Shown here: piece by piece, positions 1 to 64,000 of the stretch
Layout of the letters: the number at the start of each line of letters is the position of its first letter
Numbering within the stretch: position 1 is the stretch's first letter
From: Anaerosacchariphilus polymeriproducens
Lineage (GTDB): Bacteria > Bacillota > Clostridia > Lachnospirales > Lachnospiraceae
Length of the DNA: 64,000 nt
Reading direction: 5' to 3'
Assembly: GCF_003363435.1 (NCBI RefSeq)
Contig: NZ_QRCT01000049.1
Location: forward strand, 357,403 to 421,402
Notes under the pieces: model-generated
What the model was told of the DNA's origin: nothing
Database searches by the model: none
Seen by the model: only the letters and a program-made list of their open reading frames with translations
Translations under genes and position numbers: made by a program

Positions 1-205
1 TATAATACGCAAGCGTTCTATCTGAACAACCTTCAATACGTTTTGCCGCTAAAAATAGCCTCATATAATCTTGATTATCCAAATTTTCTACATCATCATT
101 ATTTTCTTCCAAACGCTTTAATAATACCTCTTGTAAGCGTTTCATTTGAGAAATATTTAAGCTCTCTGACATGTCATTTAGAATATTATAAATTTGACTT
201 TTCAT
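1..205 (-). CDS. Tyrosine site-specific recombinase (phage-integrase family), N-terminal 68 codons only; rest lies beyond window start
   Basis: Minus-strand ATG at 205..203 preceded by AAGGAGTG SD. Open frame to position 1 reads MKSQIYNILNDMSESLNISQMKRLQEVLLKRLEENNDDVENLDNQDYMRLFLAAKRIEGCSDRTLAYY. The G-x-S-x-RTL-x-Y motif is typical of the SAM-like N-terminal domain of XerC/D-like integrases. Not in ORF track because truncated. Confidence 0.55.
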   Translation of the reverse strand, partial: MKSQIYNILNDMSESLNISQMKRLQEVLLKRLEENNDDVENLDNQDYMRLFLAAKRIEGCSDRTLAYY

Positions 206-244
206 ATTGATACACTCCTTGTTTTTAAGAAGTATATCAATTTT

Positions 245-1393
245 TTATCCAAAATAATTTTGCATTAATGAATCAAATAATATTTTTGTCTCATCTAAAG
301 ACTTTTGAACATTAACTTTCAATTTGTCGACTTGTTGGACGAAAGAAACGAATTCGTTTTGAAGTTCAATTGCAGGCACAGGAATCTCAAATTCCTTGAT
401 CATTCCAAGATTTAAATTTTTCTGACGAATTCCTCTTCTATTATTCAAAAAATGTTCTTTCATATGTAAAAGATTAAAATATAACCAAACAATATTTATA
501 TTTTCGTTTGGCATAATATTTGCACAAGCTTGATTTGATGCACTATCTTTCTCCAAAATACCCATCTTAAAAGCAGCAGTATCATACATTCCAACTAACA
601 TACTCCCCTTATTGAATATTTTCGCAGAACTTTCCTCAACGGCTTCTCGTGTTATTTTTTCAACTGATTCTTTCAAATATAATTCGTTTAATTCTCCTGC
701 TGAATACCAATTAATATCTCCATTAAAATAATATTTATTTGCTCTAGATGGTGTACCACCACTTTTCCATAGTCCCAATTCTTGAAGTTGTTTAATTTCC
801 CAATTCTTATTATTTGATATAGTGTCCCCAAACATCTCGACAAATCGGGATTTGATAAGGTCATCAAGGAGTTTCAACTGCTCTTTTCTGTGATTTAATA
901 TTCCTCTAATCGAATCCAAAATTTCAACTATTTCAGTTTGTTTTTCTAGTGTAATGTTTGGTATTAAAACATTTTTAATGTCATTTTTACTAACTGCTGG
1001 ATAACTTGCCCCTGTTGCAACATTCATTAGTTCATTAATGAAATATTTGGACTGACAAAAGTAAAATAAATACCTACTATCCACCTTATCATTACCTCTT
1101 AGCACGCAAAATCCTGTTGATCCAACTAATGTATTTTCCGAATCAATATCACATAAAGCAATTGCATTAAGGTTAGGTCTTACAGTCGACACTAGAACAT
1201 CATTCTTCTCAAGCATTTGTTTTGCTCTGCTAGGCGCCTCTAATATACTAAATGTATTAAAACCAGTGATTTTTTTTGTAACGTTATCAACTGATGAAAT
1301 GTCTATATAATCAATATCATAGTCGCCCTGTGCAGAAACATTGTCAATCTTATCCACACAGAACTTTCCAAGTCTTATCTTCTCCATATTCAC
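245..1393 (-). CDS. hsdS: Type I restriction-modification specificity subunit HsdS (two target-recognition domains)
   Basis: 382 aa. Two TRD-like halves are separated by a conserved central helix (LEKQTEIVEILDSI...LLDDLIKSRFVEMFG) and a similar C-terminal helix (ELQNEFVSFVQQVDKL...). It lies immediately downstream of hsdM with a 2-bp gap. Confidence 0.85.
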   Translation of the reverse strand: MNMEKIRLGKFCVDKIDNVSAQGDYDIDYIDISSVDNVTKKITGFNTFSILEAPSRAKQMLEKNDVLVSTVRPNLNAIALCDIDSENTLVGSTGFCVLRGNDKVDSRYLFYFCQSKYFINELMNVATGASYPAVSKNDIKNVLIPNITLEKQTEIVEILDSIRGILNHRKEQLKLLDDLIKSRFVEMFGDTISNNKNWEIKQLQELGLWKSGGTPSRANKYYFNGDINWYSAGELNELYLKESVEKITREAVEESSAKIFNKGSMLVGMYDTAAFKMGILEKDSASNQACANIMPNENINIVWLYFNLLHMKEHFLNNRRGIRQKNLNLGMIKEFEIPVPAIELQNEFVSFVQQVDKLKVNVQKSLDETKILFDSLMQNYFG

Positions 1394-1395
1394 CC

Positions 1396-2862
1396 CTACA
1401 AATCTAAATCTAATAATTTCATCAATTCATCTTTCAAAGTTACAATTTCCCCATCAATCTTGTTAATTCTTTCCATAATAACATTCGGGGGATCATATTC
1501 CACTCTTTCATACTCAATTTCCTTATATTTATTAATAGACAAATCATACCCATTGTTTTTGATTTCCTCTACCGGAACAAAGAAACTCTGCTCGGTTCGT
1601 TTCCTATCATTTTCATTCTCTAAATGATTGAATCTTTCTATAATATCAGGAATATCATTTGCTTCAATGGCTTGTCTCTTATCATCTAAGCTATATCCAT
1701 CTGCCTTCATGTCGTAGAACCAAACCTTGTCTGTTCCGCCTGCTCCTGTCTTTGTAAAGATAAGAATCGCGGTAGAAACGCCGGCATATGGCTTGAAAAC
1801 TCCGGAAGGCATGGAGATAACTGCATCTAATTTATTATTATTTACAATTTCCTGCCGAATCTGCTGATGAGCCTTGGAACTTCCGAAAAGAACTCCGTCC
1901 GGTACGATAGTCGCACTTCTTCCGCCATTTTTTAACACCCTAAGATTAAGAGCCAAGAACAATAATTCTGTTTTCTTAGTCTTGGTAACTTTTAATAAAT
2001 CTGCACTTACTGCTTCGTAGTCTAAACTGCCTTTAAAAGGCGGATTCGCTAATACAAGTGTGTATTTTACATGATCGGTATTTTGCTCTGATAAGCTATC
2101 CTTGTATTCGATTTTAGGATTCTCTACCCCGTGAAGCATCATATTCATAGCCCCGATACGCAGCATTGTCCTATCCATATCAAAACCATGGAACATATCG
2201 TTGTTAAAATGTTCTCTCAACCCTGCATTCAAAAATAAATCCGCATGATTCGTTCTTAAATAGTTCTGTGATGCTACTAAAAATCCCGCACTTCCCATGG
2301 CTGGATCTACGATTACATCGCTTGGAGTCGGTTTCATTAACTGAACCATCATGTCAATGATATGTCTTGGTGTTCGAAACTGTCCGTTCGTTCCTGCTGT
2401 TGAAACTTTTGAAAGAAGATACTCATACAAATCACCTTTTGCATCTGTATCAACTAGAACTAAACTGTCAATTCCATCTACTATCTTGGATAGCATGGCT
2501 GGTGTAGGGATTTTGAAAATGGCATCTCCCATATACTTCGAATAAGCAGAGTCACCATCCTGATGTAGGTTTTTAATAAATGGGAATACCCCATCTAAAA
2601 CTATTTTGTATATTTCCTCTGCAGAACCTAAACTCTTAAATTTATTCCAACGATACTGCTGACATTCTTCTGGAAATATCCCAACATACGGTACTCCCAG
2701 GAAGTTCGCTTCACTCTCTTTTGTAGATTCTACTTCATCTAATTGTTTGATAAATAATAAATATGTAAATTGTTCTATTACTTCTAACGGATTCGTAATT
2801 CCTCCTGTCCAAAACGTCTCCCAAATTCGGTCAATTTTATTTTTCATCTCTCCTGTAATCAT
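1396..2862 (-). CDS. hsdM: Type I restriction-modification N6-adenine DNA methyltransferase HsdM
   Basis: 488 aa. Carries the N6_Mtase NPPF motif (VLANPPFKGSLD) and the SAM-binding region (VDPAMGSAGFLV), with HsdM N-terminal domain features. Confidence 0.9.
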   Translation of the reverse strand: MITGEMKNKIDRIWETFWTGGITNPLEVIEQFTYLLFIKQLDEVESTKESEANFLGVPYVGIFPEECQQYRWNKFKSLGSAEEIYKIVLDGVFPFIKNLHQDGDSAYSKYMGDAIFKIPTPAMLSKIVDGIDSLVLVDTDAKGDLYEYLLSKVSTAGTNGQFRTPRHIIDMMVQLMKPTPSDVIVDPAMGSAGFLVASQNYLRTNHADLFLNAGLREHFNNDMFHGFDMDRTMLRIGAMNMMLHGVENPKIEYKDSLSEQNTDHVKYTLVLANPPFKGSLDYEAVSADLLKVTKTKKTELLFLALNLRVLKNGGRSATIVPDGVLFGSSKAHQQIRQEIVNNNKLDAVISMPSGVFKPYAGVSTAILIFTKTGAGGTDKVWFYDMKADGYSLDDKRQAIEANDIPDIIERFNHLENENDRKRTEQSFFVPVEEIKNNGYDLSINKYKEIEYERVEYDPPNVIMERINKIDGEIVTLKDELMKLLDLDL

Positions 2863-2980
2863 TTTCTTCGCTCCTTAAATATAATGAAATAATTATAGCA
2901 AACGCAAATAATTATTACTACAAAATATAACAAAGTTTTTATATTTAGATTATACTATCTGAAAACAAAGCTACTTTTTA

Positions 2981-5242
2981 TCAATCCGAAGTATAATAAT
3001 AAACGATTATCTCCTGCACATTCTTAGGATAAATAAACACCTCATAAAAAGTACCGGATTTACTTATCTTTTCAACTATTTTAATTCCTTTTTCTAGCCC
3101 CTCTTTTGTAAGCATCGTTTTTCCAAAACCTTCTATCTGCTTTTCTTTTAAAAGCCCCTCTTTAAACAGAAACTCGAGAATACTCTTGTTCGTAACCTGT
3201 TTCGTGGTCAGTGGATCGCGCAGATTATTCAGTTCCTCTTTTATCTCCGTTATATAATATTTGTCAGCATAGGTAAAGTTTTGGGCTTGTTCTGAAGTAA
3301 GATGAAATTCTTCTTTTCTATTCCGCTTACTAACAGGCTTCTCTTCCTTCGCCAAATCTTTAACATCCTCTTGCGCTTCGGATTCCAAACTTATGACACG
3401 TCCAGGATTCTCAGAGGTAAACTGCTCTATTTCAGAAATAAAACGTTGACCATATTTCTCATATTTATTTTCACCCACACCAGAGACCTGAAGCATTTCC
3501 ATCTTTGTATGCGGAGTTCTTACACACATATCAATTAAAGTCTTATCACTGAAAATGATATACGGAGGCATTTTCTCTTCCCTTGCAATTTCAAGTCTAA
3601 GCTGGCGAAGTTTTTCAAATAATTCAAATCCAGCAGATGTAAGTGCATCCGTACTCTTTTGTCTGGTTTTATTCGTATTACTGCTTATCGTATCCTTCTC
3701 TTCAATATGTACCTTAACTGTTACCTTTGTCGATTCATCATGAAGTCTTGCTACCATATTTCCTATTTTAAGAAGACTATATTTATCATCTGTCTGATTC
3801 AAATATCCTTCCTGAATCATTTGAGTAATCAGTAACTTCAGCATTGATTCAGTACTATCCTTAAGAACGCCATAGGACTTATACTCCATGGTTCCAAATT
3901 CTTTCAACTTCGCTCTTCTTGCACCAAGAAGCGTACCAACAACAACATTTAATCCATATCTTCCTTTGGTCTCTGTGACACAGTTAATAATCCACTTGGC
4001 TTCCTTGGTCATGTCAATCTCTGTAAATTCCTTTTTACAATTGGCGCAATCTCCACAAGGTTGATTTGTCTTTTCTCCAAAATATTGAAGAATGAAATTT
4101 CTAAGACAGTTTGTCGTGTGACAGTAGTTTTCCATAACATGAAGTCTTTGCACATCCCTCTGCCGTATCAACTCTGCATCCTCAAAATCAATATCAGAAA
4201 GTTCCTTATTATCCAAAAGAAATTTATTTATCATGATATCCTGAGCAGAAAATAGCAAAATACATTGCGCATCTTCCCCATCTCTCCCTGCTCTTCCGGC
4301 TTCCTGATAATAATTTTCCATGCTCTGCGGCATATTATAATGAATGACAAATCGGACATTAGACTTATCAATTCCCATGCCAAAAGCATTTGTCGCTACA
4401 ATGATTGGACTTCTATCATAAATAAAAGCATCCTGATTATCTTTTCTTGCCTCAGAATTTAATCCAGCATGATACTTTGTTACACAAACTCCATTTTTGA
4501 ACAAAAGCTCATGCATTTTTTCTACATTCTTTCTCGTAGCACAATAAATAATACCGCTATCATTTGAATGCTCCTTAATATAATTTAAAATGAAGTTATC
4601 TTTTCTACTAATATTTTCCACCTGATAATAGAGGTTTTCCCTGTCAAATCCTGTTACCAAAACATTTGGACTTTTTAGACCTAAAATACATACAATGTCC
4701 TCTTTTACTTCTTTTGTAGCTGTTGCTGTAAATGCACTTATGATTGGTCGATATGAAAGAAAATTTACAAAATCAATAATCTTTAAGTAACTTGGCCTAA
4801 AATCTTGTCCCCATTGCGAAATGCAATGTGCTTCATCTATTGTAATCATAGAAATCTCGGTATTAGATGCAAACCATCTAAATTCGTTGCTCTCAAGACG
4901 TTCCGGTGCAACATAGATTATTTTGTACAGCCCTTGTGATGCATATTGGAGTGCTTTTGAAATTTGTACATCGGTAAGGGAACTATTAATAAAAGCAGCA
5001 TGGATTCCAGCTTCATTTAATGCCTTTACCTGATCTTGCATAAGAGAAATTAATGGCGAAATGACAAGAGTGATTCCTGGCAGCATTAAAGCCGGAACTT
5101 GGTAACAAATAGATTTTCCTGCTCCTGTCGGCATAATTGCCAGCGCATCTCTTTCTTCTAAAATAGTATCTATCATTTCTCTCTGACCGGCTCGAAATAA
5201 ATCGTAACCAAAATATTTTTTTAAAATTTCTAATGGATTCAT
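2981..5242 (-). CDS. recQ: ATP-dependent DNA helicase RecQ (with roughly 150-aa C-terminal extension)
   Basis: 753 aa. Walker A (MPTGAGKS), DEAH box (TIDEAHCISQWGQDFR), helicase C motifs, RQC Zn-binding cysteines (CGDCANC) and an HRDC-like region, then an uncharacterised lysine-rich tail. Confidence 0.9.
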   Translation of the reverse strand: MNPLEILKKYFGYDLFRAGQREMIDTILEERDALAIMPTGAGKSICYQVPALMLPGITLVISPLISLMQDQVKALNEAGIHAAFINSSLTDVQISKALQYASQGLYKIIYVAPERLESNEFRWFASNTEISMITIDEAHCISQWGQDFRPSYLKIIDFVNFLSYRPIISAFTATATKEVKEDIVCILGLKSPNVLVTGFDRENLYYQVENISRKDNFILNYIKEHSNDSGIIYCATRKNVEKMHELLFKNGVCVTKYHAGLNSEARKDNQDAFIYDRSPIIVATNAFGMGIDKSNVRFVIHYNMPQSMENYYQEAGRAGRDGEDAQCILLFSAQDIMINKFLLDNKELSDIDFEDAELIRQRDVQRLHVMENYCHTTNCLRNFILQYFGEKTNQPCGDCANCKKEFTEIDMTKEAKWIINCVTETKGRYGLNVVVGTLLGARRAKLKEFGTMEYKSYGVLKDSTESMLKLLITQMIQEGYLNQTDDKYSLLKIGNMVARLHDESTKVTVKVHIEEKDTISSNTNKTRQKSTDALTSAGFELFEKLRQLRLEIAREEKMPPYIIFSDKTLIDMCVRTPHTKMEMLQVSGVGENKYEKYGQRFISEIEQFTSENPGRVISLESEAQEDVKDLAKEEKPVSKRNRKEEFHLTSEQAQNFTYADKYYITEIKEELNNLRDPLTTKQVTNKSILEFLFKEGLLKEKQIEGFGKTMLTKEGLEKGIKIVEKISKSGTFYEVFIYPKNVQEIIVYYYTSD

Positions 5243-5455
5243 AATATTTATACACCTCTCTATTTGAAGAATAAACTAAATTTGTAATAACATTTTTACT
5301 GATAAAAATTGATTTTCTAGATTTTACGCCCTTTATGTGTAAGTATAATATAATTGATATTTGGTTTCAATCAGATGGGAATTAAAGTGCCATTTTAAAA
5401 ATTAAGTTGGCCTATGATAAGATAATAAGAACTAAAAAGATAATGTGAAAAGATG

Positions 5456-5484
5456 TTGCGAACTGACGTTCTGCTTGCTATAAT
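5456..5484 (+). promoter_or_regulatory. Sigma-A-type promoter (TTGCGA -17 bp- TATAAT) driving the small-peptide unit
   Basis: Near-consensus -35 TTGCGA (5456..5461), a 17-nt spacer and consensus -10 TATAAT (5479..5484). It sits about 125 nt upstream of the peptide ATG. Confidence 0.5.
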
Positions 5485-5609
5485 AAAAATATGGGTGCTG
5501 CCATTTACGGTACGCGGTTAGTCCTTCTACAGAGGGACTGTGACCCTCTGACTACATAGAAATCCCCAGATTTGTTCTGTTGGAAATCTTGCTTAAGGAG
5601 GGGATGCCA

Positions 5610-5705
5610 ATGTTGACACTTGAAGGTCTGATTGCAGTAATCAGCTTATGCTTGACCTGCTTCGGACTTGGATATGCAATAGGAAGCAATAAAACACAAA
5701 AATAA
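5610..5705 (+). CDS. 31-aa hydrophobic single-TM peptide (type I toxin / holin-like-toxin-like small membrane protein)
   Basis: MLTLEGLIAVISLCLTCFGLGYAIGSNKTQK. Strong SD AAGGAGGGG lies 8 nt upstream. There is a dedicated promoter, a structured roughly 110-nt leader with a perfect 7-bp hairpin at 5530..5550, and a 9-bp-stem terminator overlapping the stop codon. Missed by the ORF track because it is under 60 aa. Confidence 0.55.
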   Translation: MLTLEGLIAVISLCLTCFGLGYAIGSNKTQK

Positions 5706-5745
5706 CCGCCCTGTCTACAAAACTAAACGGTTATTTTGTAATAAT
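5700..5745 (+). terminator. Rho-independent terminator of the small-peptide unit
   Basis: Perfect 9-bp stem AAATAACCG (5700..5708) / CGGTTATTT (5728..5736) with a 19-nt loop, followed by a T-rich tract. Confidence 0.5.
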
Positions 5746-5879
5746 TAAAATTTGTGGACTAACCATCTATCGGTAGCACCTTTTATATTTATCATAATAT
5801 CATGCTAATGAAAATATGTCAATTTCGTAATTTCTATAATTGGTCTAATTTAATCTTTAAACCTTATTTAATAAGAGTA

Positions 5880-6563
5880 TCAAAATTCTATCCAATAATT
5901 CCTATGCGGTTCAATGATCACATTTCCATAGAATTCTTTTATTTGAGCTACTGTAACCGGACTTATTTCTCTTTTTGAAGGATTATATTTTTCTGCATTT
6001 TCCTTTGTAAGAAAACACTTTACAGCTTCATATTCCTGACCATTTTCTACTTCTCTCCTCATTATTTCGATTCCAAATGTATCTCCTTTATTCATATTTG
6101 GTAATAACAACGTTCCAATAATATATACCGTCTTTTCTTTTAAAAGGTCATATGCTTTATCATTGTTCATGTTATTTCTAGCTGCTGCATACATAATACA
6201 AAAACTGTCAATTACATCTTTTAATAGCAGAAGATCTTCTTTGGTAATTATAAGTGCACGTGGTAAAAGTCCACTAATAATAAGTACTTGATTAGATTCT
6301 TGTTGAATAACATTATCAACAACTATTCCAAGTACCGTCTGAGCATAAGTATATTGTTTCTTATTCTTCTCCATTAGTTCTTTCACTGTCTGATTCAATG
6401 AGTCAGGAGTAATGCACATATATACAACTTTATCAATGGATATTGTATCGTTATCCATAATTACAGCCACCTCGCGGTCAAGCTGTTCCATAAATCCCAA
6501 CTGTTCCAATCTTACATTTGACTGGAATATTCTTTCGATCTGTTTTTTATTACTTCCAAACAT
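5880..6563 (-). CDS. Hypothetical protein (possibly SseB-like)
   Basis: 227-aa ORF with good coding character. No diagnostic motif recognised. Weak resemblance to SseB-family proteins of Firmicutes. Confidence 0.4.
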   Translation of the reverse strand: MFGSNKKQIERIFQSNVRLEQLGFMEQLDREVAVIMDNDTISIDKVVYMCITPDSLNQTVKELMEKNKKQYTYAQTVLGIVVDNVIQQESNQVLIISGLLPRALIITKEDLLLLKDVIDSFCIMYAAARNNMNNDKAYDLLKEKTVYIIGTLLLPNMNKGDTFGIEIMRREVENGQEYEAVKCFLTKENAEKYNPSKREISPVTVAQIKEFYGNVIIEPHRNYWIEF

Positions 6564-6609
6564 AATTTATTCTCCCTTATAACTCCCATAACAGTTAATA
6601 TTTTGTATA

Positions 6610-7326
6610 CTACTTTTTAGCCGCTGGATACTCGTTACACAGTAATCTATATGGCGGTTCATCCTCTTCAATTTCAGGAAAACGCCCCATTTCTTCGAAG
6701 AAACGATTATCTATATTGTCATCATTACACACTGAGACTTCACCGATCAAGACATCTCCTGTACCTGGCTTCACATCAAAATCATGATACTGGTGTGGCC
6801 ATAACGTAATGCTTTCACCGGGTCTTAATTCTATGCCCGTACCAGGTTTTACATAATAAGAACGTCCGTCTGAATTCACTAATACATCCGAATCATCAAA
6901 GGAACCATCCCCTTTATCATTGTAAACATGGATAATCAAAGTCCCTCCGCCACGGTTAATGATATCTTCACTTTTAGTCCAATGAAAATGCATTGGCGAA
7001 TGCTGTCCTTCTTTTAACATAAGTAATTTTTCGGCATATACTTTTTTATATTTTGGATTGTTTTGATTCCCATTACGAAGGGTTATTAGGGCAAATCCAA
7101 CTTTTTCCCAATCTCCAAGTCCATAATCTGTAATATCCCAGCCAAGCATGTTATCTCTGATTTCATCATATTCTTCGTTTTTATCGTTCCACTCTTGTGG
7201 AGTAAAATTGCAAAAAGGCGGCAATTCAAATTTGTGTTCACGAACGAAAGCTTCCATATATTTAATACAACGGTTGATTTCTGATCTTTTCATAGTTGGT
7301 CTCCTCGTTTCTATTCTGTTATCCAC
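6610..7326 (-). CDS. Cupin-fold sugar isomerase, D-lyxose/D-mannose ketol-isomerase (YdaE-like) family
   Basis: 238 aa. The DYGLGDW...ITLRN and KLLMLKEGQHSPMHFHW...GGG regions resemble the YdaE/D-lyxose isomerase cupin motifs, with His metal ligands. Confidence 0.55.
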   Translation of the reverse strand: MDNRIETRRPTMKRSEINRCIKYMEAFVREHKFELPPFCNFTPQEWNDKNEEYDEIRDNMLGWDITDYGLGDWEKVGFALITLRNGNQNNPKYKKVYAEKLLMLKEGQHSPMHFHWTKSEDIINRGGGTLIIHVYNDKGDGSFDDSDVLVNSDGRSYYVKPGTGIELRPGESITLWPHQYHDFDVKPGTGDVLIGEVSVCNDDNIDNRFFEEMGRFPEIEEDEPPYRLLCNEYPAAKK

Positions 7327-7738
7327 TTACATATTTATTCTTATCTACGACTTCTAAAACATTAAGCGTACTAAATTTAGTATACCATGAAATTTTATAA
7401 TATCCAGATTTTGGGGGTTTTTAATAACAGAGAATTTTTATACTAAATTTTGTGAAAGTTTCCTAAAGATATTAAAATAAGATACTACAATAAATAACAT
7501 TGAAATTTTTTGAACTATAATAAAGATAACCTCTAAGACCAGATGATATAGATAAAGCACGTAGGTCCCGTATTCGAAACCTACGATTTTTAAGCCCTGA
7601 TTGAATATTTTTCGGACCTTGAATCCTGTTCCAATTTTCTATCAGATAGTTTATAATTTTTTTCCAAAAATGCACCATAAATTTCGTCCTTAATTTTCTT
7701 CTTATTCGTAACATTTGATTATAATAAGCTTATGTCAA

Positions 7739-8410
7739 TCAATCTTTCCCTTCATAAAGCAAGATTGAAGTACCTACCATACCGGCTGATATCACTAAAG
7801 GTATTAGAAGGTATGCCCCTTTTTTATCTAAATAAAAATATGGAAAAAAGCATTTCGCATTATTCCATATTGAACTAGATGAATAGACCGTCCACTTTCC
7901 CACCAAGAAAATAATAATACCTAAAATAATTTCAACAAAACTACTTATCATAGATTTACTCGTACATGATGAAATCAAAAATTTAAAACTTATGAAATAA
8001 GTGATAATAACGATACTGTGATAGTAATTTGATAGGTAATATTTCCCCTCAAGCATCGAAATAGTAATATTAACAGCGGTGAGACAACTGTACCAAAATA
8101 ACAGTGTTCCAGTATATATACCTAAGAAAACTCTTCTGCCGGAATAATTCATTTTATAGATAGAAACCGTACTTAAATCACTTTCTTTATGGATGGCATC
8201 ATGAGATAACACAGATACAAAAAAAAATCCCCCTGCGGTAACTAAAAATCTAAAACTTGAATACAAAGAATTATCTTCTATACCAAAACCTCGATATTTA
8301 AAAGATAAGTTTCTTATAAGATAACTAAATAAAACAAAAATCAGAACAATAGCAATAGCTTTCATTTTCTTCAAAAGATTCATATACTCTTCTTTCAAAA
8401 TAGCTAACAT
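7739..8410 (-). CDS. Integral membrane protein of unknown function
   Basis: 223 aa with about 6 hydrophobic segments. No recognised motif. Confidence 0.45.
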   Translation of the reverse strand: MLAILKEEYMNLLKKMKAIAIVLIFVLFSYLIRNLSFKYRGFGIEDNSLYSSFRFLVTAGGFFFVSVLSHDAIHKESDLSTVSIYKMNYSGRRVFLGIYTGTLLFWYSCLTAVNITISMLEGKYYLSNYYHSIVIITYFISFKFLISSCTSKSMISSFVEIILGIIIFLVGKWTVYSSSSIWNNAKCFFPYFYLDKKGAYLLIPLVISAGMVGTSILLYEGKD

Positions 8411-8650
8411 ACAAATACTCCTTCTCGTTCTATTATTTATTAATATCTTTTGTGCTTAATTGCTTACACAAACAATAATTTCTAGAACTGTAAGAATGCA
8501 AGTATAAGAATAGGATTTAAACTACTTCTTGTTCTTTTAAAAATTAAATTGTAAATTGGGGATTACTTTAAGATTTTTATTAAATTAGAAATTTTTATAA
8601 GGTTTGAGATATCTATTTTCGGTAGCATTACTTTAACATATTAAAATCGA

Positions 8651-8687
8651 AAAAACACCCCCATTTTAGGGGGGTGTTTTTTTAATT
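8651..8687 (-). terminator. Rho-independent (bidirectional) terminator downstream of thiE
   Basis: AAAAACACCCCC-ATTTTA-GGGGGTGTTTTTTT is a perfect GC-rich 12-bp stem flanked by A and T runs. Confidence 0.8.
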
Positions 8688-8743
8688 TTTATACTTGTTT
8701 TTTACAAATCTAAAATTTAAGTTTTATATTGTTTGTCAATTTT

Positions 8744-9352
8744 CTATTTTTCACCTAATTGAATGCGAAATCCCATAACGGCATCATGAATATTTGTTGA
8801 TGCAAGAATTCCTGCAGAAATGGCTAGACCATCAGCTCCGCTTTTCAATGGAATATGACAGTTATCCACCTGTATCCCTCCAACTGCTACATTAGGTATA
8901 CTTGAATTCTCTAGAATATTCACATAAGTTTCTTCTTTTATCGGAATTGCATTCTGTTTTGTATTTGACAAAAACCAGGCCCCACTACCAAGATAATCAG
9001 CCCCTTGTTTTTGCGCATCCAAAGCCTGCTCAACTGTTTTTGCCGTTGCTCCAATGATGACCCCAGGTCCTAAAATTCTTCTCGCTTCAGATACCGGAAT
9101 ATCATCTTGTCCTAAATGTACCCCTTCTGCACCAATTATCATCGCAATATCAATTCGATCATTAATTAAAAGGGGGGTGTGATAAGCATCTGTCATCTGT
9201 TTCATCCGTTTGGCCCGCCTCAAATATTCTGCAGAAGAAATATTTTTTTCCCGTAATTGAACATAATCTACACCTGCCTTTAGCGCCTGTTCAATCACCT
9301 GTTCACCTCTTGAAAAATCTGCTATTAAATATAATATCCCTTTCCTTTTCAT
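8744..9352 (-). CDS. thiE: Thiamine-phosphate synthase ThiE (copy 1)
   Basis: 202 aa. The YLIADFSRGEQ...GVDYVQLREK...GADYLGSGAWF motifs are typical of ThiE. Last gene of the thiCDE operon. Confidence 0.85.
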   Translation of the reverse strand: MKRKGILYLIADFSRGEQVIEQALKAGVDYVQLREKNISSAEYLRRAKRMKQMTDAYHTPLLINDRIDIAMIIGAEGVHLGQDDIPVSEARRILGPGVIIGATAKTVEQALDAQKQGADYLGSGAWFLSNTKQNAIPIKEETYVNILENSSIPNVAVGGIQVDNCHIPLKSGADGLAISAGILASTNIHDAVMGFRIQLGEK

Positions 9353-9397
9353 ACTCCAATCATATTCCTTTCCATTTTAAAGAACCATTCTTCCTTT

Positions 9398-10198
9398 TTA
9401 TAAATTCCATCCATGATTAATCGGACCATTACCCCTGCCCAAATCCAAACCATCTATAAGTGCTCCTGTCAAATATTCTTTTGCAAGACCAACTGCTTCT
9501 TCCATGCTCTTATTACAAGCCAGATTCGCCGCGATGGCAGAAGAAAGAGTACATCCTGTTCCATGAGAATTCTCTACTTTTATTCGTTCCATAAAGAACC
9601 ATTTCTCATTACCATCTTTATATAATAAATCATCAGAACAATCTTTTAAATGTCCGCCTTTTACAAGTACATAAGCATTTGTTTTCCTGGAAATAATTTC
9701 TGCTGCCCGTACCATATCTTCTTTATTATAAATTGTAATTCCTGCAATTTCTTGCGCTTCAGGAATATTAGGAGTAATTAAATTTGCCAGAGGCAAGAGT
9801 TCATGAATCAAAACTTCTTTCGCCTCGGGTCGTAACAATGAATGTCCACTGGTAGAAACCATTACCGTATCTAATACAATATTACTGACATGATATTCTT
9901 TCAGTTTCTCAGCAATTAATTTGATCAATTCTTTCGATGATACCATCCCAATCTTCACTGCATCCGGATATATGTCTGATAGAACAGCATCTAACTGCTT
10001 ACCAACTATCTCTTCGGAAAGGTCTTCTATTGCAAAAACTCCTGTTGTATTTTGAGCTGTAACAGCTGTAATAACACTCATCCCATAAACATTATGAGCC
10101 AGGAATGTTTTTAAATCAGCCTGAATCCCTGCTCCTCCACTTGGATCTGAACCCGCTATGGTCAATCCCTTTTTCATCCTTTTCCCTCCAAAAACCAC
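9398..10198 (-). CDS. thiD: Hydroxymethylpyrimidine/phosphomethylpyrimidine kinase ThiD
   Basis: 266 aa. N-terminal LTIAGSDPSGGAGIQADLKTF is the PfkB/ThiD signature. Confidence 0.9.
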   Translation of the reverse strand: MVFGGKRMKKGLTIAGSDPSGGAGIQADLKTFLAHNVYGMSVITAVTAQNTTGVFAIEDLSEEIVGKQLDAVLSDIYPDAVKIGMVSSKELIKLIAEKLKEYHVSNIVLDTVMVSTSGHSLLRPEAKEVLIHELLPLANLITPNIPEAQEIAGITIYNKEDMVRAAEIISRKTNAYVLVKGGHLKDCSDDLLYKDGNEKWFFMERIKVENSHGTGCTLSSAIAANLACNKSMEEAVGLAKEYLTGALIDGLDLGRGNGPINHGWNL

Positions 10199-10203
10199 TT
10201 TTT

Positions 10204-11511
10204 CTATTCATTCCAAACGCTAATCGTTTCACCTTCTAAAATACGATTCATATTTTTCATTGCACACATATTGCCACACATGCTGCATGTATCTTCTTTT
10301 TCCGGTTTAGAAGAGGCTCTATAAGCTTTTGCTCGTTCCGGATCAATACAAAGTTCAAACATCCTATCCCAGTCGATTTCTTTTCTAGCTTTACTCATCT
10401 CATAATCCCAGTCTTTAGCACCTTTAAGACCTTTTGCAATATCAGCTGCATGAGCTGCAATTCTAGTTGCGATAATCCCCTCTTTAACATCTTCTACTGT
10501 TGGAAGTCTTAAGTGTTCCGCCGGTGTTACATAGCACAAGAAAGAAGCTCCATAGGTAGCAGCGATAGCTCCACCAATTGCAGAAGTAATATGATCATAT
10601 CCGGGTGCCACATCAGTCACTAACGGTCCCAAAACATAAAATGGCGCTCCATGGCAAACCGTCTGCTGTATCCTCATATTTGCTTCTATCTGATCTAAAG
10701 GCATATGCCCAGGTCCTTCTATGATTACTTGAACATCTTTTTCCCATGCACGTTTTGTAAGTTCTCCCAGTGTTACAAGTTCTTCAATCTGAGAGATATC
10801 ACCAGAATCTGCAATAGAACCCGGACGACACGCATCCCCAAGACTCATAGTAACATCATATTGTCGGCAGATTTCTAATACTTCATCATAAAATTCGTAA
10901 AACGGATTTTCTTTTCCTGTCATTTCCATCCAGGCAAACATTAAAGAGCCGCCACGTGATACTATGTTGGTCAGTCTTTTGTTCTTTTTAAATCTTTGCG
11001 CAGTAGATCGATTTAACCCACAATGAATTGTCATAAAATCCACGCCATCTTCTGCATGCATTCTTGCTATATCAATCCATTCCTGTGACGTTATGTCTTT
11101 TAAAGCTTTATTGTAATATACAACAGCATCATAGATTGGTACCGTACCAATTATAGCCGGGCATTCTTGTGTCAGCTTTTTACGAAACTCTCTTGTATTC
11201 CCATGGTTGCTGAGATCCATAATTGACTCTGCGCCCAATGCTACTGCTTCGTTCACTTTTTCTAACTCCACATTTAAATCCGTACTATCTCTTGATACTC
11301 CTAAATTAACATTGATTTTTGTTTTTAATTTAAACCCCACTCCGTTTGGATCAAGGCTTGTATGATTTTTATTGGCAGGAATTGCAACTTTTCCTTCCGC
11401 TACCAACTTCATTAATTCTTGTGTATCTATTTGCTCCTTTTTTGCTACGACTTGCATTTCTTTTGTTAAAATTCCTTTTCTTGCTGCATCCATTTGTGTT
11501 GTAAATTTCAT
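10204..11511 (-). CDS. thiC: Phosphomethylpyrimidine synthase ThiC (radical SAM)
   Basis: 435 aa with highly conserved ThiC blocks ([15 protein letters not shown]-terminal CSMCG...C cluster). Confidence 0.95.
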
Positions 11512-11579
11512 TATAATTTTCCTTTCTTGTCAGGTTTAAATGCTTTATAGGAGTTTATGATTATTTTTTTTAGAATTGT

Positions 11580-11735
11580 TAAAAATAAAAAAACATACCC
11601 CTTAGGATATGTCTATGATTCAACAATGTATACTTTTCTCTCTTCCTACGTCGGCATTATCCGTATCAGGTCATGGGTCGAAATGTAACACACTTCCTCT
11701 CAGCCTGCTTTAGCAAGCTCCCCAGATTTCTATTC
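11580..11735 (-). promoter_or_regulatory. TPP (THI-box) riboswitch with terminator-type expression platform upstream of thiC
   Basis: The minus-strand RNA carries the conserved aptamer segments CTGGGGAGC...GCTGAGAGG...ACCTGATACGGATAATGCCGACGTAGGAAG at about 11640..11735. Downstream, around 11585..11615, a hairpin CATATCC-TAA-GGGGTATG is followed by TTTTTTT before the thiC RBS. Confidence 0.85.
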
Positions 11736-11820
11736 AATTATGTTTTTATTATAGAAGACTTAAAATTACTTGTCAATAATGAATTATAGGCTGTCACAAT
11801 AATGCAACAGCCTATATAGA

Positions 11821-12666
11821 TTATTTCTTTGAATCTCTCATTTCTGTTATTGGTAAATTCCATTTAGAATCTAATTTAGAAGTTTGTTTTTCTCCTTTGC
11901 CATCTTTATCAAAAGGATCGAACCAACATACCTGTTGTTTCTGAAGTAATTTCATGCATAAATAAACAACTGATTTGTCTGTAAATTCTTGGAATTCCTC
12001 TTCATTGATAAATCCATCAATTGGAGTACCTTTATTATCTATATCAGCATCAAATACTGCTGACCATTCCAATTCACAATAAACAGGTTCGTTGAAAATT
12101 TCAATATCCGATCTATCTGCTTCCCTAAAATTCTTTCCCATTCTTTTTTGATCAAAATATCTTGCAACCATTGGAGGATAGTTAGGTTGAACTTGCGGAA
12201 GGTTCCCGCAAAAGTTAACTTTCGTATAAGTTTTAAATGGAATATGAACTGTTGTATCTTTAATAGCGCCGCCTATTCCAGTCTTACTAGTGCAATGTTT
12301 TGTAGCATATTCAATATTTTTTCTAATATAACCTTCAATAAATACTTTGTCTGTTGGCGGAATATATCTGCATTGTGTTAAGAATACTTGTTTTTCAATT
12401 CTTTTTATTTCATAGGAAGGTTCATTAAGTCTGATTTTCGATTCTGAATCGATTTGAACAATAAATTCTGCAAGAACTTTAGGTATTTTATATTCTCCAC
12501 CAAACCAAGGGTAATTCTCAGCGCCAGGAAGTGTATCTGATTTCAAAACAGCGGAATCACAATCCTTATGGCAATCTGAACTAATATGAGTTTCAGTGCT
12601 TACAACTGTTGCATTACTTTTGCTTTCTATTTTACGTTCTTTGTTATCGTTACTAACATTATTCAT
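11821..12666 (-). CDS. Hypothetical protein (Cys-containing, lysine-rich C-terminus)
   Basis: 281-aa ORF with codon usage consistent with its neighbours. No family motif recognised. Confidence 0.4.
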   Translation of the reverse strand: MNNVSNDNKERKIESKSNATVVSTETHISSDCHKDCDSAVLKSDTLPGAENYPWFGGEYKIPKVLAEFIVQIDSESKIRLNEPSYEIKRIEKQVFLTQCRYIPPTDKVFIEGYIRKNIEYATKHCTSKTGIGGAIKDTTVHIPFKTYTKVNFCGNLPQVQPNYPPMVARYFDQKRMGKNFREADRSDIEIFNEPVYCELEWSAVFDADIDNKGTPIDGFINEEEFQEFTDKSVVYLCMKLLQKQQVCWFDPFDKDGKGEKQTSKLDSKWNLPITEMRDSKK

Positions 12667-12826
12667 ATAATTACCTCCTTATAGAAATTAAGATATAAAG
12701 TATAACTATTTTATATCCTATTATATAATATTCTTAATTTTCAAAATGTACACTTTTTAACTAAACTTTGTCTAAATTTTCTATAATTAGGTAGTTATAA
12801 ATCTTGCAGAACAACGAAAACATATT

Positions 12827-14005
12827 CTAAGTAAATTTTCTAGTTAACAACTTGCTATTTTCAACAAAATCTTTTACTGTTTTAAACCCAAGCACATGTA
12901 ATAATTCAATTACATACGGGTTATCCAATGGAGTCTCAAACTCTGCTTCCTTCGCATACTCTTCAACATTCTCTTTTCCTTTTTCTGTGCTTATAATTCT
13001 TTTGGGTCCTCCAACACAACCGCCTTGACACCCCATACCTTCGTAAAAATTGGCTTCTACTTTTCCCTCTAGAAGTTCTTCCAAAAGTTTCTTACACTCC
13101 ATGACTCCATCTGCCTGCTTTGCTTTAAATTTTATTTTCTGATTGGGATCAATTCTCTTTATTGTCATCTCAACCGCTTTACTGACTCCACCGGTCCTTG
13201 CATAAATCCTTCCGGCATAAGAAGTATGGTTGCGTATAGACTCTATCTGATTTTCTAAAACAATACTCATTTTTTCAAATAATTGTTCCGTTTCTTGAAA
13301 GGTCAATACACAGTCAATGGCATCTTTGATATCTTCTTCTTTTGCTTCCATTTTTTTTGCCATACACGGACCAATAAAAATTGTCGCTGCATCGGGTTGA
13401 AGATGCTTTGCCACTCTGCCGCATGCAATCATAGGCGAAACTGCCGGCGGTATATGAGAAACGATTTTGGGGAAATGTTTTTTAATCAAAGAAATCCAAA
13501 CAGGACAGCAGCAGCTGGTAAGTTGGAAATCATTTTCGTCTTTTATATTATCATGAAACTCTAATGCTTCCTTAAACGTTAATATGTCTGCGAAAACAGC
13601 AACTTCAACCATTCCGGTAAAACCCATTTCTTTAAATGCACTTCTGATCTGCCCTGTAGTAATATGGTCACCAAATTGTCCTATATATGCAGGCGCCACC
13701 AATGCATATACAGGACCTTTATGATTTTGCAATAAATCAATTGTTAATTTTAAATCTTTTGTAAATTCGGGATCATCCATAGCTTCCTTCATGAAGACCT
13801 CTTTTTCTTTTAAAGAAGATATTCTTTCTTCCGGATGTAATAAACAGGATAAATGGTTTTCTTCCGGATCTTTTGAACGGACTTTCTCTAATCCTTCTTC
13901 TAACTTATGTCCATGTTTTTCATCTGTAACTGATTTATATAAATGTTTAAACGTACTCATCTTAGAATCAACACTCCTTTGCTGTTTTAGCATTGACGTT
14001 CTCAT
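12827..14005 (-). CDS. [FeFe]-hydrogenase-like protein, H-cluster domain only, no ferredoxin-like F-cluster domains
   Basis: 392 aa. All three H-cluster signature motifs are present: L1 TSCCCPVW, L2 GPCMAKKME and L3 EGMGCQGGCVGGP. They are preceded by a unique roughly 90-aa N-terminal region with no Cys-rich ferredoxin motifs. Confidence 0.7.
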   Translation of the reverse strand: MRTSMLKQQRSVDSKMSTFKHLYKSVTDEKHGHKLEEGLEKVRSKDPEENHLSCLLHPEERISSLKEKEVFMKEAMDDPEFTKDLKLTIDLLQNHKGPVYALVAPAYIGQFGDHITTGQIRSAFKEMGFTGMVEVAVFADILTFKEALEFHDNIKDENDFQLTSCCCPVWISLIKKHFPKIVSHIPPAVSPMIACGRVAKHLQPDAATIFIGPCMAKKMEAKEEDIKDAIDCVLTFQETEQLFEKMSIVLENQIESIRNHTSYAGRIYARTGGVSKAVEMTIKRIDPNQKIKFKAKQADGVMECKKLLEELLEGKVEANFYEGMGCQGGCVGGPKRIISTEKGKENVEEYAKEAEFETPLDNPYVIELLHVLGFKTVKDFVENSKLLTRKFT

Positions 14006-14034
14006 CTGGTATTATACGTTTTTTTGCTATCCAA

Positions 14035-14985
14035 TCAAAAACCATCCCTTAAAAATACTTTCACTTTTGAATAGATACCTTCCGCATCTAATCCATATTT
14101 ATGAATCAATGCACTTGCAGAACCTGACTCTCCAAAGACATCATTGATTCCTATTTTCAATACCTTGGTCGGCAATGTAGTAGAAAGTACATCACATACC
14201 GCACTCCCAAGACCTCCTATAATCGAATGCTCTTCTATTGTTACTATTTTCTTCGTAGTTTTCGCTGATTCGATTACCAACTCTTCATCCAATGGTTTCA
14301 CCGTATGCATATTGATTACTTTTGCATCGATTCCATCCCCTTTAAGCATCATAGCAGCCTCTAATGCCTGGCACACACAAATACCTGTAGCAATAATCGT
14401 AACATCAGTTCCTTCTTTTAAAATATTACCTTTTCCCATTTTAAATTCATATTCTGATTTATCGTTAATAACAGGAACCGGTGCTCTTCCAAATCTTATA
14501 TATACAGGTCCTTCATATTCAATCGCTGCCTTTACGGAAGCTTTGGCCTCTATATCATCCGACGGACACATTACTACCATACCTGGAATACTGCGCATCA
14601 AACTAATATCTTCATTGCATTGATGTGAAGCACCATCTTCTCCAACTGTGATACCAGCATGAGTTGCACCGATTTTTACATTTAAATGGGGATAACCGAT
14701 TGAATTTCGAATCTGCTCAAACGCTCTTCCAGCAACAAACATAGCAAAAGAACTAATAAACGGAATTTTACCTGTAGTCGCAAGCCCTGCTGCGATATCA
14801 GCCATATTACATTCAGCAATCCCACAATCAAAATGTCTGTCAGGATATGCTTTTTTAAATATAGAAGTTTTCGTTGCTGCCGTCAAATCTGCATCCAACA
14901 CTACCAATTCAGGATAAACTTTTCCAAACTCTGCCAATGCATTGCCATAACTCTCTCTAGTCGCAATTTTTTTACCCTCTAACAA
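14035..14985 (-). CDS. Transketolase, C-terminal (pyrimidine-binding) subunit
   Basis: 316 aa. Split transketolase subunit B, with the TKT pyrimidine and C-terminal domains. Confidence 0.85.
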   Translation of the reverse strand: MLEGKKIATRESYGNALAEFGKVYPELVVLDADLTAATKTSIFKKAYPDRHFDCGIAECNMADIAAGLATTGKIPFISSFAMFVAGRAFEQIRNSIGYPHLNVKIGATHAGITVGEDGASHQCNEDISLMRSIPGMVVMCPSDDIEAKASVKAAIEYEGPVYIRFGRAPVPVINDKSEYEFKMGKGNILKEGTDVTIIATGICVCQALEAAMMLKGDGIDAKVINMHTVKPLDEELVIESAKTTKKIVTIEEHSIIGGLGSAVCDVLSTTLPTKVLKIGINDVFGESGSASALIHKYGLDAEGIYSKVKVFLRDGF

Positions 14986-15809
14986 AGAACTTCACCTGCC
15001 TTTTCCAAATCTGCCATAGCTTTTATGTATTGTTCCTCATTCGGTGCCGCCCCATGCCATGACACTTGATTTTCCATAAAAGAGACCCCTTTCCCTTTGA
15101 TTGTTTTCGCTATGATAGCTGTCGGTCTCCCTTTTATAACTCTAGCTTGTGCGAATGCATCTTTAAGTTGATCAAAGTCATGACCATCTACAGTAATTGT
15201 ATGAAAATTAAATGCCTCAAATTTCTTATCAATCGGGTAAGGGGAACATACCTCATCAATATTTCCTCCAATCTGCAGACCATTATTATCAATAATGACC
15301 ACGAGATTATCTAATTTACGGAAGCCCGCAAACATCGCCGCTTCCCAAATCTGGCCCTCCTGGATTTCTCCATCTCCTACTAATGTATACACACGATAAT
15401 CTTTTTCATCTAGCTTCGCAGCCAAAGCCATTCCTATCGCTGCCGATATTCCCTGTCCAAGAGACCCTGAAGACATATCCACTCCCGGTATCCGTTTCAT
15501 ATCAGGATGCCCTTGCAAATAGGATCCCAATTTACGAAGTGTTTTTAAATCCTCAACCGGAAAATAACCTCTGTTAGCCAATGCCGCATAAAGCCCGGGC
15601 GCAACATGCCCTTTTGACAATACAAAACGATCTCTGTCTTCCATCTTTGGATTTTTCGGATCGATATTCATTTCTTGAAAATAAAGATATGTAAATATCT
15701 CTGCAGACGATAAAGCTCCTCCCGGATGGCCTGCCTGAGCACTATATACAGATGTAACGATCCCCTTACGGACTTCATTTGCTATACGCTTTAGATCCAA
15801 TTGATTCAT
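14979..15809 (-). CDS. Transketolase, N-terminal (TPP-binding) subunit
   Basis: 276 aa. The GHPGGALS and GDG...E...N TPP-binding motifs are present. It overlaps the C-terminal subunit gene by 7 nt. Confidence 0.85.
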   Translation of the reverse strand: MNQLDLKRIANEVRKGIVTSVYSAQAGHPGGALSSAEIFTYLYFQEMNIDPKNPKMEDRDRFVLSKGHVAPGLYAALANRGYFPVEDLKTLRKLGSYLQGHPDMKRIPGVDMSSGSLGQGISAAIGMALAAKLDEKDYRVYTLVGDGEIQEGQIWEAAMFAGFRKLDNLVVIIDNNGLQIGGNIDEVCSPYPIDKKFEAFNFHTITVDGHDFDQLKDAFAQARVIKGRPTAIIAKTIKGKGVSFMENQVSWHGAAPNEEQYIKAMADLEKAGEVLC

Positions 15810-15858
15810 ACCTTATTCCCTTCCTTTTCCTTTCGGTTTTTCATGGTTCCAAAGAAAA

Positions 15859-16554
15859 CTAACTACGTTTCTGGCCGTAATAAGCGTTTTCTCCATGCTT
15901 TCTGAAATAATGCTTATCTAACAATTCTTGTGGCGCGGGCTGTACTTTTCTATTAATCAACTCACAATTCGCCGCCATTTTTGCCACTTCTTCCAAAACA
16001 ACTGCATTATGTACCGCTTCTTTTGCATCTTTCCCCCAAGTAAACGGCCCATGGTCTTTACAAAGAACTGCCGGCATTGCTAAATAGTCTTTTCCTTTAA
16101 AATATTCTACAATTAGTCTGCCTGTATTTCTTTCGTATTCATCTTCAATTTCTTCTCTTGTTAAACAGCGGACACAAGGAATCTCTCCATACATATAATC
16201 CGCATGGGTCGTGCCATAACAGGGAATACTTCTTCCTGACTGTGCCCAGCTTGTAGCCCAGGTTGAATGTGTATGTACAATTCCCCCTATATCACGACTT
16301 GCTTTATATAATTCAATATGTGTAGCAGTATCAGAGGACGGGTTCCATTTTCCTTCTACTTTATTTCCTTCCAGATCCATTACTACCATATCTTCGGGCG
16401 AAAGTTTATCATAATCCACACCGCTGGGTTTAATCACAAAATACTCTCTTTCTTTATCTATACCGCTCACATTTCCCCATGTAAACGTAACCAGCCCATA
16501 CTCCGGTAGTTTCATATTCGCCTCATATACCTGATATTTCAGTTCTTCTAACAT
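15859..16554 (-). CDS. araD: L-ribulose-5-phosphate 4-epimerase AraD
   Basis: 231 aa class II aldolase/adducin fold. Sits between araB and tkt. Confidence 0.85.
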
Positions 16555-16579
16555 AAAATCCCCTCCAGGATAATTTAAT

Positions 16580-18244
16580 TTAAGATTCTTTCTTCCACTT
16601 TTTCAACCTCTTCATCACATCATTTTCTCCCCTGCCAAAATAATCATGAAGGGTCTCAAATTCTTTAAATATCTTCTCGTAAATCTTTACATTCTCAGGA
16701 ATTGGTTTATATGACTTCTCTTCCACTTTTCCCATTGCTCTTGCTGCATCAAAGATGGTATCATATCCACCTTTTTCAGCTCCTGCTGCTACTGCTCCAA
16801 ACATCGCTGCCCCTAAAGCAGGACTTTGATCAGAGGCTCCAATAAATATCTCTTTGTTTGTAACATCTGCATAAATCTGCATCATTAATGGATTTTTCTT
16901 TGAAATTCCTCCGCAGGCATATAACTCCTCTACCGGAACTCCTGCTTCTTCAAAAGTTTTTATTATTTTATTTTTACCGTAAGCGGTTGCTTCAATTAGC
17001 GCTCTGTAGATCTCTTCCGGTCTTGTTGCCAGTGTCATGCCCAGCATCATTCCTGTCAAATCCACATCTACCAGACAGGAACGATTTCCATTCCACCAAT
17101 CAAGAGCCAGCAGCCCACTTTCTCCTACTTTCAGTTTGGAGGCTTTTTCCATTAATAGTTCATGGATATTAACACCTTTTTCTTCCGCTTCCTTATAATA
17201 ACTCTCAGGGACACAATTATTTACAAACCAGTCAAAGTGATCTCCAACACAGGATTGCCCGGACTCGTAACCAAAATATCCCGGTAAAACACCATCTTCT
17301 ACGACTCCACACATACCCGGAACCTCTTTTTCAACCTCACCACACATAACATCACATGTTGATGTTCCAATAATCATTAACATTTTATTAGGCCCGGTAA
17401 TCCCAACTGCCGGCACTGCCACATGTGCGTCAACATTACCAACTGCGACCGGAGTCCCTGCATTAAGTCCAATCTTCTCAGCCATTTCCTTGGTTAACTC
17501 ACCTGCTTTTGAACCCTGTGGCAGAATTTTTGTCCCTAACTTTTCTTCTACAACATTTTCAAGCCTATCATCTAAAGCTTTGAAAAACTCCTTACTTGGA
17601 TATCCTTTTTTCTTGTGCCATATTGCTTTATAACCGGCTGTACAGCTGTTTCGGGTTTCAACTCCAGTCAACTGCATTGTAACCCAGTCTGTGCCTTCTA
17701 AAATTTTGTCGGTCAATTCATAAATCTTTGGATCTTCTTCTAAAATTTGCATAATTTTCGGAATTACCCATTCAGAGGAAATTTTCCCTCCATATCTTCC
17801 TAAAAATTCTTCTCCTCTTTCTTCTGCAATTTGATTTAATTTATTCGCCTGTTTTTGAGCCGCATGATGTTTCCAGAGCTTCACCCATGCATGAGGAAAT
17901 TTTGCGAAACCTTCTTTTAAGCAAAGCGGAACCCCTGCTTTATCAACCGGCAGAATCGTACAGGATGTAAAATCAATTGACATTCCTATTACATCATTCT
18001 TGCTCACATTTGCTTCTTTTAGAACATTCGGAATGGTAGTTTCCAACACTTCCAAATAATCACCTGGATGTTGTAACGCCCAGTCATGTCCTAATTTCGT
18101 CCCATCTGGCAGGAATTGATCCATAACTCCATGTGTATATGTTTTTGTGGACTGAGCAATGACATCTCCATTTGAAACATCTACTAATACTGCTCTACCT
18201 GACAATGTCCCAAAATCAACACCTACAGAATATTTATTTTCCAT
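16580..18244 (-). CDS. araB: Ribulokinase AraB (FGGY kinase)
   Basis: FGGY N- and C-terminal domains. The likely true start is the ATG at 18244 ([13 protein letters not shown]...), which has an AGGAAAAGAGGGG SD. The ORF-track start at 18307 adds 21 unsupported residues. Confidence 0.85.
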
Positions 18245-18322
18245 TATAGCTTCCCCTCTTTTCCTTTTTAATTGACGCTTATCAGACATACATTTCCCTT
18301 CTCCCAAAAAGATAATTTCGTC

Positions 18323-19819
18323 TTATTTATAGTACATATTATTCCATCTTAATTCTTTTTTCAGTTCACAAGTTCTGGTATTTTTATCAATCACAACACT
18401 CTCAATTCCCATTACATCAGCCCAATCCACCATCTGTTCTACTGTTAAATCATAAGAAAAGGCCGTATGATGGGCTCCACCTGTCATGATCCAGGCTTTT
18501 GCTCCTTCTTCCAAATTGGGCTGCGGTGTCCAAAAAGCTGTTGCTACCGGCAGATTCGGCATGGAATGTTCACACTTTTTACAATCTACTGCATTAATAA
18601 TTAATCGGAACCGATTTCCCAAGTCAATTAAGGAAGTCGCAATACCCGGTCCTGTTTTCGAAGTGAATACCAAGCGAGCCGGATCTTCACGGTTCCCCAT
18701 TGTTAATGGATTGACTTTGATTGAAATTGGTCCTTCTGCAATAGTAGGACATACTTCTAACATATGAGATTGTAATATGCCTTCTTTTCCTCGAACCAAA
18801 TGATAGGTATAATCTTCCATAAATGAGGTGCCTTTAGGATTTTTAACAGACTGCGTCATAATTTTCATCAGCCTTACCATCGCAGCTGTTTTCCAGTCTC
18901 CTTCTCCTCCAAAACCATACCCTTTCTCCATTAGGCGTTGAATCGCCAATCCTGGTAATTGCTTTAAACCCCCAAGCATACCGAAGTGTGTTACTACTGC
19001 ATGGTAATCCCGTTCTTCTAAGAACTTTTCCATTCCTATTTCTATCTGAGCCTGAGCAGCAACATGTCTTTTAAATTCTTCCGGATCTCTCGTTTCAAAA
19101 AGCATTTGATACTTGCTTTCATACTCCTCCATTAAGGCATTTACTTCACTGGGCGATACTGCATTTACGTATTCCACTACATCATTTACATTATAATGAT
19201 CTACTTCCCAACCAAATTTAATCTGCGCCTCAACTTTATCTCCTTCCGTAACAGCCACGTTATTCATATTATCTCCAAATCGGCAGACTCTGATATGTGA
19301 CGATTCCATGACTCCGACTGCAGTTAACATCCAATTTGCTAATTGTTCCTGTACCTTTGTTTTTGCCCAATGTCCAACAATAATTTTCCGTTCAATCCCC
19401 ATCCTGCTGACGATATGCCCATACTCTCTGTCACCGTGGGCAGATTGATTTTCATTCATAAAATCCATATCAATGGAATCATAAGGAATCGCTTCATTAA
19501 ATTGAGTATGTAAATGGCACAAAGGTTTTTTGTATTCCTGCAATCCTATAATCCACATTTTGGCCGGTGAAAAAGTATGCATCCAAGTTATAACACCTGC
19601 ACATTCTTCATCGTTATTCGCATCATTTAAAGTCTGCCGAATCGATGTCTGACTGATTAATGTAGGCTTTAATATTACTTCAAAAGGCAATACGCCTGAT
19701 TGATTAAGCCCTTCTACCATTTTTGCTGCATGTTCTGCGACCTTCCTTAAACACATATCGCCATATAGATCTTGCGAACCTGTACAGAACCAGAATTTAT
19801 ATTTCTTTGCTGTTTTCAC
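18323..19819 (-). CDS. araA: L-arabinose isomerase AraA
   Basis: 498 aa. N-terminus KFWFCTGSQDLYG and overall AraA conservation. Confidence 0.9.
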   Translation of the reverse strand: MKTAKKYKFWFCTGSQDLYGDMCLRKVAEHAAKMVEGLNQSGVLPFEVILKPTLISQTSIRQTLNDANNDEECAGVITWMHTFSPAKMWIIGLQEYKKPLCHLHTQFNEAIPYDSIDMDFMNENQSAHGDREYGHIVSRMGIERKIIVGHWAKTKVQEQLANWMLTAVGVMESSHIRVCRFGDNMNNVAVTEGDKVEAQIKFGWEVDHYNVNDVVEYVNAVSPSEVNALMEEYESKYQMLFETRDPEEFKRHVAAQAQIEIGMEKFLEERDYHAVVTHFGMLGGLKQLPGLAIQRLMEKGYGFGGEGDWKTAAMVRLMKIMTQSVKNPKGTSFMEDYTYHLVRGKEGILQSHMLEVCPTIAEGPISIKVNPLTMGNREDPARLVFTSKTGPGIATSLIDLGNRFRLIINAVDCKKCEHSMPNLPVATAFWTPQPNLEEGAKAWIMTGGAHHTAFSYDLTVEQMVDWADVMGIESVVIDKNTRTCELKKELRWNNMYYK

Positions 19820-19847
19820 AAAATGCCTCCTTTATACAGAATTCGAA

Positions 19848-20933
19848 TCAACGTGAAATCCTCTTTACAGAATCTCTTATAATAATGTCCTCATCGAACT
19901 CATAATTTGCATCAAAACTAGGGTTTTTGATAAGTTGAATTAAATTTTCTGCTGCTTTTTCCCCCAATCGTTCCATAGGATGAGGAATAGAAGTGAATTC
20001 CACATCTGACAAAACAGCCAACTCTGAATTATCGATACTAACAATTGAAATATCTTCAGGAACCTTCATTCCCTCTTTTTTTAATATTTCAATCAAGCTA
20101 TATGAAACTTCATCGTTATAACATAAAATTCCAGTACAATTCCCTAATCTTTCTAATATTTTACCCTTTGTCTTCTCCAAATGTTTCACTTCTTCGGTAT
20201 CAATCCAAACAATATCTGTATCCAAAAAATCTAAATCTGCATTCATCATTGCTTCTGAATATCCTTTGAAACGTAAATGTCCCTGTCCGTCATCCAGTTT
20301 TAGAATTGCACCTATTTTTCTGTGTCCCATAGAAATCAAATATTCCGTGGCTTTTCTTCCTGCTTCTTTATCATTAATAGAAACATGAGGCAGCTTTGAA
20401 TCAGCATAATAACTGTTAATGAATACTACCGGAATATGCCTGCTGGTTATTTCCGAAATAAGATCTTCATTCAAATTCGGAAGTCCACTCTTGGTAGGTT
20501 CAGCAATAATTCCAGCCACATCATTTCTATTTAGAATATCTTCCAGAATAATTTTCTCTCTGGCAAACACATTATTGGTAAATGCTATTTGAACAGAAAA
20601 CCCTTTTTCAAAAAGATAATTTTCAATCCCTTTAATGGTTCTAGGAAAAATATAACTGTCAACATAAGTGGTTATCACAGCTATTCTAGTCTTATTTTCC
20701 AAATTTGTCAGACGATTATCGGCCACATACGTACCGCTTCCTTGTACTTTTCTTACAATACCCTCTTTTTCCAGAACACTGATACTATGACGTACCGTCT
20801 GTCTGCTTAGTTTAAATATTTTACTTAATTCATTCTCCGAATAAATCTTCTGACCTGGTTTTAATTCTTTAGACTCAATCTTTTCCTTTATAAAATTTAC
20901 GATCTCTAAATATTTTGGTGTGTTATTTTTCAT
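19848..20933 (-). CDS. araR: Arabinose-responsive repressor AraR (GntR HTH + LacI-type sugar-binding domain)
   Basis: 361 aa. N-terminal GntR wHTH (ELSKIFKLSRQTVRHSISVLEKEGIVRKVQGSGTYV) fused to a periplasmic-binding-protein-like domain. Located within the ara cluster. Confidence 0.8.
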   Translation of the reverse strand: MKNNTPKYLEIVNFIKEKIESKELKPGQKIYSENELSKIFKLSRQTVRHSISVLEKEGIVRKVQGSGTYVADNRLTNLENKTRIAVITTYVDSYIFPRTIKGIENYLFEKGFSVQIAFTNNVFAREKIILEDILNRNDVAGIIAEPTKSGLPNLNEDLISEITSRHIPVVFINSYYADSKLPHVSINDKEAGRKATEYLISMGHRKIGAILKLDDGQGHLRFKGYSEAMMNADLDFLDTDIVWIDTEEVKHLEKTKGKILERLGNCTGILCYNDEVSYSLIEILKKEGMKVPEDISIVSIDNSELAVLSDVEFTSIPHPMERLGEKAAENLIQLIKNPSFDANYEFDEDIIIRDSVKRISR

Positions 20934-20986
20934 CTGATTCTAGACCGAAACCTTTCCGGCCTTCTACCTCATTTCTATTTTATTCT

Positions 20987-22156
20987 TTAGCCCTTCTTAC
21001 GCTTTGTAACCAAATCTACGGTTACGGCTCCAAGAAGTACGGCTCCTTTAACGATTTTTTGAATATCGGTAGACCACCCATACAAGGACATTCCGTTATT
21101 CAAAATTCCCATGATAAAAGCGCCGACTACTGCTCCGATTACAGTTCCGACTCCACCTGCCGTAGCTGCCCCTCCAATATAGCAGGAAGCAATGGCATCC
21201 ATCTCAAATCCATCTCCGGCTTTTGGTGTTGAGGAACCATTTCGAGCAGATAAAACAATGCCTGCAATCGCACACATAATTCCCATATTAGTATACACCC
21301 AAAAGAAAACTTTTTCAGTATTTATACCAGATAGTTTTGCTGCTTTTGCATTACCGCCTAAAGCATAAATTTGACGCCCGGCTACTGTTTTCGTTGTTAT
21401 ATAATGATAAAACCCTGCCAAAACTGCCATAATAACAAGAACAAAGGGAATCCCGTTACAAGTTGCCAGTTTCGAAAAGATAAACCACACAATTGCAAGT
21501 ATAACAATTTCCTTTATCGCAATCTGCCACAAAGGATTGGTTGCGAAACCATATTTTTCTTTTGTTTTTATATCTTTGAATTCTGCTAAAAGTATCAATA
21601 CCGAAATTATTATTGCTACACCAACACTGATCACATCAATTGGTCTTCCCCCAAGATTTACTTTTATGGTAGGTAAAAAACCTGCACCTATGTATGTAAA
21701 TTCATTGGGAAACGGTCCCTTCGTCTGTGCCTGCAAAACCGTATAAGTAAGACCACGCCCCATAAGCATTGTCGCCAGGGTTACAATAAACGGCGGGATC
21801 CCAAGCTTTGAAACAAAAAATCCAACAAATACCCCTGACAAAAGCCCTACCAAAATTGCTGCCAATATCGCAATCCAAATATTCACTTTGTAATCCACAA
21901 GCAAAATACCAATCACAGCCCCGGATAATGCTACCATTGAGCCAACTCCAAGATCAATGTTCCCAGTCAAAACACAAAGAAGCATACCGACTGCCAATAT
22001 TACAACATAGCCATTTTGCATAATCAGATTATTCATATTCATAGGAGTCATATTCGCTCCTTTTGTCAGAAAAGAAAATATCAAGAAAACTGCAATAAGA
22101 GCTACGACCATACCATATTGTTTCATATCTAAATTTTTTACTTTTTTCTCTCGCAT
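20987..22156 (-). CDS. Sugar ABC transporter permease (AraH/RbsC-like, monosaccharide family)
   Basis: 389 aa polytopic permease of the branched-chain/ribose-type family. Confidence 0.8.
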   Translation of the reverse strand: MREKKVKNLDMKQYGMVVALIAVFLIFSFLTKGANMTPMNMNNLIMQNGYVVILAVGMLLCVLTGNIDLGVGSMVALSGAVIGILLVDYKVNIWIAILAAILVGLLSGVFVGFFVSKLGIPPFIVTLATMLMGRGLTYTVLQAQTKGPFPNEFTYIGAGFLPTIKVNLGGRPIDVISVGVAIIISVLILLAEFKDIKTKEKYGFATNPLWQIAIKEIVILAIVWFIFSKLATCNGIPFVLVIMAVLAGFYHYITTKTVAGRQIYALGGNAKAAKLSGINTEKVFFWVYTNMGIMCAIAGIVLSARNGSSTPKAGDGFEMDAIASCYIGGAATAGGVGTVIGAVVGAFIMGILNNGMSLYGWSTDIQKIVKGAVLLGAVTVDLVTKRKKG

Positions 22157-22158
22157 TT

Positions 22159-23709
22159 TTACTCTCCCTTTCTGTTATGTGCCATGACACACTGCATGAT
22201 TTTTTCTTGAGAAACCTCATACTCATTTAATTCCCCAGCAATCTCACCTTCATTTATTACATATACACGGTCGCAAGTTCCTATAATCTCAGGCATTTCT
22301 GATGAAATTATAATAATTGCTTTTCCAGCTTTGGCAAGTTCATTAATCACACAATAGATTTCGTATTTAGCACCTACATCTATTCCCCTTGTTGGTTCAT
22401 CCAATATCAAAACATCCGGCTGTGTCAGCATCCACTTTGCCAGAACTACTTTCTGTTGATTTCCGCCTGATAAGGAAACAACCTTTTGATCAATTGAATT
22501 CGCCTTTATATTAATTTTTTTCATAAATTTATTTGCTGCTAATATTTCTTCATTCTTATTCACTACTCCATTTTTAGAAAAAAACTTTTTTAACGCAGCC
22601 ATGGTCATATTTCGTTTAATATCCTCTATCAGAACCAATCCATAATTCTTTCTATCTTCTGAAACATATGCAAGCTTATGTTGTATGGCATCTTTTACGT
22701 TTTTGATCCTCACTTCTTTTCCATGCATTTTAATGCTGCCTTGAATCTTCTGACCATAGGTCTTCCCAAAGATACTCATAGCCAATTCCGTTCTGCCTGC
22801 TCCCATTAGCCCTGCAAAACCAACTACTTCTCCTTCCCTGACATGAAAAGAAACATTTTTAATCATTTGCCGTTCTGCTTCTTCCGGATGAAATACATTC
22901 CAATCTTTTACTTCAAAAATAGTCTTTCCAATTTTAACATCTTCCCGTTTGGGATAACGATTGGTCAACTCCCTTCCAACCATTCCTTTAATAATACGGT
23001 CTTCCGTAAAATCTTCTTTCTCCTTTTCTATTGTTTCAATCGTCTTTCCATCCCGAATAATCGTAATTGAATCTGCAACATAACTGATTTCATTTAATTT
23101 ATGAGAGATAATGATACAAGTAATTCCCTGTTTTTTTAATTCCAGCATTAACTCTAATAGCTTTTTACTCTCTTCATCATTTAACGCTGCTGTTGGTTCG
23201 TCCAATATCAAGAGTTCGACTTTTTTCGCCAAAGCTTTTGCAATCTCAATTAATTGCTGTTTCCCAACACCAAGTAAGTTGACCGGCAAATTGACATTTT
23301 CATCTTCCAATCCCACTTTTGCCAGCATTTCTTTTGCTTTGCTTTTTGTCTTAGTCCAATTTATGACACCTTTTACAGAAGTCTGTTCATTCCCCAAAAA
23401 TACATTTTCTGCAATAGACAGACACGGACTCAAAGCCAGCTCTTGATGTATAATAACAATTCCTTTCGCTTCACTTTCTTTGATGTTGTGAAATTGGCAT
23501 ACTTCGTTATTATAAATAATATCCCCGGTATAAGTACCATATGGATACACGCCGGACAATACATTCATCAGCGTAGATTTTCCTGCTCCATTTTCTCCAC
23601 ATAGAGCATGAATTTCTCCACGTTTCACGCTTAACTGTACATCTGCTAATGCTTTCACCCCTGAAAACTCTTTCGTTATTTTTTTCATTTCCAAGATAAC
23701 ATCAGACAT
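22159..23709 (-). CDS. Sugar ABC transporter ATP-binding protein with duplicated ABC domains (AraG/MglA-like)
   Basis: 516 aa with two Walker A motifs ([18 protein letters not shown]) and two signature motifs (LSGGNQQKV). Confidence 0.85.
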
Positions 23710-23822
23710 TTTTTCGCTCCCTTTCTTCTCCTTTTGATTAAAATTCTTCTTTACAGAATCCTTTCATTCGATTTGGCGGCGGTACAAGACCGCCACACCC
23801 CTGCTGCAAATATCAATGTTAT

Positions 23823-24974
23823 CTATTTTGACAATTGCTCCTCCGTGTAATATCCACTATCAACAATTACTTTTTTATAATTATCTTTGTCTACCGGTAC
23901 CGGTGTACAAAGGTAGGAAGGAACTGTTTTCACCCCATTATTATATTGATTTGTATCATTGATCTCAGGCTCTTTTCCTTCCAAAACCGCCTGAACCATT
24001 TTCACACATTTTTCTGCTAAAAGTCTGGTATCTTTATAAATAGACATTGTCTGATAACCACTTATTATGTTTTTTACAGCCATCAAATCTGCATCTTGTC
24101 CTGTAATTAATGGCCAGTCCTTTCCAACTGAATATCCCGCTCCTTCTAAGGCTGATTTGCATCCATAAGAAAAACCGTCAAATGCAGAACATACAATATC
24201 TAATTTTTCTTTTGCATAGAAACCTGTTAAATAATTTTCACAATTGGCTTGTGCCGTATCCTGTGACCACCTCAAAATACATGTATCGTCAAAAGATGTT
24301 CTGCCTGATTTGCATACTAAGGTTCCGTCTTTTAAATATCCTTCTAACACTTCCATGATTCCGTTGTACAAAAACAAAGCATTGTTATCGTCAGGTGATC
24401 CCATAAAAAATTCGATTGTATAAGATTTTCCTTCTTTTTGGGCAACTTTTAAGTCTTTCTTTTCTTCTATGTATTTTCCTATCGCTACTCCCACCCCTTT
24501 GTTATCAAATGTAGCATAATAGGAAACAGCATCGGTATCCATAAGCAACCGATCATAAGCAATAATCGGAATTCCTGCATCCTTTGCCTGTTTCTCCACA
24601 TTGACCAGCGCTGAGGAATCTACTGCTGCAATTACAAGACAATCTACATTTTGAGCAATCATATTCTCTACCTGTGATACTTGATTTTGTACATCATCTT
24701 CCGCGAACTGAGCAATTACCTTGTACCCTTGTTTCTCAAATTGCTCTTTCATGTTGGCACAATCGCTGATCCACCTTTCGGATGACTGCGTCGGCATTGC
24801 CAAACCAACGGTTTTTCCTTTTGCACTTTTTTTCCCATTCACATTAGCACTGTCAGCTGTCTGCGCTGAATCTGATACTGTAGACTTATCAGTCGTTGAG
24901 CCTTCTCCACACCCAACTAACATAGTCGTTACCATAGCTACACTTAGAATAAGACTTAAGATTTTGTTTCTCAT
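23823..24974 (-). CDS. Sugar ABC transporter substrate-binding lipoprotein (AraF/ChvE-like)
   Basis: Lipobox LVGC. Likely start is MRNKILS at 24974 with a GGGAGG SD; the ORF-track start is 24989. Periplasmic-binding-protein type 1 fold. Confidence 0.8.
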   Translation of the reverse strand: MRNKILSLILSVAMVTTMLVGCGEGSTTDKSTVSDSAQTADSANVNGKKSAKGKTVGLAMPTQSSERWISDCANMKEQFEKQGYKVIAQFAEDDVQNQVSQVENMIAQNVDCLVIAAVDSSALVNVEKQAKDAGIPIIAYDRLLMDTDAVSYYATFDNKGVGVAIGKYIEEKKDLKVAQKEGKSYTIEFFMGSPDDNNALFLYNGIMEVLEGYLKDGTLVCKSGRTSFDDTCILRWSQDTAQANCENYLTGFYAKEKLDIVCSAFDGFSYGCKSALEGAGYSVGKDWPLITGQDADLMAVKNIISGYQTMSIYKDTRLLAEKCVKMVQAVLEGKEPEINDTNQYNNGVKTVPSYLCTPVPVDKDNYKKVIVDSGYYTEEQLSK

Positions 24975-25014
24975 TTTTTTACCTCCCATTCATACATTGG
25001 TTTAAAGTTGTATT

Positions 25015-25055
25015 TACAATCCGTACTAGTTGTACGGTTTTGTACAATATTACAA
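25015..25055. promoter_or_regulatory. Candidate AraR operator: three GTAC-core half-site repeats spaced 10 bp apart upstream of the ara transporter gene
   Basis: The sequence CCGTACTAGTTGTACGGTTTTGTACAA has TGTAC/GTACA cores at 25023, 25033 and 25043. It includes the palindromes CCGTAC-N5-GTACGG and TTGTAC-N6-GTACAA. It resembles the Firmicutes AraR box ATTTGTACGTACAAAT and lies 40-80 bp upstream of the SBP start. Confidence 0.45.
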
Positions 25056-25507
25056 TCTTTTTTTGCATACCCCTATTATTTCTATATGTCATTAACAAAC
25101 TATATATTCGCTTGTATGAGATGATTGTGTATTTTATCTTTTATGTGTACATCTTAAACTGTTTTTTATTTATTTTTATTACTTGTTAGTCATAATATAT
25201 ATCATTTTTTTACACTTGTCAACATTGTTTTTGCATTTTATGTGTATATTTTACCTTAGTTGTATATGTACATGTTTAAACAGTATCTTATTTGCTGCTT
25301 TTAAATTGTTATTAGATTAAGAGTATTGTTTTCATTAATTTCTCTTAACATTTAAATTTGCAAAGTGGAAACGATGTATCTTTGTCTTTTCAATGAAAGA
25401 TTACAAAACGAGAGAAATGAAGAATATTAGTAGAAGTGTCATTGGATGATAAATCTGATTGAATTAGTTTAATTCGAATTTGAAGGTTGAGTTCTGAAAT
25501 AAATATA

Positions 25508-26131
25508 TTATTCTATTAAACGATAAGTACCTTTTCCGATTTTTGAGACTACGCCAGCCGCTTCACATTGGTTCAAAATTCTTTGAAGTTGTCTTGAACT
25601 GCAATGAAGATGGAAAGCTGCCTGCTCTAGCCCCTTCAATATACCTGAATCACATTTGTATTTCATATAGGACATGACCCGTTCTGTTAAGGATGTTGGA
25701 GCAGCGTCAATGTTTGTTATTGCACCTATTTTTGCAGATAGACTATTACAGATGAGCTGCAGGAACTGATTGTTCGCAAGTAATAATTCCCTGTTTTTGT
25801 CAATAGGAAATGAAATGCAGGTCAAATTTTCAGTTGCTTCAGAATAGATGTTATAGTTCCTTGGATAAAAAATATCCATGTCTCCAAGTAAGTAGTCTGC
25901 ATAGCCGTTTGACAAAGAATATCGTGTGCCGTCATCACGAATAAAATAGATATTTATAGATCCATGCTCTACAATTTGAAATAACAATTCATTCTGAAAA
26001 GGCGAAGTGACCAATTCGCCTTTTTCGTATTTTATAAGGCAAAAATCTACATGCAGTTCATTGAGAACCGTTTGATATTTGCTATTTTCAATAAAAGTAG
26101 CTATTTTGTTTTTGTCATAAATTTTTTTCAT
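25508..26131 (-). CDS. Crp/Fnr-family transcriptional regulator
   Basis: cNMP-binding-like beta-barrel plus C-terminal HTH (SRQLQRILNQCEAAGVVSKIGKGTYRLI). Likely start MKKIYDK at 26131 with a GGAGG SD. Confidence 0.7.
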   Translation of the reverse strand: MKKIYDKNKIATFIENSKYQTVLNELHVDFCLIKYEKGELVTSPFQNELLFQIVEHGSINIYFIRDDGTRYSLSNGYADYLLGDMDIFYPRNYNIYSEATENLTCISFPIDKNRELLLANNQFLQLICNSLSAKIGAITNIDAAPTSLTERVMSYMKYKCDSGILKGLEQAAFHLHCSSRQLQRILNQCEAAGVVSKIGKGTYRLIE

Positions 26132-26219
26132 AAGTCCTCCAAACAACAAGACAAATGTCCAGTTTTTGAAATCAATTTTACATTATAATCATTAAGATTT
26201 CAAGGGAGGATTAGAAACT

Positions 26220-27563
26220 ATGACATCTATTTTTGAAGAAAAGAATATTCCTAAGGCGATTATGAGAGTTGGATTGCCTTCTATGTTGGGACAGCTTACA
26301 ACCCTCATTTACAATATTGCCGACACCTTTTTTGTGTCTTTGACCAGAAAACCAACAACCATTGCAGCTGTTACATTGTGTGCTCCTATATTGCTTATTA
26401 TAATGTCTCTCTCCTTTATCTTTGGAATGGGCGGAAGCAGTGTAATTGCCAGGCTATTAGGAGAAGAAAAGAAAAAAGAGGCTGGCACAACCATGAATTT
26501 TTGCGTGTATGCATTGGTGTTTGCAGGAATTATCACACTTGTGCTAGGTCTTGTGTTCTTGCATCCATTAGCACAACTGGTAGGTGCTGATGCGGATAAT
26601 ATAGGTTATACCTGTGACTATTTGAAATACATTTTTATTGGAGCACCTTTTATCATGCTCGCAAATGGGTTTGTCCATCTGTTTCGTTCTGTTGGTTTGA
26701 TAAAAGAAAGTACGATTGGATTAGTGCTTGGCAATATCATCAATATTGGATTGGACTATGTCTTTATCGTTATTTTAGGATGGGCAACAGCCGGAGCTGC
26801 ACTTGCAACCTCCTTGGGATTTTTATGTGCAACTATATACTATATTATCTGCATGATCCGTGAGGAATGCAAGGGTAATCAATTAGTGCCATTAACCCCA
26901 AAATATTTTTCACCAAATACAAGAATGATTCGAAACGTTGTAAACATCGGTATTCCTGGGGCACTGATTACAGTTCTTATGAGTGTTTCAAATATCGTAC
27001 TAAATAACTATATTGGTATGTATGGTTCTGATGCAGTAGCATCTTACGGGATTGCATATAAGCTTGAAATGATTCCAATTCTACTGTCAGTTGGATTATC
27101 ACAGGGAGTTACCCCATTAATTGGCTATTATTATGGAGCAAAAAAGAAGAAACGAACGATCGATGTTGTGAAATATGCAATGATGTATGGGGTTCTTCTT
27201 GGAGCAATATTTACCGCTGCTTTTCTTCTTTTTGGAAAACCTCTTGTATCCATATTCCTGCACGATGAAACTCTGATTTTACAAACCGGATACTTTTTAA
27301 GAATTCTTTGCCTGTCGGCACCGATGCTCGGAGTTATCAATATGGTTACAAGTTATTTTCAAGCTTTAGGCAAGGCAGTTAATTCGCTGGTTATTACAGT
27401 CATGAGAAATGCAGTGTTTTTTATTCCAGGAGTAATCATTTTGAATTATCTTTGGAAATTAAATGGTGTTATTGCTGCGCAACCAGTTGTTGAAACGGTT
27501 TTGACAATCATTTGTATTTTTATGTATACAAAGGATGCAAAAGCAATATCAAAAGAAATGTAA
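26220..27563 (+). CDS. MATE-family multidrug/oligosaccharidyl-lipid efflux transporter
   Basis: 447 aa, 12 TMs, typical MATE N-terminus. Divergent from the Crp-like regulator. Confidence 0.85.
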   Translation: MTSIFEEKNIPKAIMRVGLPSMLGQLTTLIYNIADTFFVSLTRKPTTIAAVTLCAPILLIIMSLSFIFGMGGSSVIARLLGEEKKKEAGTTMNFCVYALVFAGIITLVLGLVFLHPLAQLVGADADNIGYTCDYLKYIFIGAPFIMLANGFVHLFRSVGLIKESTIGLVLGNIINIGLDYVFIVILGWATAGAALATSLGFLCATIYYIICMIREECKGNQLVPLTPKYFSPNTRMIRNVVNIGIPGALITVLMSVSNIVLNNYIGMYGSDAVASYGIAYKLEMIPILLSVGLSQGVTPLIGYYYGAKKKKRTIDVVKYAMMYGVLLGAIFTAAFLLFGKPLVSIFLHDETLILQTGYFLRILCLSAPMLGVINMVTSYFQALGKAVNSLVITVMRNAVFFIPGVIILNYLWKLNGVIAAQPVVETVLTIICIFMYTKDAKAISKEM

Positions 27564-27609
27564 AACAGTATAGGATGGAAATCCCAATTATTCGAAAGTT
27601 TTCTCAATT

Positions 27610-28233
27610 TCAGATTTGGATTTCCTCCTTTAATTCATGAATCTTTTTCCACTCTTTTTCATAATCTGCTACTACTTTATCAGGCTCTTGACACAACATT
27701 AATTCTGACATCACACACACTCCAGCTGCATTGCACTCGTAAATTTGCTCCAGACGGTCTCTTCTTATTCCTCCAATTGCATAGACCGGTATCTTTACAT
27801 GTTCACAAACATTTTTTAAGAACCCAGGACCTCTTGGCTCTAAATCTTTTTTACAGTCGGTTTCAAAAATATGTCCTGCAACTAAATAATCAGCACCTGA
27901 TTCAGCTGCTTTCACCGCTTCCTCTACACTATGAACGGATACTCCCATACAAGAAAACTCCTCTTTGGGTTCAACATATTCAATCAATTCCCCATACGAC
28001 AAATGAATCCTCTTGATTTCCAATTCCCGAGCAATTTCTACCTGATGATTGATAATGAGTGGCACCTTATATTTGTGACAGATTTCAGCGCATCTTCTTG
28101 CAGTGATTTTGTATTCTTCCTGATTCATTTCTTTTTCGCGCAGTATGATTCCCTCAGGCCCACCCCTGGAAATCTTTTCTATTCTGTCAAAAAAATTATC
28201 TTTACACAGTCTCGAGCTGGTCACAACCATCAT
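27610..28233 (-). CDS. thiE: Thiamine-phosphate synthase ThiE (copy 2)
   Basis: 207 aa ThiE/TenI-fold protein (GADYLVAGHIFET...YAIGGI). Last gene of the thiSFGH operon. Confidence 0.75.
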   Translation of the reverse strand: MMVVTSSRLCKDNFFDRIEKISRGGPEGIILREKEMNQEEYKITARRCAEICHKYKVPLIINHQVEIARELEIKRIHLSYGELIEYVEPKEEFSCMGVSVHSVEEAVKAAESGADYLVAGHIFETDCKKDLEPRGPGFLKNVCEHVKIPVYAIGGIRRDRLEQIYECNAAGVCVMSELMLCQEPDKVVADYEKEWKKIHELKEEIQI

Positions 28234-28270
28234 ATCCCATTATCTTCCTTTCTCTCTGTCACATTTCTAT

Positions 28271-29422
28271 TTACACTCGGATATAATCTGTATATACCGG
28301 TTGCAATCCTCTGTTTAAAATTGCTTCATGTACCTGTTTCACACTTCTGGGATCTGCTATTTCAAACTGTTCATCCCCTTTTTTCTCTTCTTCATGACCA
28401 CCTACTCCAACTTTTACTCCTGCCGATATTCTTGTCGCACACATTCCAATGACATGATCACGGAATCCCGCTCTTTCTCTCGTAGAAATAGTAATACCTG
28501 CAAAAGGCATGAACAAACGATACGCCAACATCACTTGAAGTAGTTGAGCTTCGTGAACATCATTTGGATTTGCTTTAGAATTATTGATATAAGGTCTTAA
28601 TCTGGGTAAAGAAAACGATATTTCCGCATGAGGATATTTCTGTTGTACATAATACGCATGCAGTCCTGCAGCAAAAGCATCCTTTCTAAAATCACCAAGT
28701 CCAAGCAAAGCTCCAAAAGCAACCCCTCTCATCCCTCCCAAAATTGCCCTTTCCTGGGAATAAAAACGATATGGATAGCTTCTTTTATGACCACTTAAAT
28801 GAACCTTTTCATATTTATCTGTATGATATGTCTCCTGATATACCGAAACAAAATCCGCACCGCATTCCCTCAAATACGCATACTCTTTTACATTAAGGGG
28901 ATAAATTTCAATCCCTACCGTAGAGAAATATTTAGCAGCAATCTTAACAGCTTCCCCTATATATTCCACATCTGAATGCTTCCTTGATTCTCCTGTCAAT
29001 AACAAAATATCTTGAAGACCGGTAGATGCAATCGTCTGCAATTCAGTTTCTATTTCATCCATAGAAAGTTTTCCCCGTTTAATTTTGTTTTGACAATTAA
29101 ATCCACAATAAACACAATGATTTTCACAATAATTTGCGATATACAAAGGAGTAAACATACTCACCGCATTGCCAAAGTGCTTTTTCGTTTCTAATTGTGC
29201 TTTGTGTGCTGTATTCTCCAAAAATCCTTCTGCAGCCGGAGAAAGTAAAACAGCAAAATCTTCTATACTCATTTGTTCTTTATTTAATATCCTTATAACA
29301 TCCTCTTTTGTATAACAATTATAATCATATGCCTTCATCTTTTTTTGAACTCTGTCCATAATATCAGACTCAATAACATCCATATCCGGCATATATTCCA
29401 TATGATTCATTTCTACTTGCAT
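28271..29422 (-). CDS. thiH: 2-iminoacetate synthase ThiH (radical-SAM tyrosine lyase)
   Basis: 383 aa with a CxxxCxxC radical-SAM motif (CENHCVYCGF) and overall ThiH/BioB-like similarity. Confidence 0.85.
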   Translation of the reverse strand: MQVEMNHMEYMPDMDVIESDIMDRVQKKMKAYDYNCYTKEDVIRILNKEQMSIEDFAVLLSPAAEGFLENTAHKAQLETKKHFGNAVSMFTPLYIANYCENHCVYCGFNCQNKIKRGKLSMDEIETELQTIASTGLQDILLLTGESRKHSDVEYIGEAVKIAAKYFSTVGIEIYPLNVKEYAYLRECGADFVSVYQETYHTDKYEKVHLSGHKRSYPYRFYSQERAILGGMRGVAFGALLGLGDFRKDAFAAGLHAYYVQQKYPHAEISFSLPRLRPYINNSKANPNDVHEAQLLQVMLAYRLFMPFAGITISTRERAGFRDHVIGMCATRISAGVKVGVGGHEEEKKGDEQFEIADPRSVKQVHEAILNRGLQPVYTDYIRV

Positions 29423-29424
29423 TC

Positions 29425-30192
29425 CTAATCCTCCAAAAAACCTGTTAATGGACTAGAAGCTTCTGCCTTAAAATTTAACACTCTTCCTAATCCTGCTAAA
29501 TAAGCCTCTCTTCCCGCCTCAATTGCTTTCTTAAATGCTTGCGCCATCAATCCAACATCGTTGGCTGTCGCAATTGCCGTATTCGCCATTACCGCATCGA
29601 CTCCCATTTCCATAGCTTCACATGCCTGCGACGGTCTTCCTATCCCTGCATCAACAATAATTGGCAAATCGATTTCTTCCACTAACATTTTTATGAATTC
29701 CTTCGTCATAAGACCTTTGTTGCTTCCAATCGGAGCTCCAAGAGGCATGACTGCTGCCGCACCGGCATCTACCAATTCTCTTGCAACATTCAGGTCGGGA
29801 TACATATATGGCATGACTATAAATCCTTCTTTTGCCATAAGCTCCGTTGCCTTAATTGTCTCATAATTATCGGGCATTAGATATTTAGAATCTCGAATCA
29901 CCTCTACCTTCACAAAGTCTCCGCAGCCTAATTCTCTGGCTAATCTTGCAATTCGAAGTGCTTCTTTAGCAGTTCTTGCACCTGAAGTGTTCGGAAGCAG
30001 TGTAATCCCTTTTGGCATATAATCAAGAATATTTTCCTCTCCGCCTGCATTTGCCCTGCGTATAGCAAGGGTAGCCATTTCGACTCCTCCATTTTTTATT
30101 ACCTTATCTGTCATTTCTAAAGAAAATTTACCGGAACCCAAAATAAATCTTGATTGAAATTCATGTCCGCCAATTACCAATTTATCACTCAT
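29425..30192 (-). CDS. thiG: Thiazole synthase ThiG
   Basis: 255 aa with conserved ThiG N-terminus ([19 protein letters not shown]). Confidence 0.9.
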
Positions 30193-30223
30193 CTTTAATC
30201 TCCTTTTCTGCTCTTTCTTTTTT

Positions 30224-31030
30224 CTAAGGCTGTTCTATCCCCAACAGTAGTCTTAGCACCATGTTCGCTTGGTGACCGGCACAGACCTGTACTCTTGGTG
30301 CCATAAGACCATTGCCTTGTTTTGCTTCATTCTCTAAATCTCCACATACATACAATCTACTCATCTTTTTTTGTGTTTTAATATCATTTGCACTAGTATA
30401 CCCTGCCATGCCGGAAGCTGCTACAATTATTATCTTTTTTTCCTCTGATAATAGTGTATTGACTAACATCGCTTTTTCCTGAGAAACATCAAAAGCCTCG
30501 CATACTATCTGACACCCGCCAAAAAGTTCTGCAGCATTCTTTTGCGTTACTTTGCAGTTTTGAATCTCTACATTCAAATAGGGATTTATTTGTGAAATCT
30601 GTTCTTTCAACGCCTCCGTTTTGGGTCTGCCTAAATGATTGATAAAATAACTTTGACGATTTAAATTGCTTGGTTCTACCACATCGTAATCTACCAAAAC
30701 CAAATTGCCGACTCCTGTCCTGGCCAATGCAATTGCAAGATTAGAACCTAATCCCCCGAGTCCGGCTATTCCTACCCTCGCACATTTTAATTTTTCAAAC
30801 ACATTAGGCGTATGTCTGGCCGAAATCATCAATTCCAGCTTATCACGATCAGGAATTTTCCCTTTTTCAATAATGATCAAAGCATCATTTTCCTTTATTT
30901 TCAAATCTTCTTTTACCTGAAATCCATTCACTATGTGGACTTCTCCACCTATTTTAAATTCTTTTAAAATATCATATAGGAAATATTTGGTTGTTTCTTT
31001 TTTTTCTCCATTAATAACAACTCTCATCAT
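30224..31030 (-). CDS. thiF: Sulfur-carrier adenylyltransferase ThiF (family-2 E1-like) with N-terminal ThiS/MoaD-like beta-grasp extension
   Basis: The E1 Rossmann motif [41 protein letters not shown] starts near residue 85. Residues 1-70 ([57 protein letters not shown]) look like a ThiS-like ubiquitin fold lacking a C-terminal GG. The ATG overlaps the thiS stop (TGATG). Confidence 0.75.
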
Positions 31031-31224
31031 CAGCCTCCTCCTACAAAACTTACAATTTCAAGAACATCTGTATCACTCAACATTACTTCTTTGTAATTTG
31101 CCTTTGGAATAATTTCACTATTTTTTTCTACCGCTATCTTTGTTGTATCATATTGATGTTTCTCTAGAAACTCTTGCAAATTTACAGAGTCTTTTAATAA
31201 GATTTCACTCCCATTAACCTTCAT
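31030..31224 (-). CDS. thiS: Sulfur carrier protein ThiS
   Basis: 64 aa ending in the diagnostic GG (..VSFVGGG). First gene of the thiSFGH-thiE operon. Confidence 0.85.
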   Translation of the reverse strand: MKVNGSEILLKDSVNLQEFLEKHQYDTTKIAVEKNSEIIPKANYKEVMLSDTDVLEIVSFVGGG

Positions 31225-31249
31225 CTTTTCACCTCTTTCACTAATTTTA

Positions 31250-31311
31250 ATAATAAAAAAAGAACATAAAAAGGACTACACCCTCGGTGGTGCACCCCAT
31301 TTATGTTCTTC
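31250..31311 (-). terminator. Large hairpin + U-run: terminator of the ClC gene and/or attenuator in the thiS leader
   Basis: On the minus strand, AAGAACATAAA-(30-nt loop GGGGTGCACCACCGAGGGTGTAGTCC)-TTTATGTTCTT is followed by TTTTTTTATT only about 25 nt before the thiS ATG. A TTGACA-17-TAGATT promoter-like element lies just upstream, at about 31330..31362. Confidence 0.55.
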
Positions 31312-31365
31312 GTAATTAACTATCTATAATCTAACACAATCTCTATTCTATGTCAAACCGTATTT

Positions 31366-32934
31366 TTAACAATGTGTAGAGGATGTCATTTCATCCAAAA
31401 ACGTTCTAACCTTATGTTCATCCTTAACAGCCGTTATTACAACTAAATAATCTCCTGCCTTCATCTCTACATCTCCTCTTGGTATAATCTCTTTTCCATC
31501 TCGACGTATTGATATTAATAAACTTTCATCAGGAAATGGAATCTGTTTCACTAATTTCTTCTCACAATTTGAACCAAAATGAACGACCGATTCCACCGTT
31601 ATTCTTCTTACATGATCCCGCTTTGTTGTCTTTAAATCATTCTTTTTTAAGTAACTTTCTAATAATGATTCGTAAATAGGTTCACTTTTTACTAAATCTG
31701 CTGTTATATAAGCAATAACAGCAACCGTTGTAAAAGATAACAAATGTGTAAACGAACCTGTCATTTCCGTTAATAATATGATTCCTGTAATCGGAGCTCT
31801 AACAATTGCAGTAAACATGCCAACCATTGCTAAAACTATGAAGTTATGATATAAACTAGGATCAAATCCCAAATATGTAACAGAAATCTTTCCCAGGACT
31901 GCCCCAAGTGTAGCACCCAAAACTAGTAACGGAAAGAAAATTCCTCCCGGTGCTCCGGAACTAAAACTTACAATAGAAAATACAAATTTAATAATTAAAA
32001 TTATGATTAACCATAGAAAACTTTTTTCTATACTTAATTCTTTTATTAAATGATGTCCTCCGCCTAGAACAATCGGTAAATAGATTCCCAATACTCCTGC
32101 TGCCAAAAATGGAATCACTGGTTTCACATAAGGAAATTTTTTAAAGATATTCTTCATTATATTCTGTGTATTTATCAATGACCAATTATAAAATGCACCG
32201 GCTAATCCTAAAATAATACCAATTGGAATAAATACCCAATATCCGTGTAAAGGTATACTATCATTTACTGCAAAATTAAAAACCGGTTCAATACCAAATA
32301 TTGTTTTGGATATAAAATCAGCAACAACAGCAGCCGAAGTAACTGCCAATAAAACAATGGGTGAAAAATATTTGAACAACTCTTCTATCGCAAACATTGT
32401 CCCTGCAAGCGGTGCATTAAATGCTGCAGCAAGCCCTGCACTTGCACCTCCGGCAATCAATACTTTTCTTTCCGTTCTGGTAGATGCAATTTTTTCACCT
32501 ACCCCTTGAGCCACGCAAGCTCCCAACTGAATTGATGGACCTTCTCTACCAACAGAAAGTCCACCAATAATTGATATGGTTCCACCAATAAATTTAAAAA
32601 TCATAGAGGTTAACCATTTATTTTTCACAGCACCTATCATATGTGCTTTTACTTGCGGAATTCCACTGCCGCCGATTAGAGGATATTTCTGTACTAATAA
32701 TCCAACTGCCAACCCGACAAACCCTAAAATTACTAATAAAATTGGTATGTAAATTAGATTTTCCCGAAAAAAGTGATAAACTATCTCAGAAAATATACCC
32801 ACTTTCTCTAATGTAAATCGAAAAGCTACCGAAACAGCTCCTGCCAGAACACCTATAAACAAACTTTTATATACAATATACAATTTTCTTGTATGTGTAT
32901 TAACTAAACTCTTATAGTTATTGCTGATATTCAT
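31366..32934 (-). CDS. ClC-family voltage-gated chloride channel / H+-Cl- antiporter with C-terminal TrkA-C domain
   Basis: 522 aa. ClC selectivity motifs GSGIP, GREGP and GIFFP, plus a C-terminal TrkA_C-like domain. Confidence 0.85.
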   Translation of the reverse strand: MNISNNYKSLVNTHTRKLYIVYKSLFIGVLAGAVSVAFRFTLEKVGIFSEIVYHFFRENLIYIPILLVILGFVGLAVGLLVQKYPLIGGSGIPQVKAHMIGAVKNKWLTSMIFKFIGGTISIIGGLSVGREGPSIQLGACVAQGVGEKIASTRTERKVLIAGGASAGLAAAFNAPLAGTMFAIEELFKYFSPIVLLAVTSAAVVADFISKTIFGIEPVFNFAVNDSIPLHGYWVFIPIGIILGLAGAFYNWSLINTQNIMKNIFKKFPYVKPVIPFLAAGVLGIYLPIVLGGGHHLIKELSIEKSFLWLIIILIIKFVFSIVSFSSGAPGGIFFPLLVLGATLGAVLGKISVTYLGFDPSLYHNFIVLAMVGMFTAIVRAPITGIILLTEMTGSFTHLLSFTTVAVIAYITADLVKSEPIYESLLESYLKKNDLKTTKRDHVRRITVESVVHFGSNCEKKLVKQIPFPDESLLISIRRDGKEIIPRGDVEMKAGDYLVVITAVKDEHKVRTFLDEMTSSTHC

Positions 32935-33110
32935 TGTATGAAATTCTCCTTAGTTTTATTTTAAGTTTATGATTGTTTTTATAACATTTATTCAATTAAT
33001 AAAAGACATAATCACAATCCTAAATTTTATCATACAATGAAGTACAAAACAATCTTTAATTGCATGAAATTCAAATTACTCATGTAGAACTAAGGAAATT
33101 TTATGATTAA

Positions 33111-34451
<1,341 letters not shown>

Positions 34452-34458
34452 CTATTAT

Positions 34459-36048
34459 CTATAACAATTTTTCAAATTCCTCTCTTACACGGACTACTTT
34501 CAGTCCAATAATGATCTGTATAGAGGTTCCATTAATCACGGCACCATGTGCCCCTGCTGATTTAAATGCTTGTGGATCTTGTACCAAAGACTCATCTTTT
34601 ACACTGACTCTAAGTCTTGTAGCACAGTTGTTAACTTCTGAGATATTATCTTTTCCACCTAAGGCATCCAAAAATGCCTGTGCTTTTGTTGTATAATCAT
34701 CACTGCTGCTGCCTTTTTCTGCTGCTTTCTTCTCTTTATAGTCTGCTTTGGTAAATAATTTCGTCTCTTCTCCCTGCTCTTCACGTCCAGGTGTTCTGAA
34801 ATTAAATTTCAAAATCAAAAAGCGGAACACAACAACATATATACCTATAAAAACGAATCCTATAATGAACTGTATCACATATGTAATTCCATGGCTCGCT
34901 CCCAGAGGTATCCAGTTCGATGCTGCAAATTCTATTCCTCCGCCTACAAAATACCCTACAACACCAAATATGTAACATGTCATGTCCAACAGAGCCGACA
35001 AAATTGAATGAACTAAGAATAAGACTGGTGCTTCAAATAAAAACGTAAATTCTAAAGGTTCTGTCACTCCACATAACACAGCAGTTAACGTCGCCGGTAT
35101 AAGAAGTCCTGCTACCTTTTTACGATTTTCTTTTCTGGCAGTGGAATAGATTGCAAGTGCAATTCCTATACTGCCGAACATTTTTTCCATCCCATATAAG
35201 GCAAATCCACCTTGAGGAAATAATTCTTTAAGAGATTTGGTTGAATTTGCAAATTCATTTAAATGCTGCATCCAATAGGAAGCAATCCCTCCATCTACAA
35301 CAAGGTTATCAAATTGGAACGGTGAATAAACAAAATGATGTAATCCTGTTGGTATAAGTATTCTATTTAGGAATGCATAAATCCCAACTCCTGCTGTACC
35401 GGAACCTGCAATAAAGTTTTGCATAGAACTTATACCCATTTGAACCTTTGGCCAAATCAATGCTACTAAAAATGCAACAGGTATCATTACAAAGAAGCAA
35501 ATCATATATACAAACGTTGATCCTTTAAAAATACCTAAAAATTCCGGGAGTTCTGTATCAAAGAAACGATTATGAATATATACAACTATTGAAGATATCA
35601 AAATCGCCCCAATCATTCCCATGTCTAATGTTTGAATACCTGCTACGGTAGTGATACCTGTCCTACCACTTTCAAACACTACACCAAAACTATCACCCCA
35701 AAATGTAAAAATCTGATTTAAAAAATAATTGAATGTAAGAAATATTACTAATGCTTCCAAGCACGCCCTTGCATTCTGTTTCTTCGCTAATCCAATTGGA
35801 AGCGCTACGACGAAAACTAATGGCATGTTTTTGAAAATAGTCCATGATCCGCTTTCAACAACGCTCCAAATCTTGAACCACAAGGTTGTTTCATTAGCCA
35901 ATGCTCCTACAATATCCGTATTCTTACATACAGAAGATATTCCTACCATTATACCTGCAAAGGCAAATAGCAGTACCGGCGTAAACATAGCACCGCCGAA
36001 ACGTTGTACCTTTTCCATTATTTTACTTCCCATAACCTTCTCCTTCAT
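34459..36048 (-). CDS. PTS alpha-glucoside/maltose-specific EIICB component (GlvC/MalB-like)
   Basis: EIIC polytopic domain plus C-terminal EIIB with the CATRLR phospho-Cys motif (NCATRLRV). True start uncertain: MKEKV, MGSKIMEK or MEKVQ, with GAAGGAGAAGG as the SD. Confidence 0.8.
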   Translation of the reverse strand: MKEKVMGSKIMEKVQRFGGAMFTPVLLFAFAGIMVGISSVCKNTDIVGALANETTLWFKIWSVVESGSWTIFKNMPLVFVVALPIGLAKKQNARACLEALVIFLTFNYFLNQIFTFWGDSFGVVFESGRTGITTVAGIQTLDMGMIGAILISSIVVYIHNRFFDTELPEFLGIFKGSTFVYMICFFVMIPVAFLVALIWPKVQMGISSMQNFIAGSGTAGVGIYAFLNRILIPTGLHHFVYSPFQFDNLVVDGGIASYWMQHLNEFANSTKSLKELFPQGGFALYGMEKMFGSIGIALAIYSTARKENRKKVAGLLIPATLTAVLCGVTEPLEFTFLFEAPVLFLVHSILSALLDMTCYIFGVVGYFVGGGIEFAASNWIPLGASHGITYVIQFIIGFVFIGIYVVVFRFLILKFNFRTPGREEQGEETKLFTKADYKEKKAAEKGSSSDDYTTKAQAFLDALGGKDNISEVNNCATRLRVSVKDESLVQDPQAFKSAGAHGAVINGTSIQIIIGLKVVRVREEFEKLL

Positions 36049-36284
36049 AATCTTATTCTATTAAACGGCCATTTAATATATCATTATCTTATTATTAATT
36101 TCTAATTTATACAACACTTTTACCATTTTTAGGTATTTTGCATGTCCTTTAGTATATCTTCACAATTCACTGTGAGATTTCACAAAAAATGACACCAATC
36201 GCCATTTTCTGATAGCAATTAGTGTCTATTACTGTTATTGTTCTTTTTATCTTTCATAGTAAAATTTATGCAAAAATTAAGTGA

Positions 36285-37067
36285 TTATTCTTTTAAACCA
36301 AATGTTTCTTCATATATTTTTTGTAAGTAATCCATATACTTTAAAACAAGTATTTCTACCACTACAAAAAATAATGAAGTAGTTTCATAATGCCTGTCAC
36401 CAGATTCTACCGGTGAAGTTGAAATATATATATTTTCATCACACATTCCGGCTAAAGTATTCGATTTCATTCTCGTAAATGATATAGCTTTTACATTTTT
36501 TAATTTCAGTATTTTAGCCAATTCAACTGCCTGATCTGATTCTCCAGTCAAGGAAATAACTATGACCAGATCCTCATCTGTAAGCATATCGCATGCTAAA
36601 GCGACCTCACTTTCGCGTCCCTCAATATGATAGATACATACCTGTGCAGACAAAAAAGCTCTTTTCAACTCTTGGGCTACAAATGATTGTACCGCTCCCG
36701 TACCATATACAAAAACTCTGTTCGCCCCATATATCATATTACAGACTGCCGTAAAATCTTTTCCTTCCATATCATTAATCAATCTATGATAACTATAACA
36801 GACATCTGCAATTGAACTTCTGAAATTATGGTTCTGCAATTTTTCGCATTCTATTTTTAACCTTACCTTTAATTCGCTAAAACCAGAAAATTCTAATTTC
36901 TGGGCAAACCGCATAATTGTCGTTCTGGAAACATTACAATGTTTTGCCATATCTTCAATCGTATAGTTACCACATTTCTTTTTATTTTCTGAAATAAAAT
37001 GCCAGATATAAATATCATTCTCATTTAATTTATTATAGTTCTTCCTTACTAATTCTTCTATACTCAT
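36285..37067 (-). CDS. RpiR/MurR-family transcriptional regulator (HTH + SIS domain), glv operon regulator candidate
   Basis: 260 aa. N-terminal HTH_6 (NVSRTTIMRFAQKLEFSGFSELK) and C-terminal SIS domain. Heads the PTS/GH4 operon. Confidence 0.8.
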   Translation of the reverse strand: MSIEELVRKNYNKLNENDIYIWHFISENKKKCGNYTIEDMAKHCNVSRTTIMRFAQKLEFSGFSELKVRLKIECEKLQNHNFRSSIADVCYSYHRLINDMEGKDFTAVCNMIYGANRVFVYGTGAVQSFVAQELKRAFLSAQVCIYHIEGRESEVALACDMLTDEDLVIVISLTGESDQAVELAKILKLKNVKAISFTRMKSNTLAGMCDENIYISTSPVESGDRHYETTSLFFVVVEILVLKYMDYLQKIYEETFGLKE

Positions 37068-37308
37068 TTATATTCCCTTTCTCTAATTGTTAGATTCACA
37101 AGTTCCTCATCCCTCTTAATTATTATAGCAAGAAGCTTATAAACAATCAAAAATTTTTTATTTATTATTAAGAATTCTAACTCTTACTATTTGAACTGGT
37201 ATGCATAATTATTATAGAACTGGTTCTTCACAATAGTCCAGATATTGTTATAATAAGTATCAATTGAAATCAATTTAATATAAAAACCATTTCAGAAGGA
37301 GGATTTTC

Positions 37309-38184
37309 ATGTCAGAAAACCGTTATGAATTAAATAAAGCATTAGCTCAAATGTTAAAAGGCGGCGTTATAATGGACGTCACAACGCCGGAACAAGCCAA
37401 AATCGCACAAGAAGCAGGTGCCTGCGCTGTTATGGCTCTCGAAAGAATTCCTGCAGATATTCGTGCGGCAGGTGGAGTTTCACGTACCAGTGACCCCAAA
37501 ATGATCCAGAGCATCCAGGATGCCGTATCAATTCCCGTTATGGCCAAAGCAAGAATCGGACATTTTGTAGAAGCGCAGATCCTCGAAGCAATTGAAATCG
37601 ACTATATCGACGAAAGCGAAGTATTATCTCCTGCAGACGATGTATATCATATAGACAAAACAAGATTTAAAGTTCCATTTGTCTGTGGTGCCAAAGATTT
37701 AGGAGAAGCACTCAGGCGAATCAATGAAGGCGCTTCCATGATTCGTACCAAAGGAGAACCGGGCACAGGGGACATTGTCCAGGCAGTACGTCATATGCGA
37801 AAAATGAACCGGCAGATTGGCGAACTGGTTTCTTTACAGGAAAATGAATTATTTCATGCTGCCAAAGAACTTCAGGTCCCTTTTGAATTAGTACAATATG
37901 TCCATGACAACAAACGTCTTCCTGTTGTCAATTTTGCTGCAGGAGGAATTGCAACTCCAGCAGATGCTGCACTGATGATGCAGTTAGGAGCCGAAGGTGT
38001 CTTTGTCGGTTCTGGGATATTTAAATCCAAAAATCCACAAAAACGTGCAGCATCCATAGTAAAAGCAGTGACTAATTACAATGACCCTAAAATATTAGCA
38101 GAATTATCATCTGACCTTGGTGAAGCAATGGTCGGAATTAATGAACAGGAAATTCAGCTGCTAATGGCCGAACGCGGTATTTAG
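37309..38184 (+). CDS. pdxS: Pyridoxal 5'-phosphate synthase lyase subunit PdxS
   Basis: 291 aa. Highly conserved PdxS/SNZ sequence (GGVIMDV...[13 protein letters not shown]...). Confidence 0.95.
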
Positions 38185-38200
38185 CAGAAAGGATACCTTC

Positions 38201-38782
38201 ATGAAAATTGGAATATTAGCATTACAAGGTGCCTTTTGGGAACATGCCGGCAAATTAAAAGAGTTAGGCGTCGAATCATTTGAAATCAGAAAAAAAACAG
38301 ATCTGCAACAGAGTTACGATGGTCTTATTCTTCCGGGAGGAGAAAGTACAGTAATGGGAAAACTTTTAAAAGAATTAGATTTATTTCAACCTCTTTATGA
38401 AAAAATCAAAGATGGTCTTCCTGTACTTGCTACCTGTTCAGGCTTGATCCTTCTGGCCTCTGAACTATCAAATGATTCTAATTCCTATTTTGCTACCATG
38501 CCAATTAAAGTACGAAGAAATGCTTACGGCAGACAACTCGGAAGTTTTTCGGTATCAGCAGATGTCAAAAATATCGGAAAGGTCCCATTAGTATTTATCC
38601 GGGCCCCATATATTGAATCCGTAGAAAATTCCGTTGAAGTATTAGCAACCGTAAATGACCGAATCGTAGCAGCCCGTTATCAAAATCAACTCGGTCTTGC
38701 GTTTCATCCTGAAATTACTCAGGATTCTTCGATACACCGTTACTTTATATCAATCTGCAAGAATCCTGTCCCAATAATTTAA
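38201..38782 (+). CDS. pdxT: Pyridoxal 5'-phosphate synthase glutaminase subunit PdxT
   Basis: 193 aa class I glutamine amidotransferase (MKIGILALQGAF..., catalytic Cys in LATCSG). Follows pdxS. Confidence 0.9.
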   Translation: MKIGILALQGAFWEHAGKLKELGVESFEIRKKTDLQQSYDGLILPGGESTVMGKLLKELDLFQPLYEKIKDGLPVLATCSGLILLASELSNDSNSYFATMPIKVRRNAYGRQLGSFSVSADVKNIGKVPLVFIRAPYIESVENSVEVLATVNDRIVAARYQNQLGLAFHPEITQDSSIHRYFISICKNPVPII

Positions 38783-38786
38783 ATGT

Positions 38787-38830
38787 AAAGTCACAGAATA
38801 AAAATGAAAACTCATATTCTGTGACTTTAT
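38787..38830 (+). terminator. Rho-independent terminator after pdxT (bidirectional with GGDEF gene end)
   Basis: Stem AAAGTCACAGAATA / TATTCTGTGACTTT with a 14-nt loop and a T-rich tail. Confidence 0.7.
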
Positions 38831-38832
38831 AG

Positions 38833-39909
38833 CTATCCACGTACATAAACAATATTGTTTTTCCCTCTTTTTTTGGCTTGATACATTGCACGATCTGCAG
38901 ATTTGAATAATTCTTCTATGGATTGTAGTCCTCTATGTCTGACCAGACCGGAACTAATTGTAATATGAGTTATCTGTCCATTCTCTGCCAATACAAAGGT
39001 GTGATTCAATAATTCTGTACGGATTTTTTCTAAAATAGCAATTACATTTTCTTCATGAAGATTTGAAAAAATAATAGCAAATTCTTCTCCACCAAAACGT
39101 ATCGGATAACCTATTCTATTAACATATTTCTTAAATAGTTTAGAAAGGTACAATAAAACTTCGTCTCCTTTGGCATGTCCATATGTATCATTAATAACTT
39201 TAAAATTATCAATATCTAAAACTGCCAAATATACCAGATTCCCTTGCTCTATTTCACCATGCAGTACATCAAACATTACTTTTCTATTATACAATCCGGT
39301 CAGGGTGTCACGGTTCAATTGTTCCGATAACTCCGTTTGTTTCTGATAACATTGTAACATAAAATTCATTCTTTCCCTTTCTCTTTGTATTAGCAAAGAA
39401 GCAATTCCATCAGAACAAACCGTAATGATGATTGCTACTACTATTTCAAAAGGGAGTTCCTTATCACCTGCCCGCAATTCAACCGCACTTATAATACCTG
39501 CTAATATTAACGATATAATACTTAAGACCGTTAACAACCGTGTGATTTTTATATTTCCAAATGTAATCGAAATATAAATAGCAATCACTGGTGCACATAA
39601 TACCGGTACAAATACATAATGAGTTAATTCCACACATACACATAAAAAAAAGCAAACCATACAAATCGTAATATTTTTAAATGTTTCAGAATATCGTTCT
39701 GATTTTAATAATAGATATCCTATCACTAAAACTATAATATTAAAAACAGAAGGGATTATTAAAAATCTTATTAAAAATATTGGTATTGAAAAACATAACA
39801 ATCCTACCCTCTCATCATAAAGAAATATAATAACTTCCGTCAAAAAGATAACAAATGCAATTATGCTAAATCTTTTAAACAGCAACATCCTCCAACGTTT
39901 ATTTAGCAT
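38833..39909 (-). CDS. Membrane-anchored diguanylate cyclase (GGDEF domain)
   Basis: 358 aa. N-terminal multi-TM region and a C-terminal GGDEF domain with intact GGEEF (RFGGEEFAIIF). Confidence 0.85.
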   Translation of the reverse strand: MLNKRWRMLLFKRFSIIAFVIFLTEVIIFLYDERVGLLCFSIPIFLIRFLIIPSVFNIIVLVIGYLLLKSERYSETFKNITICMVCFFLCVCVELTHYVFVPVLCAPVIAIYISITFGNIKITRLLTVLSIISLILAGIISAVELRAGDKELPFEIVVAIIITVCSDGIASLLIQRERERMNFMLQCYQKQTELSEQLNRDTLTGLYNRKVMFDVLHGEIEQGNLVYLAVLDIDNFKVINDTYGHAKGDEVLLYLSKLFKKYVNRIGYPIRFGGEEFAIIFSNLHEENVIAILEKIRTELLNHTFVLAENGQITHITISSGLVRHRGLQSIEELFKSADRAMYQAKKRGKNNIVYVRG

Positions 39910-39994
39910 ATCAATAGTCTCTATAATAGTTCACCCCTTTAACCATTATTTTTCAAATATTTACATTATAACACACCTTATGCTTCTGTGCACA

Positions 39995-40024
39995 ATTAAA
40001 AAAGAGCGGACATGCCGCTCTCTT
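39995..40024 (-). terminator. Rho-independent terminator downstream of the merR-family gene
   Basis: Stem AGAGCGGC-ATGT-GCCGCTCT followed on the minus strand by TTTTTT. Confidence 0.7.
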
Positions 40025-40029
40025 GATAA

Positions 40030-40764
40030 TTAAGATAATGATACACAATAATTTTTAATGGCTCTGCTGACAAATTCAGCTGTTCCCTCTCCTCCCATCC
40101 GGTCTATGGAATCTTTCATTCTGCCATCTGCAATATACATTTCACCTAAACCTGCCAGGATTTCATTCGTACAAGTATAATATCCTTTCGTAATACAGTG
40201 TTGAAGTTTCATGACTTGCTTCCTGACTACTTCCAAATCGACATCTAAATCTAACATTTTACCAAATTCAGCAAAAATCTGTGTCATTTCTTGGTTGATT
40301 TGTTTCCAGTCTTCCTTGGAATATTTTCCTGTCTTAGTTTCAAATTCCTTATAGGCATCCGTCTCTTGCCACTTTTCTTTCGCTTCTTTTGCGTATTCAT
40401 CTATTTTCTGTGTATTAAATGCTGAAAAATCCATTTTTTTCACTCCTGTTAATTTTATTTCAAAAGCAAGGTTAATTAATTCATCCAGACGTTCTCTTTT
40501 CATTTGAAGCAATGCAATTTGTTGTTCGAGCGCTTTCTTCTTATCAAATCCGGGACTATCTATTATTTGCTTAATTTCCTTTAAAGAAAACTGCAATTCA
40601 CGAAACAGTAAAATCTGCTGCAAACGTTCTAAGGCTGTATCGTCATACAGTCTATATTTTGACTTCGTCACTTCATTCGGATGTAATAATCCAATCTTAT
40701 CATAATAATGCAGAGTGCGTACGCTCACTCCTGTGCGTTTACTTACTTGATTTACTGTCATCAT
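40030..40764 (-). CDS. MerR-family transcriptional activator (TipAL/Mta-like, with C-terminal TipAS-type effector domain)
   Basis: 244 aa. N-terminal MerR HTH (VNQVSKRTGVSVRTLHYYDKIGLL), a coiled-coil linker and a C-terminal TipAS-like domain. Confidence 0.8.
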   Translation of the reverse strand: MMTVNQVSKRTGVSVRTLHYYDKIGLLHPNEVTKSKYRLYDDTALERLQQILLFRELQFSLKEIKQIIDSPGFDKKKALEQQIALLQMKRERLDELINLAFEIKLTGVKKMDFSAFNTQKIDEYAKEAKEKWQETDAYKEFETKTGKYSKEDWKQINQEMTQIFAEFGKMLDLDVDLEVVRKQVMKLQHCITKGYYTCTNEILAGLGEMYIADGRMKDSIDRMGGEGTAEFVSRAIKNYCVSLS

Positions 40765-40843
40765 ATCTTTAACCTCCTTTTGATATCATAATCATAAACT
40801 ATGACCTAATGTCAGAGTCAATACTTTTTTAAAATTTTTTAAA

Positions 40844-42967
40844 TTACACCAAATTAAATGCCTTAAATAAAGTTGTGGTTATAAAACATACCCCAAATGC
40901 TATTGCGGTAGGAATTATAAAGGATAGTGCTGTCCATTTTATGCTTCCACTCTCCTTTTTTATTGTTAATAAAGTAGTCCCACAAGGCCAATGCAGTAAA
41001 CTGAAAAGCATAACATTCAATGCCGTAAGATAAGTCCATCCATGTTCTAATAATATCTTTTTTAAGGAATCTATATTTTCAAACTCAACCATACTGCCTG
41101 TAGACAAATAAGCCATCATAAGTATCGGAAGTACAATTTCATTGGCGGGAAGCCCTAGTATAAAAGCCATTAAAATATATCCATCCAGCCCTATTATTTG
41201 AGCAATCGGATTAAGGAAAGAAGCTCCATAACTGATAATACTAAGATTTCCAATATAAACATTACCCAATATCCAAGTAATTGCACCTGCCGGCGCAGCT
41301 ATAATTACCGCCCTCCAGAGTACAAAGATAGTCCTGTCGATCATTGATGTATACAATACCCTTCCTATTTGAGGGACTCGATAAGGCGGTAATTCTAAAG
41401 TAAAGGTTGACGGTATTCCTTTTAACAAAGTTTTCGATAATAAATAGGAAACCAGCAAAGTTACTAAAATTCCAATTACGACTAAACCAGTAATAAAAAG
41501 CACAGGAATCATACCAGAACCCATTCTTCCTTTTACAACAAAAAAAGTCATTGAAATTGTTATTAGTGTGGGAAACCTTCCATTACAAGGTACAAAATTA
41601 TTTGTTAAAATTGCAATAATTCTTTCTCTTGGAGAATCGATAATTCTACATGAAATTACTCCAGCTGCATTACATCCTAATCCCATACACATTGTTAAGC
41701 ATTGCTTCCCATGAGCACACGCTTTTTTAAAAAGATGATCCAGATTAAAAGCTACTCTGGGCAGATAGCCCAAATCTTCTAAAATAGTAAGTAATGGGAA
41801 AAAAATAGCCATTGGGGGAAGCATCACTGAAATTACCCATGCAAGAGTTCTATATAATCCCAAAACAACTACTCCATGAAGCCATTTCGCTGCATGTATG
41901 TTCATAAATAATTCAGTCAACTTATCTTCGAGTCCAAATAGAACTGATGCGATCAACTCAGACGGTTTGTTCGCACCAACGATCGTAAGCCAGAATACTG
42001 CCGCTAATGTTAATAACATAATAGGAATTCCAAATTTTTTAGAAGTAATATAGTTATCAATCATTCTTTCTCGATTTCTTTTCATATGATCTTCATTCAC
42101 ACACTTATTCCGAACTTCTTCTGCTTTCTTATAAATCTGTTCTGTAATTTTGTCTCTAAGTATTATTCTTTCTCTTGTTTCTATTTTATTAATTTCATCT
42201 AACAATTCTGGATTTTGTTTTAAGCACTTGCTAAGAATGGAATCAAGAAATTTAGGCTCTGAATCTAGAGCTCTTAATGCAATCCATCTAAGATTCATTC
42301 TCCCCTTATATTGATTAAAGAAAGGTTCCAATAAGGACTGCATAGATTGGATTTTATCTTCTACTTCTTTGGAATACTCCATTAATACGGGAAAAAACTT
42401 TGCATTTTGGTTCGTTACCTGAAATACGATTTCCTTAAGTTCATTCATTCCTATTCCTTGTCTTGCAGCACATAATACTACTGGTATTCCTAATTCCTTT
42501 TGTAATCTTTTTTTATTTATGATTATATTTCTCTTTACAGCTTCATCGATCAAATTTATACATAAAATTACATTTTTAGTTAATTCCATTACTTGAATTA
42601 CCAGATTTAGATTTCTTTCAATGCAAGTTGCATCTGCTACTACAATAACTGCATCTGCATTTCCAAAAAGCAAAAATTCTCTGGCTACTTCCTCCTCCAC
42701 AGAGGATGCAAATAAAGAATAAGTTCCCGGAAGATCAACCAATATATTATTTCTTCCTTTATATGTAAATTCTCCTCTTGCATTCACTACGGTTTTACCA
42801 GGCCAGTTTCCTGTATGCTGGTGTAATCCAGTTAAAGAATTAAATACAGTACTTTTACCTGTATTCGGATTACCGGCTAGAGCAATAACAGCTTCTCCAT
42901 TATTCTTTTTAATATAAAACATATCTGTTAATGAAGCATTTTGAGTTGACTGAAATGTTAATCCCAT
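40844..42967 (-). CDS. feoB: Ferrous iron transporter FeoB
   Basis: 707 aa. N-terminal G-domain (GNPNTGKSTVFNSLTG) plus polytopic Gate domains. Its start overlaps the feoA stop (TAATG). Confidence 0.9.
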   Translation of the reverse strand: MGLTFQSTQNASLTDMFYIKKNNGEAVIALAGNPNTGKSTVFNSLTGLHQHTGNWPGKTVVNARGEFTYKGRNNILVDLPGTYSLFASSVEEEVAREFLLFGNADAVIVVADATCIERNLNLVIQVMELTKNVILCINLIDEAVKRNIIINKKRLQKELGIPVVLCAARQGIGMNELKEIVFQVTNQNAKFFPVLMEYSKEVEDKIQSMQSLLEPFFNQYKGRMNLRWIALRALDSEPKFLDSILSKCLKQNPELLDEINKIETRERIILRDKITEQIYKKAEEVRNKCVNEDHMKRNRERMIDNYITSKKFGIPIMLLTLAAVFWLTIVGANKPSELIASVLFGLEDKLTELFMNIHAAKWLHGVVVLGLYRTLAWVISVMLPPMAIFFPLLTILEDLGYLPRVAFNLDHLFKKACAHGKQCLTMCMGLGCNAAGVISCRIIDSPRERIIAILTNNFVPCNGRFPTLITISMTFFVVKGRMGSGMIPVLFITGLVVIGILVTLLVSYLLSKTLLKGIPSTFTLELPPYRVPQIGRVLYTSMIDRTIFVLWRAVIIAAPAGAITWILGNVYIGNLSIISYGASFLNPIAQIIGLDGYILMAFILGLPANEIVLPILMMAYLSTGSMVEFENIDSLKKILLEHGWTYLTALNVMLFSLLHWPCGTTLLTIKKESGSIKWTALSFIIPTAIAFGVCFITTTLFKAFNLV

Positions 42968-43254
42968 TACGAGCCTCCCGGTATATCTTCTATTTTGACA
43001 TAAGATTCTTTCTTTGGAAACACCTCTTCCATCGGATAGATTGAAATTAAAAACGCCTCTTCTTTTCTAAGAGCAATCATAGCTCCACGTATATTATAAA
43101 CAGTTGGATCTCCAAAAGGTCCTTTTCTGACTACTTCTATTCGGGTTCCTTTGGTAAGTCCAAGTGCTAACATCCTTTCTCTTAACATTCCGGTAGATAA
43201 TAATTCATCAACTGTAACACAACTTCCTACGGCTGCATGATCCAATTTTGGCAT
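42967..43254 (-). CDS. feoA: Ferrous iron transport protein FeoA
   Basis: SH3-like FeoA domain (VGSCVTVDEL...GTRIEVVRKGPFGDP). Probable start is the ATG at 43254 (MPKLDH). The ORF-track start at 43266 is a GTG. Confidence 0.75.
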   Translation of the reverse strand: MPKLDHAAVGSCVTVDELLSTGMLRERMLALGLTKGTRIEVVRKGPFGDPTVYNIRGAMIALRKEEAFLISIYPMEEVFPKKESYVKIEDIPGGS

Positions 43255-43448
43255 ACCATTCCCCACCCTGATTCAATTAATAGTTCTAAGTTATTTTATA
43301 ATATGTAAAATATGCGTAGCTGTGAACAGTAAAAAAACACTCCATAACTCGTCAAAAAAACATTCTAAAATCCGAAAAACTTTTGATATAATATAAAATA
43401 ACAATTCATAAAATAATTCTATATAAACATTTTGAAAAGGGAGTAATC

Positions 43449-44168
43449 ATGAAATCAAAATACAGAACTTATATTTTTATATCAGTAGAAGTCGTTCTTT
43501 ATCTAACATTTTTATACTTTGATATACAAAATGCACTAAATGAAGGTTCGGAATTTAAATATGTTAACATTATAAAATATATATCTATATTTCTATGCTT
43601 TTTATTCAGTCTGGCAGAAGGAATACTTAGAAATCATCTATCAGTTTTAACATTTGCACTGGGTTTTTCAGCGATAGCAGATATTTTTTTAATTTTTACC
43701 TCTTATTTTAGTATAGGGATTTTCTTTTTTATTTGTGTTCAGACTTGTTATCGTTACATACTTTCAGGTAAGAAAGGTGTTTTCAAAATGTATGTTTTTT
43801 GCTTTATAGTCTGTGCAATCAGCTATACTATTTTGATAATCTTAAACCTTTCTGTTAATATAACTACCATGATTGCAATTTTCTATTCTTGTTTTTTAAT
43901 TTGCAATGTAATAAAAGCCTGCTTGAAAGCTTTTACTTCCAACCAGACCTCTCTTACTATTTTTTGCGCAGGAATCATACTGCTTTTTCTATGTGATATA
44001 AATGTCGGACTTTATAATTCTAAAGCTATTTTTAACTATGATTTTTCGTTTATACCTTCTTTTTTTATAGAGTTCTCCACGATAGGAATGTGGCTGTTCT
44101 ATTTACCTTCACAAATAATAATGGCTCTTCTCAGTCTAAAGCCGGTGCACTTCTCTTTTTATAAATGA
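43449..44168 (+). CDS. Polytopic membrane protein of unknown function (possibly YhhN/lysoplasmalogenase-like)
   Basis: 239 aa with about 8 TM segments and an AGGGAG SD. Its 3' end overlaps the convergent Lit-like gene by 38 nt. Confidence 0.45.
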   Translation: MKSKYRTYIFISVEVVLYLTFLYFDIQNALNEGSEFKYVNIIKYISIFLCFLFSLAEGILRNHLSVLTFALGFSAIADIFLIFTSYFSIGIFFFICVQTCYRYILSGKKGVFKMYVFCFIVCAISYTILIILNLSVNITTMIAIFYSCFLICNVIKACLKAFTSNQTSLTIFCAGIILLFLCDINVGLYNSKAIFNYDFSFIPSFFIEFSTIGMWLFYLPSQIIMALLSLKPVHFSFYK

Positions 44169-44793
44169 AATACAAAGCAAGACCGCTTAGCATCATTACT
44201 AAAATAATTAAAACTGCACAATGGAGAAAATAAGTATCAGGTAAAATACCTATAACCGGATCTGTCTCAATGGAAAAAATCCAATAATCATTCCGAAAGA
44301 AAATCTTATGGAACAAAATAAATAATTGATTAAAATTTAATGCAATTGCAATTCCAACTACAACAGGAATTATGAAAATTAATATTGCTGCATTTCTTAA
44401 AAATTTAAGTGAACAATCTTTTTTCTTTTTATATATAACGAAAGGTATCAAAATCAGTCCTGTAATTACAAACAAATAGTAAAAACTTATAAAAATCCGT
44501 TTCACTTCTTTAAAATGCTGCAAGCCTGTTTCTGAAGATTTCAATGTTGGAAAATTAAGTTCTCCTCTATAAAATGGAGAATTATAATCTATTAGAGCAT
44601 TATAATTTTCTACAATTTCTTCTTTTTCCATGCCGGAAGTTTCTTCTATTTTCAGCAATGAAATATCGAAATAATATATTGGTCTCAAATTTAGAACCAA
44701 TATAACTCCTGCAGACATAAAAAATAACGTAAAAAGTATTCCAATTATTAAGTCTGTGAAAATATTTATATTGCTTAACTTTGCTTTTTCCAT
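44131..44793 (-). CDS. TIGR01906/DUF1461-family membrane protein (lipoprotein intramolecular transacylase Lit-like)
   Basis: 220 aa. The pattern NYNALIDYNSPFYRGELNFPTLKSSETGLQHFKEVKRIF matches the conserved Y..L..Y...F....L.LP.F..S..G..HF..VK..F block of this family. Four TM segments. Confidence 0.5.
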   Translation of the reverse strand: MEKAKLSNINIFTDLIIGILFTLFFMSAGVILVLNLRPIYYFDISLLKIEETSGMEKEEIVENYNALIDYNSPFYRGELNFPTLKSSETGLQHFKEVKRIFISFYYLFVITGLILIPFVIYKKKKDCSLKFLRNAAILIFIIPVVVGIAIALNFNQLFILFHKIFFRNDYWIFSIETDPVIGILPDTYFLHCAVLIILVMMLSGLALYFIYKKRSAPALD

Positions 44794-44822
44794 AATAAAT
44801 CCCTCTCTTTTGTCAGCTTTTA

Positions 44823-46379
44823 TTATCGCTTATATTTATCAGATTTTTCCCCATACATTCTCTCATCTGCTTTCTTCATTAATTCGTCTATCGTCAATCC
44901 ATCTTCTGGACATCGACTGACTCCAAATGAAATACCGACTTTACAGATATTATTTTCAATATTTACAGCCTCACAAAAGTATTCTCTTAACCTGTCAATA
45001 ACAGCGACTAAATTTGCTTCAATAACTAAATCTGTAAATAGTAATACAAATTCATCTCCTCCAAGACGTGCAAGTGTATCTTTTTTCCGTATTGCAGAAA
45101 GCATCCGTTTTGAAATTTCTAATAATAATTTATCTCCTATATCATGACCATAACGGTCATTTATATTTTTAAACCCATCTAAATCCATAAATATTACTGC
45201 AAATTTTTCACCTGTCATTTTATAATTCTCAATTGCCTGATTTAATTTATTATCAAATAATCTTCGGTTAGCCAAATTCGTCAATTTATCATAATTTGCC
45301 AAATTCTCTAACGTTTGTGTCAATTTTTTATACTCTGTAACGTTATGAAGACTTACTACTACACCCAAAAAACCATCTAGTTTATTTTCAGCTATGGAAT
45401 AAGAGGCAACAGCATCAATAATATTCCCTTCACCATCAATTAACTCTGCCTCCACATTTCTCGGTGCTCTCTTTTGAAACAGATTAATAAGATATTCTTT
45501 TGGATATTTCTTAGAATCATAATAATCAAATAGGGATTTTCCTATCATTTCTTCTGCCTTATATTTCATGAGACTTGCTGTTGCCTGATTACATCGTACA
45601 ATAATTCCATTTCTGTCAATCATAATAATTGGATCCAATACTGTTTCCAAAATCAACTCCGGGGTGGCAGCTTCATTAACATTTAATAATTTGTAATTCC
45701 TTACAATTAATAAAGAACCCACTCCCCAAAAAATTGAAATAATATTAAATAAAGGCGGAAAATCGCTTCCAAATATAGGTAGTATTAAGTCAGTAATATA
45801 TCCAAAAATTATCAAAAACGAATCTACCAGAATTATATTTTTAATTTGTTTTAAAAATTTAATCCGGTTCTCCCTTTTTGCCCATTGATAAGTAAAATAT
45901 AATGCAACCCCTATATAAACAGCCATCTGGACTAAATATATCCAATACCATTCGGATTCTATATTCGAAATGTAAGTCCACCCTAAACCTATATTACTTT
46001 TTTTAATCCCTTTCGCAATAGGAGACTCGTTGCTAAAAAAAGTTTTAATTAGTAATATAAAAGGCAATAAATATAAGCTTACATATATTCTGAGCCTGTT
46101 ATGATTCTTAGCCTTTTCAGAGAGAATCAAAAAGAAATGTGTCGCAAACGGACAAAACATAATCCAGCCAATTGCGCTTATTTTGTGCCAGATCATCGCT
46201 TCATTTGCTGTATCTGACATATAAAAAAATACAAATGCAAAATCCCAGATAGCAAAACAAAAATCTACACAGGCACCGATTATATTTATTTCTTGTTTTG
46301 GATTAAGTTTTATAATATATAGTCCTAATAGAACGAAGCTATAAAAATTAAAAAAGGATAGTAAAGATAATAAAAACAT
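44823..46379 (-). CDS. Sensor diguanylate cyclase: N-terminal multi-TM sensor + PAS + GGDEF
   Basis: 518 aa. Six or seven N-terminal TMs, a central PAS-like region (ILETVLDPIIMIDRNGIIVRCNQA...) and a GGDEF domain with an intact GGDEF motif (RLGGDEFVLLF). Confidence 0.85.
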   Translation of the reverse strand: MFLLSLLSFFNFYSFVLLGLYIIKLNPKQEINIIGACVDFCFAIWDFAFVFFYMSDTANEAMIWHKISAIGWIMFCPFATHFFLILSEKAKNHNRLRIYVSLYLLPFILLIKTFFSNESPIAKGIKKSNIGLGWTYISNIESEWYWIYLVQMAVYIGVALYFTYQWAKRENRIKFLKQIKNIILVDSFLIIFGYITDLILPIFGSDFPPLFNIISIFWGVGSLLIVRNYKLLNVNEAATPELILETVLDPIIMIDRNGIIVRCNQATASLMKYKAEEMIGKSLFDYYDSKKYPKEYLINLFQKRAPRNVEAELIDGEGNIIDAVASYSIAENKLDGFLGVVVSLHNVTEYKKLTQTLENLANYDKLTNLANRRLFDNKLNQAIENYKMTGEKFAVIFMDLDGFKNINDRYGHDIGDKLLLEISKRMLSAIRKKDTLARLGGDEFVLLFTDLVIEANLVAVIDRLREYFCEAVNIENNICKVGISFGVSRCPEDGLTIDELMKKADERMYGEKSDKYKR

Positions 46380-46657
46380 AGTTTTACCTCATATAATTAT
46401 TTCCTTCTGAATTTTCAATTTTAAACAAACATTCAAAATTTCTCATGAAATCAAGTATACTATATGGGTTTCTAATAAAATCTATGCTACCTATTTTAAA
46501 AGAACTACATTTTAAGAAAAAAACTCTAAATATATTAAGTTTTTATTGTATTTTTTACAAAGTTAGTGTAAATTTAAACCGTATCAAAAAAACGGTGGTA
46601 AGGAATTGAGCTATAAACTCATTCTAACAAAAACGAAAGATGGAAGGAAGTAAAAAT

Positions 46658-47413
46658 ATGTTTACATGTAAAAATCTTTTTGACAATGAAAATATAAAAA
46701 TAATTTCACAAATGGGAAATATAAAAGTTTTGGAACATCAAATGGACTTAAGCGTATTACCAGGTAATGCTATCGACGCTTACTATTCAGCCAAAATGAA
46801 TATTCGTAAAAGACAAGTTGTAATTGAGCTTAATGATAATTCCTATACACTATCTTCAGGTTCAATGCAATGGACTTGCGGTAACATCCAAATGACATCA
46901 GGAATAAAAGGTGTTGGTGACTTTTTAGGAAAAGCCTTGTCTGCGAAAGTATCAAAGGAATCAGCTATTAAACCAGAGTATAAAGGGACAGGATTAATAA
47001 TGCTTGAACCTACTTTTAAACATATATTATTAGAAAATATTGCTGATTGGGATGGACTTGTATTGGAAGACGGATTATTCTTAGCTTGTGATTCAACTGT
47101 AAAACAAACAATTACTGCAAGATCTAATTTATCTTCTGCCGCTTTAGGTGGTGAAGGTTTATTTAACCTCTGCTTACAAGGTAACGGTGTTGCTGTTCTT
47201 GAAAGTCCTGTTCCAAGAGAAGAATTAATTGTATTTGATTTAAAAGATGATGAATTAAAAATAGATGGAAACATGGCAATAGCATGGTCTAAATCTTTAA
47301 AATTTACAGTTGAAAAATCTTCAAAAAGTTTAGTCACTTCTGCTGTTTCCGGAGAAGGATTTGTCAATGTATATCGTGGAACCGGAAAAGTTCTTATGGC
47401 ACCAACACGTTAA
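46658..47413 (+). CDS. AIM24/TIGR00266 (DUF124) family protein
   Basis: Beta-rich, family-typical sequence throughout. Probable start MFTCKNLF at 46658 with a GGAAGGAAG SD; the ORF track starts at 46640. Confidence 0.7.
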   Translation: MFTCKNLFDNENIKIISQMGNIKVLEHQMDLSVLPGNAIDAYYSAKMNIRKRQVVIELNDNSYTLSSGSMQWTCGNIQMTSGIKGVGDFLGKALSAKVSKESAIKPEYKGTGLIMLEPTFKHILLENIADWDGLVLEDGLFLACDSTVKQTITARSNLSSAALGGEGLFNLCLQGNGVAVLESPVPREELIVFDLKDDELKIDGNMAIAWSKSLKFTVEKSSKSLVTSAVSGEGFVNVYRGTGKVLMAPTR

Positions 47414-47492
47414 TTTCACTTACTAATTTTAAAAATCTAAATACATAATATCTATCATTTTACGCATCCTAACTAAGAAGTGAGGTGATATA

Positions 47493-47669
47493 ATGATAGA
47501 TAATGACGAGCTGCCAATTGGTTTTACAATGGAACTTGCACTTCATTCAGATGTTCTTAATAAATTTGCCCGCTTACCTAAAGAAGAACAAGATTCTATA
47601 ACAAATGGAGCACGACAAGTAAACAGTCATGATGAAATGCGAAATTATGTAGAATCTATTTTCAAGTAA
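47493..47669 (+). CDS. Small acidic cytosolic protein (58 aa) of unknown function
   Basis: MIDNDELPIGFTMELALHSDVLNKFARLPKEEQDSITNGARQVNSHDEMRNYVESIFK. A GAGGTGA SD lies 7 nt upstream and a clean terminator follows immediately. Not in ORF track because it is under 60 aa. Confidence 0.5.
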   Translation: MIDNDELPIGFTMELALHSDVLNKFARLPKEEQDSITNGARQVNSHDEMRNYVESIFK

Positions 47670-47700
47670 ATACTCCCTAAATGGGAGTATTACTTTTTTT
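47670..47700 (+). terminator. Rho-independent terminator after the 58-aa gene
   Basis: ATACTCCC-TAAAT-GGGAGTAT followed by TACTTTTTTT. Confidence 0.75.
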
Positions 47701-47707
47701 AACTCTT

Positions 47708-48097
47708 TTATGCAACAATTTCTATCATATTCTGTTCTGGATCTAAAATACAGCTTTCATAATAACCGTCTCCAGTTGTTCTTGGTCCACTGATAACTTG
47801 ATATCCATCATCTTTTAGAGTTTCTGTTAGTTCATCTACTTTCTCTTGATTCCCTACACTAAAAGCCACATGAATATAACCGCACCTCTCTAATGTCCCT
47901 TCTTTTTGAGTCACATTAGGTTTATTCATAATTTCTATCCTTGTCCCATCTTCAAAAGATAAAAAATATGTTTGCAGCCCTGTTTTTACATTATGATATT
48001 TTGAATTCGCCGACGCTCCAAAATATTTAATATAAAAATCTTTCATTGCTTCCAAATCATTCACGTATAATGCAATATGATTTACCTGCATCATCAC
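47708..48097 (-). CDS. VOC-family (glyoxalase/bleomycin-resistance/dioxygenase fold) protein
   Basis: 129 aa. N-terminal VNHIALYVNDLEAMKDFY is typical of the glyoxalase fold. Confidence 0.8.
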   Translation of the reverse strand: MMMQVNHIALYVNDLEAMKDFYIKYFGASANSKYHNVKTGLQTYFLSFEDGTRIEIMNKPNVTQKEGTLERCGYIHVAFSVGNQEKVDELTETLKDDGYQVISGPRTTGDGYYESCILDPEQNMIEIVA

Positions 48098-48269
48098 AAC
48101 CCCTTTCCTTATTAATAAACATCATTGTATCACTAAACTATATTTATGAATAGCTTTTCATTAAAGTTTAACCATTTAACTCTTATTCAGAAAAAAGGAC
48201 CTAATTCAAAGATTTACTTTGATTAGACCCACTTTTCCTAAAATATATTAGATTTTCATAACTCCTAAA

Positions 48270-50330
48270 CTAAATTTCTGTTTCTTTTTTATCTGCATCC
48301 TCAATAGATTCTATTTCCGTTGAGTCTAATGCATTTTCATTTGAGATTACATTATCCTTCGTAGACTCAGCTCTTTCTTTTTCTTGAGGCTGCTCATCTA
48401 GTGAAACACCCAATTTATCTAATGTTATAAATTTTAATAGTGTATCCATAACAGAACTACTTGTATTGCTGTTTTCACCATGCTCGTTGTTTCCACCCAT
48501 ATTAACTACTGTCTTCGGAACAATGTCAACTTGTGCGTTCTTAATGGCATCGGAAAGTTTATCCACAACTTCTTGAACAACACGGAACTCAGCTCCACCA
48601 TAAGCTTTGACCTGAGCATCAATTGCCTGCGCTTTTGCCAGACCGATATTAGTCTCTTTGGACGCTTCTGCTTCACCTTCAAGCCGGATCTTTGTAGAAT
48701 TTGCTTTTGCAAGTGCAGTGATCTGATTCGCTTCCTGCTCTGCTTTACTAGCCAATGCAGCACCATTGTTTCTTTCAACTTCAATTTGAATCTTTGATTT
48801 AGTAAGAAACTCTTGCTGTTCAGCTGCTGCCTGTGCTTCACGCAAAGTCTTTTCACTTTCTGCTGCTTCCTGTTGTTTTTGATATGTTACTTTCTTTTCT
48901 TCTGCTATCTGTCTCTCACGAAGCTGTGTCAATATATTTTCTATCATTATATCGCCGGCACTCGTCTTTGGTGTTCCAATTAATACTTCTTCAAGACGTA
49001 AATTATATCTTTGGAATTTTTCTTCCATTTCATTTACTGCACGTTCACGAATTTCACTACGTTCCTGAATCAATTCTATTAAAGTCTTTGTTTGCGCTAC
49101 ATCTTTGAAATACGCACTAACCAAAGGATCCAGGGACTGATTAACCAGCATGCTGATATCTCCGAACCTTTGAATCACCCAAGGTGCTTGCTTATAATCG
49201 ATATGCATTACGACAGAAAGAGGCAGAGATGGCTCAAAGGCATCTTTTGTAATAATATCTACTTCTGTAAGATTTTCATCATATTTATGATTACCGGTCT
49301 CAGATTTATTCCATTTCAAAATAATATTGGTAGTAGGCACAAGCACAACTTTTCCTGCATCTGTATTAAATGCATATTTACCAGGCATTAAAGGTTTTTC
49401 TAAAACACCTTTGCAACCATTTCCAACAAGCTCACCATGTTTATAATCTGCACCGGTCGTATCAACACCTTCTTTGCCATAGAATGATACAACAACTCCA
49501 ACGAATCCAATAGGTACAACTGTCTTCGGTCTATATTCGACCGTCGCAAACAAACGGTTTATATAATAAGTACCATCTGTAAGTACACGTAACTGCTTAC
49601 CACGTTTACCACCAAGTTCCAAGAACTTCTCCGGATCCTGGAAGTTAGAATGTTCCGCTCCTACATCATCTGCAATAATTTCACCATTTTCCAGAGGAGG
49701 ACCGTCATGTACCGTAACAATACACATCTGATCACTCACTTCCTTCTTATTTCCCATTATAATAACCGGTGAAAAAGCTTCTCTTCCGACCAGTGTCTGC
49801 TGCATCGCATTCAGTTCATTACGGTCTTGCTTCGTTATATTGATCGCTTTGATATCATTCGGTGTAATAACAATGAACTGCGCTAAATTAATAGCATAAG
49901 TTCCTTCCCTCAAAATTCCTCTTTGTGGCCCTTTTTGACCGCCACTTTGTAAAAATCCTTTTACATCCTGAAAATTGTCAGCTTCTAAAATAACTCTACC
50001 CAGAGTCTGTGTTGGCGCCAAAGGCTTTCCGTCTCTTGCAAAAATATAAGCAATCTGTCCCTGAGGTATCGTTATCAGCGGATATTTATGAATCTTGTAC
50101 ATAAATACTGACTTGAAATGTATACCACCACGCAGTAAAGTGGGTTCATAACCTGCTTCTCCATTTAATGCAATAATGGAATCTTTCAATGAACCCTTAG
50201 GACTCCACCATTTCTCAACAACAGCTACTTCATTGGAACTAATAATTCTTAGACCTAATATTTGAAATATAATTAAGTAAAAGACTATTAAGGCACCAAG
50301 AATCAAAATCGGAATTAAAAATGTATCCAT
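48270..50330 (-). CDS. Flotillin-like SPFH/band-7 protein with extended coiled-coil and acidic C-terminal tail
   Basis: 686 aa. N-terminal TM, an SPFH domain, long Ala/Glu/Gln-rich heptads (EAAESEKTLREAQAAAEQQEF...) and an acidic tail. No adjacent NfeD gene. Confidence 0.8.
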   Translation of the reverse strand: MDTFLIPILILGALIVFYLIIFQILGLRIISSNEVAVVEKWWSPKGSLKDSIIALNGEAGYEPTLLRGGIHFKSVFMYKIHKYPLITIPQGQIAYIFARDGKPLAPTQTLGRVILEADNFQDVKGFLQSGGQKGPQRGILREGTYAINLAQFIVITPNDIKAINITKQDRNELNAMQQTLVGREAFSPVIIMGNKKEVSDQMCIVTVHDGPPLENGEIIADDVGAEHSNFQDPEKFLELGGKRGKQLRVLTDGTYYINRLFATVEYRPKTVVPIGFVGVVVSFYGKEGVDTTGADYKHGELVGNGCKGVLEKPLMPGKYAFNTDAGKVVLVPTTNIILKWNKSETGNHKYDENLTEVDIITKDAFEPSLPLSVVMHIDYKQAPWVIQRFGDISMLVNQSLDPLVSAYFKDVAQTKTLIELIQERSEIRERAVNEMEEKFQRYNLRLEEVLIGTPKTSAGDIMIENILTQLRERQIAEEKKVTYQKQQEAAESEKTLREAQAAAEQQEFLTKSKIQIEVERNNGAALASKAEQEANQITALAKANSTKIRLEGEAEASKETNIGLAKAQAIDAQVKAYGGAEFRVVQEVVDKLSDAIKNAQVDIVPKTVVNMGGNNEHGENSNTSSSVMDTLLKFITLDKLGVSLDEQPQEKERAESTKDNVISNENALDSTEIESIEDADKKETEI

Positions 50331-50488
50331 ATGTATCCTTCTTTCCCCTAAATTTATTTTATTTTACATAAGATGATTTTACTACTTTTTTATATCATTT
50401 ACAATATTTTTCAAATAATATCATAATACGACTTTTTTCTCCCATGAAAAATGACAGATTAATGAAATGATTAATCTGTCAATAATTA

Positions 50489-51283
50489 TTAATTCGTAGG
50501 TATCTCTTCTTTATTTGTCTTACCCGTACGCAATCTTACTACTACAATTCCACATCCGATCAAAAAGATAAAGATTGATATAAATTGTGACGTAGATAAA
50601 ATCCCTACACTTCCCCGGATCAAGTCTCCTCTGAAAAATTCTATTACAAATCGTCCTACACTATAAAAAATCAAATAAAATCCCGCTATCATTCCATCTT
50701 TTTTCACATATTTTGCCAATATTATCAAAACAAGAAAATGTAGAAAATTTAAAGCACTAGATATTACTTGTGTCGGAATTAATGGAATTCCGTTAGGAGC
50801 ATGTAGGGAATTATGAAATACTACTCCAATTGGACATTTTGTTTCTACACCATAACAACATCCGGCCAGGAAGCATCCTATCCGTCCAAAACCTTGAGCC
50901 AGAGCAATTGATGGCATAACTAAATCGAAATACTTTAAAAAGGTTAATTTTTCTTTTTTGCAAAACAAAAATCCTGCTAAAATCCCTCCAATAATACCTC
51001 CATATACTACAAAACCATCTGAGACATCCAATAATATTTTAGGATTATTTATAATTTCTTTTATTTCAGTTAGATAATATAATATTTTTGCTCCTAATAT
51101 TCCACCTACTAAACACCACATTGTCAAAGAAATAATTAATTGATATTTTAAATTTAGTTTCTTTGCACGATACTCTGCAGTCATATACGCTGCTACAATA
51201 CCGATTGCTATCATTAACCCATATCCATAAACAGTTATCGGTCCTATTGTAAACAATTCATTCTTCAATTTTAATCCTCTCAT
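50489..51283 (-). CDS. lgt: Phosphatidylglycerol:prolipoprotein diacylglyceryl transferase Lgt
   Basis: 264 aa polytopic. Lgt signature region GFGRIGCFLAGCCYG. Confidence 0.85.
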   Translation of the reverse strand: MRGLKLKNELFTIGPITVYGYGLMIAIGIVAAYMTAEYRAKKLNLKYQLIISLTMWCLVGGILGAKILYYLTEIKEIINNPKILLDVSDGFVVYGGIIGGILAGFLFCKKEKLTFLKYFDLVMPSIALAQGFGRIGCFLAGCCYGVETKCPIGVVFHNSLHAPNGIPLIPTQVISSALNFLHFLVLIILAKYVKKDGMIAGFYLIFYSVGRFVIEFFRGDLIRGSVGILSTSQFISIFIFLIGCGIVVVRLRTGKTNKEEIPTN

Positions 51284-51349
51284 CCTTATTATAATCTAGA
51301 TTTTAATTATGGCATCATTGCCAAAACAACGACGCCATAAATTAAACAT

Positions 51350-53992
51350 TTATTTATCTTTTTCCATTGTACGTTGAATAAGTTTTACAATTTCAACAAT
51401 TGGAATGATACTAGCTGCTATCAGTACTGCAACCGCATATTCCATTAAATTAATATGTTCAAATTCAAATGCTTTCGCTAGGAATGGTACATAAATTACT
51501 GCAGTCGTCAAAATCAAACTTGCAATACTAGCAATCCATAAGAACTTATTCTGTTTTGTAATTTTAAATATACTGCCTCGCTGACTTCTCATATTGAAAC
51601 TGTGGAATATTTCAGCAAAACTTAATGTAAGGAACGCCATTGTAATACCATCTGCACTCTGGGTGATTTCCCAAACTCCTGATTCCATTTTGTGTCCGAC
51701 AAAGTATGCTGCAAGTGTTAATACTGTTACAATAATACCCTGGTATACAACATCAAATCCAACTCCACCGGAAAAAATTCCATCTTTTGATGAACGTGGT
51801 TTTCTATCCATGATATCTGCATCGCTGTCTTCCATACCGAGCGCCAATGCTGGGAAACAATCAGTTATGAGATTAATCCACAATAAATGCACCGGATGCA
51901 AAATAACAAACCCAAATAACGTAGCAAAGAAGATACTTAAAACTTCACTCATATTAGATGCTAATAAAAATTGAATTGCTTTTCTAATATTATCATAAAT
52001 TTTTCTGCCTTCTTCAACAGCACCTACTATTGTTGCAAAATTATCATCTGCAAGTACCATATCCGCTACATTCTTTGTAACATCCGTGCCGGTTATTCCC
52101 ATACCTACTCCAATATCTGCACTCTTAATACTTGGAGCATCATTAACTCCATCACCAGTCATTGCAGTAATACATCCATTTTTACGCCATGCATTAACAA
52201 TTCTCACTTTATGCTCTGGCTGAACTCTGGCATATACTCTATAACTCTGAATTGATTTTTCTAATTCAGCATCACTAATGCTATCTAATTGAGAACCGGT
52301 AATTGCTTGTTCCTCACTCTTGAGGATTCCCAATTGATTTGCAATTGCAACAGCTGTATCTTTATGATCTCCGGTAATCATGATAGCTGAGATTCCTGCA
52401 GTTTTACATTCATCAATTGCATCTTTGACCTCAGGACGGATTGGATCTATCATTCCTGTAAGACCAAGGAATGTCAAGTCTTTTTCAAGAGTAGATACTT
52501 CATAATTCTCTGGTTCTTTCTCATAAGTTTTTTGTGCTGCACATAAAACACGAAGCGCTTTTTGTGCCATATTTTTGTTTTCTTTCAGTATTTGTTCTCT
52601 CGTTTTTTCATCAAGTGGTAAAATTTGTCCATCTTTCAAATATGAGGTACAAAGTTTCAGAACTTCATCCGGAGCACCTTTTGTATATTGTACAATTCCC
52701 TGCTCTGTTTTATGAACCGTACTCATCATTTTACGCATACTGTCAAATGGTGCTTCACCAATTCTTGGAGCCTTTTCTTTTAATTGCGGCTTTGGAAGTC
52801 CATTCGCATATGCAAAATTTACTAAAGCACATTCTGTCGGTTCTCCTGTTGCCTGATTATCACTGTCAAGTTCAGCATCACAGCACAACGCCATAGCAGT
52901 AGCAAGTAATTTTTCATCTTCACTATAATGCTCCACAACTGTCATCTTGTTCTGCGTAAGAGTGCCGGTTTTGTCACTACAGATAATTTCTGCACATCCC
53001 AATGTTTCAACCGCTGTTAATCGTCGGATAATAGCATTTCTTTTTGACATATTGGTAACACCGATTGATAATACTACCGTCACTACCATCGCTAAACCTT
53101 CCGGAATCGCAGCAACTGCCAGACTTACTGCTACCATAAATGTATTTAATATGACATTCGCATGTAAATCTCCAGAACGGATAAGGCTGAAAATAAAAAT
53201 AAATGCGCAAATTCCAATGACCAGATAACTAAGTATCTTACTAAGTCCTGCAAGTTTGATTTGAAGCGGTGTTTGTCCTTCCTCTGCCTGAGCAATTGCA
53301 TCTGCAATTTTGCCCATCTCAGTATCCATTCCTGTTCCTGTAATAACTACCTTACCACGTCCATAAACAACAGTACTGCCCATATATACCATGTTTTTTC
53401 TATCACCCAATGGTATATCGGAAGCATCATTCAGATTCAGAATTTCCATGATCTTATTGACCGGAACACTCTCACCGGTCAAAGCAGATTCTTCAATTTT
53501 CATACTTGCACTTTCAATAATTCTTCCATCAGCAGGAACTGCATCTCCAGCTTCCAAAAGAACAATATCTCCAACTACAATGTCCTCACTTTTTACTACT
53601 TCAATTTGTCCATTTCGAAGAACTTTACTGGTAGCAGCAGCCATCTCCTGCAAAGCTTCAATCGCTTTTTCTGCTTTGCTTTCTTGATAAACGCCTAAAA
53701 CTGCATTAATGATTACAACAATCATGATAATAACCACATCTGCAAACCCTTCACCTGAATATGCAGCTGTAATCCCTGATATAACAGCAGCGGCTATCAG
53801 AATAATAATCATCGGATCTTTTAATTGATTTAAAAAGCGTTCCATTGTAGATACTTTTTTACCTTCTTTAAGCTTATTCTTACCATTCACCTCCAATCTC
53901 TTCTCTGCCTCAGATGTCGTCAAACCATTCTCATTACTGTTAACAGCTTTGAATACATCTTCTGTTTCAGTACAATAAAATTTCATTAACAT
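51350..53992 (-). CDS. Calcium-translocating P-type ATPase (PMCA/SERCA-like, P2 type)
   Basis: 880 aa with DKTGTLT phosphorylation site, TGES actuator motif, TGDGVNDAPS hinge and 10 TMs. Confidence 0.9.
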   Translation of the reverse strand: MLMKFYCTETEDVFKAVNSNENGLTTSEAEKRLEVNGKNKLKEGKKVSTMERFLNQLKDPMIIILIAAAVISGITAAYSGEGFADVVIIMIVVIINAVLGVYQESKAEKAIEALQEMAAATSKVLRNGQIEVVKSEDIVVGDIVLLEAGDAVPADGRIIESASMKIEESALTGESVPVNKIMEILNLNDASDIPLGDRKNMVYMGSTVVYGRGKVVITGTGMDTEMGKIADAIAQAEEGQTPLQIKLAGLSKILSYLVIGICAFIFIFSLIRSGDLHANVILNTFMVAVSLAVAAIPEGLAMVVTVVLSIGVTNMSKRNAIIRRLTAVETLGCAEIICSDKTGTLTQNKMTVVEHYSEDEKLLATAMALCCDAELDSDNQATGEPTECALVNFAYANGLPKPQLKEKAPRIGEAPFDSMRKMMSTVHKTEQGIVQYTKGAPDEVLKLCTSYLKDGQILPLDEKTREQILKENKNMAQKALRVLCAAQKTYEKEPENYEVSTLEKDLTFLGLTGMIDPIRPEVKDAIDECKTAGISAIMITGDHKDTAVAIANQLGILKSEEQAITGSQLDSISDAELEKSIQSYRVYARVQPEHKVRIVNAWRKNGCITAMTGDGVNDAPSIKSADIGVGMGITGTDVTKNVADMVLADDNFATIVGAVEEGRKIYDNIRKAIQFLLASNMSEVLSIFFATLFGFVILHPVHLLWINLITDCFPALALGMEDSDADIMDRKPRSSKDGIFSGGVGFDVVYQGIIVTVLTLAAYFVGHKMESGVWEITQSADGITMAFLTLSFAEIFHSFNMRSQRGSIFKITKQNKFLWIASIASLILTTAVIYVPFLAKAFEFEHINLMEYAVAVLIAASIIPIVEIVKLIQRTMEKDK

Positions 53993-54023
53993 TTCTCCTT
54001 TCCACTTAGGTACAATCTATAAA

Positions 54024-54308
54024 TCAATCATTATCCCTTACCTTATTAAATGTTTCAATAATACTATTGGTACTTTTTTCATCAATAAAAGAGGACTTCA
54101 TAATATATGCCTCTCCATTGTTCTGAAATATTTCATTTGAAATCTCTTTGAACAATTCAATATTTTCTTCGGTCAACGGCAATACCCACATGGCGTGTCC
54201 AATATTAACAGAGTTATGCTTTTTTAATTTTCTCCAAATGCTCACTCTGACCCTTGAAGGTTTTTTAGGTAATATATAATTTAATATAAGCCATTCTTTT
54301 TCTTCCAT
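54024..54308 (-). CDS. Small ChrB N-terminal-domain-like protein
   Basis: 94 aa. WLILNYILPKKPSRVRVSIWRKLKKHNSVNIGHAMWVLP matches the WL.L...LP...S.RVR.WR.LK..GA.....SVWVLP pattern of the ChrB N-domain. Confidence 0.4.
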   Translation of the reverse strand: MEEKEWLILNYILPKKPSRVRVSIWRKLKKHNSVNIGHAMWVLPLTEENIELFKEISNEIFQNNGEAYIMKSSFIDEKSTNSIIETFNKVRDND

Positions 54309-54784
54309 GATTAACCTTCTCTCTTCTTATGGACCGATTAATAACCAAATTCGAAATGTAACCAATGAGTTTATGAAATGTAACCAGTATTACATGTGAC
54401 ACTCAATACATTCTAACAATCCTTCTGCTCATCGTCAACAATTATTTCCTGTAATATTTCACTAAATATATTCTTATAAATAATATAATCCACATCTATG
54501 AAACATAATACTGTCCATATCTGTGGATTATATACAAATTATTTCCAAATATCTAACCATTTTTAATCAAAGTTCTGTTTTTTAATTCATAAACTTCATC
54601 ACATAAAATTTGCGCTCCTTATCCTGCCTAAACTGAATATCGTGTTTTTTTCATCATATGATAAATATAATGTTCTTTAAATAAGCAGTTGATTTATATG
54701 GACTAGTTCTTGTTCTTTAGTCAAAAAACAGTTGCTATGTTTTAATACACAGCAGCTGTTTGTAAACAGTCTCTATAACTCTAA

Positions 54785-56062
54785 TCAAAAAATTTTCTCA
54801 ATATCATACTGTGTATTTATTATCAACCACATTTGATAAAAGAAATTACTTATATTGTTATTTGTCACACCTTGAAGTTCATATACCAACACTAATTTTA
54901 AATAAGCATCTATGGCTCTGGCATCCCAAAACCTTACAATATAATCATAAATTTCTACATATTGAAAATAAGAAGCTTTTGTTGTATCATCAAACATTAT
55001 CTTAGCACCTTGGTCACTAGCTAACTGTATCGCAGATTGATAAGATATCGACTGCCCTTTAGAAATTCCTGGAATATAAGGAAGCTGCCACAAATATCCT
55101 ACATTAAGTAAACCAATGCTTATCTTGTCGGAAGAAATATAACCAACTAATTTTTCTAAAAAATTTAATACCGTGTCGAAAGCAAGCATCCCTGTAGGCA
55201 CTCCTACTTCATACCCACCTTCATATGCCGTAAATATTACTCCATCCACTGCCTGACTTAGTTTTGAATAATCGAAGTCTTGAAAAAAAATCCCCGACAT
55301 AACATCAAAGACACTGATTCCAAATGTACTAAATAATTTGTATCCTTTACTTTTTAAACGTATGTTTAATTTTTCAATAAAATTCATATAATTCTCTCGA
55401 TCTTGAGGATATATATATGGGCTATCTACATTAATTCCAGCATAACCTTTTTCTTCTAGAACAAATAGAATATTACTAAGTAACTGCTCTTGTATCTCTT
55501 GGTCAGATAAAATTATATGTGTCGTTTCAATTTTTTCACTTTGGTTATTCCCAAATGCTGTTAACATCATAATTGGGGCTACCCCATATAATCCTGCAAG
55601 TTCTACAATATCCCTATCATCAACACTTAGAACTCCACCCTCTTCTGTAACTATATTCCCTATAACGGTCAGATAAGTCAAATATGGCAATGTCTTTTTC
55701 AATATATTCTCATCAACAAATGTATAAGTTGCTCCATTCGTAGCGATTTTTTTTATCTTTAGATCTTTATATTGTATAATAATTTTCTCTCCTGGATAAA
55801 TATACTTTCTGTCTGAAAGATATGGATTATTTCTTAATATTTCCAATACAGTAATTCCATAAGTTGCTGCAATACCTTCTAATGTTTCACCTGCCTGAAT
55901 AATATGAATCTGTTTGGGATATATAATAACTAACGCTTCCCCTATTACTAAACTTTCTCTATTAAACACCCCATTTTCACGAATTAAGATTTCTTCATCA
56001 ATTCCATAATTTCGAGCAATTGAAGAAATCGTCTCTCCTCTTTTCACTATATGGATAATCAT
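54785..56062 (-). CDS. LysM-LysM-GH18 peptidoglycan/cortex hydrolase (YaaH/SleL-like sporulation protein)
   Basis: 425 aa. Two N-terminal LysM repeats (HIVKRGETISSIARNYGI...; HIIQAGETLEGIAATYGI...) then a GH18 TIM-barrel domain (DGVIFTAYEGGY...). Confidence 0.8.
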   Translation of the reverse strand: MIIHIVKRGETISSIARNYGIDEEILIRENGVFNRESLVIGEALVIIYPKQIHIIQAGETLEGIAATYGITVLEILRNNPYLSDRKYIYPGEKIIIQYKDLKIKKIATNGATYTFVDENILKKTLPYLTYLTVIGNIVTEEGGVLSVDDRDIVELAGLYGVAPIMMLTAFGNNQSEKIETTHIILSDQEIQEQLLSNILFVLEEKGYAGINVDSPYIYPQDRENYMNFIEKLNIRLKSKGYKLFSTFGISVFDVMSGIFFQDFDYSKLSQAVDGVIFTAYEGGYEVGVPTGMLAFDTVLNFLEKLVGYISSDKISIGLLNVGYLWQLPYIPGISKGQSISYQSAIQLASDQGAKIMFDDTTKASYFQYVEIYDYIVRFWDARAIDAYLKLVLVYELQGVTNNNISNFFYQMWLIINTQYDIEKIF

Positions 56063-56250
56063 AGTTTTCCTTACCTTTTGATTTAGTTTATTTTATGCTA
56101 TCGAGAGGAAACATTGACTCTTATTATTGTTATAATATATATTTTTTAAGTTTAAAATAACTAAATCTATACGTAAGGCATTGTGTACAACAGATTGAAG
56201 GCTTTTACAAGACTATTTTTTATCAGAAGGCTAAATAATCGTTAATGGAG

Positions 56251-56283
56251 TAGGAGGTTAATCAAATAACGATTAACCTCCTA
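56251..56283 (-). terminator. Strong hairpin downstream of the secreted-protein gene
   Basis: Perfect 13-bp stem TAGGAGGTTAATC / GATTAACCTCCTA with a 7-nt loop. The flanking U-run is weak. Confidence 0.5.
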
Positions 56284-56311
56284 TTCCAATTCATATTCTG
56301 CTTTTATAACA

Positions 56312-56797
56312 TTACTGGTAAATACATGAACTACTACTATTCATACCACAGCCTGAACCTTGACCACGACCCATTCTTGAGCCTTGGTTACCCTTTCCTG
56401 CTCCGTTAGAACCAAATTTTGCACCCATTTTCTGACCAATTTTTGCTGTGCCTGTTCCATCACATGTAGATTGATTATCTTCAATTGACTTAATAATAGA
56501 ATCCGCCTTATCTTGCGTGATTGTTCCGGCTGCAACCTGAGCATTCAGATTATTCTTTTTCATCTCAAGACTTGCTTTTTTGTACTCATCTAGCTTTCCT
56601 GCTGCGGAGGCAATTGCACCATAAGTTTTGCCTGTTTCCATTCTTTCAGCAATAACACTTTCTGTTGTTCTGCCTGTAATTCCTGATACCGCTTCGGCAG
56701 GAGTACTGTATGGTGATGCCGCAAAAGCGATCATGGAAGTGGTTGTAAGAGCTGCCGCAACGATACATCCGGTGATTAATCTTTTTTTGTTGTTCAT
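56312..56797 (-). CDS. Secreted protein of unknown function (signal peptide; Gly/Ser-rich Cys-containing C-terminus)
   Basis: 161 aa with an N-terminal signal peptide (MNNKKRLITGCIVAAALTTTSMIAFAAS) and a GxG-rich tail with 3 Cys. Divergent from the two-component system. Confidence 0.55.
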   Translation of the reverse strand: MNNKKRLITGCIVAAALTTTSMIAFAASPYSTPAEAVSGITGRTTESVIAERMETGKTYGAIASAAGKLDEYKKASLEMKKNNLNAQVAAGTITQDKADSIIKSIEDNQSTCDGTGTAKIGQKMGAKFGSNGAGKGNQGSRMGRGQGSGCGMNSSSSCIYQ

Positions 56798-56970
56798 ATA
56801 ATTTCTCCTTTCATTTTGGGAATTCCTTATGGAACAACTTTATCTTATCAAGCTTATATGGCAGTTTCGTGGCACTGATAAATTATATTTTTGTCGTTTT
56901 AAGTTATCATGCCATTCATTTGCCATGTTTATTTGATATGCTATATAATAAAACAAAAGGAGGTCTTGTT

Positions 56971-57657
56971 ATGAATACTGTTTTAATTGCTGACGATAAT
57001 CCACAGCTTTTAAATATTTTAAAAACTGCAGCAGAAAAAGAAGGATATGGTATCATACTTGCCGAGGACGGACAAGCAGCTTTGGAAGCATTTCATAATC
57101 ATCGGCCACAAATAATCCTATTGGATGTTATGATGCCAAAGTTGGATGGTTTTCAGGTTTGTCGTGAAATACGTAAGGAGTCGAATGTTCCTATTATTAT
57201 GATTACCGCACGAGGCGAGGACTTTGAAAAAATCATGGGACTAGAAATAGGTGCAGATGATTACATCGTTAAACCATTTTCACCTGGTGAAGTGATGGCA
57301 CGTATAAAAGCGGTGATGCGCCGTATTCAAAAAAGCGAGAACGTAAGTGAGCAAGTTCTGTTAATAGAGGATTTACGTATCAATCTTGCCGATTATAGTG
57401 TATATATCGCATCAAAACCTATTCCACTAACCAAACGGGAAATTGACATGCTCTGGACTCTTGTTAATGGCAGAAATCGTGCCTATACCCGTGATATGCT
57501 TCTTGACTTGTTATGGGGATATGATTATTATGGTGACCCACGCACGGTAGATTCTCATATGAAGCGGTTGCGTGCCAAGCTGGATGTGATTGAGCACCCC
57601 ACTTGGGAAATTCGCACAGTGCGAAATGTTGGATATAAGTTCGAGGTGACTACATGA
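56971..57657 (+). CDS. OmpR-family response regulator (REC + winged-helix)
   Basis: True start MNTVLIADDNPQ at 56971 with an AAAGGAGG SD. The ORF-track start at 56869 adds an unsupported extension. Phospho-Asp in LLDVMMP and C-terminal trans_reg_C domain. Confidence 0.85.
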   Translation: MNTVLIADDNPQLLNILKTAAEKEGYGIILAEDGQAALEAFHNHRPQIILLDVMMPKLDGFQVCREIRKESNVPIIMITARGEDFEKIMGLEIGADDYIVKPFSPGEVMARIKAVMRRIQKSENVSEQVLLIEDLRINLADYSVYIASKPIPLTKREIDMLWTLVNGRNRAYTRDMLLDLLWGYDYYGDPRTVDSHMKRLRAKLDVIEHPTWEIRTVRNVGYKFEVTT

Positions 57658-59084
57658 AAAATAAAATCCTTATGAAGTTGGTGGCGGCCTTTGCTGTTGT
57701 CATGCTATTATTCTCCATAGTATTAGGAAGCGTATTTCTAATTTTATTTCGTAACCATACGATAACCATAAATCGCACAACAATGGAGCAAAAGGCCGTT
57801 TCTATTGCATCTACACTATCATCCTTTCAAGAAGGTAATAGAGGATATGGTGCATATTTGCGATTTTTAGATGAATTGGCGATGGCTGAAGTTTGGATTG
57901 TGGACGAACATCTCAATATCTCCGTTCATGGTCACGGTATGCACTCTGCAAACTATCAAAAGCTTCCCGAAAATGCAGAAGAGATTGTATCCAGAGTTTT
58001 TTCCGGAGAGCTGACATATGGGGAAGAATTTTCGGATTTACTGGGAACAAATGCATTGACAGTAGGTGCGCCAATCCTTGATGGAGAGCGTGTTATTGGT
58101 GCTGTTTTGCTGCATTCACCAATCAGTGGCATCAATGCAGCGGTAGAGCAAGGTATTTTAGCACTCATCATTGGTATAGGCGTAGCCCTTATTTTCGCAG
58201 GAATTGCAGCGGCACTTCTTTCTTATCGCTTTACCCGTCCTTTAGCACAGATGAAAACAACCGCACTGGAACTTGCGGATGGGAACTATGTTGCCCAAAC
58301 AGGTGTCTGTCAGCAGGACGAAATCGGTCAGCTTGCAAGTGTTTTGGATACCCTTGCGCTACGATTGCAGTCAGCAGAAGCTGAGCAGGAAAAGCTGAAT
58401 CGCCTGAGAGAAAATTTTGTTGCAAATGTGTCTCACGAATTGCGCACTCCAGTAGCAGTTCTTCGTGGTTCTCTCGAACTTTTGCAGGATGGGACCGTAA
58501 ACAAGCCTGAGGAAATTTCCGATTATTATGACCAAATGCTGTCAGAGAGCAACCATTTAGAACGTTTAGTCAACGACTTGCTAGATTTATCACGTTTACA
58601 GGATGAGGGTTTTCATCTTACAATTTCGGAAGTAAATCTTTGCGATGTGGTACAAGATGCTACTCGTGCGATCCGCCGCACAGCGCTGATCAAAAATATT
58701 ACGGTTGCAGTTGAAGTCCCTGATACAGAATGTCTTGTCATGGGAGACTATGACCGAATTCGTCAACTGCTTCTGATTTTACTTGATAATGCTGTGAAAT
58801 TTTCAGTAGAACAGGGATTAATTCAAGTAAATCTGACAAAGAAAGATGGTTTTGTCCTCACTGTAACCGATCATGGAATTGGCATTTCACCAGAAGATAT
58901 TCCCTACATCTTTGACCGCTTCCATAAAACTCATGCAAAGGAAAACAAAAATGGTACGGGATTAGGCCTTGCTATTGCCAACGAGATTGCAAAGAGACAT
59001 AAGGCGTCTATTCATGTGGAAAGTAACGAGACGGAAACTACTTTCTACCTATTTTTACCCGAAACAGCTCCTCTTATAAAATAA
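57654..59084 (+). CDS. Sensor histidine kinase (2 TM + HAMP + HisKA + HATPase_c)
   Basis: 476 aa. H-box NVSHELRTPVAVL, and N, G1 and G2 boxes (GTGLGLAIANEI). Its start overlaps the response-regulator stop by 4 nt. Confidence 0.85.
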   Translation: MKNKILMKLVAAFAVVMLLFSIVLGSVFLILFRNHTITINRTTMEQKAVSIASTLSSFQEGNRGYGAYLRFLDELAMAEVWIVDEHLNISVHGHGMHSANYQKLPENAEEIVSRVFSGELTYGEEFSDLLGTNALTVGAPILDGERVIGAVLLHSPISGINAAVEQGILALIIGIGVALIFAGIAAALLSYRFTRPLAQMKTTALELADGNYVAQTGVCQQDEIGQLASVLDTLALRLQSAEAEQEKLNRLRENFVANVSHELRTPVAVLRGSLELLQDGTVNKPEEISDYYDQMLSESNHLERLVNDLLDLSRLQDEGFHLTISEVNLCDVVQDATRAIRRTALIKNITVAVEVPDTECLVMGDYDRIRQLLLILLDNAVKFSVEQGLIQVNLTKKDGFVLTVTDHGIGISPEDIPYIFDRFHKTHAKENKNGTGLGLAIANEIAKRHKASIHVESNETETTFYLFLPETAPLIK

Positions 59085-59343
59085 CTAATACCACTTCCCT
59101 TATCGCTATGAAGAATAAGTCCCTTCTTAACAGTATATGAGCCAGTGCATATTAGAGCGTTTCAATTTCTAATTCTGTATTAATACAATTGCTATTTAGG
59201 GTTGAAAACACAATTATATCTTTTCGCTCCATCCACTCTTCACATATAAGCAAAATCAGTACACCAAACCAGAAATTCTGGATCAATATCTGCCATGGTC
59301 CAAAGAACTTCCGGATCAATGCAGTCTGGCAACAAGATGTTTC

Positions 59344-60585
59344 TTATTTATTACTATCCAAAATACCAATTTTGTTACCAGAAAATAATACAACTACAAT
59401 AAGAATAACACATATATTGTTTATAATATAAGTATTATCTGCTTGGATATGTAAAGACAAATACCCAGAATAACTAATCCCCATAGGAACAAACAAACTC
59501 GAGAAGAACGATAATAAAGCAAAAAATCTTCCTTGGAATTTCAATGGTACCTTTGTTTGTAAATATGAACCTAAAGGCACATTTATACAGGTTGTAATCA
59601 TTCCAATGAAAAACTGTAAAATGATAAAAAAACAAAAAAAGACTTTATTCGAAAAAGAATATAAAGTAATTGATAGAACAGCGGTTATAATCATAAAAAA
59701 ACTATTTGCAATAAACAATCCTTTCAGATGACTTTTTAAATCTATAATTTTATTCTTAAAAATAAATAGTCCCGCAATTAGAGAACCAAATACCGCAGAA
59801 GTAGAAGACAACCCATAGTATTTATCAGAAATATTGTATTTTTGGATAAGGATACCAGGATTAATAATTTCATCGTTATTAGCAATAAAAAAATTTAAGC
59901 TCATGATGATAATAAATAAATAGAGAATATTTTTTTGCTTATAAACAAACTGCATCCCGGACAATAACTGTTTACTGAATTTTTCACCTTTTTCATGAAT
60001 CCTTTTCTCTTTTGCTTTATATATGATAAAACATTCTTGAATTGCGGATAATAAATAAGTTAATGCAATAATTAAAAGCACTCTTTGAAAACCCAGAAAT
60101 TCATATAAATAAGTACCTAATACTGGTGCTATTAATGCAGATCCGTTATCCCAGAAACTTCGAATCCCATTATACTTTTCTATGGTGTTTTCTGTGCTGA
60201 TTTCTGTAAAAATTACCTTTGATGATATTTCAAATATTTTTGACAATAGATTAATAATCATAGACACAATCAATAATATAATAATATCACTCTTCTTTCT
60301 ATTATACGAAAGAAAAAGTATTATATACAAGAGTGTCGTCATAAAATCACAGAATACAATAATATATTTTCTATTTAATTTTTCAACAACAACCCCAAAA
60401 AAGGGTGTACATATTATAGCCGGAATATTTACAACAGCAAAAAAAATACCTGAACTTTTCAAGCTTCCCGTCAAACCAAGAACATGTAACGGTAAAATGA
60501 TTAAAAACATTGTTGAACCAAACATAGAAATTGTTCGTCCAAACAATAATAAAATCATATTTCTTTCATTTTTAATATTGTTCAT
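59344..60585 (-). CDS. MFS transporter
   Basis: 413 aa with 12 TM segments. N-terminal LLFGRTISMFGSTMF is typical of MFS_1. Confidence 0.75.
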   Translation of the reverse strand: MNNIKNERNMILLLFGRTISMFGSTMFLIILPLHVLGLTGSLKSSGIFFAVVNIPAIICTPFFGVVVEKLNRKYIIVFCDFMTTLLYIILFLSYNRKKSDIIILLIVSMIINLLSKIFEISSKVIFTEISTENTIEKYNGIRSFWDNGSALIAPVLGTYLYEFLGFQRVLLIIALTYLLSAIQECFIIYKAKEKRIHEKGEKFSKQLLSGMQFVYKQKNILYLFIIIMSLNFFIANNDEIINPGILIQKYNISDKYYGLSSTSAVFGSLIAGLFIFKNKIIDLKSHLKGLFIANSFFMIITAVLSITLYSFSNKVFFCFFIILQFFIGMITTCINVPLGSYLQTKVPLKFQGRFFALLSFFSSLFVPMGISYSGYLSLHIQADNTYIINNICVILIVVVLFSGNKIGILDSNK

Positions 60586-61022
60586 TTTTCTCCCTAATAT
60601 ATTTCTAAAATAAAATTGTAAAATTGTTTATTCCTAGGTGCATCGAAACTCTGACATTTTCACTATATTTCTCAAGTTTCTTGTAAAATGAAGTATCAAA
60701 GTTCACCATCAAAGTTATTGCCCTCACAATCATTTCTAAATATGCCAAGAGCCTTTGCTTGCGTATCCATTAGTGATACTTCAGGACAATCCTTGGTTAA
60801 TCTGATATTAATAATATCTGCCAAATATGTATGACCTCCTTTTTGTTTTGTTGATTATGTCATATACTTAATTAGGTTATTTGTAAATACTTTTTTGTTT
60901 TATATGTATATTTTATTGTATTTATTATAATAAAAAAACCATGCAGTGACCAGTGTTAGTGGTGTGCTGAGTTTCTTTATCCCTTTCTTAGAAATAATTA
61001 ATTCTACTTAAATGCATCATTT

Positions 61023-61487
61023 TTATTTTAGTATTTCTAAAATCAGATTATCAACCCATACTTCAAAATTATGTTTTGACATGATATATAGTCCTTCCCT
61101 AATATGACTCTTTTCTACAACCATTACTTCATTTGTTGTTCTTTCTTCTTCTGCAAATGAGGTTAAAATAATTTTAATATTCGAAATCCCTTCACTATCC
61201 ACCATTTTGTATGCAGTCTCTATAAATTGATTTATCAGTATAGGCGGCTTATCTAGCTGTTCCCAATCTTCGAATTCTCCCATAAAATTGTCGAATTTCA
61301 ACTCAATAAAATAGCGGGCACTATAGTCTTTAAAGTATTGCCGCTTGATAGGTTTTACCTCATCACCGGAAATAACTATAAATCCTAATGCCTGAAACGA
61401 ACTTAGCATATTATTAAGTTTTTCTTCAGAAGCACTTGAGTCAAATGTTATAAATTGAGTGCAATCGAAATTACCTACCATTCTCAT
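61023..61487 (-). CDS. Putative immunity protein for the orphan toxin tip
   Basis: 154 aa cytosolic acidic protein. It starts 6 nt after the stop of the orphan toxin cassette, the typical toxin-immunity arrangement. Confidence 0.5.
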   Translation of the reverse strand: MRMVGNFDCTQFITFDSSASEEKLNNMLSSFQALGFIVISGDEVKPIKRQYFKDYSARYFIELKFDNFMGEFEDWEQLDKPPILINQFIETAYKMVDSEGISNIKIILTSFAEEERTTNEVMVVEKSHIREGLYIMSKHNFEVWVDNLILEILK

Positions 61488-61492
61488 TCCTC

Positions 61493-62455
61493 CTACTGTC
61501 TATACTTTCCATTAAATAAATAATCATAAAGTTGTTTTATATCAAGTTTTGTTGGTGATGTAACTCCTCCATTTGCTGTTTTTGACCCTGTAGATCCATA
61601 AATATTTCCATTTGGAGCAACATTTCTTGTTGGCTGGTGAACGTGTGGTGCCAAACCACCGTGTTCCTCTGCTCCAAATCTTTTAAATTGCCCCCCTACA
61701 TCTCCTTTATTATTATTAAAACCGCTTGATTTAGTGTATAACCCTACTTCTGCATCGGGAGAAATGTTGTTCTTCATGAATCCTTCTAATGTTCTTTCAC
61801 CAGGTTGTGGCTTGTAGCCTTTATTTGTAATCCAGTCAGTGTTAACCCCTCCCTTATTCGCAAAATACTGCAAATCATAAGAAAGGCGATTCCCAGTTCC
61901 ACCGGCCTGATTTCCTAGCTCAAATTTATTCTTACTAAGTGCCTCTTTCAGTGAGGTATTCTTTCCAACTCCGGTAAAGTCTGCCTGAAGCATCTTTCGA
62001 AGGCTTTTCCCACTGGATACCAGGCCTTTGCCGCTAAGTCCTACTCCCAGTCTGTCTGCCAGTATTGAGAATACACTTTCTGCGCTGATACTTCCTGTTT
62101 TTTTATATTCCTTGATGGCATTTGTGACATCATGCTTTAAGTTCACTGCACTGACTGTGAAGCTGCCGGTATAGGATACCACTTCTGATATCTTTTCAAT
62201 ATATTTTGCGGTCTTGGCTGCTTTATTAAAAAACTTCGATGCCTTGAATCCCAGACGAATTCCGGAACCTACCACGGAACCTATAAATGGCAGAGCTGAC
62301 ATAGCACTTAGTGTTGCCATTTCTTCATTGCCTTCTAACAAGTACCAGCCTGCATTTATTACATCTACTACATCTCCAACCCCCGGTATAAACCCTATAA
62401 CATCTAGTACCGTATGTCCTATTGAACTAAAGCTTCCGTTGTTTTGCGGGCACAA
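61493..62455 (-). CDS. Orphan polymorphic-toxin C-terminal cassette: partial PT-TG pre-toxin domain + conserved linker + alternative toxin tip (no ATG start)
   Basis: 320-codon ORF. It begins at a TTG inside an open frame without SD. It contains the PT-TG motif (VLDVIGFIPGVGDVVDVINAGWY). Its middle 130 residues are about 90% identical to the upstream toxin gene, then the C-terminus diverges (GVNTDWITNKGYKPQP...EEHGGLAPHVHQP...). Confidence 0.55.
   Translation of the reverse strand: MCPQNNGSFSSIGHTVLDVIGFIPGVGDVVDVINAGWYLLEGNEEMATLSAMSALPFIGSVVGSGIRLGFKASKFFNKAAKTAKYIEKISEVVSYTGSFTVSAVNLKHDVTNAIKEYKKTGSISAESVFSILADRLGVGLSGKGLVSSGKSLRKMLQADFTGVGKNTSLKEALSKNKFELGNQAGGTGNRLSYDLQYFANKGGVNTDWITNKGYKPQPGERTLEGFMKNNISPDAEVGLYTKSSGFNNNKGDVGGQFKRFGAEEHGGLAPHVHQPTRNVAPNGNIYGSTGSKTANGGVTSPTKLDIKQLYDYLFNGKYRQ
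61850..62250. repeat. Recombination repeat, copy A (about 95% identical to 63596..64000)
   Basis: Direct comparison of the two stretches shows near-identity over at least 400 bp with scattered SNPs. Identity starts exactly where the toxin tips diverge. Copy A probably extends further right toward 62455. Confidence 0.85.
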
Positions 62456-62915
62456 TCCAAATGGATCGGTATAACGGATTGGATTGCCCTGTACATAGCA
62501 GTAACGGTTCAGACTTTGGCTGTTTTCAATACTGCCGGTCAGAATATCTTAATTGATAAACCTTCTAATACCTGTATTATAATACCTTGCACGCATATAA
62601 TACAAGCCATTTGTATCTGTACATAAACAAAAAATACCGTTGTAATTGAAGTATCGGCTTTTCATTTACAACGATATTTTCTTTAACTTTTAGCTTAAAA
62701 AGGGGATAATGTGGTAAAGGATTTAGAAAGTATTTTTTAGTTTCATCAACTAGTATTTTCTTTTTAAATTTATCTGCCACTTTTCCCCCTATTCACTGCA
62801 TTATTAGATTTATGCAGCGTTAACTCTTCATATTTTTATTGATTTATCTGAGTTCTACTCTTATTATTTTTTATGCAGTTACTAACTTACTTTTTATACA
62901 TCTAAATTGTAGTAC

Positions 62916-63257
62916 CTATTCTTCAATTTCCTCTACATATTGTAAAAATAAATCTTGTAACTCATTATCAGTATCAACATTATCTAAATATAATTTAGGT
63001 TCAGCATCACATCCACTAAGTGTACTACTTCCATCAATTATACCTAGTATATGTGAAATAGTATCTATAATGACTAGTTCTATAAAATCAATCAATGCAT
63101 CCTTCTTTTCTTCTGATACATTATTATATATTTCTAAAACTTGTTTTAGATATTCATCTTTTACCTTATCAATATTTGAATTATCTAGTTGACTCCTATA
63201 TAGTTCCTTGTCTTTGACAATAGTTTCGTAAAGACTTTTAATAAAAATTTCATTCAT
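62916..63257 (-). CDS. Putative immunity protein for the AHH-nuclease toxin tip
   Basis: 113 aa, highly acidic. It starts 2 nt after the toxin stop. Confidence 0.5.
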   Translation of the reverse strand: MNEIFIKSLYETIVKDKELYRSQLDNSNIDKVKDEYLKQVLEIYNNVSEEKKDALIDFIELVIIDTISHILGIIDGSSTLSGCDAEPKLYLDNVDTDNELQDLFLQYVEEIEE

Positions 63258-63258
63258 T

Positions 63259-64000
63259 TTACTTCCTCATTTCTGGATATAATTTTTTATTCATTTCAAT
63301 TAACTCTTGTAATTTTGAATTTGGAATATCGGGGTAAACTCTTCTTAATTCCCTTATATCTCTTGCAAGTAGTTGTCTTGCATTAGTTATTCCTTTTGTA
63401 CTTCTTGATACTATACCTCTTTCAAAATGCTTTCTTGTGTGTCCTACTTCTGGAACATTTATTGCTGGTGCAGTCATTGGGTCATAACCATCGACTAATT
63501 TCTTCATTGCAGCTTTTTGCCCCGCATGGTGTGCGTCAAGACCTTCTACTCCCTTTATATCTTTATAAGCACCAACTTGATATTTAGCTTCACTTACTCC
63601 CTTACTCGCAAAATACTGCAAATCATAAGAAAGGCGATTCCCAGTTCCCCCAGCCTGATTTCCTAGCCCAAATTTATTCTTACTAAGTTTCTCTTTCAGT
63701 GAAGTATTCTTTCCAACTCCGGTAAAGTCTGACTGAAGCATCTTTCGAAGGCTTTTCCCACTGGATACCAGGCCTTTACCGCTAAGTCCTACTCCCAGTC
63801 CGTCTGCCAGTATTGAGAATACACTTTCTGCGCTGATACTTCCTGTTGCTTTGTATTCCTTGATGGCATTTGTGACATCATGCTTTAAGTTCACTGCACT
63901 GACTGTGAAGCTGCCGGTATAGGATACTACTTCTGATATCTTTTCGATATATTTTGCGGTCTTGGCTGCTTTATTAAAAAACTTCGATGCCTTGAATCCC
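63259..64000 (-). CDS. 3' end of a large polymorphic toxin gene: conserved pre-toxin linker + C-terminal AHH-family HNH/EndoVII nuclease domain (5' part beyond window)
   Basis: The frame is open to the window edge: upstream of the GTG at 63894 it reads ...GFKASKFFNKAAKTAKYIEKISEVVSYTGSFTVSAVNLKHD.... The C-terminal tip contains LDAHHAGQKAAM (AHH motif) and a downstream conserved His (EVGHTRKH). Confidence 0.65.
   Translation of the reverse strand, partial: GFKASKFFNKAAKTAKYIEKISEVVSYTGSFTVSAVNLKHDVTNAIKEYKATGSISAESVFSILADGLGVGLSGKGLVSSGKSLRKMLQSDFTGVGKNTSLKEKLSKNKFGLGNQAGGTGNRLSYDLQYFASKGVSEAKYQVGAYKDIKGVEGLDAHHAGQKAAMKKLVDGYDPMTAPAINVPEVGHTRKHFERGIVSRSTKGITNARQLLARDIRELRRVYPDIPNSKLQELIEMNKKLYPEMRK
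63596..64000. repeat. Recombination repeat, copy B (within the full-length toxin gene)
   Basis: See copy A. Truncated by the window end. Confidence 0.85.

Follow-up and report, generated by a model that had tools for sequence, protein, structure and literature searches.

Is the 31-codon reading frame that begins at position 5610 of the window (the whole stretch of DNA analysed here, 64,000 nucleotides long) the toxin gene of a toxin–antitoxin system of type I, and what would keep it silent? The original prediction described an autonomous unit at 5456–5745, consisting of a promoter, a structured leader, a small hydrophobic peptide and an overlapping terminator, and read it as a candidate type I toxin or small membrane regulatory peptide locus, comparing the peptide with those of the Fst or Hol-Tox kind. 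All of these elements are present where they had been placed, but the unit was closed about 80 nt too early. It extends past 5745 because a conserved 3′ element (5756–5781) and a convergent promoter (5794–5822) are part of it, and its true end is at 5822. The core of the type I reading gained support: a conserved candidate antisense partner was found, the ORF is under purifying selection, the Shine–Dalgarno (SD) sequence can be masked, and the module is self-contained and duplicated. The kinship with Fst or Hol-Tox peptides, the stem-loop as the end of the mRNA and the boundaries did not.

We consider it probable that the locus at 5456–5822 is a type I toxin–antitoxin-like module of two convergent genes, with an mRNA that is paired end to end and a switch in its leader. 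It looks like a self-contained pair of a candidate toxin gene for a 31-residue membrane peptide and a convergent small antisense RNA and, as far as sequence can tell, like a member of a previously undescribed type I family that is common in gut Lachnospiraceae. In silico, the ORF is under selection, the helices P1, H3, H4 and T covary, and both promoters are conserved. The stretch 5492–5783 scores 283 bits, well above chance, against a profile of 50 homologous loci; no further copy of the module was found within the 64,000-nt window. Rfam covariance models gave nothing meaningful at E values up to 10 in the region 5243–5900, which includes the leader, and no match at E values up to 1 in five homologous loci.

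The peptide and its family

The ORF (5610–5705, plus strand) encodes MLTLEGLIAVISLCLTCFGLGYAIGSNKTQK, a single hydrophobic helix with a GxGxxxG-like motif. The hydrophobic core comprises residues 7–25 and is followed by a polar basic C-terminal tail. We found 488 matches to the peptide in species-representative genomes; the family also numbers 481 clusters at 50% identity and 101 clusters at 90% identity. Across 66 distinct homologs, dN/dS is about 0.08 with dS about 1.3 (the homologs were gathered by peptide similarity, which biases dN downward), and the entropies at the three codon positions are 0.47, 0.09 and 1.17. Eight of the 31 residues are invariant and another six nearly so, including E5 and the GxGxxxG motif. 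The peptide is thus under strong purifying selection, and the locus is therefore not a mere small RNA whose structure alone is conserved, as the original prediction had allowed.

On the other hand, the peptide could not be tied to any known family. None of 36 family members matches a Pfam model, even at E = 10, and NCBIfam has no match for the family. Searches of PHROGs and of the PDB sequences returned nothing significant, the best PDB score belonging to a 29-aa bacteriocin (E = 0.36). An hhalign comparison detected no relationship with BsrG (probability 0.7%) or TxpA (2.5%). A kinship with Fst or Hol-Tox peptides accordingly finds no backing in these searches. We also did not find the peptide sequence string in the published literature. 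A leaderless bacteriocin was considered and dropped, there being no conserved immunity or export gene nearby, no significant PDB score and a masked SD. What the gene does share with the type I class is a small (<60 aa) hydrophobic product with a predicted transmembrane helix, encoded on a dedicated short mRNA with its own promoter.

Two convergent promoters and a candidate antisense RNA

The toxin-mRNA promoter (5456–5484, plus strand) was correctly recognised as near-consensus: a −35 element TTGCGA (5456–5461) is separated by a 17-nt spacer from an extended −10 element TGcTATAAT (5476–5484), with 10/12 matches and the TG present. Transcription would start near 5491. In the homologs the position of this promoter is kept, the −10 element ending 10 nt ahead of the leader motif GGGTGCT; the −35 element is weak (TTGnnn) and the median score is 8/12.

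No antisense promoter could previously be confirmed by eye. Our search found one on the minus strand (5794–5822), composed of a −35 element TTGACA (5822–5817), a 17-nt spacer and an extended −10 element TGaTATTAT (5802–5794), with 11/12 matches and the TG present. About 60 of the 73 homologous loci have TTGACA-17-TAnnAT with TG at a fixed distance from the 3′ element, which makes this the best-conserved promoter of the locus. Its median score is 10/12 with a perfect TTGACA, as against 8/12 for the toxin promoter with its weak −35 element; these values express match to the consensus, not measured strength.

Transcription from the antisense promoter would start near 5786–5788 and produce a small RNA of about 95 nt (5692–5787, minus strand), a candidate that we infer from promoter, terminator and conservation. 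It would consist of a 5′ hairpin (GGUGCUACC..GGUUAGUCC), an A/U-rich spacer, a terminator formed by stem-loop T and a U-tract. Such an sRNA is fully complementary to the last ~95 nt of the toxin mRNA, namely the 3′ strand of helix P1, the spacer, T and the final 4–5 codons. At the level of sequence, the locus contains a putative antisense sRNA gene with its own promoter that is complementary to the candidate toxin mRNA, and the predicted overlap at 5692–5787 gives the TxpA/BsrG-type layout, in which a convergent antitoxin overlaps the 3′ end of the toxin mRNA.

Stem-loop T

The original prediction had a terminator with a 9-bp stem overlapping the stop codon. The stem exists: stem-loop T (5700–5736) pairs AAATAACCG (5700–5708) with CGGTTATTT (5728–5736) around a 19-nt loop and overlaps the TAA stop, and its stem covaries (GC 31 to AU 17 at one pair, CG 41 to UA 3 at another). 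The terminator scan did not call T because of the 19-nt loop. An mRNA end at this position is improbable, however, since the conserved element with which the mRNA 5′ end pairs is found downstream of T. The U-tracts are also biased towards the other strand: at least five U residues occur in the 8 nt after the T stem in 44/50 loci on the minus strand versus 17/50 on the plus strand. The minus-strand U-tract is encoded by the K-T-Q-K codons (5691–5702), and in one homologous locus (L021) a minus-strand terminator was called inside T. From these sequence features, T probably lies within the mRNA as an internal hairpin and serves the antisense sRNA as its intrinsic terminator, and we disfavour it as the mRNA terminator. 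T has a plus-strand U-run as well, so that a share of the mRNAs may stop there and never form P1.

A separate observation concerns this stem-loop. The leader segment GGCGGTTA could pair with the 5′ arm of T as a possible antiterminator, being pairable in 98% of cases with no compensatory change.

An mRNA predicted to be closed by its own ends

The first 32 nt of the mRNA (5493–5524, plus strand) can pair with 5756–5781 in a helix of 26 bp with a 6-nt bulge, which we call P1. Its 5′ strand comprises P1a (5493–5502, GGGTGCTGCC), the bulge (5503–5508) and P1b (5509–5524, GGTACGCGGTTAGTCC). Its 3′ strand is the 3′ element (GGACTAACCATCTATC GGTAGCACCT), which hardly varies within the family and has a T-rich run (5781–5789) behind it; on the minus strand it would form the 5′ hairpin of the sRNA. 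In the alignment of homologous loci, 96–98% of the cells are paired in P1 and nine pairs covary. None of 500 shuffles reached the P1 score, slid controls were paired at just 32–50%, and RNAalifold predicted the helix independently. In the window copy, two mismatches (5513/5767 and 5515/5765) interrupt P1b midway.

Because the 5′ end pairs with a conserved element downstream of the supposed terminator, the toxin mRNA would be about 290 nt long (about 5491–5785) and closed end to end. One subfamily has a canonical plus-strand terminator after the 3′ element. A conserved 5′–3′ long-distance interaction that closes the mRNA is a feature shared with systems of the hok/Sok and aapA1/IsoA1 type.

The leader and a proposed switch

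The leader is structured as originally described, and runs for about 118 nt (earlier estimate, ~110 nt) from the start near 5491 to the ATG at 5610. A local hairpin H1 (5498–5502 with 5509–5513) is an alternative to the P1 5′ strand. Helix H2 (5519–5527 with 5532–5540) has a 5′ arm that shares bases with P1b, and it overlaps the 5′ arm of H3. H1 and H2 are 98% pairable. Hairpin H3 (5530–5550) is the perfect 7-bp hairpin noted before, in which CAGAGGG (5530–5536) and CCCTCTG (5544–5550) enclose the invariant loop ACTGTGA. It is 98% paired with three covarying pairs (AU:GC = 24:21 at one of them), and loop insertions are tolerated in homologs. One homolog (L041) carries a triple compensatory change that preserves both H2 and H3. 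The invariant H3 loop is also compatible with pairing to the CACA before the stop codon.

Downstream of H3 lie an invariant single-stranded linker (5551–5562, ACTACATAGAAA), a variable hairpin H4 (5563–5584) whose outer pairs covary (UA 29 to CG 19; CG 29 to UA 14), and a spacer up to 5594; an ATAGA core within this stretch is invariant. The SD sequence AAGGAGGGG (5595–5603), strong as predicted, lies 6 nt upstream of the ATG and can pair with an anti-SD at 5544–5549, which is the 3′ arm of H3; the minimum free energy (MFE) fold of the window copy pairs the SD with CCCUCU. Anti-SD:SD pairing is possible in 85% of homologs. H1, H2 and the anti-SD:SD helix, pairable in 85–99% of homologs, are almost without covariation support because they are mostly invariant.

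These overlapping helices suggest the following model. The moderate toxin promoter (5456–5484) would produce the ~290-nt mRNA for the 31-aa single-helix membrane peptide, and the presumably stronger opposite-strand promoter (5822–5794) the ~95-nt sRNA that terminates at T. The leader would act as a three-part switch in which X (5519–5527) and Z (5544–5549, the anti-SD) compete for Y (5532–5540). During transcription X:Y (H2) would form, Z would be free to mask the SD, and translation would be off. The 3′ element, once transcribed, could capture the 5′ end in P1, thereby removing X, allowing Y:Z (H3) to form and exposing the SD. The sRNA, if present, would occupy the 3′ element first and keep the leader in its SD-masked fold; it should win the 3′ element because its duplex is perfect, while P1 is weakened by a bulge and by two G·U pairs that never vary. 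RNase III could then cleave the long mRNA–sRNA duplex. Once the short-lived sRNA is lost, the way would be open to peptide synthesis and, if the peptide is toxic as we suppose, membrane damage.

We put forward tentatively, with some doubt, the idea that the antitoxin sRNA and the mRNA 5′ end compete for the same 3′ element, and that silencing consists of blocking an activating 5′–3′ circularisation without touching the ribosome-binding site. This would be an undocumented mechanism in an undescribed, widespread Lachnospiraceae family. If true, the conserved G·U pairs and the bulge would tune the competition towards the antitoxin.

The polarity of this switch is the point at which the evidence divides, and we lean only slightly towards the direction proposed. 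The same two-RNA module might work the other way round, as in hok/Sok and aapA1/IsoA1, with the closed full-length mRNA as a stable inert store that becomes translatable after 3′ (or 5′) processing, and with the sRNA mainly triggering decay of the full-length or processed form. Full-length hok-type mRNAs, which are inert, are marked by just such long-distance 5′–3′ pairing, and the window MFE fold that contains P1 still has the anti-SD:SD helix paired. The consensus fold with P1, in contrast, contains H3, so that the anti-SD is locked away and the SD is unpaired. The mean probability that the SD is unpaired is 0.25 in the full-length RNA versus 0.08 when the 3′ region targeted by the sRNA is masked, and SD accessibility is greater in the full-length RNA in 47 of 59 loci. 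Since the predictions leave the SD mostly paired whichever state is folded, these values support our polarity weakly, and the low accessibility in the full-length fold would also suit an inert store. Against such a store, the overlap of the sRNA coincides with the P1 3′ strand, so that it would open the closed form, not stabilise it. Furthermore, Blautia copies without the 3′ element (hence P1) and the sRNA promoter persist with an intact ORF. If the peptide is a potent toxin, such unguarded copies are hard to explain except where expression depends on P1, and they are easier to understand if P1 is activating. We therefore regard the inert-store polarity as unlikely.

Comparison with known type I systems

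The closest parallels in layout are bsrG/SR4 and txpA/RatA of Bacillus subtilis. The bsrG mRNA of ~294 nt encodes a 38-aa peptide, and its antitoxin, expressed from a stronger promoter, is complementary to the mRNA 3′ end and extends SD sequestration upon binding (PMC3834814). Like these two systems, the present module has convergent genes that overlap at their 3′ ends, an mRNA of ~290 nt and a single-helix peptide (31–38 aa) with a basic C-terminus, although their sequences show no relationship that could be detected (Pfam Hol-Tox unmatched, hhalign probability <3%). As in bsrG/SR4, the (here predicted) antitoxin terminator stem-loop lies within the overlap, and the antitoxin binds the 3′ end yet alters the accessibility of the distant SD (here as a prediction); the antisense promoter, which matches the consensus more closely than the toxin promoter, may likewise be the stronger of the two. 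The candidate sRNA is shorter than SR4 (~95 nt against ~180 nt), the hosts are Lachnospiraceae, and the loci lie outside recognisable prophages. A further difference is that a 26-bp 5′–3′ helix would close the mRNA here, and that the antitoxin would target the 3′ strand of this helix. To our knowledge, a 5′–3′ closing helix as antitoxin target has not been reported for bsrG.

With hok/Sok of plasmid R1 and aapA1/IsoA1 of Helicobacter pylori, the module shares an mRNA closed by conserved 5′–3′ pairing and alternative or metastable leader hairpins that would govern access to the SD during and after transcription. In those systems, however, the 5′ translation-initiation region is what the antitoxin pairs with, and 3′ trimming is needed before the closed form ceases to be inert, whereas the antisense gene here overlaps the 3′ end of the mRNA only and has its promoter beyond that end. 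The peptides and hosts are likewise unrelated.

The fst/RNAII pair of the par locus (pAD1, Enterococcus faecalis; Fst/Ldr family) also consists of two small convergent RNAs with a shared bidirectional terminator, a peptide of ~33 aa in fst and a 5′ structure that masks the ribosome-binding site. Direct DNA repeats make the 5′ ends of the par RNAs complementary as well (PMC3834814). The DNA repeats of the present module are inverted instead, so that the two RNA 5′ ends are of the same sense and not complementary; we therefore rejected a par-style pairing of the sRNA 5′ end with the mRNA 5′ end. Pfam gave no match to Fst, and of a profile match, complementary 5′ ends and a shared terminator, the locus has just the last.

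Within the class Clostridia, type I modules are described for Clostridioides difficile, for example CD2517.1/RCd8 and the prophage-borne CD0956.2/RCd10 (PMC6563280). In them too, a cis-antisense RNA accompanies a small hydrophobic toxin whose C-terminal tail is charged (PMC6563280), but there is no sequence similarity, and they adjoin CRISPR arrays or sit in prophages, which the Lachnospiraceae module does not. For Lachnospiraceae, a review from 2019 names no family apart from matches in C. bolteae that resemble TxpA and Fst (PMC6563280).

Genomic distribution and copy behaviour

The module occurs in varied genomic contexts. Among 81 loci there is no conserved neighbouring gene, the biggest cluster of flanking ORFs (11/81) being a generic histidine kinase; tuf and fusA flank nine loci each. 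Some genomes contain several copies, including tandem and nearby duplicates as well as decayed copies, some with substitutions at invariant glycines, and one copy lies on a phage-labelled contig. Lachnospira eligens ATCC 27750 has a copy (NC_012780.1, 160153–160454) that is unannotated even though the genome is complete. Blautia luti, Faecalicatena contorta and Sharpea azabuensis DSM 18934 are further cultivable carriers. By analogy, the tandem duplicates, decayed copies and absence of a conserved neighbour resemble behaviour typical of type I modules.

This distribution also bears on whether the peptide is a toxin at all. Its role as a small membrane protein could instead be physiological, for instance by regulating a membrane complex or forming one of its subunits, with the antisense RNA keeping its synthesis under tight control. 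Its extreme conservation would fit a specific partner better than a generic membrane disruptor, some copies lie in the housekeeping neighbourhoods of tuf and fusA, and no toxin family was matched. Yet none of the neighbouring genes is conserved as a possible partner, and addiction-type modules typically show what is seen here: duplication in tandem, more than one copy in a genome, decayed copies and a copy on a phage-labelled contig. A strong convergent antisense RNA combined with a masked SD is, moreover, the standard means of silencing toxic peptides (PMC3834814; PMC6563280). A non-toxic role thus seems to us quite unlikely, and we keep to the toxin reading. That the inverted repeats (5493–5524 and 5756–5781) act as DNA, either bounding a small mobile element as its terminal inverted repeats or serving as a recombination site, with the ORF and hairpins incidental or the unit a non-coding RNA, is very improbable: the repeats do flank a short unit in many genomic contexts, at times in multiple copies, but on the plus strand G·U mismatches in P1 are nine times commoner than A·C (219 versus 28) and two G·U pairs are invariant, which argues for selection on RNA and not on DNA, while both conserved promoters lie outside the repeats, the ORF has a clear codon-position signature and no transposase is associated with the unit.

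Significance

Work on type I toxin–antitoxin systems has centred on Enterobacteria, Bacilli, Helicobacter and C. difficile. We did not find in the literature a type I system described for Lachnospiraceae, or this family among gut small proteins, and the module thus touches a taxonomic gap in a family that ranks among the dominant bacteria in the guts of humans and animals. It flags a missing gene pair to annotation pipelines and, as a compact module, might serve in kill switches or for plasmid stabilisation in gut Clostridia. Because many diverged copies exist, the mRNA architecture, with its end-to-end pairing, putatively switchable leader and shared terminator, has covariation support, and the family would be a good system for understanding how an antisense RNA that binds the 3′ end controls a distant ribosome-binding site.

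A conserved peptide gene next to recQ

The locus lies between recQ (2981-5242, minus strand) and a 227-aa minus-strand ORF (5880-6563) that has no significant match in Pfam, NCBIfam or PHROG. A D-lyxose isomerase gene is also among the neighbours, and a type I restriction-modification pair on the minus strand adjoins recQ (specificity subunit, 245-1393; methylase, 1396-2862). Each plus-strand element that the original prediction placed at 5456-5745 is found in the sequence. The promoter TTGCGA-17-TATAAT (5456-5484) has a TG one base ahead of the -10. It is followed by a leader, read from the sequence as ~118 nt long, with a perfect 7-bp hairpin (H3; CAGAGGG at 5530-5536 with CCCTCTG at 5544-5550), the Shine-Dalgarno (SD) sequence AAGGAGGGG (5595-5603) and a 31-codon ORF from the ATG at 5610 to the TAA at 5703-5705. 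A stem-loop over the stop codon (T) pairs AAATAACCG (5700-5708) with CGGTTATTT (5728-5736) in a 9-bp stem; T is missing from the terminator scan output because its loop is 19 nt. We found no further copy of the module within the 64-kb window.

Searching with the extended frame (41 aa) returned 101 clusters of near-identical peptides of 31-34 aa, and no cluster carries a functional name. In the species-representative genome set, back-translated patterns matched 488 relatives, nearly all of them from Lachnospiraceae, with Blautia, Coprococcus, Roseburia, Acetatifactor, Eisenbergiella and Faecalicatena among the genera. A profile run against 1.84 billion representatives gave 481 clusters (50% identity). 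Of the 31 residues, eight never vary (M1, T3, E5, G6, A9, G21, Y22 and G25) and six more are near-invariant. Among 66 distinct homologous ORFs, variability at the three codon positions is 0.47, 0.09 and 1.17 bits, and dN/dS is ~0.08 (dS ~1.3), with dN biased downward by the gathering of loci via peptide similarity. Selection on RNA structure alone cannot account for saturated synonymous sites beside an almost fixed peptide. Thus, conservation extends beyond the RNA structure, and the ORF is, as had been proposed, a genuine peptide gene under selection rather than part of an sRNA.

A conserved helix joins the two ends of the predicted mRNA

We aligned positions -160 to +230 around the ATG for 75 distinct loci and found a near-invariant element, GGRCTARCCGTCTATCGGYAGYRCC, 3' of T. 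In the window, this 3' element (5756-5781) and the leader's first 32 nt are complementary. The resulting long-distance helix, P1, consists of P1a (5493-5502 with 5772-5781) and P1b (5509-5524 with 5756-5771), separated by a 6-nt bulge on the 5' side. In an alignment of 50 loci (A2), the 26 pairs form in 96-98% of cells and compensatory changes occur at nine of them (for example, GC 23/AU 15, AU 27/GC 15 and UA 35/CG 12). None of 500 shuffles matched this covariation, sliding the partner by 1-3 columns left only 32-50% pairing, and RNAalifold recovers P1 unprompted. The non-Watson-Crick combinations on the plus strand are 219 G·U vs 28 A·C, and G·U is invariant at two pairs. Under a DNA-level constraint or mere end-to-end sequence identity, the two would be equally frequent; the excess of G·U therefore indicates that the pairing is selected in the plus-strand RNA. 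The mRNA must then reach ~5785, beyond T and beyond position 5745, where the unit was previously thought to end. In a subfamily (L021, L023, L078 and others of the homologous loci), the 3' element precedes a canonical terminator on the plus strand (GC stem of 10-12 bp, then a U-run), which confirms, at the level of predicted signals, an mRNA running past T. In the window, TTTTATATTT directly follows the helix. The window P1b has two central mismatches (5513/5767 and 5515/5765); the copy, mismatches included, matches the family profile at 283 bits.

RNAalifold also predicts two helices within the ORF (A2 columns 164-170/201-207 and 180-183/191-194; window ~5645-5685), with some compensatory change at one pair (UA 28/AU 8).

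A candidate antisense RNA

The antisense promoter that had been left to be looked for is present. The promoter scan placed its best site of the region, TTGACA-17-TATTAT with an extended -10 TG (11/12), on the minus strand at 5822..5794, just downstream of the end of the 227-aa ORF. This promoter is kept in ~60 of the 73 loci having the 3' element, with a perfect TTGACA, a 17-nt spacer, TG and TAnnAT. In homologs, 15-17 nt separate the end of its -10 from the 3' element; in the terminator-bearing subfamily the distance is 42-47 nt, so that the terminator hairpin would fall inside the antisense transcript. The plus-strand promoter is fixed in position and has a weak -35 in homologs (TTGTAG, TTGATT), and its median consensus match is 8/12 vs 10/12 for the minus-strand promoter.

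The transcript predicted to start at ~5787 comprises a hairpin, GGUGCUACCGAUAGAUGGUUAGUCC, an A/U spacer, T and then UUAUUUUUGUGUUUU. At least five U within 8 nt past T are found on the minus strand in 44/50 loci vs 17/50 on the plus strand, and the terminator scan called a minus-strand terminator within T of L021. The A-rich K-T-Q-K and stop codons encode this minus-strand U-tract, which explains both their conservation at the DNA level and the 'K*PP' read across the stop in every homolog. We infer an sRNA from ~5787 to 5692, roughly 95 nt long and perfectly antisense to the last ~95 nt of the mRNA, as the candidate antitoxin.

A proposed switch in the leader

H3 covaries (CAGAGGG/CCCUCUG vs CGGAGGG/CCCUCCG, 24:21; 98% paired) and can accommodate loop insertions of 60 nt. 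The 3' arm of H3, CCCUCU, is an anti-SD sequence, and the 5' arm shares bases with H2 (5519-5527/5532-5540; 98% pairable), an alternative helix of 9 bp whose 5' strand, GGUUAGUCC, is also part of P1b. In L041, three strands changed jointly (GUCUCUC/GGGAGAC/CUCCCUG) with both H2 and H3 preserved. In the consensus fold, P1 and H3 form, the anti-SD is sequestered and the SD is free. Cutting the RNA at 5745 gives an MFE fold that contains H1 (5498-5502/5509-5513) and H2 and in which the SD is masked by the anti-SD. H1, H2 and the anti-SD:SD helix show almost no covariation because they barely vary. Partition-function folding of 59 homologs gave a mean probability of an unpaired SD of 0.25 in the full-length RNA, and of 0.08 both with the sRNA target region masked and in the nascent RNA; the change has the same direction in 47 of the 59 loci.

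These folds and SD accessibilities favour a kinetic competition. Translation would be off in the nascent mRNA, and the completed mRNA would turn on only by pairing the 3' element with its own 5' end. The sRNA would capture this element first, through its promoter, predicted to be the stronger one, and its perfect duplex, keeping the leader masked and offering a long duplex to RNase III. A switch of the opposite, hok-like polarity is only somewhat less likely.

Two further contacts can be drawn. UGUG (5539-5542) in the invariant H3 loop ACUGUGA can pair with CACA (5695-5698) just 5' of the stop, a tetramer that is CACA in 44/50 loci and CGCA in 5/50. This is a possible loop-to-3' contact, beyond the reach of covariation because the loop is invariant. 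The leader sequence GGCGGTTA (5513-5520) is complementary to the 5' arm of T (5703-5710; 98% pairable, with U-A, U-G and C-G at one pair), and could be an antiterminator allowing the mRNA to read through T.

Relation to known type I systems

In layout and sizes, the locus is like those type I systems of B. subtilis whose two genes overlap at their 3' ends, most of all bsrG/SR4. The bsrG mRNA, ~294 nt long, codes for a peptide of 38 aa; the antitoxin SR4 is antisense to the 3' end of this mRNA and is made from the stronger of the two promoters, its terminator loop makes the first contact, and binding lengthens the SD-masking helix (PMC3834814). Closure of the mRNA by a 5'-3' helix is reminiscent of hok and aapA1, in which the antitoxin binds the 5' region. 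Unlike in par-type loci, the two RNAs share no 5' complementarity, because the repeats are inverted. Membership in the bsrG family or Fst/Ldr is unsupported: 36 family members have no match in Pfam or NCBIfam, and hhalign against BsrG and TxpA gave probabilities below 3%. No Rfam family matches window positions 5243-5900, leader included, or five homologous loci. A 2019 review of clostridial type I systems covers only C. difficile modules, with TxpA-/Fst-like matches in C. bolteae (PMC6563280), and an exact-string search did not find the peptide sequence in the literature covered.

The best-supported reading of the locus is probably the right one, namely a type I toxin-antitoxin module. The original prediction of a type I toxin gains a candidate antisense partner and loses the suggested kinship with Fst/Hol-Tox peptides. 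As judged from sequence, the module is a new family within these systems, possibly with a new twist, in which the candidate antitoxin and the 5' end of the mRNA would be rivals for pairing with its 3' end.

Distribution, duplication and decay

No flanking gene is conserved: 390 flanking ORFs from 81 loci are mostly singletons, and the largest groups are generic histidine kinases, present at 11 loci, followed by tuf and fusA with 9 loci each. Several genomes have two loci, and second full copies occur at most 3 kb away in L001, L021, L023 and L076. The L021 duplicates (2900-3177 and 3420-3700) each have their own two promoters and plus-strand terminator; those of L023 are at 2424-2700 and 2898-3176, and the second copies of L001 and L076 are at 1139-1411 (opposite strand) and 3685-3860, respectively. 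Some decayed copies are truncated 5' or 3', and L037 combines G21R and G25R with loss of the leader. These varied flanks, duplicates and decayed copies are typical of self-contained addiction-type modules.

Also counted as decayed, four Blautia copies (L031, L043, L047 and L048; ~2834-3135), three of them identical in DNA, have an intact ORF without the 3' element and antisense promoter, and carry a ~60-nt GC-rich, hairpin-forming insertion in the H3 loop. The H3-loop insertions of L059 and L062 are similar and that of L077 is different. L016 (687-768 and 5492-5604) and L018 (5675-5811) retain T, the 3' element and the minus-strand promoter, the 3' half of the module, beside a different or truncated ORF tail ending in VTIIGLVYKISHKK*; such loci could represent orphan antitoxin-like genes, or else another peptide family on the same antisense module.

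Outside Lachnospiraceae, the copy of Sharpea azabuensis DSM 18934 (L045) is nearly identical to Lachnospiraceae L044 and L069, which suggests a recent transfer. L028, L031 and L050 come from MAGs labelled Muribaculum, Bacteroides and Gastranaerophilales, labels that may be binning errors. A faecal contig labelled as phage carries an unannotated, diverged full copy at its end. Another (L082, 3006-3285; NC_012780.1 ~160158-160437), likewise unannotated, encodes the peptide MLTTELFIAIISLCITCFALGYTIGSKSKK and is flanked by two genes for MATE transporters on the megaplasmid of Lachnospira eligens ATCC 27750, a cultured type strain and hence a handy experimental system. Although a module of this kind is in itself unsurprising, the family is abundant and unannotated in an important, under-studied bacterial group, and is unusually well resolved through covariation.

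Follow-up and report, generated by a model that had tools for sequence, protein, structure and literature searches.

For the main/orphan rhs locus of Salmonella Typhimurium LT2, tip switching has been shown experimentally (Koskiniemi et al. 2014, PMC3967940), and orphan cdiA-CT/rhs-CT modules have been described by Poole et al. 2011 (PMC3150448). As to the tips themselves, the published signature of the AHH toxins consists of [AG]HH, N, H, H and Y on an HNH/EndoVII fold (PMC3482391), and Ntox24 (PF15529) is an all-beta domain with conserved Y, H and H, the immunity partners of which are Imm50/Imm53 (Zhang et al. 2012, PMC3482391). TseN of Acidovorax citrulli (PDB 9J9W) is a T6SS DNase with the catalytic histidine H254. 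Its fold was presented in 2025 as one that has no relatives, and TsiN is described as alpha/beta, built around a sheet of seven strands (PMC12574953).

The 64,000-nt stretch of Anaerosacchariphilus polymeriproducens (Lachnospiraceae) DNA that was analysed here (the window) very probably ends in the 3' portion of a polymorphic toxin locus of the Rhs type that comprises a toxin/immunity pair and an orphan cassette, a confidence that refers to the locus architecture and not to enzymatic activities. Like in the Salmonella main/orphan locus and the modules of Poole et al., the end of a toxin gene and an immunity gene are followed by a 5'-truncated fragment, and like in those orphans, this fragment keeps homology to the region before the tip, has no initiation or export signals and is accompanied by its own immunity gene, which is what characterizes an orphan cassette. 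Also the homology has, as in those systems, the form of a direct repeat that is suited to recombination. Unlike in Salmonella, it is not confined to the Rhs core and takes in the pre-toxin module and the linker, some 200 aa behind the DPFGL motif, no recombinant has been observed here, and, as this member of the Lachnospiraceae is an anaerobe of the Gram-positive type, the delivery cannot be by the T6SS that Salmonella uses.

Anatomy of the locus

The features are listed in Table 1. Direct observations cover how the locus is built, its repeat, the family memberships and the synteny. An earlier note on this DNA had proposed that a toxin tip is paired with an immunity gene in a polymorphic toxin locus and that a start-less orphan tip/immunity cassette follows 3' of the upstream gene, and both proposals stand, the first by the anatomy (with small corrections of coordinates) and the synteny of both immunity pairs, the second by the finding of a 5'-truncated, TTG-only fragment with an immunity ORF of its own.

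Table 1. Features of the toxin locus, in the order of transcription
Feature	Position	Strand	Description
Upstream toxin gene, 3' end	63259..64000	minus	247 codons + stop; frame runs off the window end
Repeat copy A (linker)	63597..64000	minus	134 aa, pI 9.9; just upstream of tip 1; cut by the window end
Tip 1	63262..63596	minus	~112-aa basic C-terminal toxin domain, pI 9.8
imm1	62916..63257	minus	113-aa acidic (pI 4.1) predicted immunity protein for tip 1
Spacer	62654..62915		AT-rich, GC 0.27, between imm1 and orphan fragment
Rhs-associated core remnant	62453..62653	minus	last ~65 codons, GLYYMRARYY...DPFGL; TIGR03696
Pre-toxin module	62234..62452	minus	conserved H..LD..GFIPG.G..D..NA..Y..EG....A.LS...A.P..G
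Repeat copy B (orphan linker)	61849..62252	minus	96.3% identical to copy A
Tip 2 + stop	61493..61848	minus	~118-aa basic domain, pI 9.4; conserved FKRFG...H...HVHQP.RN
imm2	61023..61487	minus	154-aa acidic (pI 4.7) predicted immunity protein for tip 2

The delivery domain had been left open (LXG, RHS and others) and can now be given as Rhs, because the orphan fragment carries the end of an Rhs-associated core. TIGR03696 matches this remnant with 56.1 bits (cut-off 32.5), and the remnant ends with a motif of the PxxxxDPxGL type right before the variable C-terminus (...NPIRYTDPFGL, with DPFGL at 62453-62467). DPFGL marks the point at which Rhs cores cleave themselves, thereby releasing the C-terminal region. 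An in-frame TAA at 62549-62551 breaks the remnant at a position where the paralog P0001, an annotated Rhs-core protein of the same assembly with an intact core end, has a Gln.

Both tips are basic and both immunity proteins acidic, and GC is 0.25-0.37 in the tips and immunity genes versus 0.43 in the linker, a lower GC being typical of displaced rhs tips. A scan of the locus for promoters and terminators gave only background level, and the spacer has no homology to P0001. Further along in the window, a transporter-like ORF (59344-60585) and a kinase-like ORF (57654-59084) have been given putative labels.

The orphan fragment and the direct repeat

The start-less fragment lies ~1.75 kb further downstream on the minus strand. 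The ORF 61493..62455, which had been noted for its lack of a normal start, is real (320 aa from a TTG, WP_115483063.1), but the homology of the fragment reaches further upstream, to ~62653, and GenBank and RefSeq begin the ORF at two different TTG codons. Its ~70-aa module with the GFIP motif is found again along with tip 1 in carriers of the Rhs, Hcp and HINT types; searched as a profile, the module gave 18 short fragments, which were uninformative. The claim of a PT-TG motif in this part of the protein could not be upheld, as PF14449 matches none of 15 module sequences and neither of two annotated proteins at E ≤ 10, and the UniProt name of the orphan protein, 'Pre-toxin TG domain-containing', was not reproduced by HMM. 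The C-terminal halves of the module and of true PT-TG segments are weakly alike (hhalign, 38% probability over 34 C-terminal columns). A weak likeness of the module to DUF4112 and to the diphtheria toxin T domain was seen as well.

The two copies of the repeat align over 404 nt without a gap (63597-64000 with 61849-62252), with 15 mismatches and up to 74 identical nt in a row, a likeness far beyond chance, and at 63596/61848, the tip junction, the identity breaks down. This realignment bears out that the repeat ends exactly at the junction and is suited to tip exchange. The linker is indeed common to both genes, but it is longer and better conserved than the 130 aa at about 90% identity that had been claimed, with 128 of its 134 residues identical (95.5%), and the codons that differ comprise 7 synonymous and 6 non-synonymous changes. 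As the window end truncates the repeat, the common stretch is probably longer than 404 nt.

The linker of P0001 is identical to that of the upstream gene in the window at 133 of 134 positions, and P0001, which is encoded on a separate contig of 4,321 nt (with tip 3 in RDU23581.1), carries a third tip that starts at the identical junction. There are thus three tips at one junction in one genome, and the idea of modular exchange is thereby strengthened. The databases searched contained no tip-switched (recombinant) molecule, the linker did not turn up in any further genome or metagenome that was searched, and a metagenome scan with the pre-toxin module plus linker gave no match.

Proposed tip exchange

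In the mechanism that we infer for this locus with respect to expression, cleavage, enzymatic activities and actual recombination, the end of the upstream gene would consist of the pre-toxin module, the 134-aa linker and the basic tip 1, and imm1, encoded 1 nt downstream, would protect the cell from this tip. In the delivered protein, DPFGL would mark the cleavage point at which the C-terminal region is freed, as is inferred from general knowledge on Rhs proteins. The orphan would comprise the core end with its nonsense codon, the same module and linker, tip 2, and its own imm2. As it has no genuine start and no export part, the orphan toxin should be silent, and imm2 with its good ribosome-binding site could nonetheless shield the cell when neighbours attack with tip 2. 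Since the two copies are direct repeats, homologous recombination could place tip 2/imm2 behind the Rhs body, and the usable repeat would amount to at least 404 nt at 96%, probably to about 700 nt, 3' of the nonsense codon. Recombination by deletion would lose 1748 bp, and an unequal exchange between sister chromatids would keep both cassettes.

The downstream fragment may also be seen as a relic in decay, left over from an earlier displacement of a tip and without a continuing role in recombination, with only imm2 kept against foreign tip-2 toxins. With its nonsense codon in the core remnant, its lack of a start and the disagreement of GenBank and RefSeq on the TTG, the fragment has the looks of such a relic, and each of the six tip-2 contexts that were sampled is a short cassette within an array of orphans or immunity genes, one tip-2 copy (L023) even having an internal stop. 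This is nevertheless rather unlikely, as tip 2 is intact 3' of the nonsense codon (320 codons) and the linker has been kept at 96% nucleotide identity with the few codon changes given above, and the exactly identical junction of three tips in one genome argues for a recurrent exchange.

The upstream gene and its immunity gene

On the minus strand, no stop interrupts the frame of the upstream gene between base 64000 and the TAA at 63259-63261, and its translation contains LDAHHAGQK. The corresponding protein (246 residues in the window) is absent from a set of 5.8 billion protein clusters in which the imm1 and orphan proteins of the same NCBI contig (421,402 nt, with RDU22653.1 and RDU22655.1) are present, and it may have been annotated as a pseudogene or may be another 5'-truncated fragment. 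In the latter case both cassettes would be orphans, the tip-1 cassette being 5'-truncated or degraded, and the main rhs gene, if there is any, would reside elsewhere, for example beside the contig with tip 3. Besides the missing protein, carrier-less tip-1 fragments are common (the loci L018, L019, L020 and L027 have short or tip-only ORFs), which would be in line with two orphans. Yet the frame is open over all 247 codons to the window edge, the single break of the orphan type (spacer and core remnant) is found downstream, as expected after a main gene, and the absence from the database could equally result from a pseudogene call if a long repetitive gene was misassembled or frameshifted. Two orphans are improbable, and a main gene followed by one orphan cassette remains the preferred reading.

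The position of imm1 directly 3' of the tip-1 gene, as reported earlier, was confirmed, but the gap after the stop codon is 1 nt and not 2. The protein, WP_115483065.1, carries the NCBI name 'transposase'. An imm1 homologue follows tip 1 at a distance of 4-5 nt in 20 of 20 genome loci, and judged by this synteny the pairing of imm1 with tip 1 is conserved. Some tip-2 loci encode ~90-aa proteins after the tip that have a DT..LDG-like motif in common with imm1, and a relation of these proteins to imm1 was considered and found unsupported (hhalign E 0.11 over 27 columns).

Tip 1

By its sequence relationships, tip 1 is a genuine toxin tip and a member of a large unnamed toxin family, which comprises 690 clusters (at 50% identity) at E ≤ 1e-3. 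Its members have the motifs DAHH-GQK, GHT, VSR and R..LARD..ELRR.Y in common, H27 and H28 are nearly invariant and H57 is invariant, D25, Q31, R83 and D84 are conserved, and sequences from distant genera are often 70-90% identical. Among the matches listed, tip 1 is always C-terminal on its carrier proteins, which are Rhs proteins of 2,700-3,700 aa, LXG+PT-TG, WXG100+PT-TG, PT-HINT, DUF4280 and Hcp proteins. Rhs/YD repeat arrays are present in related tip-1 proteins, among them L001 (3266 aa) and P0194 (2706 aa). A scan of a genome collection gave 20 tip-1 loci, the source genome not being among them.

With middling confidence, the best prediction for tip 1 is a nuclease of the TseN (DNase) class. 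The two proteins have 17% identity with no match at the sequence level, TseN was not reached by sequence among the best 150 of the 690 family matches, and it was not recovered by Foldseek, which for tip 1 gave no significant match against the PDB. Sequence searches of the PDB with tips 1, 2 and 3 and with the tip-1 profile gave 14-3-3 matches at chance level or none. The carriers differ, as tip 1 is found on Rhs, LXG, HINT or Hcp proteins and TseN on FIX-motif/VgrG-PAAR proteins, and no relation was detected between imm1 and TsiN.

That tip 1 would be an AHH-family HNH/EndoVII nuclease, as had been claimed in the earlier note, is extremely improbable: it has the AHH tripeptide in common with Tox-AHH (PF14412), with a conserved His 29 residues on, and a single one of 50 members of its family hits Tox-SHH, at noise level (E 0.25), but PF14412 matches neither the window tip nor any of these 50 members at E ≤ 1, an hhalign comparison with the true AHH toxin L027 gives no relation (17 irrelevant C-terminal columns aligned), the Asn of the signature is not conserved (position 51 is N or L), and the HH of tip 1 is followed by a helix and not by a hairpin. 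Tip 1 matches neither the HNH/EndoVII fold nor the AHH signature, and its sequence refutes a membership in this family.

Tip 2 and imm2

Tip 2 had been described as matching no recognised fold, and for the predicted model there is indeed no structural match in the PDB, but at the sequence level it has a sub-threshold relative in Ntox24. The window tip scores 12.2 bits against PF15529 (gathering score 24 bits), and sub-threshold matches on the conserved His core are found in 26 of 60 members of the tip-2 family, the best with an E of 0.0012. Tip 2 resembles Ntox24 in its conserved His residues, in a predicted core that is largely beta and in being found on Rhs and HINT proteins, and the same part of the model is hit; unlike in Ntox24, all scores are below the 24-bit cut-off and the partners are not Imm50/Imm53. 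An Ntox24-like nuclease is the most plausible assignment and a tentative one.

The imm2 ORF follows right after the orphan, as had been stated, but 5 nt after the stop and not 6, and an AGGAGGA that overlaps the orphan stop provides a good ribosome-binding site. An imm2 homologue lies directly 3' of tip 2 in 4 of 6 contexts, across phyla and including Photorhabdus, where tip 2 comes after an Rhs core remnant. The synteny indicates that this pairing is conserved as well. A search of Pfam with imm2 gave no match.

Significance

As the architecture matches the published main/orphan rhs arrangement, the locus opens no new question, and it is a clean Gram-positive-type example of this arrangement. 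With three tips at one junction in a single genome, it lends itself to measurements of tip switching by PCR or long reads. Tip 1 and imm1 are a toxin/immunity pair with very many members and strong conservation, for which there is no Pfam or NCBIfam model, and the NCBI name 'transposase' is a misnomer for a protein of the imm1 family. A far-reaching view, which is quite unlikely to hold in full, would be that tip 1 represents the main pan-bacterial branch of TseN DNases (in Firmicutes and some Proteobacteria, on Rhs, T7SS LXG/WXG, HINT and Hcp carriers, with an immunity family of its own), and that the GFIP module and the linker together form an undescribed membrane-entry (translocation) domain that is not PT-TG. 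If the link to TseN is true, an experimentally characterised DNase class would grow by hundreds of members, with several delivery routes added.

Layout of the toxin locus

The region 61023-64000 is an ordinary Rhs main/orphan toxin locus, which the earlier note had correctly spotted. Its coordinates proved right on re-reading the minus strand, with only trivial corrections: toxin and immunity ORFs do adjoin each other, but across gaps of 1 and 5 nt, and the identity of the repeat copies is about 96% and not 90%. The upstream toxin frame, which includes LDAHHAGQK, is open for 247 codons from base 64000 to its TAA, and an AGGAGGA overlaps the stop of the 320-aa orphan ORF, ahead of the 154-aa ORF. 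The direct repeat, which is cut by the window end (base 64000), comprises 404 ungapped nucleotides with 15 mismatches (96.3% identity; 128 of 134 amino acids at the protein level), its longest perfect run is 74 nt, and its copies are spaced 1748 nt start-to-start. As had been claimed, it ends exactly at the tip junction: identity is sharply lost at 63596/61848, the point from which the C-terminal sequences differ. The GC content of tips and immunity genes is 0.25-0.37 as compared to 0.43 in the linker, which fits imported cassettes.

Features of the toxin locus and its downstream flank
Feature	Position	Strand	Remark
Upstream toxin frame	63259-64000	-	TAA at 63259-63261
Linker, upstream copy	63597-64000	-	direct repeat
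Tip 1	63262-63596	-	
imm1 ORF	62916-63257	-	113 aa; begins 1 nt past upstream toxin stop
Orphan TAA	62549-62551	-	breaks Rhs core
Mechanical ORF (orphan)	61493-62455	-	320 aa, TTG start
Pre-toxin module	62234-62452	-	weak sub-threshold matches to DUF4112 and diphtheria toxin T domain
Linker, orphan copy	61849-62252	-	direct repeat
Tip 2	61493-61848	-	
imm2 ORF	61023-61487	-	154 aa; 5 nt past stop of 320-aa ORF
413-aa ORF	59344-60585	-	GC ~0.27
ORF pair	56869-59084	+	GC 0.40-0.47

Just downstream of the toxin locus, the composition shifts abruptly between adjoining genes. The very AT-rich 413-aa ORF looks like a putative membrane transporter from its hydrophobic sequence, and it lies beside the ORF pair of higher GC, of which the 476-aa ORF reads like a putative sensor kinase, so that the two may form a two-component system.

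A truncated rhs fragment and its possible recombination

As judged from homology, the "start-less ORF" is a 5'-truncated rhs fragment. It was rightly said to have no normal start, but the Rhs core end upstream had been overlooked: in-frame homology extends beyond the 320-aa ORF to ~62653 (...TDTNGLYYMRARYYNTGIRRFIN*DILTGS...NRYCYVQGNPIRYTDPFGL, the asterisk marking the in-frame stop), and this Rhs-associated core end scores 56.1 bits with NCBIfam TIGR03696 (cut-off 32.5). The core is broken by the TAA, and ahead of its remnant there is an AT-rich spacer without Rhs homology. The locus therefore has Rhs as its delivery scaffold. WP_115483063.1, from the 421-kb Anaerosacchariphilus polymeriproducens contig, matches the 320-aa ORF with full identity. 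GenBank begins its 282-aa product (P0002) at a different TTG, which illustrates that a genuine start is absent.

The same assembly contains, on a 4.3-kb (4,321-nt) contig, a partial "RHS repeat-associated core domain-containing protein" (P0001, RDU23581.1), in which the core end is intact, with a Gln at the position of the orphan's stop, and the linker shares 133 of 134 positions with that of the upstream gene in the window. P0001 carries a third, different tip (...LTPHHMPSAEYMKNNG...) from exactly the same junction, directly after ...YFASKGV, so one junction is common to three tips in a single genome. The linker was found nowhere else in the protein, genome and metagenome databases searched.

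The anatomy of the locus matches the main/orphan rhs arrangement, in which a silent fragment is expressed once recombined with the main gene, as shown in Salmonella (PMC3967940); orphan modules have been described more widely (PMC3150448). For this locus we infer that a crossover would be needed 3' of the nonsense codon, within ~61849-62548, and it would result either in a 1748-bp deletion or, by unequal exchange, in a duplication of the region. No recombinant (tip-switched) molecule was seen in the databases searched. The body of the upstream gene lies outside the window. A protein with its 246 residues is absent from a 5.8-billion-cluster protein set in which two genes neighbouring it on the same NCBI contig are present, and the gene may thus have been called a pseudogene or left out of the annotation; it may also be another truncated cassette.

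The pre-toxin module

About 70 residues after DPFGL form a pre-toxin module (H..LD..GFIPG.G..D..NA..Y..EG....A.LS...A.P..G) that also precedes tip 1 in Rhs, Hcp and HINT carriers. It had been read as PT-TG, a name that UniProt, too, applies to the orphan protein, yet PF14449 matches none of 15 module sequences at E<=10, and hhalign against true PT-TG segments aligned only the C-terminal 34 columns with 38% probability. The weak sub-threshold matches to DUF4112 (6/15) and, in 3/15, to the C-terminal portion of the diphtheria toxin T (translocation) domain hint at a role in membrane entry.

Tip 2 and imm2

Tip 2 has 59 relatives, all of them short proteins or fragments, from Clostridium, Streptococcus, Bacillus, Lysinibacillus, Photorhabdus and metagenomes, with the conserved core FKRFG...H...HVHQP.RN. 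On this core, Pfam Ntox24 matches in 26 of 60 members, always below cut-off (best E 0.0012); Ntox24 has been described by Zhang et al. as an all-beta, His-containing predicted metal-independent RNase of Rhs and HINT toxins (PMC3482391). Homologs of imm2, 39-49% identical, immediately follow tip 2 in four of six distinct contexts, and in Photorhabdus temperata tip 2 stands after an Rhs core remnant, with the imm2 homolog next. The other two have an unrelated protein of ~90 aa downstream.

In Streptococcus azizii (L021, 2031-2291) and a metagenomic lineage (L023, 8632-8919), unrelated proteins of 86-95 aa and no imm2 homolog follow tip 2. Their motif DT..Y.VME.LDGY ... IQLHD superficially resembles IDTIS..LG.IDGSS ... 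ELQD of imm1, a relation that was not significant in hhalign (E 0.11). The tip-2 copy of L023 (8001-8621), which belongs to a metagenomic array of orphan cassettes, is interrupted by a stop codon (FK*LG); decay is therefore under way in some tip-2 copies.

Tip 1 and its predicted immunity protein

Tip 1 has no family match in Pfam or NCBIfam. More than 100 proteins, from Bacillus and its relatives, clostridia and Lachnospiraceae, have C-termini that share 70-92% identity with the last ~112 residues of its gene product, and some of these proteins have Rhs repeats, PT-HINT, WXG100 with PT-TG, LXG or DUF4280 at their N-termini. When 1.84 billion representatives were searched with a profile, 690 clusters passed E<=1e-3, of which 216 reached E<=1e-30. 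In these, the domain is C-terminal without exception, on carriers of 92-3714 aa that include Rhs proteins of 3266 aa (Clostridium hydrogeniformans) and 2706 aa, an LXG and PT-TG protein, and an Hcp fusion. The fusion (P0229, 343 aa) combines an Hcp (TssD) domain, the GFIP pre-toxin module and tip 1, and thus tip 1 is mounted on a T6SS carrier, too, in some bacteria.

Tip 1 had been labelled an AHH nuclease. AHH finds no match among 50 relatives at E<=1, the tip-1 profile shows no relation to a genuine AHH toxin, and the family has N or L at position 51, where the published signature would require Asn (PMC3482391). The AHH and PT-TG labels are wrong or unproven. That genuine AHH toxin is encoded in a metagenomic array of orphan cassettes (L027; ENA ERZ27303370 k141_2066989, 1-4093), in the order TNT-domain toxin with a small ORF, tip-only tip 1 with imm1 (91% identical), and AHH toxin with a DUF4274 protein.

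The conserved residues of tip 1 include D25, A26, H27, H28, G30, Q31, K32, G56, H57, T58, S68, R69, R78, R83, D84 and E87, and its AlphaFold model is confident (pLDDT 92, pTM 0.84), with three strands and five helices. The sole candidate structural relative found for the predicted fold is the recently described TseN, an Acidovorax citrulli T6SS DNase in which His254 is essential; its authors call it a fold without relatives, consisting of a three-stranded sheet and helices (PMC12574953). The match was recovered neither by Foldseek nor by any sequence method used; we have moderate confidence in the structural link, and an equivalence of the catalytic His is only putative. Over 102 columns, tip 3 can be aligned in colinear order with the tip-1 profile (E 0.008; HH, R..LA.D....R..Y). 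It may be distantly related, which points to a wider superfamily.

The protein imm1 is identical to WP_115483065.1/RDU22655.1 of the 421-kb contig, named "transposase" by NCBI. This name has no support in Pfam or NCBIfam and looks like a mis-annotation, which may have spread to relatives. Homologs of imm1 (30-65% identical) begin 4-5 nt past tip 1 in 20 of 20 reference-genome loci retrieved, including one of a gammaproteobacterium (L017), and imm1 is acidic (pI 4.1) as opposed to the basic tip 1 (pI 9.8). Synteny and charge contrast are the hallmark of a dedicated toxin/immunity pair, in which imm1, the predicted immunity protein, would neutralise tip 1. As a very large and conserved pair without a family model, tip 1 and imm1 are the most interesting by-product of this analysis.
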